Source: Candidatus Hermodarchaeota archaeon (GTDB taxonomy: Archaea; Asgardarchaeota; Hermodarchaeia; Hermodarchaeales; Hermodarchaeaceae). From it: a stretch of DNA of 64,000 nucleotides. A program made the position numbers and the translations under genes. Every line of letters starts with the position of its first letter. Within the stretch, counting starts at the first letter, position 1. Shown here piece by piece: positions 1 to 64,000 of this stretch. The notes under the pieces are model-generated. The model was not told the DNA's origin. It searched no databases and saw only the letters and a list, made by a program, of their open reading frames with translations. The stretch covers positions 64,001-128,000 of the forward strand of contig JAEOTO010000031.1 in NCBI GenBank assembly GCA_016839805.1, in the 5' to 3' direction.

Positions 1-38
1 TCTGGTTTGACCGCTATCTATCTTCCAAGAGAGGTGGC

Positions 39-1010
39 TTGGTCACGCAAGGTCTATTGGGTAGCCTACTAAATATCATTGGTATTGCAGTGATAATCGC
101 AATTTTCTGGTTCGTTATTGGTCCGTATATGATTCCAATGTTTAGTCCCTTTGCCCTCATGAATGTCTCTTCAATCGGAGGCAACTGGTATCTCGCACTC
201 TTCCTTTCATCTGCGGCAATTGGAACGATTCTTTCCTGTGGTTTCAGTTTTGCGTCTATTTGGGCTGCAGGAGGTATTTATTGGCCATTTACCGAATTAG
301 AGCAACCCAAGCGTGGCTTTGTTGTCATGCTTGTGGGAGCGGTCATCACGACTTTTACATGGCTTATTCTTTACTGGCCTTTTCAAATCGCAACAGCCCT
401 CCCACCCACTACAACTACTGTTGATTGGTCAATTTGGACTGCTTGGCCGTTCTGGGCTTACGACCCCATTGCTGGTGAAGTCAACAATGGTGGTGCTTAT
501 CTCTCACTAGCCTTTACTCAGTGGATTATCGTATTTGGATTACTTACCCTTATGACCTGGGATTATCAGCCATGGAAAGCCCTGAAGAAACAACCCTGGA
601 TTGGTTTAGCAGCGCTGATTGGCTGCACTCTTCTTGGTGGTCTCTTCGCGTTCTTCATTATGCCTACTCTACTAGCAGGTATAATGATGACTATGGGCTT
701 TGCGGCGATGCATGGCTTTTCGGCTTGGATTGCAGTGTTCATTATTCTAAACATATTCATCTGGACTCAATACTTTGGTAACTGGCCAAATCGGTTCAAC
801 ACCATAGTGAACATCCTAATCCGGACAATCATTGTCATCGTACTCGGTATCATTAGCCTCTATGTATACTTCTTCATCTCCCCAATGCTGTTAGGTGATC
901 TTCTCCTTACTGGAGTGTATAATCCTGTCAATTGGGTTCTATGGCTACTCTGGGCGATGCTGATTCATGTCTATATCTGGAAACGCGCACCAGGTTGGAA
1001 GAGCGTTTGA
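39..1010 (+). CDS. Polytopic membrane protein with internal W-P repeats, possibly a small amine/amino-acid permease
   Basis: About 8 hydrophobic segments; repeated YWPF..EQP..G / YQPW...KQPWIG / FGNWP motifs; GAGGTG SD before a TTG start. Confidence 0.55.
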   Translation: MVTQGLLGSLLNIIGIAVIIAIFWFVIGPYMIPMFSPFALMNVSSIGGNWYLALFLSSAAIGTILSCGFSFASIWAAGGIYWPFTELEQPKRGFVVMLVGAVITTFTWLILYWPFQIATALPPTTTTVDWSIWTAWPFWAYDPIAGEVNNGGAYLSLAFTQWIIVFGLLTLMTWDYQPWKALKKQPWIGLAALIGCTLLGGLFAFFIMPTLLAGIMMTMGFAAMHGFSAWIAVFIILNIFIWTQYFGNWPNRFNTIVNILIRTIIVIVLGIISLYVYFFISPMLLGDLLLTGVYNPVNWVLWLLWAMLIHVYIWKRAPGWKSV

Positions 1011-1046
1011 TACATGAAATGTTTATTAGAGCAAAATAAGTCCAAA

Positions 1047-1078
1047 TGCTCTTCCTCTTCCCTTTTTTCTTTTTTTTT
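1047..1078 (+). terminator. Pyrimidine/oligo-T tract, archaeal-type terminator
   Basis: CTTTTTTCTTTTTTTTT run between convergent genes. Confidence 0.55.
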
Positions 1079-1089
1079 GGATCTCGAGT

Positions 1090-1695
1090 TTAGATGAGTC
1101 CTAGAATTCTACCTGTGTTTATGATCGCTAATGCTATGAAGACTATTCCAAGGAGATCACCCACCGTTGTAGTTAAAGGAGGGATGATGCTATCCGGATC
1201 ACGTCCAGATCGGTAGACAACACGCGCTGAAATGAGTCCAATTAAGCTAGTACATGCTGTAGCTAGCACACCAGCTCCACAGATAGCGAGAAATATCAAT
1301 GGGAATCCTGTGGGAGGAAATATTAGCCCAATAATTGGAGACAACCAGATAATGATGGCAATGACACAAGCGCCCAAGAACGCGTAAGCAGATGCAGATA
1401 CTAGTAAAATTGCTAGGAGGTTTGTGATTAGTAAGCGGTAGGGTCTGAATCCTTGATCGAGTTCACCAGTGTAGAGGTGGCTTGTCACTCTAGCACCCAC
1501 AACGCCTGCCAAATCACCTGTGATATCGATGAATGCGGGAACCATCAAGAGAACTAATGGAAAAATAAGTTTTAGGCCTTTAAGGGTACCGTCTAAGAAT
1601 TGTCCCGCAGCTAAAGCAAAAACCAAAACTATAGCAAGCACAGGAAGGCTTTCAATGAGGATTTTACGAACCGTGTGTTCAGTCATGATTTTCAC
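1090..1695 (-). CDS. MgtE/SLC41-type divalent cation transporter, membrane domain
   Basis: ESLPVL, P..IDITGDL, G.DPD.IIPPL.TT.GDLLG motifs typical of the MgtE integral membrane domain. Confidence 0.85.
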   Translation of the reverse strand: MKIMTEHTVRKILIESLPVLAIVLVFALAAGQFLDGTLKGLKLIFPLVLLMVPAFIDITGDLAGVVGARVTSHLYTGELDQGFRPYRLLITNLLAILLVSASAYAFLGACVIAIIIWLSPIIGLIFPPTGFPLIFLAICGAGVLATACTSLIGLISARVVYRSGRDPDSIIPPLTTTVGDLLGIVFIALAIINTGRILGLI

Positions 1696-1699
1696 CTCG

Positions 1700-2329
1700 T
1701 TAGATTTGGATCAGTGGTGGGGGGAATATACTAAGTGTTAGAGTAATAGCCAGCAGAAGACAGGCGATTGTAATGATATCACCGATTGCGGCTACAATCG
1801 GAATTGTGATATTATCTGGATCCAGACCCCGAGCATGCGCAATGAGTGCTACTGTAACTGTGATTGTGACTTGGACCGTGCTAGCTAAAAGAGCTGTTAT
1901 TAAAGCAATGATAAGAAAATGGTGTAGATTTAACAGGTAACCACTTCGTGGTGCCAGTATCTGGATCAATTGGGAGACAAGCCAGGCACCGATTGCAAGG
2001 CAGAAGGACATGATGATGACAAGATAGAAGGCCGCTTTGATATTGGCGCGGAGAGGCTTATTGAGACCTTGTTCCCAGGAGACAGTACCTAGATGTGTAC
2101 CTGACCCGAGTCGTTGAGCTAGGCTAGTTGAAATGTTTCCCCGTAGCTGCATGAGTCCTGGAATGAGAATGAAGAGTCCGATTAGACTGGCGTAAGCTAC
2201 GTCAAGGCTAAGAAGTAGAGTGCCGGCGAAAAGCTCCGCTAGGACCGTGAAGAGAAGGACGGGCATGGCTTCGCGGTAGACTCGCCAGATGAGTTTGGGT
2301 GAACTGCCGTTGACCGCCATCGTCATCAT
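1700..2329 (-). CDS. MgtE/SLC41-type divalent cation transporter, membrane domain (paralog)
   Basis: PGLMQLRGNI...RLGSGTHLG and GLDPDNITIPIVAAIGD motifs. Confidence 0.88.
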   Translation of the reverse strand: MMTMAVNGSSPKLIWRVYREAMPVLLFTVLAELFAGTLLLSLDVAYASLIGLFILIPGLMQLRGNISTSLAQRLGSGTHLGTVSWEQGLNKPLRANIKAAFYLVIIMSFCLAIGAWLVSQLIQILAPRSGYLLNLHHFLIIALITALLASTVQVTITVTVALIAHARGLDPDNITIPIVAAIGDIITIACLLLAITLTLSIFPPPLIQI

Positions 2330-2523
2330 CTCCTGGTGAATTGGTTAATGTCATTGTGAGATTTCGGTGGCTGAGTTGAATTTGAAATGTCATTGTTTGT
2401 CACCCTTTTTGGAGCTTTGCTCTGTAAGCCGAATTTTAGGCTTGCTAAAAGCCATAGCTTGAACAAGTCAATAAATATGTTTCCTTTGGTTCGAATCAAA
2501 ATTTCTGAATAATGATCTACTTG

Positions 2524-2542
2524 TGTTCAAAAATGTTGAACA
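2524..2542. promoter_or_regulatory. Perfect inverted repeat TGTTCAA-N5-TTGAACA, candidate operator
   Basis: Seen in the divergent intergenic region upstream of the beta-propeller gene. Confidence 0.5.
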
Positions 2543-2602
2543 GTATTGTAGTAAATGTTCTATTCTTTAGATTAAAGGTCAATTGTTACAAAATAATACT
2601 TC

Positions 2603-4483
2603 ATGTCAGTTTTCACTAAAGTTAGAAATCGATTACGAGTTTTTCATCATCGTGCTACACCATCTGTTCGGGTGTTACTAATTCTTGCTACGATATTAGG
2701 AAGCACCGCATTCTTGGGTTTTTATTTTGGGTTTGAAAATTCTCCTCCAATACAATTACAACGATTTTCATCATCCATTGCTTTGACCAATTTTCTGGAA
2801 AATCATCACCCTCCACCAATGACTGGGTTATGGGGTGAACAACTAATACTAGGTCAAATTGAATCCACCCCAAGATCAGACTATAGTTTTACTGGAACAA
2901 GTGGTTATTCAACAACGAATGTGCAAACGGAAGGAGTCGATGAGCCGGATAGTGTCAAAACCGATGGAAAATTTATCTATACTATTGTCGAAGAAGAAAT
3001 CGTTGTAGTAGACGCATATCCCCCTGAAACTGCGAAAATCATCTCTAGAATTCAACTTTCCGGAAGCCCACTTGCTCTTTTTATACATACCTCATCGAAA
3101 ATTGTAATAATTGAGCAGAATGTTGGAGAAGTCATTATCGAAATTTTTGATACCTCTAATCCCGAAGAAATTACTTTAGATTTTTGGCTGAAACTTACTG
3201 GATACTATCATGGCGCACGGATGATTGGTCAGTACGTATACCTAATAGCCCATTCATATGTGCAAGATGATCAGGGTATAGCCTTGCCCTTTGTAGAAAC
3301 ATCCAAGAGCTACTACCCTGTGCCTGTAGAGAACATCTACTATGATCCAGGTGCCTATGACTATGGTTTCAACTACAAAATGATTGTTTGCTTCGATATC
3401 ACTGATTCAGAAGCAGATCCGGATATAGAGACAATCCTGGTGGGTGGCTCAACATGCACACTTTATTCATCACTGAACAACATTTACCTCGCTGTATCCC
3501 GATACCCCCTTCTAACTCGAAGCGCGTTCGATAAAAAAACTGCCATTCATCGGTTTCAAATAAATGCAGGAGATGTCTCCTACAAGGCTAGTGGCATTAT
3601 CCCAGGTTATCTTATCAACCAATTTGCGTTAGACGAAGCTCAAGCGTATCTTCGAGTGGCCACTACCAGCTGGTTCCAGACTCTGCTTACACCTGAATTA
3701 GATACAAGACCCTGGATTGAGGTAAGCAACGTTTACATCCTCGATATGAACATGAAAATCGTGGGAAAGGTTGAGGGATTAGCACCTGGAGAGACCATAT
3801 ATTCTGCTCGCTTCGTTGGAACTACTGCATATCTGGTTACTTTCTACAAAACGGATCCATTATTCATCATCGATCTGACTCTTCCACAACACCCGAAACT
3901 TTTAGGTGAATTAGTGATTCCTGGTTACTCAGATTATCTTCATCCGTTAGATAACGGGTTCTTATTGGGACTGGGTAAAGATGTAATAGCCAGTGAGACT
4001 GAACAATGGTGGTATCAAGGCGTCAAGGTGAGCTTATTTAACATAACTAACCCGATTCAGCCTGAAGAGACTGAACGCCTTATAATTGGGGATCGGGGAA
4101 CAGAATCAGAGGCATTATATGACCACAAAGCCGTCTTAGTTGATACCAACCGTAATTTGCTAGTTATCCCCATTTGTTTAGCTGAACATCCAGAGGGGTC
4201 GACTCCAGAACCATATGACCATGGAGATATTGTTTGGCAAGGAGCATATATCTTCAAACTCAATACAACTAGCGGACAAATCGAGCTTCGAGGGGAAATT
4301 ACACATCTAGAAGATCTTGAAGCATTCCAAGAGGATTGGTGGGACTTTCGAGACTTCTTCATTAGTCGAACCTTGTTTATTGGTGACGTTCTTTACACAA
4401 TCTCACAGCAAACCCTCATGTATCACAGTCTATCTAATCTCAATTACATTGGTGAAATTCAACTCACGTCAGGCAGTGTGTGA
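2603..4483 (+). CDS. Membrane-anchored secreted beta-propeller domain protein
   Basis: N-terminal TM; YSTTNVQTEGVDEPD.VKTDG, LINQFALDE, GETIYSARF, PGYSDYLHP family motifs. Confidence 0.9.
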   Translation: MSVFTKVRNRLRVFHHRATPSVRVLLILATILGSTAFLGFYFGFENSPPIQLQRFSSSIALTNFLENHHPPPMTGLWGEQLILGQIESTPRSDYSFTGTSGYSTTNVQTEGVDEPDSVKTDGKFIYTIVEEEIVVVDAYPPETAKIISRIQLSGSPLALFIHTSSKIVIIEQNVGEVIIEIFDTSNPEEITLDFWLKLTGYYHGARMIGQYVYLIAHSYVQDDQGIALPFVETSKSYYPVPVENIYYDPGAYDYGFNYKMIVCFDITDSEADPDIETILVGGSTCTLYSSLNNIYLAVSRYPLLTRSAFDKKTAIHRFQINAGDVSYKASGIIPGYLINQFALDEAQAYLRVATTSWFQTLLTPELDTRPWIEVSNVYILDMNMKIVGKVEGLAPGETIYSARFVGTTAYLVTFYKTDPLFIIDLTLPQHPKLLGELVIPGYSDYLHPLDNGFLLGLGKDVIASETEQWWYQGVKVSLFNITNPIQPEETERLIIGDRGTESEALYDHKAVLVDTNRNLLVIPICLAEHPEGSTPEPYDHGDIVWQGAYIFKLNTTSGQIELRGEITHLEDLEAFQEDWWDFRDFFISRTLFIGDVLYTISQQTLMYHSLSNLNYIGEIQLTSGSV

Positions 4484-4487
4484 TGAG

Positions 4488-5921
4488 TTAAAACGCTTCA
4501 AGATATTTGTGGATGTTCTTTGCAGCTTGCTTCCCTTCCCCCGCTGCTGCAATGACGGTGCCTTCTCCACCTGTTAGGTCACCTGCAGCCCACACATGAG
4601 GAATTGAGGTTTCAAGAGTATCTGGATTGACAATAACATCCCCCCACTTGTCACATTCAAGTTCGGGAGTGCAACGAGGGACTGATGGGTTGGCAGATGC
4701 ACCAATGGCAAAGATAACTGTGTCTACTGGAAATTCAAACTCAGAGCCTACAATCGCTTCAGGGCGACATCGACCACTCTCATCCGGTTCACCAAGACAG
4801 TTGCGAATACATCGCATGACTTGGACGCGACCTTGATTGTCACCAAAGAGTTCAAGTGGTTGGGTCAGGAATTTAAAATCCACGCCCTCCTCTTGAGCGT
4901 GGCGATATTCCTCACGGCGAACGGGCATTTCATTTTCTGAGCGACGATACACAATATACACTGTCTTCGCACCCAATCGCAAGGCAGTTCGTGCACTATC
5001 CATGGCGGCATTTCCGCCACCAATCACTGCAACGACTTTTCCACGGATAATTGGAGTATCAAACTCAGGAAATTGGTAAGCCCGCATAAGATTTACTCGC
5101 GTAAGGAATTCATTGCTACTGTAGGTTCCAACGAGATTGACTCCAGGAATCCTGAGAAAGGTGGGAAGACCGGCACCTGAGGCAAGGAGAATTGCATCAA
5201 AACCGTGAGTGAAAAGATCTTCAAGGGAATAGAGTTGTCCAATGAAAGCGTTAAGTTGAAACTCGACTCCGAGCTGTTTAAGATAATCTACTTCAGCTTT
5301 GACGATAGCTTTGGGAAGCCGAAACTCAGGGATACCGTAGACAAGAACCCCACCAGGTTCATGCAGACTCTCGAAAACTGTGACTTGATGGCCTAAGAGC
5401 GCTAAATCACCGGCAGCGGTAAGCCCTGCGGGTCCGCTCCCTACGATGGCTACCCGGTAACCTGTCGGTTTAGGTAATTTTGGAACTTCCACACCATGTT
5501 CACGTTCCCAATCAGCAAGGAACCGCTCAATTCGACCAATCTCGATTGGATTCCCCTTCTTACTTAGAATACAACCTGCCTGACATTGAATTTCTTGCGG
5601 GCATACCCGTCCACAGATTGCGGGCAAACTATTTTTCTCTTTAATAATACGAATTGCTCCACGATAATCGCGATCCCGCACCGCTTCCAGAAATCGGTTA
5701 ATCTCAATTTCAACAGGACAACCATCAACACATTTTGGAGTCTTACATGCCATGCAGCGTTCAGCTTCATGGAGGATTTGCTCTTCGGTATATCCCAAAT
5801 TGACTTCATCAAAGTTCTTAATGCGTACTTGGGGGTCTTGAGCGGGCATCTTAGGTGCGGGGATTGTCCAAGGTTGTGGTGTACTCTTCTTAGGTGTTTC
5901 CTTGGTTTGCTTGTCTGCCAT
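4488..5921 (-). CDS. nfnB: NfnB/SudA-like Fe-S flavoprotein (glutamate synthase beta homolog)
   Basis: RC..C..PKCVDGCP and CGRVCPQE.QC Fe-S motifs; GSGPAG and GGGN.AMD Rossmann motifs. Confidence 0.88.
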   Translation of the reverse strand: MADKQTKETPKKSTPQPWTIPAPKMPAQDPQVRIKNFDEVNLGYTEEQILHEAERCMACKTPKCVDGCPVEIEINRFLEAVRDRDYRGAIRIIKEKNSLPAICGRVCPQEIQCQAGCILSKKGNPIEIGRIERFLADWEREHGVEVPKLPKPTGYRVAIVGSGPAGLTAAGDLALLGHQVTVFESLHEPGGVLVYGIPEFRLPKAIVKAEVDYLKQLGVEFQLNAFIGQLYSLEDLFTHGFDAILLASGAGLPTFLRIPGVNLVGTYSSNEFLTRVNLMRAYQFPEFDTPIIRGKVVAVIGGGNAAMDSARTALRLGAKTVYIVYRRSENEMPVRREEYRHAQEEGVDFKFLTQPLELFGDNQGRVQVMRCIRNCLGEPDESGRCRPEAIVGSEFEFPVDTVIFAIGASANPSVPRCTPELECDKWGDVIVNPDTLETSIPHVWAAGDLTGGEGTVIAAAGEGKQAAKNIHKYLEAF

Positions 5922-6023
5922 AACTTAACCTTCATGAAATTCCTTACTGACATCGAGGGTGCACAGACTCTCGGATTAAAGCGTTCCGCTAATTCAGCCT
6001 CGTATGTCAGATATAGATTCCTT

Positions 6024-7874
6024 TCACCAGAGGTCCTTCGCAACATCGTTTAGATCGAGTTGATGGAGCACTTCGCGTGTTGGTTTCCCAGTTTGTGGAT
6101 CCCATTGACTAGATACATAGAATTCTTTGAGTTGGTCAGGAAGATTCGGAGTTTTTCCCTCATTGGGTCCCTGGGTAAATGGTTTTAGTATACCGCTAGG
6201 TAGTTGGTCATCTTGGGCGGTGATACCGCACCGGATGTTGAAAGCACGTTTTAGTGTCATGGTCCGTTGACCAATTTTGAGGAGTTGAAGTGGCGTTAAC
6301 TCCCGTCCAGTAGTGGTGTTGTATAGAGCTGTAACAAGGGAGGGTTCGAGAAGAGCTAATTGACATATTAAAAGTGAATTGAAGAGGGTTCGCCAGTTTC
6401 GCATTGTAGCTACAGCCTTACCCTGTCCTTCGTTGGTGTGACGATCACCTGGTTCAAGGTCAAATTCTGGAACACTGACACCCATTTCTATCGTATGGAT
6501 GTCTCCTTGCATGTGATGTGCTCCAATAGGTGATACGGCATATGCAGCAGCAAGGCCGTAGAAGGCGCGGGGATCATGCATGGGAACCTCAAGCCCTTTA
6601 ACATGGACTGCTAGCTCCGGTATTCCAAGTCGATCTCCAGCCCGTTCCACGCCTTCAGCTAGAAGATCTCCGAGTCCTTCTCGTTTTGCGATCATCTCAA
6701 TGAGGGTAACTACCGTTTGGGCATCACTGAATTTCAGATTCAAGGAACCAACGAATTCTTTGGCTAGCTTGCCTTGTTCGTGGGCAGCAAAGCTAAAGGC
6801 GATTACATTACCGCATGAAATAGTATCGAGGCCATACAGGTTACAAAGATGGTTAGCTAGACATAATGAGGGTAAATCGTCAACCTGACAAAGTGTCCCG
6901 AGAGCGCCAATGGTTTCGTATTCGGGACCAGCAACATCTTTTAACGAGATCGAGTCTGTCTCAACTGATACTATTGGACCGCAGCCGATTGGACAAAGAT
7001 GACACCGGAACTGCCCCGATCGATATTCTTTGAGGGCAAGGGCATTGATTTTCGAAATATCCATGAATGGTTCAGTGAAATATCGGACCGGCATATCGTT
7101 GAAAAGGTTCATTAGCATATCAGCGCCATACAATGTCCCATTCGCACCCAAAATGGGAGCCAGCCCTTCAAGCAATTGAAATGCACTTCTTACATGTTCA
7201 CGGAATGCCTTAATATCAGCTAGTTCAGGTTTTTGTGACCCTCGAACTGCTATAGCTTTGAGTTGCTTAGCCCCCAAAATGGCACCTGCACCTGCTCGAG
7301 CACTCGCCCGTCCTTTATCATTCATAATAGCTGCGAATCGGACTCGATTTTCACCTGCCTGACCTATGGATAAGACACGAACCTTCTTGTCTGCAAGGTC
7401 TTTTTTGATGATTTTTTCTGTTTCAAAGGTATCTTGACCCCAAAGGTGGTCAGCAGGTTTTATCTTGGCAGTATCATCTTGAATTGTTAGATACACCGGG
7501 GATTGTGCAGAGCCTGTAATGAGGATCCCATCAAGCCCAGCCTGCCGTAGTTCAGCTCCGAAGTATCCTCCGCCTGTCGATTCACCCCAAATTCCAGTGA
7601 GGGCTGATTTTGTGCATATAGCATGACGGCCGGTACAAGGGGCTCCAGTGGCAGTAAGTGGTCCTGTGAATATAGCGATTTCGTTTTTAGGGTGGAGGGC
7701 ATCGAGGGTCTCAATCTTTAGACGGTCATATAGTAGTCGAGTAGCGTAGCCAGCTCCACCAATGAAATCCCGTGCATAGTCCCAATTAAGGGGCTTACGT
7801 TGGGTAATACCCTTGGTCAAATCAACGAAAAGAAATTCACCCATATACCCGTTCAGGGTGGGCACAATTATCAC
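6024..7874 (-). CDS. aor: Tungsten aldehyde:ferredoxin oxidoreductase family protein
   Basis: KS.LTG.WGES.GG, C..CPIGC, GPEYET, GLDTIS, VKGLE.P.HDPR motifs. Confidence 0.92.
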   Translation of the reverse strand: MIIVPTLNGYMGEFLFVDLTKGITQRKPLNWDYARDFIGGAGYATRLLYDRLKIETLDALHPKNEIAIFTGPLTATGAPCTGRHAICTKSALTGIWGESTGGGYFGAELRQAGLDGILITGSAQSPVYLTIQDDTAKIKPADHLWGQDTFETEKIIKKDLADKKVRVLSIGQAGENRVRFAAIMNDKGRASARAGAGAILGAKQLKAIAVRGSQKPELADIKAFREHVRSAFQLLEGLAPILGANGTLYGADMLMNLFNDMPVRYFTEPFMDISKINALALKEYRSGQFRCHLCPIGCGPIVSVETDSISLKDVAGPEYETIGALGTLCQVDDLPSLCLANHLCNLYGLDTISCGNVIAFSFAAHEQGKLAKEFVGSLNLKFSDAQTVVTLIEMIAKREGLGDLLAEGVERAGDRLGIPELAVHVKGLEVPMHDPRAFYGLAAAYAVSPIGAHHMQGDIHTIEMGVSVPEFDLEPGDRHTNEGQGKAVATMRNWRTLFNSLLICQLALLEPSLVTALYNTTTGRELTPLQLLKIGQRTMTLKRAFNIRCGITAQDDQLPSGILKPFTQGPNEGKTPNLPDQLKEFYVSSQWDPQTGKPTREVLHQLDLNDVAKDLW

Positions 7875-8539
7875 CGCTTTTTGAGATGTTTCATAACTTC
7901 AAACATCTGTTGCTGAGTCTCAATGGATTCCGTTGGGAGCATAGTGATTTTCTTTTTATCAACAGATGCAGCCAATAGGTAAATGTGAGCAACTCGTTGG
8001 AGGAGAAGAGCATTATAAAGGGCATCATCTAGGGTTGGACCAACACATACCGCTCCGTGATTGGCAAGAAACACTGCATTCCGTGGACCGAGAGCTTCCA
8101 CTGTATTTTTCGCGAGTTCCTCACTTCCCATGAATCCATATTCGGCGACTTCCACTTGTCCTCCCAGTCGAATGACGAATTCATCGACTATTGGAGGAAG
8201 TGGTTCACGGAGTACAGCCATTGTAGAAGCATAAACGCAGTGAGTGTGTATAATTGCGTTTACATCAGGGCGAGCCTGGTAGATAGCTAAGTGGAGGGGA
8301 TACTCACTGGAGGGATTTCGCTCACCTTCGACAATTTCTCCATTCATATCAATTATCATGACATCTTTGATGTCCATACAGGTATAATCAACGTTACTTG
8401 GTGTGATAGCAACATTATCTGTATTGTTGATTCGAATACTAGCATTGCCTGAACTGCCTATGACAAGGGCTGCTTTTAGCATTTCTTGGCAGACATCGAA
8501 AACTTCACGTTTCACATCTTGAGTTGAATCGGGTGTCAT
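7871..8539 (-). CDS. Class II aldolase (L-fuculose-phosphate aldolase-like)
   Basis: GSSGNAS, PSSE, H.HTH, L.NHG Zn motifs; start trimmed to MTPDSTQ. Confidence 0.9.
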   Translation of the reverse strand: MTPDSTQDVKREVFDVCQEMLKAALVIGSSGNASIRINNTDNVAITPSNVDYTCMDIKDVMIIDMNGEIVEGERNPSSEYPLHLAIYQARPDVNAIIHTHCVYASTMAVLREPLPPIVDEFVIRLGGQVEVAEYGFMGSEELAKNTVEALGPRNAVFLANHGAVCVGPTLDDALYNALLLQRVAHIYLLAASVDKKKITMLPTESIETQQQMFEVMKHLKKR

Positions 8540-8570
8540 TTCAATCCGCCGTCCAGTAGAGGTTGTTTCT

Positions 8571-10097
8571 TCATAGATTAGCCGATTGCTTGTACAATAT
8601 TTGCCATCGGAAGAAATAGGTTTCGTATTTTCTTTGGTTTTCCGAGTTTGGTTTAAGTGAGGGTAGCAAATTGACCATCTTTTGAGCTGAGTTAAACAGA
8701 GAATCGTAGAGCCCAGCAGCTGTTGCGGCGCAGATAGCAGCCCCCAGGCTAGAAGCTTCAACCTCACTCCCTCGATAGATTTCAAGCCCTGTCACATCAG
8801 CAAGCATCTGTTGCCACAATTGACTTCGTATTAGACCTCCCGCAACAGTACAATGGTCAAATTTGACTTTTGCCCGTTCTTGGATTAATTCCAGATTGCT
8901 ACGCATGGCATAACAGATGTTTTCGAAAAGTGCACGAGCTAGATCATTTATTGTGATTGGGGTAATTGCTGGTAAGGTAAGGGAGGGAAAAATAAACATG
9001 GATGGTCGAAGGGTCGTCATATTACTGGCATCCATGATTTGAGGACCGAGTATCGCCATAGCATCTGTTGAGCCTACCTCAGTCTGTTTTGCTAACTGTT
9101 CAACTAGCATATAAGCTGCCTGTGGATCCTTCAAATTCGGAGAGAGAGGTTGAACAAGATTTTGAATAAACCAGCGGAGTATCTCTCCGGTTGTACCGGT
9201 ATTCGCCTCAAGTATCCAACGATTAGGAAGCAAGTATCTTCCGGTCCAGAGTTTACATGCTTCATCGATGATTGGGGTGTCAGTGATGAGTTGAATTGGC
9301 GCAGTATTTCCAGCCACAATGCATACCTTACTAGGTTCCAATATGGCAGAACCTAATAATGCACATTGAGTATCACCTCCACCGATACCAACAATTGTCT
9401 TGGTTGATAACCCAGTCACCTTACTGGCGTTAGTCGTAACATTTCCTACAACACTTCCCGGATTACGAATAGGTGGCAGTAACTCAGCTGGGACTTCAGC
9501 CATCTCAAGGATTTCCTGAGACCAAACCGATTTTTGAATATCCATGAACTGAGTATTGGAGGCTTGCGAGGGATCGGTCGTTACTTCTCCGGTTAATTGG
9601 TATACAATCCAGTCATTGATAGAAAGCACGTGTTGGATTTGAGCGAAGAGATCTGGTTTTAGTCGTTTAAACCAAATGAGTCGGCAAAGGGAATAAAGAA
9701 GTGGAGGCCAACAGCCAGTGGGTGGGCAGCTCGTTTTAAGTTCCTCAATTACTGAGTCTTGTACAAAAACTCCACGTGCATCTAGGTTGGGACCGGAATA
9801 GATAATTTTTCCCTTCTCCCCGAGAAACACTGCGCCATGTCGTTGGCTTGTTGCAGCTACGGCTTTAATAGTTTCAGGTAACACCTTTTCATCTCGTAGG
9901 CAATCGCGAATCATTTTTGTAATCGTGATCCATGCGCCCGTTGCATCAAATTCCTTGCCAATGCCAGAGAGTCCCTCAGAGTCGTAATATTGGATTGGTG
10001 TGTAGCGTTTAATCACACGTTTTCCTGTGGAAGTAAAAATAATACACTTGATGCCGGAGGTTCCAAAATCAATGGTCAGCAAGTTATCTTGGGCCAT
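8571..10097 (-). CDS. FGGY-family carbohydrate kinase (LsrK/xylulokinase-like)
   Basis: IDFGTSGIK, TSQR.G, GGGDTQ.A..G, GG...S.LW.Q.LADV motifs. Confidence 0.9.
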   Translation of the reverse strand: MAQDNLLTIDFGTSGIKCIIFTSTGKRVIKRYTPIQYYDSEGLSGIGKEFDATGAWITITKMIRDCLRDEKVLPETIKAVAATSQRHGAVFLGEKGKIIYSGPNLDARGVFVQDSVIEELKTSCPPTGCWPPLLYSLCRLIWFKRLKPDLFAQIQHVLSINDWIVYQLTGEVTTDPSQASNTQFMDIQKSVWSQEILEMAEVPAELLPPIRNPGSVVGNVTTNASKVTGLSTKTIVGIGGGDTQCALLGSAILEPSKVCIVAGNTAPIQLITDTPIIDEACKLWTGRYLLPNRWILEANTGTTGEILRWFIQNLVQPLSPNLKDPQAAYMLVEQLAKQTEVGSTDAMAILGPQIMDASNMTTLRPSMFIFPSLTLPAITPITINDLARALFENICYAMRSNLELIQERAKVKFDHCTVAGGLIRSQLWQQMLADVTGLEIYRGSEVEASSLGAAICAATAAGLYDSLFNSAQKMVNLLPSLKPNSENQRKYETYFFRWQILYKQSANL

Positions 10098-10109
10098 TTT
10101 AAGTCCTCA

Positions 10110-11141
10110 TCAGGAGGATTTCAACACTTCTGGGTTGGCTAAGTATTTGGGCGTTTCTCCCTTTAAGAATCGATCAATATCTGTGGCAATAATCATGGAT
10201 TGTCGGTATATGACATCAATTGTGTTTCCACCAATATGAGGCGTCACGGTAACATTATCAAATTGAAGAAACCGGTTATCTGAACCTACAGGTTCCCGTG
10301 AATGAACATCTAATCCCGCACCTGCAATCTTACCAGATTGGATAGCTTTGAAGAGTGCATCTTCATCAAGAATTGCGGATCGAGCCGTGTTAATAAGATG
10401 CGCTGTGGGTTTCATCAAAGAAAGTTGCTCCTCACCAATCATGCGAAACGTTTCCGGGTTGGCCTGTACGTGGAGAGTAACAAAATCCGATTCCTGTAAC
10501 AGCGTTTCCAAATCCACTTTTTCAGCATTAACTTGCTTTCCCTGTTTTGCAGTGACATATGGATCATAAAAGAGGAGTCGCGTTTCAAAGCCTTGAAGAC
10601 GTTTTGCGACAATAGTACCAATTTGACCTAACCCGATGATGCCGATAGTACTGCGACCCAATTCACTTCCCTTCAGCGAATCAAAGATTTTTGTAAAGTC
10701 TTCCGCACTCTGTATCTGTACTTTACCGGATTTTAGAAGTCGATCAGTTTGGATGAGCTTCCGGGCTTGAGCTAACATTAGAAGAAGAGTTAGATCCGCC
10801 ACGGAGTCGTTATTCCGACCTGGGGCATAAAAAACAGGAACACCGTTTGCAGTAGCAGCTTCGATATCTATTTCTTTAGGTGAATTTCGGGCGCAACCGA
10901 CAAACTTCAGTGATGAGCCCTCGAAGACCTCATCAGTCACCGCATCTGCTTCAACAATCACTGCATCAGCTTTTTCTTTCTTTAATTTCTTAAGCAGTTC
11001 TTCTCCCCAGTATACTCGATTTGTACTCCGCCAGTCTTCATAAATAATTGTACCATGGTGGTGAAGAATTTCAAGACCTGATTTGTGTAATGAGGCAGTG
11101 ATTAGAATTCGCATCCTCTTTGGGTCCTTCAATGAGTTCAA
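10110..11141 (-). CDS. D-isomer-specific 2-hydroxyacid dehydrogenase
   Basis: GIIGLGQIG, INTAR, GAGLDV..EP, TPHIGG. Confidence 0.9.
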   Translation of the reverse strand: MNSLKDPKRMRILITASLHKSGLEILHHHGTIIYEDWRSTNRVYWGEELLKKLKKEKADAVIVEADAVTDEVFEGSSLKFVGCARNSPKEIDIEAATANGVPVFYAPGRNNDSVADLTLLLMLAQARKLIQTDRLLKSGKVQIQSAEDFTKIFDSLKGSELGRSTIGIIGLGQIGTIVAKRLQGFETRLLFYDPYVTAKQGKQVNAEKVDLETLLQESDFVTLHVQANPETFRMIGEEQLSLMKPTAHLINTARSAILDEDALFKAIQSGKIAGAGLDVHSREPVGSDNRFLQFDNVTVTPHIGGNTIDVIYRQSMIIATDIDRFLKGETPKYLANPEVLKSS

Positions 11142-11142
11142 A

Positions 11143-11478
11143 TTACATCAAAATTTGGAGCTTAAGAAGATCTGTCATACTCCCCTTTGCCTTAAGCTTT
11201 CCAACAGAGTAAGCATCTAAGGGACTGAGATCTCCATTCATAATACCAATGAGAGTACCACTATCAGTAGTCACTAAGAGATTGGGTTTCTCCAATTTAC
11301 CTTCAGTAAACGGATCCATCAACCCATTGTGAACCCGTGTATGAAAACTAATCTCGAGATCTGTGAACTGGAATTGGAGCGTTCGATCAAATCCTTTGAA
11401 CAGAGGTTTCGTGGCGGGTTCATCAAATTTTCTTCGTACACCTTCAAGAACTTCCAAGACTTCTGCTTTGGTAGCCAT
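11143..11478 (-). CDS. SCP2 sterol-carrier domain protein
   Basis: LQFQF, P.LLVTTDS.TL.GI.NG.LSP..AY..GKLK.KG...DLLKL signature. Confidence 0.85.
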   Translation of the reverse strand: MATKAEVLEVLEGVRRKFDEPATKPLFKGFDRTLQFQFTDLEISFHTRVHNGLMDPFTEGKLEKPNLLVTTDSGTLIGIMNGDLSPLDAYSVGKLKAKGSMTDLLKLQILM

Positions 11479-11608
11479 TAGTGGATTTCACCTAGTAGGC
11501 TATTCAATATCGCAATTAGGTTAAAAACGCACCCCCCTTTCAGAATTAGAGATTGCCTTTGTGAGAGAATCTCTAAAATACTGATGACATTGATCTCTTC
11601 ATCAATGA

Positions 11609-11971
11609 TTATATTGTAAGAAACGGGACAATAGTAAAGCATACTATAGACAAAGCGATGAGGATAGCTGCTGCTATTAGGACAATAATACTGCTGTCTG
11701 TTTGTTCCTGACGCCTATCAGAAAAATGATGCATCGTATCGCGCGTTGCTGGAGGATTTGCTGCATACCGATAAGTAGCCAAACCCTCAATAAAGGACGT
11801 CCGCAAACATCCCCCAAAGAGCAGAAGAATAATGCCCACAAAAAGCAGCGATAGTGCAAAGGTAACAAGAGACCAGATATGAAATACCAGGAATGAACCA
11901 ATTGCTGCGAGGGGTACACAGATGACTAGGACAATTAGTAAGCGTTTTCCAAAATAAGACCAATCCATCAA
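11609..11971 (-). CDS. Hypothetical membrane protein (3 TM)
   Basis: Three hydrophobic segments; GAGG upstream. Confidence 0.6.
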   Translation of the reverse strand: MMDWSYFGKRLLIVLVICVPLAAIGSFLVFHIWSLVTFALSLLFVGIILLLFGGCLRTSFIEGLATYRYAANPPATRDTMHHFSDRRQEQTDSSIIVLIAAAILIALSIVCFTIVPFLTI

Positions 11972-12060
11972 ACAGCCTCAATAAATTAGAAAAAAATATT
12001 GTAAAAAAGTTATGGGATTATGACAATAATTCTACAGTATTATGTCAAGTGTTGTGAGTA

Positions 12061-12897
12061 CTAGTTGTGCGAACACTGTTGCTTGAAATTCTCATAGGCT
12101 CGCGCTTCGTCAGTCTTGTACGTTTCTAGCCGCGTAATAAGCAAATCAAAGTCTACTTTATGGGCATCAAATTCTGGACCATCCACACACGCGAACTTTG
12201 TCTTGCCACCTACCTCTACACGGCAGGCCCCGCACATCCCGGTTCCATCAACCATTATTGGATTTAAACTACACTCCGTTTTCACGCCAAACGGTTTAGT
12301 TGTGGATGCTACGAACTTCATCATGATTGGTGGTCCCACGGTGAAAACATAATCGATTTGCCGTCCAGATTCAAGGATTTCGTTCAGCTTTGTAGTCACG
12401 AAACCCTTGGAGCCTTTTGAACCGTCATCCGTTGTTATATGAATTTCGTCACTAATTTGACCTAATTCTAACTCACAGACAAGGAGATCATCTTGACGGG
12501 CACCTAATATCGTGATCAGATAATTTCCAGCTTCTTTTAATTGCCGAGCCCGTGGCAGTGAAGGAGCTGCGCCACATCCACCTGCTACAACAATAACTGT
12601 GCCATATTTCTTCACATCAGGTGCAGTACCAAGTGGACCCAAGATATCATGAATGATATCACCGGCTTTGCAGTTGGCGAATTCTAAGGTAGATTTCCCA
12701 ACAACCTGAAATACAATCGTAATAGTTCCTTTACCACTGTCCCAATCTTTAAGGGTTAAAGGAATGCGTTCTCCATGCTCATGGAGTCGATAAATGAGAA
12801 ATTGACCAGGTCGAGCCTTTACCGCAATTTCAGGAGCTTCAATATCAAACTCAAAGATGTCAAGGGCAATTTGCCGTGTTGCCAAAATTTTGAACAT
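12061..12897 (-). CDS. nfnA: NfnA/SudB-like FAD/[2Fe-2S] subunit
   Basis: PGQF, ERIPLT, GPLG, MVDGTGMCGACR, CVDGPEF; start trimmed to MFKIL behind a GGAG SD. Confidence 0.9.
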   Translation of the reverse strand: MFKILATRQIALDIFEFDIEAPEIAVKARPGQFLIYRLHEHGERIPLTLKDWDSGKGTITIVFQVVGKSTLEFANCKAGDIIHDILGPLGTAPDVKKYGTVIVVAGGCGAAPSLPRARQLKEAGNYLITILGARQDDLLVCELELGQISDEIHITTDDGSKGSKGFVTTKLNEILESGRQIDYVFTVGPPIMMKFVASTTKPFGVKTECSLNPIMVDGTGMCGACRVEVGGKTKFACVDGPEFDAHKVDFDLLITRLETYKTDEARAYENFKQQCSHN

Positions 12898-13105
12898 CAG
12901 TAGGTCTCCTATCACTATTAGGTGGATTACCCGTTTGCGAGGTGTTAAAGGCTGGTGTATAAAGATTGTCAATGTTTGATGCATTGATTTGATTTCTATC
13001 AGAGTTTCAAACCTTGGAAAGGAAAAAGAATAACGACTTGTAATCAGAAATGCGTTGGTGAAAATAGAGTTTATCCAAACAATGAGTGCAATTCAATGAA
13101 GAAAA

Positions 13106-13834
13106 TTATTCCCGAATATCGATATTGAGCTTGTCTACTGTGTAAGAATGGGGTTCGTAGGTTTTTGATTCGTAGCGACCTCCAGCCTTCTTAACACGTA
13201 AAGTGCGCACATTGTCAGATTTAGTGAGTTCCATTACAACTTGTGTTGTGTGTTCTATTGCAGCTAGGAACTCCTTCATGTGGGCATTTCGGTTGATTGT
13301 CCAATAAGCCAAGGTTTTGTAAGCATATAACGCGGGGCAGATATGGCTGAAGAATGCCCGTGCATTATCAGGACCCCAGATCACTTCCATTGCAGTAAGG
13401 CTGTTAAATACGAGGCGGGTTCCATCACTGATAAATTCACGTTCGATACGACCAAAGAAGTGATGAAACCGTTCCATATCCCGGGACATTGGAATTTTCC
13501 GAATCCATGAAGGGGCCTTATCGTAGAAATCAGTGAAGATTAGTTCGCCACGTCCACCAGATTCAGTGAAACAGTCCAATACTAGTAAATGGTCTTCCCA
13601 CCCCTGCGGTAAGGAGTCAACCAGAGGTTTTAGAAACAGGAGTAAGGCTTGTGGTGGATAAATGAAGTCTAAATAAATGACTTGATTCTTTTCTGCGATG
13701 CCTTGTCGCATGAAATTATGAGAGAATTCGTTTACGAAAGTTCCGGTTTCATATTCCCAGACAACATTTTCGCCTAATATGAGACCTTTTTCAAGGACTT
13801 TATCAAGTCCTGGTATGCCGGTTGAACAACGCAT
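13106..13834 (-). CDS. KaiC/RAD55-like ATPase-fold protein with degenerate Walker A
   Basis: STGIPGLDKVL..GL..G opening and RLVFNSLT / LRVKK.GG pattern; P-loop position reads EYETGTFV (no GK[T/S]). Confidence 0.7.
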   Translation of the reverse strand: MRCSTGIPGLDKVLEKGLILGENVVWEYETGTFVNEFSHNFMRQGIAEKNQVIYLDFIYPPQALLLFLKPLVDSLPQGWEDHLLVLDCFTESGGRGELIFTDFYDKAPSWIRKIPMSRDMERFHHFFGRIEREFISDGTRLVFNSLTAMEVIWGPDNARAFFSHICPALYAYKTLAYWTINRNAHMKEFLAAIEHTTQVVMELTKSDNVRTLRVKKAGGRYESKTYEPHSYTVDKLNIDIRE

Positions 13835-13894
13835 AGATTTCCATCCAATTTAATGGACTACAAACAATCCATTATATGTATGGCTGTTGTTTGA

Positions 13895-13940
13895 TGTACA
13901 TAAGTGAACAAAATGAACACAAGCTTTGAATAGTTGAACA
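13895..13940. promoter_or_regulatory. Cluster of TGWACA boxes in the divergent kaiC-like/gdh promoter
   Basis: TGTACA at 13895; TGAACA at 13905, 13914 and 13935. Confidence 0.6.
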
Positions 13941-13970
13941 TGATATTCTAACTTAACCAGGTGAAGATAA

Positions 13971-15731
13971 ATGCTGAACCTGGTTGAACTTACTCCACTA
14001 GAATTGGGTTTGAAGAAGTTGATGGTTGACTTCTTCGTTGATAAACCTCAATACACCGCGGGTCTCGAACAGTTCACATCTGCTCATTACGCATTAATGA
14101 CCGCGCTTTCTCAGAATTTCAAGATTCCCATGGAAGACACTACTCAAGTGTTTGACAGTCTAGCTACAAAGATCCGCAGTGCTGAATATATGAAAGTTGA
14201 ATGTCCTGACACAAGTAGAAGGAATAGCTGCTTATCGCGTAAGGAACTTGACATGCTGAACATTATGATTGAGTATTTCGGTGAGGAGTCCTTCGCGGAA
14301 TCGAGCTTTCTTTCCGATCGAAGGGAAGCATTAGTTGATCATTATCACTGGATTAACGGTGGTGATATTGAAGAAGCATGGAGTTGCTGTAACGATTTAA
14401 TTGAAAAAATCGAAACCTCAACCGCTATAAAAATTGAAACGCTCAATTCAGTCACCCCAAAGCCTAACCCTTACGAAGCTGCGCTTCAACAACTGGATCT
14501 CGCTGCCGAAAAACTGGGTTTGGACCCGGCCACCCACGAAATTCTTCGTCATCCGCAACGCATTCTCATTGTCACTGTACCTGTTCACATGGATGATGGT
14601 AGTGTCCGTGTGTTTACGGGATATCGATCACAGTACAATGATGCCTTAGGTCCTACTAAAGGCGGAATTCGCTATCATCCCGAAGTAACTTTAGATGAGG
14701 TTATTGCCTTATCAGCTTGGATGACGTTTAAAACCGCAGTCGTGGGTCTGCCTTTGGGTGGCGGTAAAGGCGGGATACGGTGTAATCCCAAAGAGATGTC
14801 TATTGGTGAATTGGAGCGTTTAACACGTGGATATACACGAGAATTAGTTCGATTCATTGGTCCCCAAACCGATATTCCTGCACCTGATGTGTATACCGAT
14901 TCACAGACGATGACTTGGATTATGGATGAATACGCGGAATGCACTGGAGTATACTGTCCAGGTGTCGTTACAGGAAAACCGGTAGGAATTGGTGGTTCAC
15001 AAGGCCGTAATGACGCCACATCACGCGGTCTTGTTTATACTATCATTGATGCCTTAGAACAACTCGGTATTGCTCTAAAAGATACACGTGTCGTAGTTCA
15101 AGGCTTTGGAAATGTTGGTTTCCATGCCGCTCGAATCCTTTCTGAACTTGGTAGTAAAATCATTGCAGTTTCAGATTCAAAGGGTGGCATCTACAACCCG
15201 GAAGGATTGGATCCAGTAAAAGTCAAGGAACACAAAAACCAGACACGCTCAGTTATCCAATATCCTGGTGCTCATCCTCTCAGTAACCACGATCTTCTTG
15301 AACTCGATTGTGAGATTCTTATTCCAGCAGCATTGGAGAATGTAATTACTGAAGAAAACGCCCCACGGATTAAAGCGAAAATAATTGCCGAAGGCGCCAA
15401 TGGCCCGACGACTCCTAAAGCAGATGAAATCATCCATCAAAAAGGAATCTTTCTCATTCCTGACATCCTTGCTAATGCTGGTGGCGTTACGGTGAGTTAT
15501 TTTGAAATGGTCCAAAATCAAATGAACTACTTCTGGACCGTTGAAGAGGTTCATAGCAAACTCGAGAAAATCATGCAAACTGCTTTTCGTGACGTCTTTG
15601 CGATATCCAAAGAACAGGATGTACCAATGAGGATTGCTGCGTACATGCTTGCTGTTAGTCGTATAGGTTATGCCTTTAGAACAAGGAAGCGCTCACTAAT
15701 TATAGACCGAAACACCAGTCCTAACAAATAG
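13971..15731 (+). CDS. gdhA: Glutamate dehydrogenase with a ~165-aa N-terminal extension
   Basis: GPTKGGIRYHP, GGGKGG, DIPAPD, QGFGNVG, EGANGP, PDILANAGGV; GGTGA SD before the upstream ATG. Confidence 0.93.
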   Translation: MLNLVELTPLELGLKKLMVDFFVDKPQYTAGLEQFTSAHYALMTALSQNFKIPMEDTTQVFDSLATKIRSAEYMKVECPDTSRRNSCLSRKELDMLNIMIEYFGEESFAESSFLSDRREALVDHYHWINGGDIEEAWSCCNDLIEKIETSTAIKIETLNSVTPKPNPYEAALQQLDLAAEKLGLDPATHEILRHPQRILIVTVPVHMDDGSVRVFTGYRSQYNDALGPTKGGIRYHPEVTLDEVIALSAWMTFKTAVVGLPLGGGKGGIRCNPKEMSIGELERLTRGYTRELVRFIGPQTDIPAPDVYTDSQTMTWIMDEYAECTGVYCPGVVTGKPVGIGGSQGRNDATSRGLVYTIIDALEQLGIALKDTRVVVQGFGNVGFHAARILSELGSKIIAVSDSKGGIYNPEGLDPVKVKEHKNQTRSVIQYPGAHPLSNHDLLELDCEILIPAALENVITEENAPRIKAKIIAEGANGPTTPKADEIIHQKGIFLIPDILANAGGVTVSYFEMVQNQMNYFWTVEEVHSKLEKIMQTAFRDVFAISKEQDVPMRIAAYMLAVSRIGYAFRTRKRSLIIDRNTSPNK

Positions 15732-15782
15732 ATTATATCTTCCCTCAGGCAGCTTTATGCTGTCTGTCTTACCATTTTTTGA

Positions 15783-15830
15783 TGTACATTCGAGTTTGTG
15801 TAATGTACAACATTAATAAACTAGTGTACA
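15783..15830. promoter_or_regulatory. Three TGTACA palindromes at exact 21-bp spacing around a TATA-like TTAATAAA
   Basis: TGTACA at 15783, 15804 and 15825; TTAATAAA at 15813-15820. Confidence 0.7.
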
Positions 15831-15854
15831 TTGGCGTGAAATGAGGATTTTTTC

Positions 15855-17795
15855 ATGCCTGTTCATATACACACCACCATCCCCGAAAAATCAGCAGAAA
15901 TTTTGAATCAACTAACAGGTACTTATGGAACGAAAAGCCGAGTTCTAGAGAAAGCATTAGAAACCATGACACGCGTTGAGAAGGTCGGCTCCTGTGATGA
16001 TTGTACGTTTAAGGCGCAAATAGAAGAGCGGATGAAATTACGTGAGGCTTTGGAATTAACTTCGATCCGAAAAGATTTGCTTGATGAGCTCCTTAGGGTT
16101 GCTCTTTCAGATCTCACAATGAGTGAATTTATTCAATGGCAAAGAAACGATGCCCAAAACACTATTGAACTCATTCAGAGCTCGATACAGTGGAAGCCAC
16201 CAACTGAATTTCGGGATTTCCTTTCGTTAATTGACCAAATAAGTGAAATTACCCGGCTATTTGATGTCGCTTCACACCGTGAAATGGACAAAACCATCGT
16301 ACTTAGGCCAATCGTATTTCTAAGAATGCCTGAACTGGTAGCATTTCAATTAGCGATCATTCTTGAAGGGATTGGTGTTTACTTCGATCTACGCATAATG
16401 CGAAAAGAAATAATCTTGAAAATGCTTCGAAAGGAGTTAGCAAGTGTCCGAAGAAGTAATCCATTACAATTCATTTCTGAGCGGATGGATGATAAATTCG
16501 GGTCACTTAAACCCCAATTATTCAAGGATCAATTAGTGCTTGTTGGTCCTGCCTTTCTGAAATGGGCCGCTCAAAGCCTCGAGGAATCAATTGCCGATTT
16601 AGGATCTGTAATCGAAGATATTCGGTTGTCCATCAAACCTGCTGAATTCTCGGATAATCCTAAGGAATTCATTGATGGATTAATGCGCGCCGGACGGAAT
16701 ATGAATTGGATAACCCAGGTAAATACCACTCAAGAGTCTGAGAACAACTTTCGTATTAACTTTCAGGCAACATCACCTTCCATGGCGAATATCGCTACAG
16801 TCACCTTTGCGTTAATTCTCGCAACGAAAGGATGGAAGCTCATCCGCTATTCCACCGAGTATGATAATGGGAATATTGTTGTTGAATTCGTTGGGGAAGG
16901 AAGTCAAGAGGTCTTAGACCAGTTAATCGAAATGAACCTGTTTCGAGTCGTTAATCAACAATTTCTTGATTCTATACCGGTTCCCCGAGAACTTTTTGAT
17001 ACATTTGCTATTAAGGTTTACGATAGTGATCGCCGGCGTTTTGAAGAAATCTATCGTAATATTGGCTTTCGCATCGCAAATGCAATTAGAATGTTAGCAA
17101 AGAACGATGAAGAAAAGATTGGACGGCTTATTCGAAGCTACATTGAAAAAAATGTTCATGAAGCACAATCAAATGCTGAACTTCGATTTGTCGATGATGA
17201 AACCTTTTCGGTAGTATTCAGGCAAATGGAGCCAATAACAATAACTAGTCAACAAATAGTAATCAAATCAATGTTGGAGGCACTCGGTTACGAAGTCTCG
17301 GTAACAACATTTCAAAACCTCCTAAACGTGAAAATGAAAAAGGTTGGCAAGCCCCTTCTAGGTCCTCTCCATCGTAGTGAAGTTGTTCAGATGGTGAGTG
17401 ATGCAATTGCTGCTGATTCATTAAAAGATGCGTTGAATCAAGTTAAACCAACATTGGATAAACTGTTTCCTGTTGAATATCCTTGGACGATTCACGAGAT
17501 TGGAGATCGCCTCCTTGACATGTATCGTGAGTTGGGGATTCAAGTTGAAATTGAATACTTTGAAGGAGGATTCACACTCAAATACCGAACGTGCCCCTAT
17601 TACAAACTCGTCGCTAATAATCAAAAAACCTGGCTCTGTAAATTCCGTAAGAAAGCTATTGAATACATCCTATCCCGAGTTACACGTACTGGCAAAGGAA
17701 GAATCAAGGTAATCAAATCGCTCATAGAGGACGGAACACATCCCTGTGAGTATGCAGTTTTTCTTGAAGAATTCTTAGCGAAGTCTCCGGGTTAG
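15855..17795 (+). CDS. Putative transcriptional regulator: RHH-like N-terminus, CxxC, repeated alpha/beta modules, C-terminal V4R-like Cys domain
   Basis: VHIHTTIP-helix-GTKSRVLEKAL; CDDC; C-terminal TCPY...LC...SL..G..PCEY. Confidence 0.55.
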   Translation: MPVHIHTTIPEKSAEILNQLTGTYGTKSRVLEKALETMTRVEKVGSCDDCTFKAQIEERMKLREALELTSIRKDLLDELLRVALSDLTMSEFIQWQRNDAQNTIELIQSSIQWKPPTEFRDFLSLIDQISEITRLFDVASHREMDKTIVLRPIVFLRMPELVAFQLAIILEGIGVYFDLRIMRKEIILKMLRKELASVRRSNPLQFISERMDDKFGSLKPQLFKDQLVLVGPAFLKWAAQSLEESIADLGSVIEDIRLSIKPAEFSDNPKEFIDGLMRAGRNMNWITQVNTTQESENNFRINFQATSPSMANIATVTFALILATKGWKLIRYSTEYDNGNIVVEFVGEGSQEVLDQLIEMNLFRVVNQQFLDSIPVPRELFDTFAIKVYDSDRRRFEEIYRNIGFRIANAIRMLAKNDEEKIGRLIRSYIEKNVHEAQSNAELRFVDDETFSVVFRQMEPITITSQQIVIKSMLEALGYEVSVTTFQNLLNVKMKKVGKPLLGPLHRSEVVQMVSDAIAADSLKDALNQVKPTLDKLFPVEYPWTIHEIGDRLLDMYRELGIQVEIEYFEGGFTLKYRTCPYYKLVANNQKTWLCKFRKKAIEYILSRVTRTGKGRIKVIKSLIEDGTHPCEYAVFLEEFLAKSPG

Positions 17796-17915
17796 ACTAT
17801 ATGAGAGTGAAAATGTGGTTAAACTGGAAGGGTACATAGAGGGTATGAATAGGGGAATTAAAACACGAATTCGGTTGAATGTGTAAAAACGTGTAGAAAA
17901 ACAGAGGAATAATGA

Positions 17916-20717
17916 ATGGTAACGATAAATTTGGACAGAATTTTCCATCCCAAAACCGTCGCAATCATTGGAGCCAGTAATGAGGAAGGATCAGTTGGAC
18001 AAATCCTAATGAAGAACTTGATGATGAACGGATTTGAAGGTAAAGTCTTTCCTGTGAATATCCGGCGAAAAGAAGTAATGGGAAAAAAAGCCTATCAAAG
18101 CGTAGGTGAAATTCCTGAGCCAATTGACTTGGCGATAATTGCTACTCCCGCAAAAACTGTCCCCAGTATCGTCGATGAATGTGGAAAAGCTGGGATTAAA
18201 GGTTTAATCATTATATCTGCTGGATTTCGAGAAATTGGGGTAGAAGGACTTGCACTCGAAAAGCAACTAATAGCTTTAAAGAAAAAATACAAGTTACGAA
18301 TTATTGGACCGAACTGTTTTGGAATAATCCGTCCTAGCCTTAACCTAAATGCGACTTTTGGAGAAATGCTACCGAAAGTGGGTAACATTGCTTTTATTTC
18401 CCAAAGTGGAGCATTGGGATCAGCAATTTTAGATTGGGCCCTTCAACAGAATCTTGGGTTCAGTAATTTTGTATCAGTAGGTTCGATGGTTGATGTCGAC
18501 TTTGGTGATTTAATCGATTATTTTGGTAGCGACCCCCAGACGCGAAGTATTATCCTATACATTGAGGGCATAACTGATGCACGTAAGTTCATGAGCGCCG
18601 CCCGTCACTTTGCCAAAACAAAACCCATTATCGTAGTTAAAGCAGGGAAATTTAGTGAAAGTGCTCAAGCTGCAGCATCACACACTGGATCCTTAACTGG
18701 CTCCGATCTTGTATATGATGCCGCCTTCAAACGAGCAGGGATTGTCCGCGTTGAGGAAATTTCTGACCTATTTAATGCAGCAGAAGTTCTAGGAATGCAA
18801 CCACTCCCTATGGGACCACGACTAGCAATTATTACAAATGCCGGGGGTCCGGGTGTTATGGCTGCAGATGCTTTACTCAAACGAGGAGGGAAATTAGCTA
18901 AACTCTCTGAGGAAACAATCAATAGCCTTAACAGAATTCTCCCTCCTTATTGGAGTCATGGTAATCCTATTGACGTGTTAGGTGACGCAGATGCTAATCG
19001 CTACCGAGAAGTCATGGATCTCTGCCTTGCCGACAAAAACGTTGATGGGATTCTCATCATCTACACACCACAAGCCATTGTGGCAGCTGAGGCAATTGCT
19101 CTCAGCGTAATTGGATTGTGTGATGCTAGAGGAGGGTGTCAAAAGACTATACTCACTTCATTTATGGGTGGAAAACAAGTTAATGAAGCAAACCGGATTT
19201 TTACTGAGAGTGGTTATCCAACCTATTGGACGCCAGAGCAGGCCGTTGCGACCTACATGTACATGTACCAGTATAAACGGAATCTAGAGTTACTCTATGA
19301 GACACCTGAAGAATTACCTACAGAAAGTGTTCCTCCAAAGCGTCCGGTGACAGTACTAATTCGTAATGCTGCAAAAGAGAATCGAGAGATATTGACTGAA
19401 GTGGAGGCTAAACGTCTTTTAGAGTATTACAATATCCCTGTAGTGAAAACACGCGTAGCAGAATCTGTTGATGAAGCAGCTGCAGCTGCTGCTAGTATCG
19501 GTTATCCTGTTGTTCTCAAAATTCTATCACCTGATATTACTCATAAATCCGATGCTGGAGGTGTCAAACTCAACCTTAACTCAGATATTGAAGTGCGGAA
19601 CGCTTACGACGAAATCCTTCAAGCAGTAAAGGAATATAATCCCAAGGCAAAAATCGCTGGGGTAACAGTACAGTCAATGATTACACCCTCAGGAACAGAA
19701 GTTATTCTTGGAGCAAAACGTGATCCTTTGTTTGGGCCAGTAATTCTCTTTGGTATGGGTGGGATTGGTGTAGAATTCTTCAATGATGTGGCCATCGGTT
19801 TTCCTCCCCTCAATCAGACACTGGCAAGAAGAATAATGGAAGAAACTCGCATTTACAAGATTCTTAGAAAGGGACATCGACGAATTCAGCCTGCTAATCT
19901 GAGATTACTTGAGGAACTCATCGTACGATTCTCCCAGATGGTTGTTGATTTTCCCGAATTGAAAGAGATTGATATCAATCCATTACTAATTGATGAAAAC
20001 CAAGGAATTGCTCTCGATGCACGTGTCATAATTGATCTTCATCGGATAAGTAAATCTATTGAACCTTCGTCAGAATTAGTGATAAGTCCATATCCGAAAA
20101 AATATGAATTAGTCTGGCGAATGCGAGATGGACGGACTGTCCTCTTTCGCCCAATTAAGCCTGAGGATGAACCTCTCTGGTTAGAGATGTTCCAGAATTT
20201 TTCCGAAGAATCGATACGCTACCGATTTTTCGAAATTATCAAAGACACTCCCCATGAAGTAAGAATCCGATACACAAACATCGATTATGATCGAGAGCTT
20301 GGAATCGTTCCAGTAATGCAGGATGGCGATAGCCAAAAAATTCTGGGAGTAGTACGGTTAATTGAAGAACCAGATGGTAGACGTGGGGAAATCGCTTTCA
20401 TTGTTGCAGACCCCTGGCAAGGGTTAGGTCTTGGCTCAAAAATGATTGATTACATGATTGAGATCTGCATTGATCGAGGTTTAGAAGAGATTTATGGTAT
20501 CATGTTACCAGATAACTACCGCGCCCATCGCTTAATGGAAAAAATGGGTTTCAAGTTAGAGCGTACAGAAGATAATCTAGTTCAAGCCAATCTTGATCTC
20601 CGTGCGGAAAGGCAGTGGCGAAAACCGCGTGAATTTGGCAAACCTGTAGCAGAGATACCCTCGGAGGATTTAGAGGTCAAGTCAGCAAAAAAACCTAAAA
20701 AAGGGAAAAAGGCGTGA
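17916..20717 (+). CDS. NDP-forming acyl-CoA synthetase / C-terminal GNAT fusion (Pat/Pka-type protein acetyltransferase)
   Basis: IIGAS, GPNCFG, SQSGA, ASHTGS (phospho-His retained), HKSDAGGV ATP-grasp; GNAT with RPIKPEDE and WQGLGLG. Confidence 0.9.
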   Translation: MVTINLDRIFHPKTVAIIGASNEEGSVGQILMKNLMMNGFEGKVFPVNIRRKEVMGKKAYQSVGEIPEPIDLAIIATPAKTVPSIVDECGKAGIKGLIIISAGFREIGVEGLALEKQLIALKKKYKLRIIGPNCFGIIRPSLNLNATFGEMLPKVGNIAFISQSGALGSAILDWALQQNLGFSNFVSVGSMVDVDFGDLIDYFGSDPQTRSIILYIEGITDARKFMSAARHFAKTKPIIVVKAGKFSESAQAAASHTGSLTGSDLVYDAAFKRAGIVRVEEISDLFNAAEVLGMQPLPMGPRLAIITNAGGPGVMAADALLKRGGKLAKLSEETINSLNRILPPYWSHGNPIDVLGDADANRYREVMDLCLADKNVDGILIIYTPQAIVAAEAIALSVIGLCDARGGCQKTILTSFMGGKQVNEANRIFTESGYPTYWTPEQAVATYMYMYQYKRNLELLYETPEELPTESVPPKRPVTVLIRNAAKENREILTEVEAKRLLEYYNIPVVKTRVAESVDEAAAAAASIGYPVVLKILSPDITHKSDAGGVKLNLNSDIEVRNAYDEILQAVKEYNPKAKIAGVTVQSMITPSGTEVILGAKRDPLFGPVILFGMGGIGVEFFNDVAIGFPPLNQTLARRIMEETRIYKILRKGHRRIQPANLRLLEELIVRFSQMVVDFPELKEIDINPLLIDENQGIALDARVIIDLHRISKSIEPSSELVISPYPKKYELVWRMRDGRTVLFRPIKPEDEPLWLEMFQNFSEESIRYRFFEIIKDTPHEVRIRYTNIDYDRELGIVPVMQDGDSQKILGVVRLIEEPDGRRGEIAFIVADPWQGLGLGSKMIDYMIEICIDRGLEEIYGIMLPDNYRAHRLMEKMGFKLERTEDNLVQANLDLRAERQWRKPREFGKPVAEIPSEDLEVKSAKKPKKGKKA

Positions 20718-20760
20718 AGTTTTATTAATGTGAAGACATGTCCAAAGATGTGTGTTAGTA

Positions 20761-21297
20761 ATGTCTAACCTCTGGCGTGATTTACCACCTGGTCCTGACC
20801 CACCCAATCGAATCTACACGATCGTAGAAGTACCTAATGGTGTAAGTAACAAATATGAATATGACATCAAACTTGGAATCTTTCGTCTGGACAGGGTACT
20901 TTATTCTGCACTCTATTTTCCTGGTGATTATGGAATTATCCCCCAAACATGGTATGAGGATAACGATCCTCTTGATATTATGGTGTTGACCACCAAACCC
21001 ACTTTCACTGGCTGCATTCTGGAAGCTCGACCAATTGGTATCTTAACGATGGAAGATGAGAAAGGCGAAGACGATAAGGTAATTGCGGTACCCATCAATG
21101 ACCCCCGGTGGGATGAGGTGAGAAACTGCTCGGATATGGCACATCACCTTCGCGCAGAGATCGCCGATTTTTTTCTGAAATATAAGAGTCTTGAACCGGG
21201 ACGATGGGTTAAGGTAAAGGAATGGCAGGATTCACCTACAGCGATGAAAATCATCGAAAAAGCTATCAAAATGTTCAAAGAACAGTTCAAGAAGTAG
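20761..21297 (+). CDS. ppa: Family I inorganic pyrophosphatase
   Basis: KYEYD, LDR, P.DYG.IPQT, D.DPLD, M.DEKG.DDK. Confidence 0.95.
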   Translation: MSNLWRDLPPGPDPPNRIYTIVEVPNGVSNKYEYDIKLGIFRLDRVLYSALYFPGDYGIIPQTWYEDNDPLDIMVLTTKPTFTGCILEARPIGILTMEDEKGEDDKVIAVPINDPRWDEVRNCSDMAHHLRAEIADFFLKYKSLEPGRWVKVKEWQDSPTAMKIIEKAIKMFKEQFKK

Positions 21298-21329
21298 CTG
21301 GATCAGATTCCGCTGGTTTCGTACGCTGA

Positions 21330-21490
21330 AGAGTGAATAATCCCATCGTGAACTACCCCGCCCTGACGGACGGAGCTTCCTGCTTCATCCCATCGGCTTG
21401 TGCCGACTGGTCCACAGGCTCTACTCGCCGTTCCGGCGATGTTGCCCGGTCATGGGGTCTTGGTTCTCGGCCACCTGCCGGGACCTCAAC
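21330..21490 (-). ncRNA. Putative TnpB omegaRNA/reRNA scaffold plus flanking guide
   Basis: TTTAAATA box at 21516-21509; stems GTCGGC/GCCGAT, TCGCCG/CGGCGA and the RE hairpin; GCCTGTGGA segment resembling tnpB 3' ends; boundaries approximate. Confidence 0.6.
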
Positions 21491-21564
21491 TAGGACCTCT
21501 TGAAATCCTATTTAAACACCTCGATTCATTCCCGGTCTGAAAGGGCCGGGGTCTTCTCGAGGTT
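21348..21564 (-). mobile_element. Non-autonomous IS200/IS605-family element (no transposase or TnpB ORF) with an omegaRNA-like right end
   Basis: Minus strand ends GAAGCAGGAAGCTCCGTCCGTCAGGGCGGGGTAGTTCAC (RE hairpin + TCAC); LE hairpin CCCGG..CCGGG inside a CCTCGA/TCGAGG stem; removing it restores an in-frame host gene end. Confidence 0.8.
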
Positions 21565-22104
21565 ATAGATAAGAGGTAACAGTCGGGGAACTAAAAACGG
21601 TGTCGTGCGTTTGTATTCAAGATATTCTTCACCAAACCGTGCTTCTAACTGTGGTTCCTCGTACTTCTTGATTCGGATAACCATGATAACCAGAATAATC
21701 AAGGGAACAAGAATTGCCATTCCAAGCGATCGAAAGAGAAGCCCCATCCCAAGGGGAAGAAGCGTGTATCCTAGAGTGATAGGATTACGAATATGGGAGT
21801 AGATTCCAGTAGTAACGAGCAGAGTTGATTGAGCTTGTTTATCAAATGCACCCCAGGGGAGCCCCTTTCCAACTCTACGTAAATGGCGTGTTGCCTTAAT
21901 TCCGACTGCCGCTCCAGATGACATTATACTAGCGCCGATTATGAGGTTGTATGGAAAGGGAGGAAAAGGAGGAAGGAGAAAGATAGAATCCATCCATACA
22001 CCAGCTAGAATAGTGATAATCGGTACAAATAGGAATATGAGAAGATATGGTCCGATGTAACGCAATCGAATGGTTGGGAGAGAGGATGAATTTCTAGGTG
22101 GCAT
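21526..22104 (-). CDS. Isoprenylcysteine carboxyl methyltransferase (ICMT/PEMT) family membrane protein
   Basis: LVTTGIYS.IRNP, EE..L..RFGEEY..YK..TP; the last 12 codons and the stop come from the IS element. Confidence 0.85.
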   Translation of the reverse strand: MPPRNSSSLPTIRLRYIGPYLLIFLFVPIITILAGVWMDSIFLLPPFPPFPYNLIIGASIMSSGAAVGIKATRHLRRVGKGLPWGAFDKQAQSTLLVTTGIYSHIRNPITLGYTLLPLGMGLLFRSLGMAILVPLIILVIMVIRIKKYEEPQLEARFGEEYLEYKRTTPFLVPRLLPLIYNLEKTPALSDRE

Positions 22105-22110
22105 GGAATC

Positions 22111-22620
22111 CTACCAATGTTCTCTATGCACACGCGACTTATCATATTGTGTACGCGGTTCTTTTTCTTCTGCCGGATGTCCAACTGAGATTAAACTCAA
22201 TGGAATAATATCATCCGGAAGACCGAAGATCTCCTTGACGGGTCTAACACGGTTTTCATGGGGATAAATCCCAAGCCACACAGCACCAAGGCCCAACAAC
22301 GGAGCAGCAAGAAGAAGGTTTTCAGTGGCCGCGGAACAGTCTTGAACCCAATAGTGTGGTGAAGCACTTTCAATCCCACAAATTGCGATGCATAGGGGAG
22401 CACCATGGAGCAATTTGGCACCAGATTTGATTTCAGCGAGTTTATCTAATTTTTTCCGATCAGTGGTTATGATAAAGTGCCAAGGTTTCCGATTTGCAGC
22501 AGAGGGAGCAGCCATAGCGGCCTCAAGCAGCGCTTGGACATCATCTTCACTAACTGGCTGCTTTGTGTACTTACGAATACTACGCCTTGAAAGAATCATT
22601 TTTATCTGGTCTTTAGTCAT
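22111..22620 (-). CDS. Nitroreductase family protein
   Basis: RRSIRKY, APSA.N.KPW, QDCSAATEN.LLA...LGLG.VW. Confidence 0.92.
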   Translation of the reverse strand: MTKDQIKMILSRRSIRKYTKQPVSEDDVQALLEAAMAAPSAANRKPWHFIITTDRKKLDKLAEIKSGAKLLHGAPLCIAICGIESASPHYWVQDCSAATENLLLAAPLLGLGAVWLGIYPHENRVRPVKEIFGLPDDIIPLSLISVGHPAEEKEPRTQYDKSRVHREHW

Positions 22621-22650
22621 TTTTTTCTCCTCTAGGAGGTCAGTAGGTTA

Positions 22651-22727
22651 TGGCGGGCCCGGTGGGATTCGAACCCACGATTACCGGCTTAGAGGGCCGG
22701 TGCCTTATCCAGCTTGGCCACGGGCCC
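22651..22727 (-). tRNA. tRNA-Arg(TCT), intronless, CCA encoded
   Basis: GGGCCCG acceptor stem, CCGGC-CCTCTAA-GCCGG anticodon arm, GTGGG-TTCGAAT-CCCAC T arm, 3' GCCA. Confidence 0.93.
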
Positions 22728-22837
22728 AGATTTGAAGGTTTCTCGGATTCGTTAAACCTTGAGAGTGTAGCAGGAGTGGCTGGATAAATTTTTATCTATT
22801 CATCGTGATGTCAGAGTAACATTGCGGGTGGTTATCG

Positions 22838-23053
22838 ATGGATGCTGAGATTGATATTACACATCGCGCGCTGAGCGCTGGAATTGCTGAAATTCAATTA
22901 ACAGAGGCAAAGACGGTTCGAGAATTATTACGCGAGTTAGGTCTACTCCATCGACATTTTGTGGTGCTGGTTGATGGTAGACGGGCATTACTAGATGATG
23001 AAGTTGCTGAAGGTCAACGCGTGATAGTGCTTCCAATTATTGCTGGTGGATAA
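22838..23053 (+). CDS. MoaD/ThiS/SAMP ubiquitin-like protein
   Basis: 71 aa; TV.ELL..L, V.VDG, C-terminal P.IAGG. Confidence 0.85.
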   Translation: MDAEIDITHRALSAGIAEIQLTEAKTVRELLRELGLLHRHFVVLVDGRRALLDDEVAEGQRVIVLPIIAGG

Positions 23054-23063
23054 CGCCAAAGTT

Positions 23064-23948
23064 TCATACAATTTCAATTTTTTCTTCATTTGGGAGAAAA
23101 ATAGACATTGAATGTGTGAATTCTTTTCGGAGTTCTTTGATTGTTTTCTTATATTCCGCATAGGATAGGTGAGTTGTTAGGTGTGTTAAGAGCACATGTT
23201 TAACGTGTCCCTGATGAGCAATCTCAAAGGCTTGTCGAAGTGTGAGATGGGGGGCCTCTTCAGGTGGTTCCCATTGCGGATAAACCCAGGAGGCATCGAT
23301 GATAAGTAAATCTGCGTCTTTGGTCTTTTCAGCTAGGTGAGAGGAGGGACCTGTGTCACCTGTATAGACGATTTTTCGCTGACGGGGTGTAAGATGGTAT
23401 TGCGTAGAATCGATGCGTTTTGACGCTATCTTCGGACTTTTCCCTTGTGCAATGGCAGACCAATGTTTTTGTGGTATACCATCAGTCTCAAGTTTTTTAG
23501 TATCTAATCGGTATTTGGGAGACTCAGTGATAATAAATCCACAACTGGGACCACGATGATTTACGGAAAAAGCTTCAACTGTTAATTTATCAATACAGCA
23601 TGCTCCTGATTCAGGTGAGAGAGGGCAGAGCTTAAGAAAGGTAGGTTCACCACTAATTTGAACAAGTTGATTAATGGTTGATTTGATTCCTTGCGGATGG
23701 ATTATTTTGATTTCATGGTGCCAATCTCGCTGATGTAAAAACCATAGAAGAGGAGGTAATCCCCATAAATGATCTAGATGTCCATGACTGAGGAGTATCG
23801 CAGAGAGCCCTCGCAGGCGTAACCCGCGTCGCCAAATTTCTGTTATAGTTCCTGGTCCAGTATCGAGAATCAAGCGAGTTCCTTCCCAGTTAATCATAAT
23901 CGAAGTGGAAAGGGAAGCAGCCCCATGCAATGGATAAATGGAAATCAT
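23064..23948 (-). CDS. rnz: Ribonuclease Z-like metallo-beta-lactamase
   Basis: LD.GPG, SHGHLDH..GL, exosite-like insert, YTGDT, HLT..QA, LTH. Confidence 0.75.
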   Translation of the reverse strand: MISIYPLHGAASLSTSIMINWEGTRLILDTGPGTITEIWRRGLRLRGLSAILLSHGHLDHLWGLPPLLWFLHQRDWHHEIKIIHPQGIKSTINQLVQISGEPTFLKLCPLSPESGACCIDKLTVEAFSVNHRGPSCGFIITESPKYRLDTKKLETDGIPQKHWSAIAQGKSPKIASKRIDSTQYHLTPRQRKIVYTGDTGPSSHLAEKTKDADLLIIDASWVYPQWEPPEEAPHLTLRQAFEIAHQGHVKHVLLTHLTTHLSYAEYKKTIKELRKEFTHSMSIFLPNEEKIEIV

Positions 23949-24072
23949 CGTTGTAGAAGTGTAGTTGATGAGATGTTATTAAGAAGTGCTCCTACCAGAA
24001 AATCTTTTAAAATCATTGGAGCATTCGGGTTCACTCTATTAATTAGTTTCAACTGCATGATGGTGCGCAACC

Positions 24073-25449
24073 GTGAAGAAAAAGACATCACTGATCTCTA
24101 TTATGTTCCTGCTTAGCGTTCTTATTATCCAACCTCTCCTAGTTCCGACATTGAACATGCTAGGAGGACCAGGCATTAGGTTGACACCTGAGGACAATTT
24201 ACGAGCACCACCAGTTCCACAAGGTTCATCAGAGTGGATCGATGTATCCTTAGAAGTTGAGTATTCCTATGATGACACAGCGACCATTTCCTGGACTGGT
24301 CGCCCCGCCACAGGTCCATCATCGCCATTTAATCCACTTTATAATTGGACTAAATCAGGTTCAATTGAAGGGGGGATATATGACGAGAATCCTGGTAATG
24401 CCACCATTATCGCCATTCCCTGGGATAATCTGACAACAGCAGCTGAAGTGGCAGATTTTCTTAACTATACAATGGAAAATTACGTCCGATATACGAGCTG
24501 GCCCTCGCTTAGTATTTTTAACTTTACTGAATACGAGAATACGACTCTGTGGGTGTTCAATGACACGATTGCTTCACATCTAGAATTTTTCAACACCACG
24601 TTATATCATGTTGTTAATGCAACAGCCTATCTTGTCAATGGTTTTAATGCCACAGGTATTATCGCAGCAATGACCGAATACCGGATTTATTTGGAATGGT
24701 TTGAGGCTCAACCTATTGCGGAAGTTACCTTCTCGTATACTATTGAGAATGCAAGTCTTCTAGCCGGGGACATCTACAACTTCAGCCTTGGACGAGCAAT
24801 GGGTCTTATGGCTCCCCTAAACTTGACTGGTTCTGGAAGCCTGACCATTAGGGGACCCTATAACCGTATGATCACCGATGGTTCACCTGCTTCTGCCTTT
24901 GTGAATAAGATTTTCCCCTACTTTCCGATTGGGGATGAGATATACGATTTCAATGAGACGGAACAAGAATTTGATTATAATGTCTGGTATAAGGAACCGA
25001 TCTCAGATATTTCCATATCACGAGAAGTCACTCCTACTGGTCTTAATCGGGGTGGTTTAATCGCTGTGACAATCACCGTGATTAATACCGGGGATGTTCC
25101 CTTTGCTGAAATTATTGTCGGAGATGTTATTGCTATTGAAACGGGAATGTTTCAGTTAGTCAGTGGAACGGCATCCATTCGCGTTTTTAACCTGGAGCCA
25201 GGAGCAAACATTACCCTGGAATATACGGCGATTGCACTGGTCACGGGAGTCTATGACTATCCTGCCGTTCAAGTTGCTGGCATTGATATGTTCTCGAACC
25301 AATTTACATTCACGTCAACCAGCCAATCACTTACTATTGGCAATGGTCTCACCCCCAATGAGATTGTACTCATCCAAATCGCAGTTGCCCTCATCATTAT
25401 TGTTGTCGTGCTCCTTGTGCTGTATCGATTCCGACGTCGAATCTTCTAA
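24073..25449 (+). CDS. Type I membrane glycoprotein with a C-terminal BatD/TRAP-beta-like Ig domain
   Basis: Signal peptide, many N-x-S/T sequons, VTITVINTG...LEPG.N.TLEY....G.Y..PAV, C-terminal TM followed by RFRRR. Confidence 0.7.
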   Translation: MKKKTSLISIMFLLSVLIIQPLLVPTLNMLGGPGIRLTPEDNLRAPPVPQGSSEWIDVSLEVEYSYDDTATISWTGRPATGPSSPFNPLYNWTKSGSIEGGIYDENPGNATIIAIPWDNLTTAAEVADFLNYTMENYVRYTSWPSLSIFNFTEYENTTLWVFNDTIASHLEFFNTTLYHVVNATAYLVNGFNATGIIAAMTEYRIYLEWFEAQPIAEVTFSYTIENASLLAGDIYNFSLGRAMGLMAPLNLTGSGSLTIRGPYNRMITDGSPASAFVNKIFPYFPIGDEIYDFNETEQEFDYNVWYKEPISDISISREVTPTGLNRGGLIAVTITVINTGDVPFAEIIVGDVIAIETGMFQLVSGTASIRVFNLEPGANITLEYTAIALVTGVYDYPAVQVAGIDMFSNQFTFTSTSQSLTIGNGLTPNEIVLIQIAVALIIIVVVLLVLYRFRRRIF

Positions 25450-25576
25450 CCCAATAATAACACAACACTACCAACCTGTAAATTCAATAAGAACCTTGGA
25501 GAGTTTACCATTGAAACATGGTTGGGCAAACTCCTAAAAGCAAAGAGCCATAACATCCTAAGGGCGGTCATGTGAG

Positions 25577-26929
25577 ATGCCAAAAGACGAACCTGCAGGT
25601 TATTTAGGTGAAGCTCAGAAAACCCTTAATCGGGTGAAAGCGAAAATCGGTGATCGGATTCGAGTTTCAACTACGGAAAATATCTTCGAAGGAATCGTTA
25701 TCCCTCGTGCAGAAATTGGGGCAGATGACCAGCATATCATCATTAAACTGGATTCAGGGTATAATATCGGTATCCATGTCAACAACATCCAAAAGATCGA
25801 ACGAGTAGCCCCAGGAAGGAAGGCACAGCCAGAACTTCCTCCAATAACCCGTAAAACAAAGAAAGGATTACCATGGGCGAGTATCCTAAGTACAGGCGGG
25901 ACAATTGCAAGTCGTGTTGATTATCAAACCGGAGCTGTAAATCCCGCATTAACAGCAGACGACCTCTATACAGTAGTCCCCGAGCTGGGTAATCTTGCAA
26001 ACATCCGTGCTGAAGTGCTCTTTAGCGTCTTTAGTGAAAATCTCTTGCCTAGCCATTGGACTACAATGGCGGAACAGATTGCAAAACATCTTGATGAATC
26101 AGAAGGTGTAGTCATTCCCCATGGTACGGATACCCTCGGCTATACAGCCGCCGCCTTAAGTTTTGCCTTACAGAATCTTCCGGGTCCAGTGATATTGACT
26201 GGTTCTCAGCGTTCATCAGATCGACCCTCATCAGATGCCGCGCTGAATCTAACAGCTGCGGTTATTATAGCGGTGCAAGGACCGATTGCAGAAGTAATAA
26301 TTGCTATGCATCGTTACCCCGATGACACAAGCATAGCTCTCTATCCAGGTACCCAAGTTCGTAAATGTCATACCAGTCGGCGAGATGCGTTCAAACCTAT
26401 TAACGCAGATCTTCTTGGGGAAGTAAAAAATGGGCAGGTCTACATACTCGTTGACGAGAACTCTTATCTTCATCGAGATAAGACGCGCCAGATACGTCTT
26501 CAGCCAGAATTTGATCCAAAAGTTGCATTAATCAAAACCACTCCGGGGTTGATGGGAGAACGAATTGATGTGCTAATTGACCAGGGCTACCATGGCATTG
26601 TGATTGAGGGAACCGGGCTGGGCCATGCTCCTGAAGCAATCTTTGAAGCAATTGAAAGGGCACAATCGGAACAGATCCCTGTTGTTATGACATCCCAATG
26701 TATTTGGGGTCGGGTACAAATGCGGGTTTACCGTACTGGCGTAGAACTAGTTCAACGGGGAGTTATCCCCGGAGAAGACATGATCGCTGAGACAGCTTTT
26801 GTAAAACTCATGTGGGTTCTAGCCCAAACTCGGGATTCCACTGAAGTTCAAAAGCGAATGTTAACACCAATTGCTGGAGAAATTACCGAGTGTTCAAAAC
26901 GGAGTCAGTATGAAGAGTTGAGCCCTTAA
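25577..26929 (+). CDS. gatD: Glu-tRNA(Gln) amidotransferase subunit D
   Basis: KLDSGYNIG, STGGTIASRVDY.TG, HGTDT, GSQRSSDRPSSD. Confidence 0.96.
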   Translation: MPKDEPAGYLGEAQKTLNRVKAKIGDRIRVSTTENIFEGIVIPRAEIGADDQHIIIKLDSGYNIGIHVNNIQKIERVAPGRKAQPELPPITRKTKKGLPWASILSTGGTIASRVDYQTGAVNPALTADDLYTVVPELGNLANIRAEVLFSVFSENLLPSHWTTMAEQIAKHLDESEGVVIPHGTDTLGYTAAALSFALQNLPGPVILTGSQRSSDRPSSDAALNLTAAVIIAVQGPIAEVIIAMHRYPDDTSIALYPGTQVRKCHTSRRDAFKPINADLLGEVKNGQVYILVDENSYLHRDKTRQIRLQPEFDPKVALIKTTPGLMGERIDVLIDQGYHGIVIEGTGLGHAPEAIFEAIERAQSEQIPVVMTSQCIWGRVQMRVYRTGVELVQRGVIPGEDMIAETAFVKLMWVLAQTRDSTEVQKRMLTPIAGEITECSKRSQYEELSP

Positions 26930-28839
26930 TGACCAAGATCGACTATGAAAAAGTTGGAGCGTTAATTGGTATTGAAGTCCACCAGCAGCTCGATACTAAG
27001 ACTAAGCTCTTTTGCAGCTGTCCGACTAAAATTCGCGAAGATGAACCACATTTTACATTTCTCCGTCGGTTACGTCCCACTCAAAGTGAATTAGGTGAAG
27101 TTGATCCCGCAGCTTTATTTGAATTTCACAAGGGACGAGTTCACATCTATGAGAATTACAACGATAGTATTTGCCTCGTCGAACAAGATGAAGAACCGCC
27201 CCATCTTCTCGACAAGGAAGCTGTGAATTTTGCCCTTGAAATCGCATTGCTCATGAACGCACAACCTGTCGATGAGATTCAAATCATGCGGAAATTGGTG
27301 ATTGACGGAAGCAATACCACTGGATTTCAACGCAGTGTAGTAGTAGCCTTCGGGGGAGCAATTCAAGTAAATGGGTTAGAGGTTCCAATACAGACAATTG
27401 GTGTCGAAGAGGATGCAGCTAGGAAAATCCGCGAAGAGGGAGCTAGAACTTATTGGCGGTTAGATCGGTTAGGAATACCCTTGATTGAAGTTGCCACAGC
27501 TCCTGTTATGAAAACACCAGAACAAGTGCAAGCGACTGCTCTTCGAATTGGTCAAATCTTTCGAGTCACCGGTAAGGTCAAACGAGGGCTAGGAACCATT
27601 CGTCAAGACATTAATGTTTCAATTAAAGACGGGGCAATAATTGAGATTAAGGGTGTTCAGAAACTCAATCTCATTGGACAAGTAGTAAAGTACGAAGTGC
27701 AACGCCAAGTCGAACTCTTGAAGTTACGAGATGAATTGAAAAAACGTGGGGTTCGTGCCAGCAAAATAACAAAAAGGGTTCACGAAGTAACCTCCCTATT
27801 CAAGAAAAGCACAAGCAAAGTCATTAAAGCAGCATTGAAACGCAAGGAGGGTGTATTCGCCCTTATGCTTCCAGGTTTTGCAAGTTTAGTAGGTAAAGAA
27901 CTTCAACCTGGTCGCCGATTGGGGAGTGAATTCGCAGATTATGCCCAGTTTTGGGGTGGAGTGAAAGGAGTTTTCCATACGGATGAACTGCCCAAGTACG
28001 GAATTACCACAAACGATGTTGAAAATTTACGAAAACATTTACAGGCTAAGAAAGCGGATGCGATCATTATTGTTGCTGCGACCAAGACAGCTGCTACTGA
28101 AGCGCTAAAAGCTGTTGGTGACCGTGCTCGTCAGTCATTGAAGGGAGTTCCTGCTGAAACACGAGGTCCACTTGCGGATGGAACAACACGATATTCACGT
28201 CCTCGTCCTGGTGCCGCTCGGATGTACCCAGAGACGGATGTCGCTCCTGTGTCTGTAACAGTAGAACATCTTGATCAGATACGAAAACAGTTACCCGAGT
28301 TACCGGAAGAGAAAATACACAAGTTCCAAGAAGAGTATCAACTCAGCGAAGAACTAGCCCAAATTATGATCCGCTCCTTACGTATAGACCTCTTTGAAGC
28401 AATCACCAAGCAGCATCCTGAATTAGCAGTGATTATTGCTTCAACTCTCGAAACTCTATGGAGGAATCTTGAAAGAGAGGAAATCGCAGTTGATGACATT
28501 TCAGAGCAGCAGATAGTCCTCCTTTTTGATAGACTAGCTCAAAACCAATTTGCAAAGGAGGCTATTCCTGAACTATTAACCTGGCTAGCGAATAACCCTG
28601 ATGGTGCGGTAGATGATGGAATAGAAGCTTTGGGATTGGGTGTGATCTCTCAAAAAGAACTTGAAGCTATTGTCTCAAAAATTGTGAAAGCAAACAAGGA
28701 GATGATTGCTGAACGTGGTGAACGGGCAATGGGACCCCTGATGGGAAAGGTCATGAATGAGGTACGAGGTCGAGCAGATGGAAAACTTGTGAACGAGCTC
28801 CTTCGTTCAGCAATTCGAACGCAGCTTGAACCACAATAG
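26929..28839 (+). CDS. gatE: Glu-tRNA(Gln) amidotransferase subunit E
   Basis: GIEVHQQL, DEEPP, DGSNTTGFQR, EEDAAR, GTIRQD, RMYPETD. Confidence 0.96.
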   Translation: MTKIDYEKVGALIGIEVHQQLDTKTKLFCSCPTKIREDEPHFTFLRRLRPTQSELGEVDPAALFEFHKGRVHIYENYNDSICLVEQDEEPPHLLDKEAVNFALEIALLMNAQPVDEIQIMRKLVIDGSNTTGFQRSVVVAFGGAIQVNGLEVPIQTIGVEEDAARKIREEGARTYWRLDRLGIPLIEVATAPVMKTPEQVQATALRIGQIFRVTGKVKRGLGTIRQDINVSIKDGAIIEIKGVQKLNLIGQVVKYEVQRQVELLKLRDELKKRGVRASKITKRVHEVTSLFKKSTSKVIKAALKRKEGVFALMLPGFASLVGKELQPGRRLGSEFADYAQFWGGVKGVFHTDELPKYGITTNDVENLRKHLQAKKADAIIIVAATKTAATEALKAVGDRARQSLKGVPAETRGPLADGTTRYSRPRPGAARMYPETDVAPVSVTVEHLDQIRKQLPELPEEKIHKFQEEYQLSEELAQIMIRSLRIDLFEAITKQHPELAVIIASTLETLWRNLEREEIAVDDISEQQIVLLFDRLAQNQFAKEAIPELLTWLANNPDGAVDDGIEALGLGVISQKELEAIVSKIVKANKEMIAERGERAMGPLMGKVMNEVRGRADGKLVNELLRSAIRTQLEPQ

Positions 28840-28854
28840 CGTTTAATACTCTTC

Positions 28855-29466
28855 TCAGTAGGCACCAATTAACAAGCATATCAGTGCCGTGATGAGCCCA
28901 ACTATTACTATGCGAAGCCCACCCGCCAATATATTCGTCTTAGCAATTCGACCCATCCAGACCCCCAAAAGAAAGAGAAAAACCAGTGTGATACTCACAG
29001 AAATAAAACCTGCAAATAAAAAATCCCAGGGAAACAACATCAATGGAATCAGTGGAAGAATGGCTGCAGGTAAAGGAGCGATACCATGAATGAAAGATGC
29101 CCAACCTGTGGCAAAGCGGACAGCTGAATCTACCATACATCCATCCATCGGACGTTGCATTTGCTGTTCCAAGTACTGAATCTCTTTTTTACGTTCCACT
29201 CGTTCTGCCTCATATGCACCCCATCCACTAGATAATGCTAGACCAACAGCTGCGCTTAAACCTGCCCTGACCAATATATCAAGTTCAGAAGGATTTACTA
29301 GCACGCCAAATAACATGGCTCCAGCGAGAGCAGCCAGGACAATAGCAACAATGGTCAAAGCACCATCAAATGCTCCAATAACAATATACCGACGAGTAAG
29401 AGCGCCTAGTTCTGTTATTTGCCAGTACATTCTCAAACGTTCTTGTAAACTAAGTTGGTTCGCCAT
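28855..29466 (-). CDS. VIT1/CCC1 family membrane protein
   Basis: RRYIVIG.FDG.LT, S..WGAYE.ER.E, PLIP motifs. Confidence 0.82.
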   Translation of the reverse strand: MANQLSLQERLRMYWQITELGALTRRYIVIGAFDGALTIVAIVLAALAGAMLFGVLVNPSELDILVRAGLSAAVGLALSSGWGAYEAERVERKKEIQYLEQQMQRPMDGCMVDSAVRFATGWASFIHGIAPLPAAILPLIPLMLFPWDFLFAGFISVSITLVFLFLLGVWMGRIAKTNILAGGLRIVIVGLITALICLLIGAY

Positions 29467-29582
29467 TCGTCACAACCTAACCCTTCGTTCACGAGGTTAT
29501 TACATAAAATCGAATAACAGAGATATGTGCCTAGATACCCAAAAAGGTCACGTTATTAGTTTACAGAGAAGGGTAATTGGCA

Positions 29583-31091
29583 TTATTTCTGCTTGGATGG
29601 ATGGAGAAAAGAAGGTATTTTCTTGAGAGAGTGCCGTGTTTGACTAGCACTATCACGATTACGAATAGTAGCGGTATCATCATCTAGAGTTTGTGGGTCA
29701 ATAGTAACTGCCTTGGGTATGCCAATTTCATCAGCCCGTGCATAACGACGTCCGATTCGCCCGCGGTCATCATAAAGAACAGCTAATCCCATCTTCCGAC
29801 TTTTTTCGTAGATTTCTTTCGCAACTTCTTCGAGTTCAGGACGATTGAGTAATGGCAGGATTACAGCATGGTATGGAGCTAAATTGGGAGGGAACTGAAA
29901 CCAAGACCATCCTCGGCTCTTATCTTTTGGGCGATAAGTATGCTCTAAAATGGCATAGAGGATACGATCAATTCCGAAAGAGGGTTCGACAACATGAGGG
30001 GTTATTTTTTCACCTTCTACTTCGATGCTCAACTCTTTTTGACTACCCTTCATGTGGGATTGAAGGTCGTGATCTCGGCGATAGGCATTACCAATCACTT
30101 CCTTCCAGCCAAAGCTGAACTGGATTTCCAAATCAAAGTTGCCCCCACTGTAATGAGGAGTTTCTTCTGGGCGCATATGACGAAATCGTATGATTTCTGC
30201 TGGTATTCCAAGCTGTTGAAAAAAGATCATTTCATCACCGAGTATACTTGCCATCCATTGGTTTGGTACAAATTGCTTTTCGAATGCTTCTTTAACAGTA
30301 AGTTGAGTCGAGGAATAATCAGTACTTGATTTTTCAGCAGCTTTGTTTTGTTCTTCACGAGTAACCAGGTTAATGGAAACGTTAGAGACCATATCAAAGA
30401 AAGGGCACTCATTCAAAGATCGAGGATCAATGAAATACTCAATTTCCATTTGGTTAAATTCTCGCACACGAACGATACTTTGACGAGGTGAAATCTCATT
30501 CCGGTAGGACCGACCAATTTGGGCGACACCAAATGGTAATTTTGCCCGCATGGCGGTTTGAACACGCTTAAAACCTAAAAAAATATTCTGGGCTGTTTCC
30601 GGTCGGAGAAAGGCTTGTCTACGGTCACCGCCTACATTAGTACCAAACATGAGCCCAAAACTTTTCACACCCCGCAAAGGCTCTCCACAAACGGGACATC
30701 GGATTTTGTGTTCCATGACTAAGTTAGCAAGTTCATCATTTGACTTCCCTTCGGCGGGTATCTTAAGTAGCTCTTCAATCAATTGGTCGATTCGAGTCAC
30801 ATGACCTTTCGAACATTCAGCAGATGGATCTGTGAAGTGATCAAGGTGTCCCGATGCTTTAAACACTTGACTGGGCAGAATTGTATTACCACTAATCTCA
30901 TAAACATAATCACGCGCTTCTACGAATTGAGTTTTCCAGAGATGGATCAGATTATTTCGAATCCGCGTTCCTATGGGACCAAAATCATAGAAACCAGCTA
31001 AGCCGCCATAAATTTCGGCACTGGGGTAGAGGATTCCACGTCTTAGTGAAACCGTCATTACCTCTTCAAGAAGCGATCGTGGCATATTCAT
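29583..31091 (-). CDS. glyS: Glycyl-tRNA synthetase (archaeal/eukaryal type)
   Basis: EIYGG, SGH..HFTDP, LRPETAQ, RNEISPR, EPSFGIDR, IGRRYARADEIG. Confidence 0.96.
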   Translation of the reverse strand: MNMPRSLLEEVMTVSLRRGILYPSAEIYGGLAGFYDFGPIGTRIRNNLIHLWKTQFVEARDYVYEISGNTILPSQVFKASGHLDHFTDPSAECSKGHVTRIDQLIEELLKIPAEGKSNDELANLVMEHKIRCPVCGEPLRGVKSFGLMFGTNVGGDRRQAFLRPETAQNIFLGFKRVQTAMRAKLPFGVAQIGRSYRNEISPRQSIVRVREFNQMEIEYFIDPRSLNECPFFDMVSNVSINLVTREEQNKAAEKSSTDYSSTQLTVKEAFEKQFVPNQWMASILGDEMIFFQQLGIPAEIIRFRHMRPEETPHYSGGNFDLEIQFSFGWKEVIGNAYRRDHDLQSHMKGSQKELSIEVEGEKITPHVVEPSFGIDRILYAILEHTYRPKDKSRGWSWFQFPPNLAPYHAVILPLLNRPELEEVAKEIYEKSRKMGLAVLYDDRGRIGRRYARADEIGIPKAVTIDPQTLDDDTATIRNRDSASQTRHSLKKIPSFLHPSKQK

Positions 31092-31289
31092 TCAACACCG
31101 GATTAGTTTTTTAGCCCTTTATTATAGGCTGTTGAGCCCATTTCATGCTTTATGCCTTTCTGAAACAGTCCGATGTATGAGAGAGGGTGACGAAACATTT
31201 TAAGCATGATGTGTGAGTGGTTAATTACTGCCCAGCGCAGAGATGTAGTTATTACGCTTTCATATTAGTGGGAAAGGTGTAATTCCGAA

Positions 31290-31997
31290 ATGTCACAGGA
31301 CGAATTTGGTCAAATGTACTGGAACGGTGTACGAGATGCGTTACGCATGGTGCAAACGTTCCAATTCTGGAAAGAAAAGAATCCGAACGAGGAACGAACG
31401 ATCGAAACTTTTGTAACTGATGCCCTTGAGGCCGTTCGCCAGAAATGTGCGCCCTGTCTCAAGGAAATCCTCGGTGTCACTTTTGGTGAAGGAGAAATTA
31501 CCACGGAAGATATCCTTCCCGGTCTTCAAGAGATTGCACCAGAGACTACAGAGATGCCTGAACCAGCACCCGAACCCGTGCCAGAGCCAGAACCGGAACC
31601 AATTCCGAAGCCAGAACCAGAAGTTACCCCACCACCAGTCCCTCCAGTCCCAGAGCCTGCTGAAATTCCAGAGCCAGTACCTGAACCGATTGAAGAACCA
31701 CCAACTCCGGATGTCTTTCTAGCGCCTGAAGAATCCGCAGCACCTGAACCAGCCCCAGAACCAGAACCCGCCTTCGAACCAGCACCCGAATTTGAAATCC
31801 CAACTGTGCCTGAACCAGCAAGCGAACCAGCACCCGAATTTGAAATCCCAACTGTGCCTGAACCAGCAAGCGAACCAGAACCCGCCTTTGAAGCACCATC
31901 TGAGCCACCACCACCAGTACCAGCTACACCAGCTACAACTGAAGAAGCTGCGGAAGACGAGGAAGAGAAGCCCAAACGCCGAACCTTCTTCTTCTAG
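31290..31997 (+). CDS. Hypothetical protein: small helical N-domain with CxxC plus a long Pro/Glu-rich disordered tail
   Basis: AGGTG SD; EP-rich low complexity; ends KPKRRTFFF. Confidence 0.75.
   Translation: MSQDEFGQMYWNGVRDALRMVQTFQFWKEKNPNEERTIETFVTDALEAVRQKCAPCLKEILGVTFGEGEITTEDILPGLQEIAPETTEMPEPAPEPVPEPEPEPIPKPEPEVTPPPVPPVPEPAEIPEPVPEPIEEPPTPDVFLAPEESAAPEPAPEPEPAFEPAPEFEIPTVPEPASEPAPEFEIPTVPEPASEPEPAFEAPSEPPPPVPATPATTEEAAEDEEEKPKRRTFFF
31776..31878 (+). repeat. Perfect 48-bp in-frame tandem repeat (2 copies plus a partial) encoding EPAPEFEIPTVPEPAS
   Basis: 31776-31823 is identical to 31824-31871. Confidence 0.9.
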
Positions 31998-32043
31998 ATC
32001 TAGTATCCTCTTTCCGGATTTTTTTTAGCGCAATGAGTCGATA

Positions 32044-32406
32044 TTAGGTAGATTGGAAAAGCCTTGCAAGCTCCTTTGCAGCTTGCTTAACCAGTAATAT
32101 CATAGCACCTAAATGCTGCTTCTTAAAAATCGCGACGAGTGACATATCATCATTCACGCCATGTAATACAAGACTTCCTGCCTCTGTATCTAGGATAACT
32201 CGATCCGGAGTCAGCGTGAAGAGTTTATTTGAGAGGTCGAGGGCAATACCAAGTAAAGAAGCCAGGCTTGCTGAAAGAAAGGTTTCTTCTACAGGAGCGC
32301 GAATCCGTGCTGTCACCGGAATACCCGTTTTCATTAACAATACAACAGCCACTAGTCCCCCAGCACGTTCATCAAAATTTTCTAGCACCTGTTCGATATC
32401 CGTCAT
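32044..32406 (-). CDS. Roadblock/LC7 (MglB-like) protein
   Basis: AVVLL.KTGIP, LSASLASLLG, VILDTEAG, LGAMIL.VKQAA..L; start trimmed to MTDIEQ. Confidence 0.8.
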   Translation of the reverse strand: MTDIEQVLENFDERAGGLVAVVLLMKTGIPVTARIRAPVEETFLSASLASLLGIALDLSNKLFTLTPDRVILDTEAGSLVLHGVNDDMSLVAIFKKQHLGAMILLVKQAAKELARLFQST

Positions 32407-32577
32407 CAAACGTTCCGCAACAACCGTCACGCCAAAACCTCCAACAAGACTCACTAAAGAAAACTAGAATCCACCCTGTTTAAGAGTTTGGGCAACCCCT
32501 CCATTGTGCAGGTTTAAGGGAAGAACAATAATCCAATCAAACACGGACTCGTTGCATAGCACGGAGATTCCTTGATG

Positions 32578-32895
32578 TTACAGAAGTGCAGCCAGTTCAT
32601 TCGTCATTGCTTCCTTTGGCCACACCCCAACATGCGTCTGCACCGGCTTACCATCCTTAAACATGATAAGCGTAGGGATTGCTGTAATCCGAAACTTTTG
32701 CGAAGTCTGCGGAGCCTGATCCGCATCAATCTTCGCGATCGCGACACGTTTTGCATCCACTTCCTTTTCAAGGTCTTCTAGAATTTTCGCCTGCAATTTG
32801 CAGGGTCCACACCAGACTGTAAAGACGTCGAGTATGACAATCTCGTTTTTTTGAATGAATTCGTCGATGGTATCATCGGTGAGTTCTTTTGCCAT
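32578..32895 (-). CDS. trxA: Thioredoxin
   Basis: WCGPC; IPTL.FKDG. Confidence 0.93.
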   Translation of the reverse strand: MAKELTDDTIDEFIQKNEIVILDVFTVWCGPCKLQAKILEDLEKEVDAKRVAIAKIDADQAPQTSQKFRITAIPTLIMFKDGKPVQTHVGVWPKEAMTNELAALL

Positions 32896-33062
32896 ATAGG
32901 GTTCCTCCGTATACCGGATTCTTAATGGTTTGAATAGAAAAGGATTGTGTACTTTCCGAAAAGGTGTTAGATTTCCAAGGAACTATTCGGAGTAAAATTA
33001 CCATAATTGATGATCGGATAAATGGTTTATTCTCTACGAAAACCGAAATGAATGCCCATAGT

Positions 33063-33584
33063 TTACGCGTTTTCGAGGAGGGTACGAATATTTAGTCCTT
33101 TACCAATCTCTCCTAGGTATCGAATGAAACTTAGGAGCAATTGGTCAAGACCGATGCCCCGGTGAGCTTGAGTGGGAAATACTGGTGCAGGAGAATTGAG
33201 AAGAGTCTTGATATGTTTAGCTTGGATCGCGCCGGGTAAATCTTGCTTATTAGCCGCAACAACAACTGGGGGGGGATTAGCCCCGAAGAGATCACGGAGG
33301 TATTGTTCAGCCTGGATGATTGTATGCGGGTTGGTACTGTCAACTACGAGAATAACGCCGTCGGTTCCAGATGAGAGGGCTTTCCGCACAAGGCTGAAGT
33401 GTTGCATGCCGGGACTGCCGAAGAGGTGGGCTTTTATGCCATTGTATTCGATGGTGCCAAAATCAAGACAGACGGTACTACCGTTAACATCTGTGGAGAT
33501 AGTGTGAGGGGAGACTTGTCTGATAAGGGTAGTTTTACCTACTGCATGAGGTCCCAGAAGGAGAATTTTCAGGTGCCGCATCAC
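33063..33584 (-). CDS. Small GTPase, MglA/Arf-like
   Basis: G1 GPHAVGKTT, TV.LDFG, G3 LFGSPG, G4 NKQD, G5 TQA. Confidence 0.9.
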   Translation of the reverse strand: MMRHLKILLLGPHAVGKTTLIRQVSPHTISTDVNGSTVCLDFGTIEYNGIKAHLFGSPGMQHFSLVRKALSSGTDGVILVVDSTNPHTIIQAEQYLRDLFGANPPPVVVAANKQDLPGAIQAKHIKTLLNSPAPVFPTQAHRGIGLDQLLLSFIRYLGEIGKGLNIRTLLENA

Positions 33585-33960
33585 GCTAGCCCCGCTGATT
33601 AAGCTCGTGAATGAGCTGTCTTAAGCCTTAAGGTTTATGCTCTCAAAGCCTAAGCATCTCTTCCAGGCTATGCAAACAATTTGTATATTTACAGTATTCG
33701 CGCGAATTTGACCGATTGGAAAGACTTTGGAGGGATGCTGGGGTTGGAAAAATGAATCGTTTCATGCGAGGAGGAGGGGAGGGTAAATAACGGGATAGGA
33801 GGGAGTTCCAATTTCCCCAACATCCTATCTCTGTTGTTTTGATTAATCCGGGTTTTTGTCGGTTTTTTACTCTTAAGCTTTATGGCATGAAACTGAATCT
33901 ATTCTTTTCTTAGTAAATGCGTAGAGGAATAGGTGATATGAGATTATTTTCTAGAAAAGT

Positions 33961-34290
33961 TCACTCTTCCACATAAACAACGGTTACATATTCAATGATG
34001 GCAAACCGGTCTTTACTACGGGAGATGAGTTTTAGGTCCTCACGAAGCGCGTTAAGATGAAGGAACCGTTTCAGATACGTGCGGAGCTGGGTTTTTGAGG
34101 GATGATTCTTATCGTCGCTCCTAACATAGACCTCGTTCTCAGCTAACGATATCGCGATGTCTTTAGAGAGTTTTTCACCGAGGAAGTTAACGAGGCCATC
34201 TCCAAGCTCACTACCATGATTGATTAGATCTTTGACCTCGATAGTGATGAAGGTCTTTTCCGGTTCTGGTTGGGGCTCTGCTTCAGACAT
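33961..34290 (-). CDS. rpl22e: Ribosomal protein eL22-like
   Basis: NFL.EK....SK.QLRTYLKRFLH...LREDL.LIS pattern matches the eL22 C-terminal half; start trimmed to MSEAEP. Confidence 0.7.
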   Translation of the reverse strand: MSEAEPQPEPEKTFITIEVKDLINHGSELGDGLVNFLGEKLSKDIAISLAENEVYVRSDDKNHPSKTQLRTYLKRFLHLNALREDLKLISRSKDRFAIIEYVTVVYVEE

Positions 34291-34342
34291 GACGGGTGTA
34301 TCCCACCAAAAGGCGAGTGTTATCTTACGAAAAGAATGCTCC

Positions 34343-34906
34343 TTATAAAGCCTCCTCTTCGTCACGCTCTAAGTTATTATTCAAAGGCGAAGTTGAGTGA
34401 GGTGGTAATGGTTGTGGGAGATCTTCATTGGGTTGGCGACGTTGTTGACGCCACCGGATAATGCTGGGGGCAAAGGCACCAAAAATTAGTGTGTAACCAG
34501 CATATAAAACAACAACCAGAAGATAGTAGAGGATGTTGAAGAAGGCAAGAACAAAACCCACAGCATATCCTAGAAGAAAGCCGGTGAGTGCTCGCATGGG
34601 GTTCCGACTTTCACGAATTTCTAATGTTTGAGTTGACCAATCAACAACAGCAGGAAGACTAAGAAGAAACGCTCCGAAGAAGGTTATGGGAGTCACGGCG
34701 ATGGGGAGGATGAAAAGATGAATGAAAAGCGCTGAAATGATTCCAACGAGAAGCGCTGAGCATCGAGCACAGATATGAAGGGTGTGACCACGTAAAGAGA
34801 TATGCCAGCAGCGGTTCAAATAGGGAGGCTCATGATGGCTAATGAGCAAGTGAAGTGTATTAATCATTCTTCGTTTCCACGACTTATTGGGAATACCTTC
34901 AGTCAT
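34343..34906 (-). CDS. DUF2085-like membrane protein
   Basis: SHH...R, ICARC, P..VDW.TQ...RES.N..R..TG.L.G. Confidence 0.8.
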   Translation of the reverse strand: MTEGIPNKSWKRRMINTLHLLISHHEPPYLNRCWHISLRGHTLHICARCSALLVGIISALFIHLFILPIAVTPITFFGAFLLSLPAVVDWSTQTLEIRESRNPMRALTGFLLGYAVGFVLAFFNILYYLLVVVLYAGYTLIFGAFAPSIIRWRQQRRQPNEDLPQPLPPHSTSPLNNNLERDEEEAL

Positions 34907-35028
34907 TACAACACCCTTAGATTTTCCGGAGATACACAGTTCCAGTGCATTAAAAACCCATTACACATCCTAGTTGATGGTTCACAATAAACATTTGGAA
35001 AACACAAAACTGTTCCAGGCGATATTTA

Positions 35029-35412
35029 ATGCCAGACTCTTCACCTCTAGCAGCAGCAGTGGGAATTGTGCTGAATAATAAGAAGCTGCTGGTCCTGGAA
35101 AATTCGGAGAGGCAACTTGAGCTTCCAGGGTTCATTATAACAGATGAAGAGAAAGCAGCAAAGAGTATTCACGAATTCATCCAGAGATTTAATCTCGATG
35201 GGCAACCACAACAAACGTTGTATCTAACTGCTTTTCGTCCAACAAAATCAACAAAGAAAACAGTACCTGCTATAGTTCAATTTGTACACCTAACAACCAC
35301 GCAGGAATTTGATATATCAAATACTTGGTATGAGCCGCTCACAAAACTCTTGAAGGACAAGCGAATAGCACCACTAACGCGAATCGTCACACAATGGCTG
35401 ACGTCGTATTAG
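35029..35412 (+). CDS. Degenerate NUDIX-fold-like protein
   Basis: VGIVL..KKLLVL......LELPG followed by no intact Nudix box (no REUXEE). Confidence 0.45.
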   Translation: MPDSSPLAAAVGIVLNNKKLLVLENSERQLELPGFIITDEEKAAKSIHEFIQRFNLDGQPQQTLYLTAFRPTKSTKKTVPAIVQFVHLTTTQEFDISNTWYEPLTKLLKDKRIAPLTRIVTQWLTSY

Positions 35413-35416
35413 CAGA

Positions 35417-35938
35417 TTATGCATCTATTAAGATTCTGAGGAATTCTATACTGAAATAACCCTTTCGACGGAGTTCCTCTAAGGGTGTGTGCAACTTAAT
35501 TGAAATATAGGAAGCTGCCCCCTTCACCCCAACCATCGATTTATATTCTTTTTTGAATTCAGGAAATGAAGTTGTCATTGCAAGTTGTCCTGCCGCCTGT
35601 TCAGAAATACGAATGAACACATCCGATTGTAGACTTCGTTCATAAGACATCACTAAGGGCTTGACACCTTCTTTACTTAGTAGGAGAGCTTCACCACCCA
35701 CAATCAATTGTAATCGCGTATCCTGAAGCGCCTTCGTTTTGGCTTCCATATCCGCGTCCGTAATGATACCCTCTAATCGCGTGATAAATGCATGAACAGG
35801 ATTTGTCATTGAAACCAAACTACTCTCAGGTATATCGAGTCTTTCAGGAGCGGAAGGCTTAGCATGTTGTTGCTCAACGGTGTTCTCAGTTTTTTCTTTC
35901 TTTTTTCGTTTAAACCAACGCATATCTTCATTCTCCAA
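35417..35938 (-). CDS. Hypothetical protein
   Basis: 173-aa ORF filling the gap between neighbours; basic MRWFKRKKK near the N-terminus. Confidence 0.6.
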   Translation of the reverse strand: MENEDMRWFKRKKKEKTENTVEQQHAKPSAPERLDIPESSLVSMTNPVHAFITRLEGIITDADMEAKTKALQDTRLQLIVGGEALLLSKEGVKPLVMSYERSLQSDVFIRISEQAAGQLAMTTSFPEFKKEYKSMVGVKGAASYISIKLHTPLEELRRKGYFSIEFLRILIDA

Positions 35939-36122
35939 TACTCTCTATGATACCCTTTCCTTCACGATCATAAAGCCGCCTGAAGAGAAGACGTATGTCG
36001 CAATAAAAGCGTGTCGAACCAGAAGTCTTGGAAGCGCTTGGAAACCGGAAAATTCAGTAGATATTCTAAAAGAGCGGGCTTTAAAGGCAATCTTGTCACA
36101 ATAGTGAGTCGGTGATTAAGCA

Positions 36123-36395
36123 ATGACAAAGGTGGCTGAAATTGTACACTTTTTCGAACAGAAGATATCCTCTGTACTTACAGTGGATGGATTTCTCCCT
36201 GAAACGAAAAAAGACCGATTCGTCAAAGAAGGTGGCTTTTTCATTCGGGTCGCCGATGGCGAAGGTAATGCTCAAACCATCAAGGTTTCGGACACCGAAA
36301 TGACCACCCTTATTTCAGATATTTCTATGGCCCTTGAGAACCATCGTCGAGCAAAACTTAATTTATTCAAAGAAATTGATGAGCGCCAACGTTAA
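36123..36395 (+). CDS. Hypothetical small protein
   Basis: GGTGA SD, TTTAAAG box upstream, beta-rich region then a helix. Confidence 0.7.
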   Translation: MTKVAEIVHFFEQKISSVLTVDGFLPETKKDRFVKEGGFFIRVADGEGNAQTIKVSDTEMTTLISDISMALENHRRAKLNLFKEIDERQR

Positions 36396-36423
36396 TCTTC
36401 ACAAAGATGCATTGTACCAAAAT

Positions 36424-37107
<684 letters not shown>

Positions 37108-37271
37108 TTATCACTAAATTCATTTTTCGCGTCAGTAGTGAGTAGTAGATGGGTATAATCCTTTTCATCCGTTCAACAGAAACCTATTACGCAGTTGTTT
37201 GAGTGTTTTGTTGAATTATTTTTAAGTTGCGCCAAACAATGGGTACCTACCTTAACTGAGGTTGGATAAAT

Positions 37272-37640
37272 ATGTCTAAAGAGGATCAAATGTTAGAAGA
37301 ATTAAAGCGGATAAGAGAAGCCGTCGAACCAGCGCCTCCAAAACCGCCCGAAAAGAAAAACCTATGGCAAGAGTTCAAAGACTTTCTTAAAGAATACAGA
37401 GTAATGGGTCTAGCTGTAGCGTTCATAATGGCTCTGTACCTAGGACGCCTCGTCTCGCAATTAGTTGCCAGTTTCATAACACCGATCACATCAATCATTT
37501 TCATTAGTATCGGATGGGAAGCGCCACCAGTAACACCCTTTACTCCAACGCTGTTCATCCAAGAGCTAATCACATTCATCATTGTAGCTTTGGTCATCTT
37601 CATACTAGTCAAAATTACATCGAGATTAGGCATCGAATAA
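37272..37640 (+). CDS. mscL: Large-conductance mechanosensitive channel family
   Basis: EFKDFL....V.GLAVAF, LV..LV...ITP, FI..LITFIIVA.VIF. Confidence 0.85.
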   Translation: MSKEDQMLEELKRIREAVEPAPPKPPEKKNLWQEFKDFLKEYRVMGLAVAFIMALYLGRLVSQLVASFITPITSIIFISIGWEAPPVTPFTPTLFIQELITFIIVALVIFILVKITSRLGIE

Positions 37641-37736
37641 ACACTAATAATCGTTGGCGAAAATTCCACTTCGGAAGCCAATAACTCGAAATAAATAGTT
37701 GCCATAATATTTGAAATAGAGTATACTACGTTTGAG

Positions 37737-38258
37737 TCATTCTTCAAGGATGAATTCCCAAGCACACCACCATTCATCTGGATGTGGATCTGGGGGACAA
37801 CCAATACAGCGTGTCTTAATTCGTGAATCAATGGTGCGGGCAAATTCAGCATACTCAACCAAACCCACAGATTTACAGGGAAAATCAGCTAGACCCTTGC
37901 GTTTCCGTGCATCCTGGACGCGACATTTCTCCATGCGGAAAATGAATCGGGTGCTATTAATCTCCTCAATTGATTGTTTGTTCAAACGGGCATATACACG
38001 ATATTGTAGGGCTTGTTTAAGTCCAGCTAAACCGGAGTTAGGTTTTATACCGATTTCTTTCATTATTCGCTTCGCTTCAATAGGAGAAAATCGCCGCCAA
38101 GAATCAGTATCCAACTCTATCGCTGTATCAATATCGAACTTCTGCTCTGCTGCTAAAAACCAAGTGCCATCTATGGCTAACCAATTCTTGGCAAACATAT
38201 CAATGATGGTTAACAGCTCATCTCGACTAAGTTCTTCAAAAACAACTTGCTTTACCAA
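37737..38258 (-). CDS. DUF6125-like (V4R-like Cys) protein
   Basis: KNWLA.DG.WF, CRVQ.AR.RKGL..FPCK, C..CPPD, WCAWEF. Confidence 0.8.
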   Translation of the reverse strand: MVKQVVFEELSRDELLTIIDMFAKNWLAIDGTWFLAAEQKFDIDTAIELDTDSWRRFSPIEAKRIMKEIGIKPNSGLAGLKQALQYRVYARLNKQSIEEINSTRFIFRMEKCRVQDARKRKGLADFPCKSVGLVEYAEFARTIDSRIKTRCIGCPPDPHPDEWWCAWEFILEE

Positions 38259-38324
38259 AAAAGTGAAGCCTCCATGAATTCTATTGCTATGTAGGGATTT
38301 TAAACATAGCTGAAGTTAGAGTGA

Positions 38325-39287
38325 CTAGAAATCAATAGCTAATTGGAGTTCACGGACTAATTCTTTGTAGCGGTTTCGGACAGTGACTTCGGTTACCCGG
38401 GCCACCGCTGCGATTTCGCGTTGGGTCCGGCGTTCACCCTCCATGATAGCTGCAATATAAAGAGCTGATGCAGCAAGACCTGTAGGATCTTTACCAGCAG
38501 TAATTCCCTTTGCTTTGGCAGCATCAAGGATTTGGATAGCATTTCGCTGTACGCGGCTACTTAATCCGAGAGATTGAGAAAACCGTGGAATGAAGTTTGT
38601 CGGTTGAGAGACTGGCATTCGAACATCTAATCGTCTAAGCAGGAGACGGTAACATCGACCCAATTCTTTACGGTTAATTCGACTATGATACGCAATTTCG
38701 TCCAAGGTACACGGAGCTTCTCGAAGTCGACAAGCAGCGTACATAGCAGCGGCTATCATTGCATCAATACTACGACCTCGAATAAGTCGCCTTTCCAAAG
38801 CTCGGCGATACATCACAGCAGCGGTATCCTTCACGGTTCGAGATACACCTAGCTGACTGCTAAGACGATCTAATTCACTCATTGCGCTCGCAAGGTTGCG
38901 CTCAATACTTGAATGAACACGTGATCGACGCTGCCACTTGCGAAGCCGGTAAATTTCTGCACGTCGATTAGAATTAATTTGACGACCAGATGCGTCACGG
39001 TTACGCCAGTCAATCATAGTACTGAGATCATGATCCTGAAGAGCATAATTAATAGGACTACCTGTTCGGGCGCGTTTATCCCGTTCCTCACTGGTGAAAG
39101 CTCGCCATTCGGGCCCAGAATCTATGGCGTTAGTATCTAGAACTAACCCACAATTCGCGCAGGCGACTTCCCCACGACTCTCATCACGAATAGCATTAGT
39201 CGCACCGCAATCCGGACAGCGCTGGTGCTGCTGCTCCTCAAGGAAGTCGAGCCGATTTTTTTCATGAATTGGAGAATTTTCTTCCAT
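38325..39287 (-). CDS. tfb: Transcription initiation factor B, paralog 2
   Basis: CPDC/CANC Zn ribbon, GPEWRAF, GRS, GKDP.G, VTEVTVRNRYKE. Confidence 0.96.
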   Translation of the reverse strand: MEENSPIHEKNRLDFLEEQQHQRCPDCGATNAIRDESRGEVACANCGLVLDTNAIDSGPEWRAFTSEERDKRARTGSPINYALQDHDLSTMIDWRNRDASGRQINSNRRAEIYRLRKWQRRSRVHSSIERNLASAMSELDRLSSQLGVSRTVKDTAAVMYRRALERRLIRGRSIDAMIAAAMYAACRLREAPCTLDEIAYHSRINRKELGRCYRLLLRRLDVRMPVSQPTNFIPRFSQSLGLSSRVQRNAIQILDAAKAKGITAGKDPTGLAASALYIAAIMEGERRTQREIAAVARVTEVTVRNRYKELVRELQLAIDF

Positions 39288-39566
39288 AACACATTCTTCC
39301 TACTATTATATGGAAAGGACAGGTTAGGAGGTACGGTCCTTTGTATCAAGGTGTCAAAATGCTTCCGAGTTACCCTGACGGTCCAAATGGACGTAATGTG
39401 GTAAGGCATCTAGCGGTAGATAGCAAAGTTCGCCGCGATTCTCATTGATAACCTTATAAACTTTCCCATTTATTTACTAGTAAAACAAATATTTAAGTGT
39501 TTGCCTTTTCGTTTCCACCTCAAACTGCACTAGGTTCGCCTGAGAAGCCGTCGAGGGCCGCTTTTG

Positions 39567-40535
39567 TCAAATTTCGACTTCAAGCCCAAGGACGCGAACC
39601 ATTTCCTTGTAGCGGTTTCGGACAGTGACTTCGGTTACCCGGGCCACCGCTGCGATTTCGCGTTGGGTCCGGCGTTCCCCTTCTTGGATTGAGGCAATAT
39701 ACAGCGTAGAAGCTGCGAGTCCCGTGGGGTCCTTGCCCGCAGTGATGCCCCGTTTTTTAGCCAAACCAAGGATGCTGATAGCCCGACGTTGAACACGACT
39801 ACTGAGGCTGAGTGCCTGGGCAAATCGTGGAACGAAATCGGTAGGTTGAGAGATTGGTACACGCATATCGAGCTTTCGTAAGAGGAGTCGATAGCACCGA
39901 CCCAATTCTTTGCGGTTAATTCGACTATGATGGGCGATTTCATCAAGAGTTCGAGGAACTTGACGCAGACGGCAACCAGCATAGATGCATGCTGCAATCA
40001 TTGCTTCGATACTGCGTCCACGAATGAGATGACGTTCGACCGTGCGACGATATAAAATCGCAGAAGCTTCTTTAACGGGTCGCGGAGCGCTAAGCTGACT
40101 AGTAATACGGTCTAATTCACTCATAGCCCGAGCCAAATTCCGATCAATGCTTGAATGCACACGTGTTCGAATTTGCCATTTTCGGAGCCGATATATTTGC
40201 GCCCGAAGTCCCGGAGCTAATTTACGACCATTCGCATCTCGATCTCGCCAGTCAATGGTGGTACTCAAACCCTTATCATGACGTGTATAATCAATAGGAC
40301 CACCAGTTCGGGCACGCTTATCGCGTTCTTCACTCGTAAAGGCACGCCATTCAGGACCATGATCCATCATATGGGAATCAAGAACTAATCCACAATTGGT
40401 GCAAATGACTTCACCACGAACAGGATCACGAATCGTATCGGTACCCCCACAATCTGAGCAACCTACGATAATCTCCGTGGGTTCCCGAGATCGTTGGGTG
40501 CGTGCATATGAACCGGTTTGAGCAGGATTTGCCAT
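39567..40535 (-). CDS. tfb: Transcription initiation factor B, paralog 1
   Basis: CSDC/CTNC Zn ribbon, GPEWRAF, RLRKWQ, VTEVTVRNRYKE. Confidence 0.96.
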   Translation of the reverse strand: MANPAQTGSYARTQRSREPTEIIVGCSDCGGTDTIRDPVRGEVICTNCGLVLDSHMMDHGPEWRAFTSEERDKRARTGGPIDYTRHDKGLSTTIDWRDRDANGRKLAPGLRAQIYRLRKWQIRTRVHSSIDRNLARAMSELDRITSQLSAPRPVKEASAILYRRTVERHLIRGRSIEAMIAACIYAGCRLRQVPRTLDEIAHHSRINRKELGRCYRLLLRKLDMRVPISQPTDFVPRFAQALSLSSRVQRRAISILGLAKKRGITAGKDPTGLAASTLYIASIQEGERRTQREIAAVARVTEVTVRNRYKEMVRVLGLEVEI

Positions 40536-40858
40536 TTCTATTCTACCAATGAACGTGATATTTGCACGGAGGCGACATAGGCTCTCCTTTTGACAGATTC
40601 CTATCTTATGGGAGGAGTCCTTGCAGGGATTCGTAATAAGGGGATAACCTCTCCGAGCTCATGATAAGACACATATGGAGAGTGAGAGACGGTGTTATAT
40701 CTAAGCGAGTAACCCCGCGCGATCCTACGAAACGTTTTTAAGGTTTCGAGGTATCCTTCGGAGCTTTTCCTAGTATATAAATGTTTATTATAAACTCATA
40801 TTTTACGACTAAAAACGAAAACCAGTCCCGAATAATCCAAACCAGCCACAGTGACCTT

Positions 40859-41725
40859 TCAGATTTGCTTCTCACATGCATTGCAGAAACGCGATCCACG
40901 GATAACCGTAGCGTTACAGTGGGGGCATCGCGATTGACCAGCAGGAGCTTTCTGTCCAGTTCCCTTAAGATGTTTCTTTACTTTACCTTTAAGCCCAGAA
41001 ATGGCTTGGGCGCTAGGAGAACTCCCCTTCGACGGAGGGGGCGCTTCTTCGACGGCACGTGGTGCTGGCATAGGTGGTGGTGCTTCCATAGCCGTTGGAG
41101 GAGTAACGGGTGGGGCTGAGGTCTGAACAGCGGGAATCGCAGATTCGGCGTGTGGGGCTGGAACCGGCGTAAAAGCAGGCTCTGGAGCCGTCACTTCCGC
41201 TTCAGGAGCAGTGACAACATGGAGGGGAGGTGAACGAGTGAAAAAACCACTGATACCAGTTACTAACAAGCCAATAAAGCCGACAAAGGCAGATGCTACA
41301 GCGAATTCAAGGAATAGAGCAATTACTGATACCCCACCAGCGATAATACGTAGTGTTTCAGCAATCCCTGAAAGAGCTCCGAGAAATGGGATGTATGTGT
41401 TGACAAAACCTTGAAAGGCAGTCCAAGCAGCTTGAATTTGGTCCATAGATAGTGGGCCAAATTCTGTACCAGTCAATAGCGACGCGTTAGCCGCAAGGAA
41501 AATCATGAAACCCAGGTAAATCAGAAATGAAAAGAGAAGGAGATGTAGCACACGATAGCGTCCTCCAATCCCGATTACTAGACAGCATAAGATAAACCCA
41601 GTTAGCGGTAGCCACATTGCAATTTCTAGCGGGATGAATGTCAATCCCGTTAGGATGATAAAAACAATCAGCATGATTATACCGGAAAGGACTGCGAGAG
41701 GACTGCGGTCCATTGGAAGCACCAA
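40859..41725 (-). CDS. Membrane protein with a Pro-rich linker and C-terminal zinc ribbon
   Basis: 4-5 TM segments; CPHC...FCNAC. Confidence 0.75.
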   Translation of the reverse strand: MVLPMDRSPLAVLSGIIMLIVFIILTGLTFIPLEIAMWLPLTGFILCCLVIGIGGRYRVLHLLLFSFLIYLGFMIFLAANASLLTGTEFGPLSMDQIQAAWTAFQGFVNTYIPFLGALSGIAETLRIIAGGVSVIALFLEFAVASAFVGFIGLLVTGISGFFTRSPPLHVVTAPEAEVTAPEPAFTPVPAPHAESAIPAVQTSAPPVTPPTAMEAPPPMPAPRAVEEAPPPSKGSSPSAQAISGLKGKVKKHLKGTGQKAPAGQSRCPHCNATVIRGSRFCNACEKQI

Positions 41726-41854
41726 TACCTAGCATTCGTATAGACCGTTATTAAGTGCTTGGGCAACAACTTGGAATTGCATCGGAAAAAGATATAAACC
41801 GCAATTACTATTGCGTCCTCATCCTGATTCGATTTGAATGGAGGTGTAAGCTCT

Positions 41855-41938
41855 ATGCCGGTGTTAATCTTTCTCACTCAATGGCCCTGCTTGTTCTGTG
41901 GAGTCGGCATTACTGCTACCTCCGGAGACAGGCCCTAG
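41855..41938 (+). CDS. Putative 27-aa uORF (MPVLIFLTQWPCLFCGVGITATSGDRP)
   Basis: GGAGGTG at 41840-41846, 8 nt before the ATG; GAAAAAG-ATATAAA BRE/TATA at 41785-41798. Confidence 0.4.
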   Translation: MPVLIFLTQWPCLFCGVGITATSGDRP

Positions 41939-42077
41939 TATTACCCATTTTTGAGGGATTCCAGTTGCCCGCTCCCTTCCTCTGAATATTGAGCCTTCAG
42001 ACATTTCCTGCTCGAAGTCTGGGTATCTTGAGATTGTGGAGAGGCAAATAAACTCGTAAGAAAGGGATAGAAGAAAA

Positions 42078-42893
42078 GTGCCGAATAATCCAGCTCCGTA
42101 CATTAGCAAGCGCAGTCTAGCGCAACGAGAAATGAGTAAAGGTGATGGCCAACGGGGACGGTTAACAGATCTTCCCGAAATCACGCTCGCATCAGTGCAA
42201 ACGGACGCTATCGATTCCAAACTGGCAACAGACGTCACAGGAATAATAAGCGCCGGAAAAGAAGCCACCGTATTCTACGCGTTATGGCGAGATTTTCCCC
42301 TAGCCCTCAAGGTTTACCGGCTACATGCAACCCCACACGCGAAGAGTGGCAAGCGTAAGAAAATGGGCGGTGGAAAAAGAGGTTTTTCACAAGACATCAT
42401 GAGCTATTGGGCCTCACGAGAATTCTGGATACTTGACCGGGCATTTCGTGCTGGCATTGATGTTCCTACCCCAGCCCAACACGCAGATAATATGTTCACA
42501 GCACGATTCCTTGGAGACAATGGGACCCCAGCCCCTCTTCTAAAGGACGCAACTATTGAGCATCCGAACCGTCTCTTTGGTGCAATCATCGACCAAATCT
42601 TTGCCTTATACCGGACATTCATCATTCACGGCGATCTCTCAAGCTTTAACATCCTATACTTCCAAAAAGAACCATGGATCATAGACTTTCCACAGGCGAT
42701 TGATTTTGCTTCACGACCTGGACGTCACCGCGTGTTGGAACAAGGACGGCAAATTCTTCTTCGTGACATCACTAATATCGTCAAGTTTTTTGAACGGTAC
42801 GGAATCACTGCTGAAGCTGAAGCCCTATGTGTGGAATGTATGGAACAGGTCGATCTCCATGACTCCTTTAACCCGAAAACCCTCATACGCTAG
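42078..42893 (+). CDS. RIO-family atypical Ser/Thr kinase
   Basis: ISAGKEA.V, ALKVYR, HGDLS.FNIL, IIDFPQA. Confidence 0.92.
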   Translation: MPNNPAPYISKRSLAQREMSKGDGQRGRLTDLPEITLASVQTDAIDSKLATDVTGIISAGKEATVFYALWRDFPLALKVYRLHATPHAKSGKRKKMGGGKRGFSQDIMSYWASREFWILDRAFRAGIDVPTPAQHADNMFTARFLGDNGTPAPLLKDATIEHPNRLFGAIIDQIFALYRTFIIHGDLSSFNILYFQKEPWIIDFPQAIDFASRPGRHRVLEQGRQILLRDITNIVKFFERYGITAEAEALCVECMEQVDLHDSFNPKTLIR

Positions 42894-43702
42894 GCTGTAG
42901 GAAGAGCGAGCCGATCAGGGTGCGTGTAAACATTCATACGCCCACCCCGTACAAACCCAATCAACGTAATCCCAGCGGCATCCGCTAATTCAATACCCGA
43001 ATCCACGGCTGCACTAATCGATGCCAAAATTGGTATTTGGGCTACAGCCACCTTCAAAACCAAATCCGCAGTGAGACGTCCCGAACACACCATCATAAGT
43101 GAATTAAGATCTTCAGCCTGTTCCAGCCCTTTGCCTATTACTCGGTCTACAGCATTATGCCGACCTACATCCTCCGCAAGAATCACAAGGTCCCCATTTT
43201 GATCCGCTAACGCTGCACCATGAGTTCCTCCCGTTTCACGATATATTTCCATTTCAGCATTCAAGCTCTGCACTGCCTTACGAATTGAGTTTAGCTGCAC
43301 GGAATAAGGTGCTTCAACAGGGGGAAGATCACAAGCTTGCCATGTCCCAATGGCACTTTCCTCTGGGCCACACACCCCCGTTACTAGTCGTGCAGTAGGT
43401 CGAAGAGCTGCTAACTTTTCGCGAATGTTACAAGTCTCTGAAACCCGAACCTTAGCTAGCTGGCTACGAACTGTTATCTGAATAAGATCCAAGGGTGTTG
43501 ATACTAGACGCGATGTAAATAATAATCCCAATATCAGTAATTTCGGCTCATAAGGGATAGTCCGAATAAGGGCAAAGTTTTCCTCTCCCTGTGAATCCAT
43601 TAGGATGATTCGGAGCCCTGTTTCTCGTACAACTGGATCATGGATCTCTGTGCATTGATCTTCTTCACAGCGAAGGATTGGAAATTTTCGCGTTATTACC
43701 AT
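42890..43702 (-). CDS. fdhD: Formate dehydrogenase accessory sulfurtransferase FdhD
   Basis: TGGTHGAA, EDVGRHNAVD, SGR, TLIGFVRG..N.YT; start trimmed to MVITR. Confidence 0.9.
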   Translation of the reverse strand: MVITRKFPILRCEEDQCTEIHDPVVRETGLRIILMDSQGEENFALIRTIPYEPKLLILGLLFTSRLVSTPLDLIQITVRSQLAKVRVSETCNIREKLAALRPTARLVTGVCGPEESAIGTWQACDLPPVEAPYSVQLNSIRKAVQSLNAEMEIYRETGGTHGAALADQNGDLVILAEDVGRHNAVDRVIGKGLEQAEDLNSLMMVCSGRLTADLVLKVAVAQIPILASISAAVDSGIELADAAGITLIGFVRGGRMNVYTHPDRLALPTA

Positions 43703-43853
43703 CGGAATCAACTCATCCAGTACAACTTGGTATCTTAAGCTACTAGAAATAAATACTCGATTATTCGAGCACTCTCTTTTACGCGCTGCGCATGAACAAG
43801 GAAAGAATGAAGCTCTGATATTGTAAAAGCTCTGGATTATTACCGAAATTACG

Positions 43854-44339
43854 ATGAGACAACACGGTCTCATCTACTCACGAATTGGTAAAACCTTGTC
43901 AATAGTGCTAATCTCTGCTATCTGCGTTGTCATACTCCTCATTCTCATTTCCGTTATGTATCAAGTGACGTTTCCCTCAATCTTGAGCTTTGGCTGCTTC
44001 TGGTTTGTATTTCTGTGTTTGGCCTTTCCATTCAGCTTACTAGGTATATCTTATGAACTGAAGGTCGGAGATTTTCGTGTGGTTCCCGTTCCCGCAATCC
44101 TGATCAGTCTCACCCTCTGGGTCGTCTCTGGCGCCATCAATCCGTTGGAGTGTTCCGTTGGAGCTGAAATCTTCAAGTACTTGCCTACTGCTGCAGGATT
44201 TCGAATACTGACTGCAGTCATTTTCAACCGGGGTCTCCAGTACTTCAATGAAGCCCTATTCATCATTGGTGGCTGGTTGATAATCGGACTGATTGCTCTT
44301 GCGATCATTGTCACCAAGAATGTACGTGAAGGTCTCTAG
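43854..44339 (+). CDS. ABC-2 permease-like C-terminal fragment (possibly truncated)
   Basis: KTL, SG...PLE, KYLP.......L pattern; only 161 aa and no adjacent ATPase. Confidence 0.45.
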   Translation: MRQHGLIYSRIGKTLSIVLISAICVVILLILISVMYQVTFPSILSFGCFWFVFLCLAFPFSLLGISYELKVGDFRVVPVPAILISLTLWVVSGAINPLECSVGAEIFKYLPTAAGFRILTAVIFNRGLQYFNEALFIIGGWLIIGLIALAIIVTKNVREGL

Positions 44340-44771
44340 CTAACCTGTCATTTCTTTCCATGTAAAGAGCAAGGGAATGAGCACCAGGATCAAGATCGTA
44401 GTATTGAGCATCACATTGATGATGACTCCAAACCACCACGAAATCCCTGTATCTAACAGGTACCATAGGAGTACGCTTACGAGTACACAGTACCAGGCCC
44501 ATCCTTCTTGACTCCTGAAAGGAAAGTAGGCAATGAAGAACATGGTAATCCCCCACCCCATCACGGTTGCACCCCATGCACCATACACCCAGGCTTGAAA
44601 TGCTTGAGCGGGCGATGGGACAGGATTAGCTCCCCAGAACACCGGATTAATCTGAACATTGAAGAAGGCGAACACAATTGTCGAATTCAGTAATGCCATA
44701 ATTGTACCAAAGGCGATAATGAAGATACTCACGACTAGCAGCCAGTAACGCCACAATCGGAAATATGACAT
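44340..44771 (-). CDS. Hypothetical 4-TM membrane protein
   Basis: GAT.MGWG, PF....WAW, W...DT..S. Confidence 0.75.
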   Translation of the reverse strand: MSYFRLWRYWLLVVSIFIIAFGTIMALLNSTIVFAFFNVQINPVFWGANPVPSPAQAFQAWVYGAWGATVMGWGITMFFIAYFPFRSQEGWAWYCVLVSVLLWYLLDTGISWWFGVIINVMLNTTILILVLIPLLFTWKEMTG

Positions 44772-44843
44772 AAGGTAAACCTCAATTACTCTCTATGAGG
44801 TGCTAGGGATTATAAGCGTGAACTATGCAGACTATTCTCACAG

Positions 44844-45575
44844 GTGAAAAGACAAATGAAGATTCTGGCCCTCAATAGTAGTCCTCGAAAAGCGCGGGGT
44901 GGTACATCCCTTTTACTCAAGACATTCCTTGAAGGTGCTAAGGAGGCTGGAGCCGAGATTGCCCTCTTGTATGTCCATGACCTTAAAATCAAGCCCTGTC
45001 AAGGCTGTTTTGCTTGCTGGGTTAAAACCCCAGGTATTTGTGTCCAAAAAGATGACATGCAAGACCTGTTAGCAAAATGGCAAAAGGCAGATGTATTGGT
45101 ACTTGCCACACCAGTGTTTGTGGATGGAATGACAAGCACGATGAAAGCAGTGCTGGACAGGTCGATTCCGTTGGTGCAGCCTTTCTTTGAAATCCGCGAC
45201 GACCATTGCCGTCATCCTCTCTTACATGACCGGAAACCCATCAAGGTGGTTTTGGTCTCGGTTTCTGGTTTTACCGAATTGGATAATTTCGATCCATTGC
45301 TAGCTCACATTAAGGGATTCTGCAAGAATTTGAGCGGGGAATTTGTTGGTGCGATTCTTCGTCCGCTAGGAGCTCAACTCGAGGGGTTCAAACGCATGGG
45401 ATTACCTGTCGATGATATCTTTGACACCATCAAACAAGCCGGCAAAGAACTTATCCAAAAGGGGAGAATTAATTCTAAGATGCAAGAGAATATTAGTCGG
45501 GAGATTGTCCCCCGGGTGGAATACATAAAACGTCTGAATGCCGGTTTTCAACAGCAAATTGATGCCAACAAATAA
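44844..45575 (+). CDS. Flavodoxin-like iron-sulfur flavoprotein (Isf/WrbA family)
   Basis: SSPR..GGT, C.GC..CW....G.C..KDD, ATPV. Confidence 0.9.
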   Translation: MKRQMKILALNSSPRKARGGTSLLLKTFLEGAKEAGAEIALLYVHDLKIKPCQGCFACWVKTPGICVQKDDMQDLLAKWQKADVLVLATPVFVDGMTSTMKAVLDRSIPLVQPFFEIRDDHCRHPLLHDRKPIKVVLVSVSGFTELDNFDPLLAHIKGFCKNLSGEFVGAILRPLGAQLEGFKRMGLPVDDIFDTIKQAGKELIQKGRINSKMQENISREIVPRVEYIKRLNAGFQQQIDANK

Positions 45576-45592
45576 GCCGTATATAGACTAGC

Positions 45593-46270
45593 CTACGTTC
45601 TGGTTTTATTGTGAGTCTTTTTCTTTCGTCTTAACGGAGGGAAGAGACGGCCTGTGCGTTCCATATAGTCTCGATATTCATCGCCAAATTGTTCAATCAT
45701 CATCTCTTCCTCAACGCGCATACGAGATGTAACCACAATCAGACCAAGAAGAATAATGACTAAGAGAATAATGTTGAGGCAAATGAGGAACAATCCGAGG
45801 TTAAAGATGAAGTAGACCAGGTACATGGGATGGCGGATGTATTTGTATGGACCACTTGTGATTAGCGTATGACCTTCTTTGATTTCCAATGTTCCGGAGA
45901 CTTGTCGACCTAGATGGATGCCCACGCACGTAATCCCAAATATCATTGCTATACAGATTACCACACCTATCCATTGAATCCAAGCTAAATTTACTAAAAT
46001 CAGTTGAGTGACCGGAGGTATCAGGAAGGGAAACAGACTCCAGATTACAATAAACACAATCATAGCATAGACTACTACTATTCGTAAAATCACCAACCAC
46101 TTACTCTCGTATTTTACCTGATCAGTCCACCGTTCTTTTCGAGTTCGTTTCTGCCCAGGGGGTCGAGCTTTACGACCATAATATCCGCGAATCACCATGA
46201 ATACGATGAAGAGCATAAGCACCGCGAATTGAAAGAAAAGCGGTTCAAACATGATAACAACAGCCTCCAA
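45593..46270 (-). CDS. ICMT-family membrane methyltransferase
   Basis: H.LITSGPY..IRHPMY, EE..M..QFG..Y..Y...TGR..P. Confidence 0.88.
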   Translation of the reverse strand: MEAVVIMFEPLFFQFAVLMLFIVFMVIRGYYGRKARPPGQKRTRKERWTDQVKYESKWLVILRIVVVYAMIVFIVIWSLFPFLIPPVTQLILVNLAWIQWIGVVICIAMIFGITCVGIHLGRQVSGTLEIKEGHTLITSGPYKYIRHPMYLVYFIFNLGLFLICLNIILLVIILLGLIVVTSRMRVEEEMMIEQFGDEYRDYMERTGRLFPPLRRKKKTHNKTRT

Positions 46271-46418
46271 GTTAAGAAGTCTATCCTAAAAACAAGCATA
46301 TAAGCGGTTACACAAGTGCTATCGGAGCTTAGATATTAATGTTAACTGCGTTACAGAAAATCACTTAAGAACTTCAACGATAAAGCTCAGTTGCATTTGT
46401 GGATCAGGATGGAGTCTA

Positions 46419-48083
46419 ATGAAACGTGAACCGATTCGAGCCTACCGTGGTACCAAATTACATTGTAAGAATTGGCAGATCGAAGCCATTATTCGTATGC
46501 TCCAAAACAATTTGGATCCTGATGTGGCGAAGGATTGGGAGAATCTCATCGTGTATGGTGGCATCGGTCAAGCGGCTAGGAACTGGGATTGTTTCGATAA
46601 GATTGTGGAAACGCTGCTTGAGCTAGAGCCCGATGAAACGATGTTGGTTCAGTCTGGTAAGCCTGTCGCAGTTTTTAAGACCCACTCGGATGCGCCGCGT
46701 GCCCTCATCGCGAATTCTTTAATCGTTCCGTTCTGGGCTACTGAAGAGAACTTCCATAAGCTGTACAAGCAGGGCTTGACCATGTTCGGACAAATGACCG
46801 CAGGGTCCTGGATTTACATCGCGACTCAAGGAATCCTTCAAGGAACCTTTGAAACCTTTGCCGCAGTCGCAGACCGTCATTTTGGGGGTACTCTGAGAGG
46901 GAAACTGACACTCACTGGTGGCGTTGGAGCAATGGGTGGTGCACAACCATTGGCAGTTACATTCAATGAGGGCGTGGTCATTGCTGTTGATGTTGATGAA
47001 GCTGCCATCGATAAGAGGATGCGCGCCGGTTATTGTGAATTGAAAACTGATAGCCTTGACGAAGCGATATCCCTTGCTGAAGAAGCATTAGAAAAGCAAA
47101 TTCCCCGATCAATCGGGTTGGTCGGTAACACTGCTGAAACACACCCTGAAATCGTCAAACGTGGAATCAAAATAGATGTAGTAACCGACCAAACCGCCGC
47201 ACATGACCCATTAACAGGGTATTATCCAACAAGATATAGCAAGGAAGAAGCAGACCAGTTGCGAGAAAAGGACCCTGAGGACTATATTCGCCATTCGAAA
47301 GAGTCAATGCTCCACCATGTCAAGGCAATACTTCAACTCCAAGAACAAGGAACGATAGCGTTTGATTACGGGAATAACCTTCGGCAGCATGCAAGGAAAA
47401 TTGCTTGGGATGAGAAAAAGAACCGATGGAAGTATCCAGGTTTTGTCGAAGCGTATATTCGTCCGTTGTTCTGTGAAGGGAGGGGCCCCTTCCGATGGGT
47501 TGCTTTGTCCGGTGAACCTGCTGATATTTACAGAACGGATGATTTGATTCTCGAACTCTTCCCTGACAATAACATTTTGAAACGCTGGATTAAACTAGCA
47601 CATGAAAAGGTGCAGTTCGAAGGACTTCCTGCCCGGGTGTGTTGGCTTGGATATGGTGAACGGGCTAAGTTTGGCAAAGCTCTCAACGACTTGGTAGCAA
47701 GTGGAGAACTGAAAGCACCAATCGTTATCGGTCGTGACCATCTTGATGCCGGTTCTGTAGCTTCCCCGAATCGTGAAACAGAAAGCATGCGTGATGGTAG
47801 CGATGCGATTGCTGATTGGCCTGTATTGAATGTCCTTATCAATGCGGTCGCAGGGGCTACCTGGGTATCGCTGCATCAAGGTGGAGGTGTGGGCATTCCC
47901 TATGCTATCTCTGCTGGGCAAGTTTCAGTTGCAGATGGCACCAAAGAAGCTGAAAGAAGGTTACTTCGGGTGTTGACTACAGATCCTGGGATGGGTGTTG
48001 TTCGCCATGTTGATGCTGGGTATCCAGAAGCGATTAGTTTTGCCAAAAAACTGGGAATGAAAATCCCCTTTCTTAATCCATAG
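46419..48083 (+). CDS. hutU: Urocanate hydratase
   Basis: [46 protein letters not shown]. Confidence 0.97.
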
Positions 48084-48085
48084 AG

Positions 48086-49045
48086 ATGGTGAGATATACG
48101 ATGGAACGAATTGTTGAATGTGTACCGAATTTCAGTATTGGTGATGATGCAAAAACCATTGAGATGATTGTGAATGTTATTCGTCAAACTGAAGGCGTCT
48201 ATTTGCTTGATTATGAACACGATACTGCCTATAACCGATTAGTGGTAACTTATTTCGGTGAACCGGAAGCCACCAAAAAGGCTATGCTTAATGCAGGACG
48301 AGTCGCCGTCGAACGCATTGATATGCGGAAACACCAGGGTCAACACCCTCGTATCGGAGCTTTGGATGTTGCTCCATTTGTGCCTATTAAAAACATCACT
48401 GTCGAAGAATGTATCAACCTGTCCAAGGAATTTGCTAAGGCTTTTGCAGAAGAGCACAAAGTTCCCGTGTATTTGTATGGTGAAGCAGCTGAAACTCCGG
48501 AGAAAGGGGATGTGGATTGGATTCGTAAGGGTGAATGGGAAGCTCTTGCGGAGAATATGAAAGACCCGGAGCGAAAACCAGCTTTTGGCCCAGTAAAACC
48601 ACATCCTACTGCTGGAGCTACGATGACTGGTGCCCGAGAAGTCATGGTCGGGTTAAATATCAACCTAGGGACTACGGATCTCCGTATCGCAAAAGCTGTG
48701 GCAAAAGCGATTCACCGGAAGAAGGGAGGATTAGTACGAATCAAGGCAATGGGCTGTCTATGGGAAGACCGAGGAATTACCCAAATAGGGATTACGAACA
48801 CCGATTTTCGTAAATCACCGTTATATCGACAGATGGAATTAGTTAAAATCGAAGCCGCCCGATATGGAGTTCAGGTTGTTGGTGCTGAGTTTTGTGGACT
48901 CGTACCAATTGACGCACTAGTTGATGTAACCAATTACTATCTTCGACTTGAAGGATTCTCAAAATCGGATTTGCTAGAAGTCGCCATTGACCGAAAACTT
49001 GCAGAACTCAACCCAAAACACGCTAGCACCATCTCATGTAAATAA
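48086..49045 (+). CDS. ftcd: Glutamate formimidoyltransferase (FT domain only)
   Basis: VECVPNFS, NRLV.T, IDM..H.G.HPRIGA.DV.PF, PHPTAGA. Confidence 0.92.
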   Translation: MVRYTMERIVECVPNFSIGDDAKTIEMIVNVIRQTEGVYLLDYEHDTAYNRLVVTYFGEPEATKKAMLNAGRVAVERIDMRKHQGQHPRIGALDVAPFVPIKNITVEECINLSKEFAKAFAEEHKVPVYLYGEAAETPEKGDVDWIRKGEWEALAENMKDPERKPAFGPVKPHPTAGATMTGAREVMVGLNINLGTTDLRIAKAVAKAIHRKKGGLVRIKAMGCLWEDRGITQIGITNTDFRKSPLYRQMELVKIEAARYGVQVVGAEFCGLVPIDALVDVTNYYLRLEGFSKSDLLEVAIDRKLAELNPKHASTISCK

Positions 49046-49076
49046 AGTGGCTATTTAATAGGCTCAAATACCTTGT

Positions 49077-50354
49077 TTGGTAACAATGACACGTTTACAA
49101 TTAGACATGGTCATTTTAAACGCTGCAGAACTTCTCACGCTTGCAGGAGCAAGCCATACTCCTAAACTAGGCAAGGAAATGAATGAGTTGGGGATTATCG
49201 AAGATGGTGGTGTAGCGATCCGTGGGAACCAGATCGTAGCCGTGGATACCACGAAGAACATCAAACGTCTCGTCAAACCAGGAAGTCATCCACAGATTAT
49301 TGATGCGACAAATAAAACCGTTTTACCTGGCTTAATTGACCCTCACGCTCATCTAGCCTTCGCTGGGAGCCGAGAACGGGAATTTGTACAAAGACTTCAA
49401 GGCGCAACGTATATGGAAATCCTCGAAGCGGGTGGAGGAATCAACGTCACGGTCAAAGCTACCCATAAAGCTAGACGAAGCACCTTGGTTCGACTAAGTC
49501 AACAAATTTTGAATCGAATGCTCGAATATGGCACAACTACAGTTGAAGGAAAATCAGGTTATGGCTTAGATCCAAAACACGAATACAAACAATTGCTAGC
49601 TATCCGTGATTTGAACCTAATTCACCCTATTGATGTGGTACCCACGTTTATGGGAGCTCATGTCGTCCCACCGAAGTACAAGTATTGCTCCGAGGAGTAT
49701 GTCAAACTTGTTATGGAAAAGATGATTCCTACCGTGGCAAAAAAAGGGCTTGCGGAATTTTGTGATGTTTTTGCTGAACAAGACGTTTTCACAATCGATC
49801 AAGCACGGCGCATCCTCAATCAGGGTAAAAAATATGGGCTCATTCCAAAAGTGCATGCCGACGAGATGACTACACTTGGAGGAGCGGAATTAGCCGCAGA
49901 AGTCGGTGCAATATCCGCGGATCATCTCTTAAAAGTCTCGAATAAAGGGATCCAAGCCCTCGCAAAGGCACAAATTGTCGCGGTATTATTGCCCGCAACG
50001 GCGTTTGTACTCATGGAGAAGGAATATGCCCCCGCAAGGAAACTAATAGATGCAGGGGTTCCAATTGCTTTGGCCACCGATTTTAATCCTAATTGTATGA
50101 CAGAGTCAATGCAATTAGTAATGACCCTCGCTTGTTTGAATATGCGTATGACCCCGGCTGAAGCCATCTCAGCTGCAACGATTAATGCAGCCCATGCGAT
50201 AAATCGAACACATATTGTAGGAAGTTTGGAACCCAATAAACAAGCAGATATCCTAGTGGTGGATGCACCGAATCACGCTTATATTCCATACCATTTTGGT
50301 GTTAATCTGGTCAATACGGTCATTAAAAGTGGAAAAATCGCTTTTTCTTGTTAA
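49077..50354 (+). CDS. hutI: Imidazolonepropionase
   Basis: PGLIDPH.H..F.G.R..E, GTTT.E.KSGYG, MGAH, KVHADE, SADHL, ATDFNP. Confidence 0.96.
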   Translation: MVTMTRLQLDMVILNAAELLTLAGASHTPKLGKEMNELGIIEDGGVAIRGNQIVAVDTTKNIKRLVKPGSHPQIIDATNKTVLPGLIDPHAHLAFAGSREREFVQRLQGATYMEILEAGGGINVTVKATHKARRSTLVRLSQQILNRMLEYGTTTVEGKSGYGLDPKHEYKQLLAIRDLNLIHPIDVVPTFMGAHVVPPKYKYCSEEYVKLVMEKMIPTVAKKGLAEFCDVFAEQDVFTIDQARRILNQGKKYGLIPKVHADEMTTLGGAELAAEVGAISADHLLKVSNKGIQALAKAQIVAVLLPATAFVLMEKEYAPARKLIDAGVPIALATDFNPNCMTESMQLVMTLACLNMRMTPAEAISAATINAAHAINRTHIVGSLEPNKQADILVVDAPNHAYIPYHFGVNLVNTVIKSGKIAFSC

Positions 50355-50635
50355 TTAGCTGTTTTATGGTTTTTGTCGGTTTTTTCTTAACTATTTAGAA
50401 GAAACGAAGTATGATAATACAAAAACCTACGTTTTTCTATGCCAAGAACAATCCATTACACTTTATATCAAGTACTAGCCTATACACCCGCGAGGTACCT
50501 GGTTTCCAACGGATTCTAGGATTGAACAGAACTAGCGGGATATTACGAGATACCTACCTCCATAAGGAGTAGGGAGCAGGCTTAATACCATGCATAATCT
50601 CCACAAAAAACCAAACCTCAAAACGAGGAAAAGAA

Positions 50636-51118
50636 ATGGATAAATCAAAGGCAACAAGAGTACTAATGATTACAGCGATCACCGTCGCGTTCATAGCAAT
50701 CGCACTTGCCCTCACCCCAAATACCACTTCAGTTAAAGGAACTGCCCCATCTTTATCCGGTATAGAACTTTGCAAGCACTTTGAATACACATACTTACTT
50801 GAAAGTGAAGGCTGGAAGGAAACCGATATTTACATTGAAGGTCTTGAAGTCTGGCTGTATAAGGCAGATTGCGGAAACCTAATTTGGGTTGGTACTACCG
50901 ATGAGATGGGTAACATCTGCTGGGATGGTTTAACTGAGGGCGGATATTACATCGAATATTGGTGGAATGGCGATTATTACAAGGAAAGCATTTACTTGTG
51001 CTGCAATGCAAGATATTGGGAGTTTGAAGACAACTATCTCCCGCCGAAAGGTAAAGACGGGGCCTTTTCTTCCTTTTCCTCTGAAGTGGCATCTCCAACT
51101 CGATTTTTACTGAGTTGA
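50636..51118 (+). CDS. Small secreted beta-rich protein (prealbumin/carboxypeptidase-regulatory-like)
   Basis: Signal peptide; GLEV.L....GTTDE.G...W.GL..G.Y pattern. Confidence 0.55.
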   Translation: MDKSKATRVLMITAITVAFIAIALALTPNTTSVKGTAPSLSGIELCKHFEYTYLLESEGWKETDIYIEGLEVWLYKADCGNLIWVGTTDEMGNICWDGLTEGGYYIEYWWNGDYYKESIYLCCNARYWEFEDNYLPPKGKDGAFSSFSSEVASPTRFLLS

Positions 51119-51186
51119 GAGATGCTTTATTCTTTTTTTAAAAAAAATTCATCTTGAGATAATTTTTCAGGAGTATTTTTTGATTA

Positions 51187-51636
51187 TCATTTCGTTTCAA
51201 CTGGAATAGTCAAATGATGTGGACCTGAACGCAGTATCTCCTGACCCTTCTTATTGGACCCGATAATTAAAAATTCGATTTGCAGGTGGGGTGTTCTCGA
51301 TAGAGCGAGGTGTGGGCGATAGTGGAATGGGAAAGTTAGCTTCGTTGTAACATGGCTGCCGATTCCCTTTCCGACCGCCTTCTGAAGAGTTTCTTTTGTG
51401 TGTTTTATTCGGCTCTTCCCAATCATTTGCGAGCTTATTGATTTGAATTGGAGCAACTTTGATGATGATCTAACCTTAACTTGAATATGAAGAAAGGATT
51501 CAGAAATATTTTTTATCGTAAATTGAATTTGGGAACGGATAATTCGTCGTCTGGGCCATTTTTTTAGCCTTGGCATTGAAATTGCCCAACTAATCATACC
51601 TTCACATGTACCTTGTTTGTAGAAGATAGGGTTCAC
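51187..51636 (-). CDS. Hypothetical basic protein
   Basis: 149-aa ORF; start uncertain. Confidence 0.4.
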   Translation of the reverse strand: MNPIFYKQGTCEGMISWAISMPRLKKWPRRRIIRSQIQFTIKNISESFLHIQVKVRSSSKLLQFKSISSQMIGKSRIKHTKETLQKAVGKGIGSHVTTKLTFPFHYRPHLALSRTPHLQIEFLIIGSNKKGQEILRSGPHHLTIPVETK

Positions 51637-51927
51637 CCCGATTTTCCCAAAGGTATATTCTGCCTAATTTAACTATAAATAGATTAATTTGTGTTAGCAA
51701 TGGGCGTTAGATGCGATTCTGGTATTATATGCCATCAAAGGGGGAAAGCTCTCTAAAAAATCCTGAAATATTATTGGTTTTAAAATATTTTATCGAATAA
51801 CCGCATTTATTTGGAAAATATTATCGTTTCACTTCAATACAGTGGAAAATAAGGTTAAAATCAAACGCAAAGCCTTTTACCCTGTAAGCGTGCATAATTC
51901 GGAACAAGGTTTCCGAGGGATTTCACG

Positions 51928-54900
51928 ATGCGGGTCTCTAACTCGTGCAAGTACGCGATAATATTAGCCATCATTATATTCCTTACAATTCCATTAACAT
52001 CGTTTAATGGCACCATGTTCTTAAACAACACTACTGATTTGGCTTCAACAAATTTAAACATGAGAAGAGCGCCGATTCTACCAGGACCCGATTTAGGCAT
52101 ATCCAATTGGACCTCCAATCGATTTCAGAACCCAGAGTTCGAAGATTGGACTACTCCAACTGAATGTGACGGATGGGATAAGGTTACTAGTCCGGATCGC
52201 TTCCACTGGGCGGCACAAACCCCATATCCGGTAAATGAAGGAACCTACTCAGGTGGAGTGCAGATCAGAGATACAACTGCCACAGCAGACCTAAAACTGA
52301 TGCAAAACTCCATTGGTGCAGATATGTCAAATCTTAGCCTCTCCTTTGATTGGTACTTAGATCAGGTTAGCGATCCCTCTGTGGATTTCCTAAGACTTGA
52401 AATTATAATCGTGGATACTGGACCAGGTCCTGATTACAATATCTATTATTACCTAAATGATACCGCCGTTGGATTTTTCAATCAGACCCTCGTCGCTCAT
52501 TATATCATTAATGATCCACCCCATCAATGGAACCTCTTCAGTCGTAATATTACAGACGATTTTGTACAGGTTCCATCATTTCCTGGGTCAGTTTGGTCAT
52601 CGCTTGAAGTGGATGAAGTTAATATCTGGATGAGGGCCGCAGACCAGTCCACACAGTATGTTCGTGTTTTTATTGACGATATGCGATTGATCAATGCGAC
52701 CAATAACCATGGATGGGTTAACCAGACAATACGCAACGGTAACTTTGAGACCGGCGATCTAACTGATTGGAGTTTTGAATCGCCTAATACGAATCAAGGG
52801 TTTATAGAAAGTAGCACAACTGCGATTTCAGGAACTTTAAGTGCTAACGTCACAGCGAACTCGTTAGGGAATGAGAGCTTCGTTTATTTCCTCGATGCTC
52901 CAGAAGCTCGATTAACTAGTTTGAACCCAGGCATTATAAAGTTTCAATGGCATCTTGAACTTCAAAATCCCAACGAAAACACTCTGGCTTTAATTCATTT
53001 AAGGTGTCATGACGGAATTAGCAGTGTTCACATATATTATCTTCTGACATATTATATGGAAGTTAGTCCCTACCAAAATACGACAAATCAACTTGCTATT
53101 CACGTCGATAATTTCAACACCACAGGTAGCTGGAACTCCTTTGCACGTAACATATGGAACGACGCTATAGGGTCCTTTTCCGGAAACGAAGTTCACGTCG
53201 ATTTCTTTGAAATAGAAGTTCATGCCGAAGGGTACAATTCACAAACAGAACTCTTAATTGACCAATCCTCTCTCCGAGCGGCAGCAATTAATGGAGCTGG
53301 TTTCGAAGACCAACCCGCTGTAGGTTCACGCGTTCGGGGCTGGTATCGAACGTATTCAACTTTTCTTGTTACTGATGAAACACAAGCTGATGGTGGGCTT
53401 AAAGCAGCCAACTTGACGTTAGAAAGCGGATCCTTTAATCTCTATCAGACCATGCAATGGAGACCATTGAATGCTACACGGGAAACCTACTTAGATGTAA
53501 TGTGGAACATCAACGATACTGTAGCAGCGAATCAAGTTTGGTTCCGCCTTTCATTAAATGATGGAACCGAACTTAATTACTACATGAATGGACCAGCAGA
53601 GGGCTCCAACTCAAGTACGGAAGCCCACTTCAATGTCACCAGTTTTGGCACCACTGGTTCGTGGATTCAAATGCACCGTGATCTCAATCACGATTATGAA
53701 TCCGTTTTCGGTTCATTGCCCAATACCAGGATGGAAAGACTTTCCCTTCGAGCCGATACTGCAGGAGGTGGTCGACTAGAAATCCTTTTCGATGACTTAT
53801 ACATGTATGATGATCCTGCACCACGCATTACCAATGTTGCCCATGATCCTGTTAACCCTGGTATACTTCAAGATGTGAACGTGACCGCCGAAGTTGTGGA
53901 TCAAGACCTTACTCTTGTCGAACTGGATTATCGCGTCTATATTGGCAGTTGGAGTGGTTGGACGAATATCGAGATGGACTACTTAGCTGGTGATACATAT
54001 AATGCCACCATTCCGGGACAAGTATCAGGTGCAGTTGTCCAATATAATATCTCAGCGACGGATGCATGGGGATTGACAATTGTCTCCTTGGATAATGGCA
54101 ACCCGTGGAGTTATACAGTTGAAGATGTAGACCCACCAAGTATCAATAGTGTTGAGCAAGATCCTACAACAGTAAGGTACACCAATACAGTTGATGTCAC
54201 GGCAAATGTGACGGATGGGGGACTTGTTTCTAGTGTCAAGTTATTCTATACCACAAATGGATGGACAACCTCCGATAATTTCACAATGACTCATACTACC
54301 GGAGACCTTTTTGAAGCTACGATACCAATGCAGAGCTATGGGACCACAGTCCAATATTATATCAATGCCACTGATTCAGCAGATAATTGGACTGTTGATG
54401 ATAATGGGGGCAGTTATTACAGCTATACCGTCATTGATGACATAGATCCGGTTATAAGCGATGTAAGTCATTCTCCGGACCCTGTGGAATATGATGATTC
54501 ACCAATTACCATTACCTGCACTGTTTCCGATCCAGGAAGTGGAGTTGTCACAGTTACATTATATTACAGCACCGATGGATGGGCTTCCTCGAATCCCGTT
54601 ATCATGACAGGTACAGACACCTATACTGGAAATATTCCGGGTCCATATGCCACGGGAACAACTGTCTTGTATAACATCTCAGCCACTGATGGAGCAGGTA
54701 ATTCATTTCTCGATGACAATGGCGGGATTTCATACAGCTTCGCTGTTGAAGATAATACAGACCCACAAATTACTAATGTGGGTCATTCTCCAGATCCTGT
54801 GGAAGCTGATGATGTAGACGTGACCGTGAGTTGTGATGTTATAGACCCAGGTAGCGGAGTCAACACTGTCACTCTGTGGTACCGACTTGATGGGGGTACT

Positions 54901-57021
54901 TGGACCTTATTAGTAATGACACACACCACTGGTGACCAATATCAGGTTGATATTCCTGCCCAATCATTTGGAACTTTTGTCGAATATTATATTGTGGCAA
55001 CAGATAATGCAGCCAATAGTGCAACAGAGGACAATGGCGGCAGCTATTACAGTTATACTGTTACAGATGCGACACCACCATTGATTTCTAGTGTCAGTCA
55101 TACACCGACACCTGTTGAATACTCTGACAGCCCAGTAGTCGGGTGTGATGTCACGGACACTGGTAGTGGTGTCAACACAGTTATCCTCTACTACCGGGTG
55201 AACGGCGGTAGTTGGTTTCAAGTGATAATGGGCTACACCACAGGCGACCGCTATGAGGGGACTATCCCCATGCAGTCTTGGAATGACATCGTGCAGTTTT
55301 ATATCAATGCCACCGATAACATGGACAACTGGACTGTGGATGACGATGGCGGCAGCTATTATAGTTATACGGTTCAGGACAATACCGAACCCATTATCAA
55401 TAATATAGACCGAACTCCTAACAATGTTGAATACACCGATACTCCAGTAGTGAGTTGTGATGCTTCCGATGTGGGAAGTGACATCAATCAAGTCCGATTA
55501 CGATATCGAATCAATGGTGGTGCGTGGACATGGGTAACCATGACTCACACAACAGGTGACACCTATGAATACACGCTTTCCCTCTATGGCTATGACACGC
55601 TGGTTGAGTACTATTTTGAAGCCCGGGATAATGCCTTGAATGTCGCAATCGATGACAACGGTGGAAGTTACTACAGCTATCGTGTTGGTGACTACACCGA
55701 TCCAGGTATTAGCAATGTTGATCAGACACCCACCATTGTCGAGTACGATGATAGCCCTGTAGCAGGTTGTGATGTCACCGATGCAGGAAGCGGTATTAGC
55801 ACCGTCGTCTTATACTACCGCGTTGATGGCGCTGGATGGCTCCAAGTAGTGATGAGTCACACTGGAGGTGATCACTATGAAGCCTCGATACCCATCCAGA
55901 GTTGGAACAGCGATGTCGATTATTACGTGAACGCAACCGATGTCGCAGGGAACTGGGTAGTCGATGATGACGGGGGAGCTTACTACAGCTACACTGTCGT
56001 GGACAACACCGACCCCATAATCAGTGGCGTAAGTCACACTCCACTGGTCGTCACTCCCTTTGATCCTGCAGTGGTTGGGTGTGATGTATCCGAACTAGGT
56101 AGCGGAGTTAGTTCAGTCCAATTACATTATCGTGTCGACGGAGGCACTTGGATTATTGTTGTTATGAGTCATACCACTGGCGACCACTATGAAGGTACTA
56201 TTCCGGCGCAGGTATTGGACAGTTTCGTTGAATATTATGTCAATGCAACGGACAATGCTGCAAATAACGCTGTTGACGATAATGGTGGTACCTACTATAC
56301 CTATACGGTGGGTGATACAGTCTCGCCTGAAATTTCCAATGTAGGTCATTCTCCTTCACCTGTTGAGTATGATGATAGTCCAGTTGTAAGCTGTGATGTC
56401 GTTGATATCGGGAGTTCCATTGCAAGTGTAGTGTTAGCCTACAGGCTAGATGGAGGAGCATGGGCTTATGTCTCGATGACACACACCACTGGTGACCGCT
56501 ACGAATACACGCTTCCAATACTATCCCTGGGAACTTTGGTTGAGTATTTCATTAACGCGACCGACATCATGGATAATTGGATTGTGGATGACAATGGCGG
56601 CAGCTATTACAGTTATAGTGTGATTGATACCACGGACCCATCAGTGAGCATTACTTCACCTGATGCGGATGCCATTGTAGCTGGGTTAATCACTATTGCA
56701 ATGAGTGCCACGGATCCTGGTAGTGGAATCGCTCGAATCGAAATATTCGTAGATGGCACCGAAGTTGCTGAGCTCACAAGTCAACCGTTTAATTATTCGT
56801 GGAATACAATGCTGGTGCTGGATGGGGAGCATACTATTACAGTGACTGCGTATGACTATGCGGATAATCAAGCCACAGATTCGATTGATATTGTCGTTCT
56901 TAATTTCCCAACTTTTCCGTCACCCGTCCTAGTTTTTGCCTTCGTGGCAATAGTTCTCACTCTTGTGATTGCCCTCGTTGGTGTTCTCGTGTACAGGCGT
57001 CGAAGAAAAAAAACTAGCTGA
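51928..57021 (+). CDS. Large cell-surface glycoprotein: jelly-roll/CBM-like N-terminal domains, 9 Ig-like repeats, Big domain, C-terminal TM anchor
   Basis: Signal peptide; NPEFE/NGNFE/GAGFE domain starts; 9 repeats of ~104 aa ending DD.GG.YYSY.V; TM followed by RRRRKK. Confidence 0.85.
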   Translation: MRVSNSCKYAIILAIIIFLTIPLTSFNGTMFLNNTTDLASTNLNMRRAPILPGPDLGISNWTSNRFQNPEFEDWTTPTECDGWDKVTSPDRFHWAAQTPYPVNEGTYSGGVQIRDTTATADLKLMQNSIGADMSNLSLSFDWYLDQVSDPSVDFLRLEIIIVDTGPGPDYNIYYYLNDTAVGFFNQTLVAHYIINDPPHQWNLFSRNITDDFVQVPSFPGSVWSSLEVDEVNIWMRAADQSTQYVRVFIDDMRLINATNNHGWVNQTIRNGNFETGDLTDWSFESPNTNQGFIESSTTAISGTLSANVTANSLGNESFVYFLDAPEARLTSLNPGIIKFQWHLELQNPNENTLALIHLRCHDGISSVHIYYLLTYYMEVSPYQNTTNQLAIHVDNFNTTGSWNSFARNIWNDAIGSFSGNEVHVDFFEIEVHAEGYNSQTELLIDQSSLRAAAINGAGFEDQPAVGSRVRGWYRTYSTFLVTDETQADGGLKAANLTLESGSFNLYQTMQWRPLNATRETYLDVMWNINDTVAANQVWFRLSLNDGTELNYYMNGPAEGSNSSTEAHFNVTSFGTTGSWIQMHRDLNHDYESVFGSLPNTRMERLSLRADTAGGGRLEILFDDLYMYDDPAPRITNVAHDPVNPGILQDVNVTAEVVDQDLTLVELDYRVYIGSWSGWTNIEMDYLAGDTYNATIPGQVSGAVVQYNISATDAWGLTIVSLDNGNPWSYTVEDVDPPSINSVEQDPTTVRYTNTVDVTANVTDGGLVSSVKLFYTTNGWTTSDNFTMTHTTGDLFEATIPMQSYGTTVQYYINATDSADNWTVDDNGGSYYSYTVIDDIDPVISDVSHSPDPVEYDDSPITITCTVSDPGSGVVTVTLYYSTDGWASSNPVIMTGTDTYTGNIPGPYATGTTVLYNISATDGAGNSFLDDNGGISYSFAVEDNTDPQITNVGHSPDPVEADDVDVTVSCDVIDPGSGVNTVTLWYRLDGGTWTLLVMTHTTGDQYQVDIPAQSFGTFVEYYIVATDNAANSATEDNGGSYYSYTVTDATPPLISSVSHTPTPVEYSDSPVVGCDVTDTGSGVNTVILYYRVNGGSWFQVIMGYTTGDRYEGTIPMQSWNDIVQFYINATDNMDNWTVDDDGGSYYSYTVQDNTEPIINNIDRTPNNVEYTDTPVVSCDASDVGSDINQVRLRYRINGGAWTWVTMTHTTGDTYEYTLSLYGYDTLVEYYFEARDNALNVAIDDNGGSYYSYRVGDYTDPGISNVDQTPTIVEYDDSPVAGCDVTDAGSGISTVVLYYRVDGAGWLQVVMSHTGGDHYEASIPIQSWNSDVDYYVNATDVAGNWVVDDDGGAYYSYTVVDNTDPIISGVSHTPLVVTPFDPAVVGCDVSELGSGVSSVQLHYRVDGGTWIIVVMSHTTGDHYEGTIPAQVLDSFVEYYVNATDNAANNAVDDNGGTYYTYTVGDTVSPEISNVGHSPSPVEYDDSPVVSCDVVDIGSSIASVVLAYRLDGGAWAYVSMTHTTGDRYEYTLPILSLGTLVEYFINATDIMDNWIVDDNGGSYYSYSVIDTTDPSVSITSPDADAIVAGLITIAMSATDPGSGIARIEIFVDGTEVAELTSQPFNYSWNTMLVLDGEHTITVTAYDYADNQATDSIDIVVLNFPTFPSPVLVFAFVAIVLTLVIALVGVLVYRRRRKKTS

Positions 57022-57024
57022 AAA

Positions 57025-57056
57025 GCCTAGCTCACGCTGGGCGCCTATTCCTTTTT
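57025..57056 (+). terminator. Hairpin plus T tract
   Basis: GCCTAGC-TCAC-GCTGGGC followed by CTTTTT between convergent genes. Confidence 0.5.
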
Positions 57057-57079
57057 AATGGCTACGGGTAGGTCATCTG

Positions 57080-58945
57080 CTAAAACTTGAAGCCTTTCAC
57101 TTGTGTACGAGTCGATTCAATTATTTGACGTGTGTGTACAAGCTGCCAAATCCGGTTGATATCTTGATGCACTAAGAAGTCGTGGGATAACCGATCCTTG
57201 CTTGTTTTATTCCGTTCGGTGTATCGGGGAACGACTTTTCTAATAACGTCATATGTAATTTGTGAACCAAGCCCGAGGGTTATGGGTTTTCCTAATCTGC
57301 GGATATCGATTCCTTGGATGGCACAGAGCAATTCGATGGCAATGATATGTTCCACATTGGATACGATTTCACGTGCTTGTCTGGCGGAGATTGTGCCCAT
57401 GCTGACATGATCTTCCTGGTTGGCTGCCGTGGGAATAGAGGTAATACTTGCCGGTGTGCAGAGGGTCTGACATTCAGCCAAGAGAGCCGCCGCAGTGATG
57501 TGAGCAAGACCTAGACCAAAATAGACTCCTTGATCTGCAAGTGTTGGATGCACTAGAAGAAGGGGAAGCCCATTACTCAGTTTATTATCGATTAATCTTG
57601 CGATGCGGCGTTCAGCAATGCTTGCAATACTAGTTATGGCGATACCAAGAAAGTCCATAGCCAAGGCAATTGGTTGACCGTGAAAGTTTCCTCCAGAAAG
57701 AAATGTCTTTGAGGTAGGAAAAATCAGTGGATTATCAGTTGCTGAATTCATCTCAATAGTAATGGTTTGTTCGGCAAATAAGATAGCATCTCGGACTGCA
57801 CCTAACACCTGGGGTGTACATCGGATTGAGTAGGCATCCTGTACACGCCGAGTTTTTTGAGCCATCTCGATAGCCGCATCAATCGCTTGAGGAGAAACAC
57901 CCAGTGTCTTAAGGTGTTTTATGACGCGATTTCGTTTTGCCTTCAAGAGATTTGCCGACTTTGGTGGTTCAACTGGTATTTGTTGATCGATTGCGAGAAT
58001 TGTGTGGATGGTTTCGCTCAGGATTGATTCTAAAGCTTCATGTTCTTCTTGGGAGTCCTGGGGAAGTGTGTCATGAAAGTGACTTGTTGCTTTTTCTGCT
58101 TCATCTGCACGTTGTTGAGAGGTTAGCACTTGTGTGCTTCCCGTGAGGAGCGAGGTGAGGTTTTGTGCTGTTTGTAGTTGTCCAGAATGTGGTCGTAATT
58201 GATTTATGCGCGGATCAAAGGCATCAAGAACTCCTTCGAGAGCTTCAATTGATAGGGCCGCAGCGATTTCCGCCGTTCCGAGAAGAGCTTTGGCATCGGA
58301 TATAGCTAGCGCGGCAAGTGCAGTCATAATTTGGGTGCCATTGATGAGTGCAATTCCCTCTTTGGCTTCTAATTGAATTGGTTTAAGACCCGCTCGTTTC
58401 AAAGCCTCTGCTCCAGGGAGGATTTCCCCATTATATTCGGCTTCTCCTTCACCAAGAAGAACTAGAACCATATGAGAGAGCGGGGCCAAGTCACCACTTG
58501 CACCCACAGAGCCCTTTTCGGGTATTATGGGGTGCACTCCGTTGTTAAGAAGGTCAACGAGGAGCTGTAATGTTGAGAGTTGAATTCCCGAATGTCCTTT
58601 TACCAGCGTATTAGCTCGAAGTAGCATGGCAGCGCGAACCACTTCTATGGGAAGTGGTGCCCCAACTCCAGCTGAGTGACTGATGATGAGGTTGTGTTGC
58701 AATTTTCGGGCTTTATCACTAGAGACAATAACTTCACTGAAGGGTCCAAAACCGGTTGTTACACCGTAAATAACCTCTCCAGATTCCATCCATTGTTGAA
58801 CTAGTTTTGCTGCTCTTTCAACTTTAACCTTAGCTTTGGGCGATATAGACACATTTCCTCCATTACGTGCTATGGTAACTAATTGCTCAATCGTAAGAGT
58901 TTCACCATCAAGTTCGATTTTTTTTCTGCTCATCTTCTTCACCAT
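57080..58945 (-). CDS. hutH: Histidine ammonia-lyase with an internal insertion
   Basis: YGVTTGFG, SH specificity pair, GSVGASGDLAPL (MIO), QDAYS.RC, GGNFHG, NQEDHVSMG. Confidence 0.95.
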   Translation of the reverse strand: MVKKMSRKKIELDGETLTIEQLVTIARNGGNVSISPKAKVKVERAAKLVQQWMESGEVIYGVTTGFGPFSEVIVSSDKARKLQHNLIISHSAGVGAPLPIEVVRAAMLLRANTLVKGHSGIQLSTLQLLVDLLNNGVHPIIPEKGSVGASGDLAPLSHMVLVLLGEGEAEYNGEILPGAEALKRAGLKPIQLEAKEGIALINGTQIMTALAALAISDAKALLGTAEIAAALSIEALEGVLDAFDPRINQLRPHSGQLQTAQNLTSLLTGSTQVLTSQQRADEAEKATSHFHDTLPQDSQEEHEALESILSETIHTILAIDQQIPVEPPKSANLLKAKRNRVIKHLKTLGVSPQAIDAAIEMAQKTRRVQDAYSIRCTPQVLGAVRDAILFAEQTITIEMNSATDNPLIFPTSKTFLSGGNFHGQPIALAMDFLGIAITSIASIAERRIARLIDNKLSNGLPLLLVHPTLADQGVYFGLGLAHITAAALLAECQTLCTPASITSIPTAANQEDHVSMGTISARQAREIVSNVEHIIAIELLCAIQGIDIRRLGKPITLGLGSQITYDVIRKVVPRYTERNKTSKDRLSHDFLVHQDINRIWQLVHTRQIIESTRTQVKGFKF

Positions 58946-59063
58946 TTTGATACTGCTTGCCTTACATCACTAGGTAAAAAGGTTTCATCCTACAAGATTA
59001 TGGTCTTTTTAGTGATTAATTCTTCTTGAAGTAAAAAATAAGCGTTCCCTAGAAATAGGAGTA

Positions 59064-60680
59064 TTAGTTTTTCTTTTGGAGAGTGATCTCTATTTCGCTT
59101 ATTCCTCCCCATTTAGATTTTTTTCCTGTGGGGTAGTAAGTATCAATTTGTATAGCTTCTTCGTCCATTGTAAGATCGGGTTCATATTTAGTTCTCAGGA
59201 GTTCAGCAACATCCACAGCGCGGTAAATCAGTCGACCTCGGGCCTTAATTGTTACTGATTGATTTTTCTTTATTTGACTAATGCACGCCCAAACGTAGTC
59301 CATCAATCGTTTTTTCCCAACGAATATGACGTCTTTCAACCAAAATCGTTCGAGGAGTTGCTGATCACGAAGAGCTTCTTCTGTAGGAGTGGGTACTTTT
59401 TCTGAGACAGCCTTTGTGACAAGAGTTGGTTTTTCCTCTGGAAAAGGTTCTTGTGTTGGTATAGGGACTTTTCGTTCGATCTTTTCGATTCTAGGTAATG
59501 TTGAAAATCCAAGAATTTGTGGACTTACCATTTCCCCAATATCCATTGGAACAGCTTCATCTTCTTCTTGTTCGGGAATTGAAGGCGGCTTTTCAGGTTC
59601 TTTACTTTGGTATACATCGAGTTTCTTAATTTCTTGCTCAAGAGCTTCTAAAGTGAAGCGTTTCCTGGGCTGCCAACTGTCGATACGCTCAAGAATGGCT
59701 TGAATTAAATCTGGATTCTTTGTGAAAATTCCTGCCTCATCCCTAGAATTCCAACTCTCGGTTGTAAGATTTTGCGAGGAGATAATTGCTGCCTCTTTAT
59801 CGACAATTAGACAATTTGCATGTAAATTAGGACAAGATTCGATAAGTATCCGATTGGACAATAACATTTCAAGCGCTTCAGGATCTGATTGTTCATTCAC
59901 CCAGTGTTGCCAATCAACCCAAGTAATAAAACGAGCTTGAACTTCATCAGAGATTGTTTGTAAAATGACTTCCGCAACATCATTTGTAATATAGGGAGAT
60001 ACTAATAACACGAATTGCCGAGCGGAAGATAACAGGTCTATGACTAAATCATTTAGACCATTCGAGGTATTGATGAAGACACTTTTGCTATTTCGGGGTA
60101 AAACGGAGGAAAGAGAATACCTTTGTTTATCTTGAGGATAATCTGAATATTCATCAGTAAATGCCAGAAAATACGCCCTTGCCTCCTTCACGAGCTTTCT
60201 TTGCTTTGATACGATTACAAGATCACGGAGAGTTTTTAGATCCCTTGTTATGAAATTTGCTGAACCCACCGCAACTGCTTTCTCTGTTAACATCAATTTG
60301 AAATGAATCCTGGGTCGATTGGCAATCTCAACCTCTAAATTCTGAACTCCGGAAATACCTTTAACCTGCTCAGCATCTATTTTGCTTCCGAGAATTATCC
60401 GAAATCGAAGGTAGTCAGCAGCGTCATTAAGAAGGGCTGATACTAGCTTTTTCTCGATACGGGGAAAGGCGAGCCACAAATCTTTTTCTGCTAAGTCAAC
60501 CATTGAAGAATACTCAGGTCCAATAGCGTGCTCTGCTAAATATACCAGGGATTTTCGTTCCAACTCCTCAGGAACAGAAAGTATCATTTGTATAAATGGA
60601 ATGATTTCCTCCTTGAACTCCATAAATATCATGAGAATTACAGAACCAATGATTAGCGTCATGAAGATCGCGGGAAACAT
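59064..60680 (-). CDS. TM - PLD - PLD - linker - Alba fusion protein
   Basis: IHFKLMLTEK..VGSANF; VSPYIT; LHANCLIVD...ISSQNLT; Alba VIFVGKK..MDYV, IKARGR.I.RAVDVAE, SEIEI.L. Confidence 0.8.
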   Translation of the reverse strand: MFPAIFMTLIIGSVILMIFMEFKEEIIPFIQMILSVPEELERKSLVYLAEHAIGPEYSSMVDLAEKDLWLAFPRIEKKLVSALLNDAADYLRFRIILGSKIDAEQVKGISGVQNLEVEIANRPRIHFKLMLTEKAVAVGSANFITRDLKTLRDLVIVSKQRKLVKEARAYFLAFTDEYSDYPQDKQRYSLSSVLPRNSKSVFINTSNGLNDLVIDLLSSARQFVLLVSPYITNDVAEVILQTISDEVQARFITWVDWQHWVNEQSDPEALEMLLSNRILIESCPNLHANCLIVDKEAAIISSQNLTTESWNSRDEAGIFTKNPDLIQAILERIDSWQPRKRFTLEALEQEIKKLDVYQSKEPEKPPSIPEQEEDEAVPMDIGEMVSPQILGFSTLPRIEKIERKVPIPTQEPFPEEKPTLVTKAVSEKVPTPTEEALRDQQLLERFWLKDVIFVGKKRLMDYVWACISQIKKNQSVTIKARGRLIYRAVDVAELLRTKYEPDLTMDEEAIQIDTYYPTGKKSKWGGISEIEITLQKKN

Positions 60681-60830
60681 ATTTCGTAAGGTCTCCCAGT
60701 GGCTGGAAATTCAGACCCCATAAGGAAACATGTCATTTATTTATTTTTGGCAAAAATGTGACATTTGACCCACTTTTTCACTTCTTTCCATTTTTTGCTG
60801 TTTTTCGGAAAAAACGCCCAATGTCTTGCA

Positions 60831-62543
60831 TCATTCTTGGCGGAGGTAAGAATGGGCTGACCATCGAATGAGTATGAGGAGTAGCCCGAGAGTGTAAGGT
60901 ACAACAAGGAGAGAGCTAAGAAGCATAAACCCTACTCCTGCGGGAAGAAAGCCCGATTGAAAAATTAGGACAGGCATAATGGCAATCCATGACAGGATTG
61001 GGTAAGTGATCATGAGTGCGACAGGAATTTCATTTTTGGCTCGGCTACTGTGTGGATACCGACTACCAAGTGAAATCCCTATGGCTGTTGATATGAGAAT
61101 GGCGTGGGGGAGAATCGCAATGGCAACCGGGAATAGTTCCAGACTCCCTAAAACGACAGCAACGTAGATGGCAAACGGGATTGCAAGAAAAATGGGCGTA
61201 ACGAGAAGTTGAAGATATTTAGAAAAAGTAAACCAAAAAGGTGACAGTTCTGATAACCGGAGAAGATACAAAGTCCCACGTTCACCTTGGAACGGATCCG
61301 AGGCGTTGATCGCAAGAAGTGGAATAATTATAACGAGTAACAAAGCATACAACGTTTCCATTACAGGTAGAAACGAGGGAGGTAACGGAACCACGATATT
61401 CAAAGTGGGAAGCAAACTCGTCAAAGTCAATGCAGCGATGATATTTACAACAATTCCAAAAAGGTAGAACAGTTTCCCGGGTTTTCGCAACCCTGTGATG
61501 AGATCCTTTTTGAACACAGAACGCAAGGGGCTCTTGGCCTGTTCAAACGTGATGGGCAGTCCACTTAATGCTCCACGAGCAGTTCCACGGTGGCGCGTAA
61601 TGGCAGCAATTTCCTCATACATGTCAACAGTAATTCTATTAGTTAACCATCGTGTGATTAGCAGTATCAACAAATAAGCAATAAATAACCCTAAAAATAG
61701 CCAGGGAAGTGCAGGGACATGAAGGTAAGTGAAAGGTTCTATTGGGCCCCACCATGCAGGCAACAATCCCCTTAAAGGGAGACCACTAAATGCCAGAGCA
61801 ACGAATAAGTAAGCAAGATTGTACATCGGTGAAGGAATGACTATTCCACTCACCACCCAAAAAGGAGATATTATTAGGATAATACCAATTACCAAGACTA
61901 CATAAAACACAATCCGGTATATTCGTCGATAAGGTCGGGATTGTGATACAAATTTCCGTAATGCATACAAACCTTGGGCAGCGACAGCGCCAATCTCTGC
62001 AAGTAAAAAGCCAAGCAGAATCATGAGGGCGATAAAGGCAATGGATAACCCATAATCACGCATAAAGAACCAGACGATAGGTTGAATGGCTACAAATATG
62101 TAGATAAAGAAAATCAACCTACGAGAGATAGATCGCAAGTATTTAGCTGTATAAAATACCTGACCAGGCATGGGTGCGGGAAAAAGAAAATCAGCATCAG
62201 CTGATTCTGATTCTGAACCTAAAGGAACCCCAAGAATTGCTTTAACTATTTGTTGGGCAACTAGAAGGGTGAGAATTGCATAGATGAACCATATAGCTGA
62301 AGGTCCGATGATTCCAGTTTCTCTAGTGAGTAGATATAATGCGTTGCGAAGTTCATATGACAGTCCATAAGGGTCGAGCATCAAAAACCATAGGAGCCAC
62401 ATAATGAGTAGGACAATGACTACTGAGATGATTTGTACTGTAATATAAATGGGACGTGAAATCAAGGTACGAAAATGATTCCAGACACGTCGATACTCCC
62501 ACCGAGTGACTATATAAGTGCTAACGGATTCCATGACCCTCAT
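60831..62543 (-). CDS. ABC exporter permease (duplicated ABC-2-like membrane domains)
   Basis: About 12 TM; DADFLFPAP; E.GTLYLLR; translationally coupled to the ATPase. Confidence 0.8.
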   Translation of the reverse strand: MRVMESVSTYIVTRWEYRRVWNHFRTLISRPIYITVQIISVVIVLLIMWLLWFLMLDPYGLSYELRNALYLLTRETGIIGPSAIWFIYAILTLLVAQQIVKAILGVPLGSESESADADFLFPAPMPGQVFYTAKYLRSISRRLIFFIYIFVAIQPIVWFFMRDYGLSIAFIALMILLGFLLAEIGAVAAQGLYALRKFVSQSRPYRRIYRIVFYVVLVIGIILIISPFWVVSGIVIPSPMYNLAYLFVALAFSGLPLRGLLPAWWGPIEPFTYLHVPALPWLFLGLFIAYLLILLITRWLTNRITVDMYEEIAAITRHRGTARGALSGLPITFEQAKSPLRSVFKKDLITGLRKPGKLFYLFGIVVNIIAALTLTSLLPTLNIVVPLPPSFLPVMETLYALLLVIIIPLLAINASDPFQGERGTLYLLRLSELSPFWFTFSKYLQLLVTPIFLAIPFAIYVAVVLGSLELFPVAIAILPHAILISTAIGISLGSRYPHSSRAKNEIPVALMITYPILSWIAIMPVLIFQSGFLPAGVGFMLLSSLLVVPYTLGLLLILIRWSAHSYLRQE

Positions 62544-63304
62544 TTCCCCCGAAGTGTCTTGATATAGTATTTTTCTAAGTTAGCGCGACCTCCGATTTCA
62601 GTGCGGAGCTCTTCAACGGAACCGGCTGCCACCTTCACGCCTTCTGAAATAATGGTAAATTCATCACTAACCTCTTCTGCCACACTTAGATTATGAGTCG
62701 ATAATAGAATGGTGCTCCCATTTTGTGCAAGTTCACGGAAAACCTGTTTGAGCACAAATCCACCTTCTGGGTCGAGTCCATAGATTGGTTCATCCATCAA
62801 CAGGACTTTGGGGTTGCGTATCAGGAGAGCACATAGAAGGGTTCGTTGGAGCATTCCCCGAGAAAGATCGCCAAGGTACTTATTCAAGTATCCTAAGATG
62901 TCGAATCGTGTGACATAATGTTGTTTTCGTTTTTTAAACAAATCTCGAGGTACTTGGTAAAGGCTTCCAATGAAATGAAGAAACTCGTCGACTCGGAGAG
63001 CATCATAAGCAGTGGGCGTGTCAGGAAGAAATCCAAGTTGGGCTTTTGCTTGGCTGGATTCACGGAGCATATCATGCCCCATTATGAAGATAGATCCTCG
63101 GTTAGGTCGACTCAAACCAGCAAGTAAGCGAAGTGTTGTAGTTTTCCCAGCTCCATTGGGCCCAACGAGGGCGTGCACTTTTCCTTGCTCGATTTTAAGA
63201 TTAAGCCGATTTACAGCCAGAACTCCAGGGGGGAAAATTTTGCTCAACTTGAAAGTTTCAATCGCAGGTGTGTCTAGCTCGGAATCGTTTTTAGTTCTTG
63301 GCAT
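62540..63304 (-). CDS. ABC transporter ATP-binding protein
   Basis: GPNGAGKTT, LSRGM, LLMDEP..GLD, STH. Confidence 0.95.
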   Translation of the reverse strand: MPRTKNDSELDTPAIETFKLSKIFPPGVLAVNRLNLKIEQGKVHALVGPNGAGKTTTLRLLAGLSRPNRGSIFIMGHDMLRESSQAKAQLGFLPDTPTAYDALRVDEFLHFIGSLYQVPRDLFKKRKQHYVTRFDILGYLNKYLGDLSRGMLQRTLLCALLIRNPKVLLMDEPIYGLDPEGGFVLKQVFRELAQNGSTILLSTHNLSVAEEVSDEFTIISEGVKVAAGSVEELRTEIGGRANLEKYYIKTLRGK

Positions 63305-63350
63305 CTAGCTTACCTCGGAATACTTGGTTGGTGTCCTCCTTATCTGGGCA

Positions 63351-63833
63351 TTAGATTTGTGTCCATTGTAGTGGGAGTGGCATAAAGACGATAACGACGA
63401 TAATGATGAGAACAGCTCCGATGATTAGAGCGGCTCGAACAACGGGAGTAATGCTCCGATATCCTGTTTTCAAAGCAAGGGAGAACAACGCTGCTGCAAT
63501 CAAAAATCCTCCGAGCCCCCGAAATACAACATAAATTGGAGCTAATAGCCACGTGAATTGATTCGTGAAAGTTGGTTGAAATTGAAAGAGGGTTTCAAGT
63601 GCTAAAATAAAAGTTGCTATTAAAACGAATAGTAGCCCCACGAGAATGAATCGTTGTTCGGAGAATGAGTGGATTTCTCCAAAGTCTTGGAGGGCATATT
63701 GCTTTTCAATTTGGGTGATGAGTTCGGCCCGACTCATCGATTTGGTTACTTTGATTCCAAGTTTGTCTGCTTCTTGTTCTAGCCCCTCCCGATCTAAAGT
63801 CAAGAGCTTATCTCGTAAATCAGTCATTTCCAT
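63351..63833 (-). CDS. Membrane protein with an N-terminal Rho_N/SAP-like helical motif
   Basis: L...A.KLGI....M.RAELI..I followed by 3 TM. Confidence 0.6.
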   Translation of the reverse strand: MEMTDLRDKLLTLDREGLEQEADKLGIKVTKSMSRAELITQIEKQYALQDFGEIHSFSEQRFILVGLLFVLIATFILALETLFQFQPTFTNQFTWLLAPIYVVFRGLGGFLIAAALFSLALKTGYRSITPVVRAALIIGAVLIIIVVIVFMPLPLQWTQI

Positions 63834-64000
63834 CGACCTCCTAGAAGCCAGATTATGGTTGTTTCTATTTGTTTTAAGAATAAGGTTTCTTGCAGGTCAC
63901 TATACTATTATACGTTTTTATCTTGGCAAAATCCACTCCAAATAGAAAATATGTAGAAGCCAAGTCACTCGGTTTACGTTTTATGATAGGGTTCTGTTGG

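Follow-up and report, generated by a model that had tools for sequence, protein, structure and literature searches.

What could an insertion element that encodes no protein still be doing at the 3' end of a methyltransferase gene in an Asgard archaeon? We addressed this question for a locus within a window of 64,000 nucleotides, the whole stretch of DNA that was analysed, from a Hermodarchaeum genome (G000). Our main reading, to which we assign a probability of about 0.7, is that the locus holds a mobile stand-alone guide-RNA gene assembled from three parts of a tnpB element of the IS1341 type. Judged from sequence comparison, these pieces would be the left end with its promoter, a hairpin from within the tnpB ORF, and the omegaRNA core with the right end. 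A first-pass annotation of the same DNA had described a protein-less IS200/IS605 derivative with a promoter and a predicted TnpB omegaRNA scaffold, and this description is supported by the ends, the TATA box, the fold and homology to a tnpB 3' end.

The element is an IS200/IS605 (IS1341-type) mini-element of 221 bp on the minus strand (21348..21568), delimited by its siblings, a parent tnpB element and an empty allele. It contains neither a transposase nor a nuclease gene, confirming the reported absence of tnpA and tnpB, and its ends are common to a larger tnpB element. The hairpins at both ends are subterminal (minus strand; left, 21531..21551, as already seen; right, 21355..21376, followed by TAGTTCAC), and terminal inverted repeats are absent. 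In the nearest relative (G013, flanks ~90% identical) the locus lacks the element and ...CTCTTAT is joined straight to the right flank; the element length that best fits this allele is 221 bp. The empty site that had been thought reconstructable is thus a real allele. Of the 217-bp element first placed at 21564-21348, the right end (GTAGTTCAC at 21348) stands, while the left end was 4 nt off: siblings, tnpB parent and G013 all put the start at 21568.

Both the empty-site alignments and motif frequencies identify TTAT as the TAM and insertion motif (21569..21572, minus strand, outside the element). The left boundary directly follows TTAT in 7/7 empty-site alignments to G013, which cover six mini copies and the parent tnpB element (the seven tested with both flanks), and the lack of a target duplication held at all seven sites. 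TTAT precedes the left-end box in 22/29 copies against a background of 5.6%, and BLAST and profile searches of the source genome showed that nearly all sibling copies start after it. CTAT, the TAM assumed earlier, was wrong; siblings, parent and empty allele all give TTAT.

The interrupted host gene (21526..22104, minus strand) had been called ICMT-like. It belongs by score to the PEMT family (PF04191, 43 bits), and ICMT fell below its cut-off. The insertion swapped the gene's last 20 codons for 14 element-derived codons and left the domain (54-159) intact; the new stop codon (21528-21526) lies just past the left-end hairpin. The orphaned original 3' tail (21287..21347, minus strand, MMGLF...DPATS frame) overlaps the end of the convergent neighbour ppa, encoding inorganic pyrophosphatase (20752..21297, plus strand). 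Removal of the 221 bp yields a 198-aa protein ending LPLMMGLFTLQRTKPAESDPATS, in agreement with G013 (LPLILGLFARQREKIGENDPATS) and a further relative, G011 (LPLLMGLF...); the empty gene ends ...LPLMMGLF...DPATS, as in both of them. The restored in-frame ending LIY-DGIIHSSAYETSGI proposed before was an artefact of the 4-nt boundary error, and the native ends in G013 and G011 also differ from the one that would have spoken against an insertion. Elsewhere in the window we noticed, by eye, a glutamate dehydrogenase-like ORF with an N-terminal extension of ~170 residues (13971-15731), followed by an unannotated 646-aa ORF (15855-17795).

BLAST and profile searches recovered ten full-size copies from the source genome (79-85% identity where they align), together with four ~46-bp fusions of left and right end and a complete tnpB element on contig C41, all sharing their ends; the related ends and the TnpB on which the first reading depended are therefore both present. 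High-scoring copies occur only in the genus Hermodarchaeum; more weakly related scaffolds are spread more widely through the phylum (39 of 121 genomes). The insertion locus is empty in every relative examined. Copies common to related species diverge as their flanks do, hence the ten dissimilar copies represent old lineages; lateral homing of shared-site copies is unsupported, element and flanks being equally diverged. The ten copies in the source genome reflect either recent hops or precise excision in G013.

Three further features of the insertion sites were recorded. Across the seven filled/empty pairs of G000 and G013, an average of 10.6 positions differ within the 50 bp of the guide side, compared with 6.6 on the left side and ~4 in the wider flanks, an excess that could be due to gene-end variability, relaxed selection or repair scars. 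Insertions at C44:8816, C26:79802 and C41:9285 in G000 sit on the stop codons of opposite-strand genes, which is expected because reversed TTAT contains TAA. The copies L019 and L116 have the same left flank and element and different right flanks, so the guide seems to have been exchanged through rearrangement between copies.

We then considered the promoter and the RNA. The archaeal TATA box seen in the first pass (TTTAAATA, 21509..21516, minus strand) is homologous to TTCAAATA, which both parent tnpB genes have 30 nt ahead of their ATG, and the RNA should therefore start where the tnpB mRNA would. From the start of the TATA box to the conserved RNA block there are 29-30 nt in 32/37 copies (29 in the studied copy, counted by hand), and the columns of the intervening spacer (21488..21508, minus strand) are just ~30-60% conserved, so that its length is fixed and its sequence free. 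The predicted transcript begins at G21487 with a conserved scaffold of 140 nt (21348..21487, minus strand). Its multi-stem character, reported earlier, is borne out by a fold z of -3.2 (0/200 shuffles). In an alignment of 35 copies, 92.5% of the cells are paired in the named structure and pairing beats 500/500 shuffles and every slid control; 21 pairs show compensatory changes, a count inflated by the relatedness of the copies. Homology to the tnpB 3' end covers the 3' 94 nt (the parent 3' end scores 88 bits with our model R1), which form the omegaRNA core (21348..21441, minus strand), made up of a GGAAC stem, a RAGATH-18-like stem and a pseudoknot, UGAA(21387-21384):UUCA(21352-21349), which is 99% paired and so nearly invariant that it shows no covariation. 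Hence, promoter spacing and RNA fold are under selection.

Known RNA families matched the scaffold in part. With RAGATH-18 (RF03064) and HgcC (RF00062) it has the CCUGUGGA...GAUGAAGCAGGAA core or the stem of the right end in common, at scores far below their gathering thresholds (26.5 vs 44.9 bits and 14.4 vs 50 bits, respectively), and no Rfam family spans the 5' hairpin described below. An HDV-like ribozyme, prompted by GGUCCCAG...CUGGGCAACA, was rejected: the covarying helices are serial hairpins with no nested double pseudoknot, and the candidate for the catalytic C in J4/2 is paired within a stem. A sigma-70 promoter scan was set aside as inapplicable to archaea.

According to established TnpB biology (PMC11043419), the predicted guide is the right flank (21328..21347, minus strand), as the first-pass annotation had stated. 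For 16 guides we found no convincing second TTAT-adjacent target in the genome, leaving the empty allele as the only evident one. A TnpB encoded elsewhere had been postulated, and the intact cognate gene is present in the same genome: the C41 element (1291 bp) carries tnpB only, with the same ends and the same TAM as the mini-elements. Its product has an intact D-E-D, passes NF040570 and is related to ISDra2 TnpB (E 6e-68); a second parent-family tnpB, on contig C22, carries the right end only. By its residues, then, the genome appears to encode a catalytically intact, compatible TnpB. Of the autonomous element sought, tnpB was found and a cognate tnpA was not: PF01797, NF033573 and tblastn returned no cognate Y1 TnpA in G000 and 17 relatives, and with family genomes 72-91% complete (G000, 87%) this does not prove its absence. 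PF01797 had a match in 1/19 family genomes (G013), on an element without these ends. An IS607 or Cas1-linked TnpB element was not adopted, since neither partner was found in these incomplete genomes (serine recombinase PF00239, 0/15 genus genomes; Cas1 PF01867, none in G000).

The scaffold begins with a 5' hairpin (21445..21482, minus strand), whose origin the first-pass annotation missed. Its outer helix covaries at 6/7 pairs, and its 9-nt loop, GAGAACCAA (21460..21468, minus strand), is exact in 25/35 copies and open and pair-closed in 30/35 predicted folds; the studied copy has a C-A mismatch in the upper stem and folds differently as a single sequence. The 46-bp forms lack the helix, which is thus not needed for movement. 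The loop is identical to the tnpB codons E-N-Q before the RuvC-II glutamate. It occurs once in the parent tnpB, within LSTRLIRENQAIIVESL, four codons before that glutamate and ~400 nt upstream of the right end. The 5' hairpin therefore appears to derive from inside the tnpB reading frame. A parent tnpB with the hairpin at its 3' end was not seen among 11 metagenome and 11 genome pattern matches (0 in both), and base pairing between the loop and the right end (GAAC:GUUC) was rejected because it spans only 3-4 bp and is not kept in other families.

Is this stretch constrained within tnpB itself? The E-N-Q codons are GAG AAC CAA in 13/13 parent-family genes (proteins 58-80% identical to the C41 protein), with all three synonymous sites fixed, although each of these codons is used only about half the time elsewhere. 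Among two-fold sites at invariant residues upstream of the omegaRNA, 9/74 are fixed, and three of the nine are those of E-N-Q. The ORF stretch folds as a two-part hairpin with third-position compensatory changes at 6 pairs, a result reached by 0/500 shuffles. When the genes were divided on a fixed 20-codon grid, this window folded best relative to synonymous shuffles in the parent family (z -2.2), and likewise in 25 other Asgard genes (z -1.6) and 59 viral genes (z -0.9). Seven of eight plasmid-borne tnpB genes, those of E. coli, Clostridium, Trichormus, Enterococcus, Bifidobacterium, Bacillus and Methanosarcina, gave z -1.3 to -3.1, compared with +0.5 for Klebsiella. Six have a 9-nt loop; that of E. 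coli, Clostridium, Trichormus and Bifidobacterium is the same, and Bacillus and Enterococcus have a variant of it. In a second Asgard TnpB family, for which equivocal HMM scores led us not to adopt the label IS607, the same loop is encoded in a different frame (A-K-T-K) and sits on stems of 6-9 bp. The motif RANARCCAM stands just before the glutamate codon in 56/92 dereplicated, diverse tnpB genes and does so in two reading frames; given identical amino acids and codon usage, 12.5 would be expected, with the caveat that the motif was defined after the data had been seen and that related genes are non-independent. A literature search, mostly open-access, found no paper on a tnpB ORF hairpin. 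The comparisons thus point to a hairpin in tnpB mRNA, before the RuvC-II glutamate, that is conserved across many bacteria and archaea and undescribed in the literature found.

Other mini-elements start in a similar way. Two viral contigs from IMG/VR (L118:5680-5916 and L119) carry near-identical protein-less elements at two different TTTAT sites, which indicates recent movement of such elements in viruses; both have a TATA box and AT-rich stems topped by a GAUAACCAA loop, and their core resembles the one in Methanosarcinales-type tnpB. Similar mini-elements in two other Asgard genomes also start with the same loop, borne by unrelated AT-rich stems. The cores are each similar to a different lineage of tnpB, which suggests a repeated origin of loop-headed mini-elements. 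The promoter-bearing mini-elements L156, L157, L103 and L105, a separate family in another Asgard group (genomes G066, G058 and G027), have another conserved 5' loop (~UGAGGUAAC), for which we found no match in their own tnpB genes, and the old fixed copies L058, L096 and L053 have lost the loop.

The 15 Hermodarchaeum genomes contain many tnpB-only elements of several families and almost no TnpA of either kind. One tnpB (L178, G000:C22:21756-23000, with L061, L066, L067 and L078) occupies a fixed site in at least five species. It follows a tRNA-like/tmRNA-like sequence, lacks a left-end hairpin and has a conserved guide, GAAGYGTTTAATCGAAAC, partly repeated downstream. At L178 the tRNA-like sequence lies ~280-420 bp upstream of tnpB and seemingly contains an intron; ARAGORN and Rfam made no call. 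At this fixed site in G002 and G005 the ORF is deleted, the TATA box and omegaRNA remain, and the E-N-Q hairpin is gone.

In IS200/IS605 elements, as established in PMC10055086, TnpA excises the element and inserts it after the TAM, and TnpB with a right-flank guide cuts the scarless empty site, so that the element is retained. On this model, a Y1 TnpA acting in trans would move the mini-element by peel-and-paste, and RNA transcribed from ~21487 would load TnpB made from the parent gene. The loaded TnpB would cut TTAT plus the right flank, that is, the empty allele, and repair from the filled chromosome copy would restore the element. The element would thus supply the guide and borrow both proteins. 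More tentatively, the 5' hairpin could serve as a signal in the tnpB mRNA, read by TnpB itself when it captures or processes the omegaRNA, and the stand-alone RNA would have kept it to compete for TnpB in trans. Two points make us favour recognition by TnpB: the loop sequence persists in different reading frames and in families whose ends are unrelated, and a stand-alone RNA has to draw in TnpB made from another mRNA. A damping or inhibitory role of the hairpin is a close alternative. It is conceivable, with a similar degree of doubt, that typical tnpB mRNAs carry a conserved hairpin that TnpB recognises to load, process or regulate its guide, and that stand-alone omegaRNAs in several lineages fused this hairpin to the scaffold to give a two-module trans guide.

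How well do other explanations account for these observations? The RNA might be a decoy or brake whose 5' hairpin sequesters TnpB or TnpA, or keeps the scaffold inactive, and so damps cleavage or excision. PATE RNAs have been proposed as TnpA competitors (PMC4615843), and an AmaTnpB mRNA fragment (nt 751-875) by RuvC-II that inhibits cleavage has a like motif, GAAAGCCAA (PMC10278001). That fragment also needs nt 826-875, however, and when we folded the inhibitory stretch it did not form the same hairpin; we therefore rejected an identity of the two, the match being partial (GAAAGCCAA shared, fold different), and treat the fragment as a lead only for a brake role. With a full guide scaffold, its pseudoknot and a precise right end retained in all copies, we consider a decoy or brake unlikely. 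Quite improbable, in our judgement, is a passive deletion remnant (PATE) with no working guide RNA, in which conservation would result from descent and from recognition of the ends by TnpA. Several copies in relatives are indeed decaying, but the 46-bp forms move without the interior, and yet the interior is the best-conserved part of the element and shows compensatory changes. The TATA spacing is likewise fixed although the spacer drifts, and two separate deletions retained precisely the ORF hairpin and the omegaRNA core.

We give little credence to the internal hairpin acting as ssDNA in transposition, or as a mere 5' stabilising stem, unrelated to recognition by TnpB. The G-U/G-T pairs implicate the top strand only, which is also the strand of TnpA, so that they do not separate RNA from DNA. 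Against both roles, the hairpin directly follows the inferred start site and the 46-bp forms do without it. Conservation also extends beyond the stem to the loop sequence, which recurs in different reading frames and in TnpB families whose ends are unrelated. Hardly credible is a set of guides domesticated by the host against other genes or viruses. Ten different guides exist and related species share some copies by inheritance at fixed sites, but the guides are the host flanks seen in empty alleles, no good second TTAT-adjacent target was found in the genome, and the studied site is empty in all relatives examined.

On the preferred reading of a stand-alone guide-RNA gene, the mini-element is a natural deletion experiment: from ~1,100 tnpB bases, the guide core and one internal hairpin were kept. 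This pattern suggests that the coding part of a very abundant prokaryotic gene conceals an RNA signal, and it bears on the ways in which TnpB locates, processes and restrains its guide and in which stand-alone guides compete for TnpB in trans. The hairpin makes these questions testable in any model TnpB that has it, E. coli elements included. It could also matter for the design of TnpB editors; if the proposed role is true, codon-optimised editors would have lost it.

By the features tested, the element appears to be a PATE-like IS200/IS605 element encoding a predicted stand-alone TnpB omegaRNA, which is a published kind. Stand-alone omegaRNAs were reportedly shown by Altae-Tran and colleagues in 2021 mainly for IscB. 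The possible archaeal OMEGA system of the first-pass annotation was right as to kind and overstated the novelty of the general idea (PMC10055086, PMC10691335, PMC4615843). In the parts of Meers et al. drawn on (PMC10055086), PATE-like elements of Geobacillus stearothermophilus often encode omegaRNAs, with TnpB acting in trans, and are alike in being protein-less members of the IS605 family with both ends and clade-specific TAMs. Our element differs in its Asgard host, in the selection on promoter spacing and fold across 35 copies, and in carrying a tnpB-ORF hairpin in its RNA, which those parts do not mention for Geobacillus. The stand-alone omegaRNAs of OMEGA systems, as outlined in the part of PMC10691335 that summarises Altae-Tran 2021, are also mobilised guide-RNA genes without effector or transposase that work in trans; that part states their role as unknown and describes no mRNA-derived leader. 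The PATE-derived RNA VNG_R0052 and the sotRNAs of Halobacterium salinarum offer an archaeal parallel, an IS1341-derived fusion of left and right end that is transcribed, but a classical BRE-TATA was not seen ahead of the sotRNAs and the link to guiding was not known then (PMC4615843). ISDra2 has a related TnpB whose omegaRNA shares the 3' pseudoknot and terminal stem (8H1J/8EXA; PMC10097598). It differs in its TTGAT TAM, its scaffold and a 5' region dispensable for cleavage (PMC10097598), and the solved RNA has no RuvC-II-codon hairpin (8H1J/8EXA). The inhibitory AmaTnpB mRNA (Nety et al., PMC10278001) is similar as an RNA feature by the RuvC-II codon that affects TnpB activity; that inhibition was mapped mainly to nt 825-875, past the glutamate codon, and explained by omegaRNA pairing, and the study left conservation of the region aside. 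Hence, taken by itself the mini-element adds a clean Asgard case to a known kind and owes its interest almost wholly to the hairpin: what appears to be new is that the 5' hairpin of a stand-alone RNA is a copy of a hairpin in the tnpB coding sequence.

Follow-up and report, generated by a model that had tools for sequence, protein, structure and literature searches.

The gene at positions 59064-60680 of the window, i.e., of the 64,000-nucleotide stretch of Hermodarchaeota DNA analyzed here, raises the question of what a hydrophobic helix, two phospholipase D (PLD) repeats and an Alba domain do when they are joined in a single chain. An earlier note on this DNA had described this architecture, with a Pro/Glu-rich linker ahead of a complete Alba domain, and had proposed, first, an active membrane-tethered nuclease and, second, a catalytically altered tether. 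The order helix-PLD-PLD-linker-Alba is borne out by the open reading frame, Pfam and structural modeling, as well as by homologs and dN/dS. The frame is single and unbroken, encodes 538 amino acids and lies on the minus strand, as do all features of the gene and its upstream region given below. In Pfam, the protein matches PLDc_2 in two places (E 3.8e-23), and aa 451-503 match Alba (E 4.4e-13; 49.2 bits against a cut-off of 25). For the whole protein, AlphaFold2 predicts a helix at residues 3-21, two PLD repeats, a disordered stretch at residues 364-449 and an Alba fold. The motifs quoted in the note match the protein sequence exactly, and the linker that it placed at ~59350-59620 is close to the stretch of low pLDDT at ~59346-59603.

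A join of this kind could be an artifact, with a PLD gene and the cellular alba fused by chimeric assembly or read-through; the probability of this is negligible. Twenty-two full-length homologs from several sources (45-78% identity) all carry PLDc_2 together with Alba. Because they share this architecture, the fusion is no chimera, and the concern raised earlier, that homologs might never carry Alba, is settled. Their record names are Ca. Hermodarchaeum yapensis, Hermodarchaeota and Promethearchaeota MAGs, and all those that can be placed belong to the Asgard genus Ca. Hermodarchaeum. Also against an artifact, a separate, canonical cellular alba gene with a Lys/Glu-rich tail is found 75 kb away in the same genome, and the fused Alba domains form a long-branch clade of their own (support 100/100), separate from host Alba. 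A search for shorter forms returned one 248-aa protein on a 1.2-kb contig, which is not evidence of a split gene.

The first PLD repeat (aa 42-185; 60126..60557), recognized by Pfam and in the model, is the faster-evolving of the two (mean pairwise identity 47%); the second (aa 198-340; 59661..60089) is strongly conserved except at its catalytic residues (69%; dN/dS 0.07-0.20). Modeled alone, the pair attains a pLDDT of 91.5 and matches two-domain PLDs with a Z of 29.9 (rmsd 2.9 Å, 300 residues aligned). Structure prediction has therefore returned the PLD folds that had been assigned earlier, and in this model the two repeats are a single pseudo-dimeric unit of the PLD superfamily fold. The best PLD matches of the query in NCBIfam are the nucleases DrmC, DpdK and NucT, all under their cut-offs, and a search of the ESM Atlas gave generic PLD clusters only. 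Membership of DrmC and DpdK was rejected (30.9 against 133 bits and 25.1 against 100 bits, respectively, with an ABC pair and hutH as neighbors), as was that of the cardiolipin synthases (no profile match, and a broken motif 2).

Is the active site of this unit complete? In the query, motif 1 (60255..60305) is intact, with H126-F-K128, E133 and GSAN at 139-142, and motif 2 (59769..59822) consists of H287-A-N289, D294 and SSQN at 301-304. That is, the second motif is without its Lys, as had been read from the sequence. We aligned the query with its 22 homologs (n = 23); Asn takes the place of this Lys in 23/23. Motif 1 is eroded in the family as well, with His kept in 20/23, Lys in 18/23 and Asn in 15/23. 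At the His position of motif 2, 13 members have His, and the others have Glu (4), Tyr or Asn (2 each), or Cys or Met (1 each); the entropy of this column is 1.91 bits, and the flanking residues L286, A288, N289 and D294 are invariant. Not one of the 23 members has all six core residues (two His, two Lys, two Asn), the query having five of the six, and at least one catalytic His is missing in 11/23; member P0013 is without one His and both Lys. In the closest relative (78% identical), His126 is replaced by Asn, an observation that comes from one assembly and might be a base error.

The gene is under purifying selection. Between the query and its closest relative, dN/dS is 0.23 over the whole gene, with 0.24 and 0.20 for the PLD repeats and 0.10 for the Alba domain. 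A second pair gives 0.22 and 0.07 for the PLD repeats and 0.06 for Alba, values that are rough because synonymous sites are near saturation. (The comparison of loci for dN/dS, starts and upstream elements leaves out L041.) Over the 23 sequences, Alba and PLD repeat 2 are equally conserved. Judging from the alignment, what selection keeps is the fold and not the chemistry, and the query itself is probably catalytically dead; some residual activity is possible, because both His, one of the Lys and most of the remaining site residues are still present in the query and in 11 other members.

These results bear directly on the lead proposal of the note, i.e., that the protein is an active nuclease or phosphodiesterase, tethered to the membrane and directed to its target by the Alba domain, at least in the subclade with both His. 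The query does retain H126, K128, N142, D153, H287, N304 and E315, and both His are present in 12/23. However, the missing motif-2 Lys is a fixed feature of the family, and in PLD3 mutation of the equivalent Lys (K418) alone leads to a complete loss of activity (PMC10783504); the loss of His126 in the closest relative, if not a base error in that one assembly, points the same way. With no complete site among 23 sequences and a His column that varies among fixed neighbors, we consider an active enzyme unlikely. The second proposal, a catalytically altered tether, fits the evidence best among those of the note. The same catalytic losses apply to another reading, in which the protein acts on membrane lipids in the manner of the cardiolipin or phosphatidylserine synthases and the Alba domain is an accessory. 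Such an enzyme is suggested by the N-terminal anchor and two PLD repeats, a layout like that of cardiolipin synthase, and by the presence of lipid-acting PLDs among the top fold matches, but the fold rank reflects this two-repeat layout only (11-16% identity), and no cardiolipin synthase model in NCBIfam matched the query; we regard it as very improbable.

The Alba domain (aa 446-538; 59067..59345) is a divergent paralog of host Alba according to Pfam, TIGR00285, trees and the model. It covers the whole TIGR00285 model (aa 450-536) with 67 bits against an equivalog cut-off of 88, and is therefore complete but divergent; solved Alba structures match it at E 1e-13. The Alba motifs GKK, IKARGR and RAVDVAE are present in the query, as are equivalents of all the residues by which Sulfolobus Alba is reported to bind RNA, namely K16, K17, Y22, R42 and R44 (PMC7498313). 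In the family (n = 23), K16 is found in 21 members and K17, Y22 and R42 in 23 each, the equivalent of R44 is Arg or Lys in 15, and the equivalents of the dimer-core residues I46 and V50 are kept in 23/23. The net charge of the domain is +4 to +10, compared with +2 in the core of host Alba. The R59/F60 surface, which Alba requires for cooperative binding (PMC11167270), is another matter: at the F60 position, 9 of the 23 have Phe, 2 have Tyr and 12 have another residue, and the R59 position is never Arg. From these residues, the domain looks functional but not filament-forming. Assignment to canonical Alba1 was rejected on this surface and on the 67 versus 88 bits.

We also modeled the fused Alba domain in complex with host Alba. 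The model, in which the two chains meet in the canonical interface, reached a score of 0.83, whereas the best control had 0.00; contacts agreed to at least 95%, and the partner pLDDT was at least 83. In Alba dimers, this interface is built from helix 2 and strands 3-4; the mark for such models is attained by 58/80 solved and 2/110 mismatched pairs. Because solved Alba dimers exist, the model shows likeness only and not binding. The heterodimer with cellular Alba put forward in the note is structurally plausible to that extent, its pass coming solely from likeness to solved dimers. Alba/Sac10b proteins, among them those that form Alba1-Alba2 heterodimers, and the fused domain are alike in their complete fold and in K17, Y22, R42 and the dimer core, and the model pairs the fused domain with host Alba in the canonical way. 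They differ in that the fused domain is the C-terminal part of a 538-aa protein with a putative anchor, has Tyr in place of Ser47 in all members, forms a WGG turn in its hairpin, and does not conserve the Phe60/Arg59 surface, as in Alba2-like paralogs. The cellular Alba of this genome (L031:1423-1875; G000 C21 ~199,000) has a 58-residue N-terminal tail rich in Lys, Glu, Ala and Pro, the frames of congeners being similarly long, and this tailed protein may be a target of modification.

The N-terminal hydrophobic helix (aa 1-22; 60615..60680) is, by hydropathy and the helix model, a probable single membrane anchor. Mean hydropathy over 19 N-terminal residues is 2.46 in the query and 2.35-2.94 in homologs with a full start. 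The same MFP start is found in the DNA of all full-length loci checked, and six homologs that seem to have no helix look like late start calls, the DNA of the checked loci having the full start. Within the helix, dN/dS against the closest relative is 0.08, from few sites. Because no basic N-region precedes the hydrophobic helix, a signal anchor appears to fit better than a cleaved signal peptide. The linker between the PLD pair and Alba (aa ~360-445; 59346..59603) is acidic, rich in Pro and Glu, variable in length and predicted to be disordered (pLDDT <50), with one short conserved motif near aa 387-392. Upstream of the gene, comparison by eye of seven distinct loci revealed three conserved elements: a BRE/TATA-like A/T-rich box at 60736-60750, a 10-mer at 60703-60712 and, at 60693-60697, a stretch of purines that resembles a ribosome-binding site. 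Together these elements, whose combined pattern occurs once in the genome, span 60693..60750 and suggest that the gene has its own promoter. The 10-mer, which follows the TATA-like box and precedes the start codon, is kept in seven divergent loci despite near-saturated synonymous sites, and is a possible start-site or regulator-binding element.

Where might a broken enzyme of this type come from? Among 1.84 billion representatives searched with a profile, we found eight sister proteins (E 1e-35 to 1e-47), with both His and both Lys in 8/8. These rare archaeal tandem PLDs are the nearest relatives outside the family, and the names of their sources include Bathyarchaeota and Nanoarchaeota. The sister clade rests on ten cluster representatives, and a word-based search with one of them, P0030, returned only P0030 itself; no relative of P0030 was found in phage records. 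The ends of the sister proteins vary: at the N-terminus there is a winged helix, a coiled coil or beta repeats, and at the C-terminus several domains occur. Two of them, P0027 and P0030, end in Alba, so PLD-PLD-Alba exists with an intact site too. A HerA-like ATPase gene adjoins five of seven sister loci, four of which also have a NurA or NurA-like gene, and methyltransferase, AbiEii-type, MazE and DpdA genes lie near some of them; two of the cassettes are close homologs and hence not independent. From these contexts we infer that the sisters are defense or DNA-processing nucleases with swappable targeting domains. That they look fully active, and that two carry Alba, speaks for activity in the Hermodarchaeum protein as well; but the sister-type HerA partner was not found in the 15 genomes of the genus.

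Sister loci L050, L051, L052/L053, L056 and L009 combine a HerA-like ATPase, a NurA-like gene (weakly supported in L051, by short motif matches only) and an intact tandem-PLD gene with variable termini, and they are a candidate for an undescribed archaeal module. In two of these loci, L052 and L056, the three follow directly on one another, with an overlap between the PLD and ATPase genes. At L009:903-1460 and L055:2594-3135, a membrane-anchored beta-repeat ORF (PEGA-like, by a weak match) stops just before the sister PLD ORF, and in these two different assemblies the beta repeat seems to run on in another frame, as though the junction were an inherited split or a programmed frameshift. The hydrophobic helix of this ORF is loosely like that of the Hermodarchaeum protein.

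In the PLD tree, the Hermodarchaeum family is not nested inside the sister clade. An AU test rejects neither a single Alba fusion shared with the sister fusions (p-AU 0.119) nor an Alba domain drawn from the host lineage (p-AU 0.388). Because the trees leave the sister group unresolved, descent from an intact HerA-associated form is argued from motif polarity and similarity and not from the tree. A defense origin of the ancestral nuclease is probable. Among known systems, HerA-NurA and HerA-partner defense modules, DISARM DrmC and DpdK come close: the intact sisters are found next to HerA-like, NurA-like, methyltransferase and toxin genes, and there are the weak DrmC and DpdK profile matches. 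The Hermodarchaeum gene, by contrast, has no such neighbors and lies among housekeeping genes. The reading that we prefer, with our confidence evenly divided for and against it, is that the protein descends from a HerA-associated tandem-PLD nuclease, is now dead, and has been kept as a membrane-anchored binder of nucleic acids.

How firmly is the gene kept? Among 400 genomes of the phylum, the PLD-pair profile was found in seven genomes of the genus and in one other, G027. In all cases with assembled flanks, the gene has an ABC ATPase/permease pair on one side and hutH on the other. Its GC3 (0.34, with 0.37-0.39 in the neighbors) is near that of its surroundings and hence gives no clear sign of recent transfer, and a pattern scan of IMG/VR found no viral relatives. 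Of the 15 genus genomes, seven have the PLD part, one has the Alba end at a contig edge, two (G001, G008) have stop-ridden Alba remnants at the locus, and three (G007, G011, G014) have a clean deletion, with the permease directly adjoining hutH; the remaining two were left unassigned. In the remnants (L066:1138-1476 in G008, L064:1330-1443 in G001), the PLD part is deleted and an Alba-only pseudogene is left. According to the permease tree, there have been three to four independent losses, with moderate support. The gene is thus dispensable, five congeners having lost it, and is therefore no core chromosome anchor. The remnants, the deletions and the repeated losses would all be expected of a slowly decaying relic of an acquired defense gene with little or no present function. 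Yet copies have stayed intact although synonymous divergence is near saturation, the folded domains of the two closest pairs have dN/dS of 0.06-0.24, and the upstream elements are conserved; we take a relic to be quite improbable.

Non-enzymatic roles of PLD-fold domains are known from TrmB, TrmBL2 and FAM83, which match the fold with a Z of about 13-16 (TrmB/TrmBL2 12.6-13.1). TrmB and TrmBL2, an archaeal regulator and a chromatin protein, likewise pair a DNA-binding domain with a PLD-fold domain that is without catalysis, and by this analogy the Hermodarchaeum protein probably works like TrmBL2. TrmB, however, consists of a winged helix at the N-terminus and a single PLD-like domain and is not anchored; the DNA-binding domain here is Alba, and the TrmB family models of Pfam and NCBIfam gave no match on the query. 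The analogy could be carried further, to a membrane-bound one-component regulator: a small ligand, held in the dead PLD pocket, would govern whether Alba binds DNA, with the neighboring ABC exporter or hutH genes as possible targets. The sugar-binding domain of TrmB has the same fold (Z 13.1, rmsd 2.8, 128 aligned), PLD repeat 2 is as conserved as Alba, and the position between the ABC pair and hutH is constant. But this synteny is what descent within one genus would produce, the neighbors persist unchanged where the gene is deleted, the pocket residues vary, which would be odd for one ligand, and Alba is not known to read sequence. A regulator of this kind is rather unlikely.

For the membrane-anchored binder that we prefer, the following mechanism can be envisaged. 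From its hydropathy, the N-terminal helix would sit in the membrane with the rest of the protein in the cytoplasm. The PLD pair would cleave nothing and serve as a scaffold, an oligomerization unit or a phosphate-binding module, and the ~85-aa disordered linker would give the Alba domain its reach. This domain would dimerize with itself or with host Alba and bind DNA or RNA without sequence specificity. Because the Phe60 dimer-dimer surface is absent, Alba filaments would be capped or joined by it and not lengthened. The net effect would be to hold an Alba-coated chromosome or RNA at the membrane, in an accessory, non-essential role. In its most specific form, the proposal is that a HerA-linked defense nuclease, from an undescribed module of HerA, NurA-like and tandem-PLD proteins with swappable nucleic-acid-binding ends, became a membrane tether for chromatin or RNA through heterodimers on host Alba filaments; taken jointly, this is tentative, and we judge it possible but doubtful. 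If true, the tether on host Alba would be a prokaryotic counterpart, in function though not by homology, of the proteins that tether chromatin to the nuclear envelope.

Two further groups of proteins resemble this design. BfiI, NgoAVII R and the PLD-wH proteins Aba4572I and CbaI also combine a PLD fold with a nucleic-acid-binding module (PMC11037411), and BfiI and NgoAVII match the PLD pair with a Z of 15.2 and 13.8, respectively. The intact sisters with their swappable ends fit this pattern; the Hermodarchaeum protein differs from BfiI-type enzymes in its two repeats per chain, its broken active site and its putative hydrophobic anchor, and in that a non-specific Alba domain stands where those enzymes have a reader of sequence or methyl marks. 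Zucchini/MitoPLD and PLD3/PLD4 have a single N-terminal membrane segment followed by a PLD fold, the layout predicted here as well, and PLD3/4 also have two repeats in one chain (PLD4 fold match, Z 28.5), but these proteins have complete HxK sites, no Alba, and 11-18% identity to the Hermodarchaeum protein.

The note had not recognized the architecture, and in the literature that we searched, mostly without subscription papers, no paper was found that joins the Alba domain, phospholipase D and archaea. For Hermodarchaeia and Alba we found only unrelated work, and in the papers on Asgard chromatin and defense that we consulted no mention of such a fusion. The parts are known, and their combination is apparently undescribed and testable. 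Little is known of how archaeal chromosomes or transcripts are attached to the membrane, and the Alba described so far is small and soluble; if Alba can also be anchored there, perhaps paired with its cellular counterpart, it would offer a simple, testable route to such attachment. The family also records a stepwise route to a pseudoenzyme, from intact sisters through a fixed loss of Lys and then losses of His to deletion at the same locus. Neither the intact HerA-linked sister clade nor the repeated loss in the genus was visible from the single sequence on which the note was based. Because the gene is confined to one uncultured genus among the 400 Asgard genomes searched, and is often lost there, it has little bearing on eukaryote origins.

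Other features of the window were noted in passing. Positions 46419-50354 and 57080-58945 hold a histidine-utilization cluster (urocanase, formiminotransferase, amidohydrolase, hutH), inside which lies the gene of a 1697-aa Ig-repeat surface protein (51928-57021), as in some relatives but not in L040. HutH (57080-58945) has 621 aa and, compared with the ~505-aa family, an insertion of ~90 residues at about aa 280-365; its homologs in the genus have 617 aa. Two neighboring ORFs at 38325-40535, each of ~320 aa and with zinc-ribbon motifs in the N-terminal part, look, by eye, like tandem TFB paralogs.
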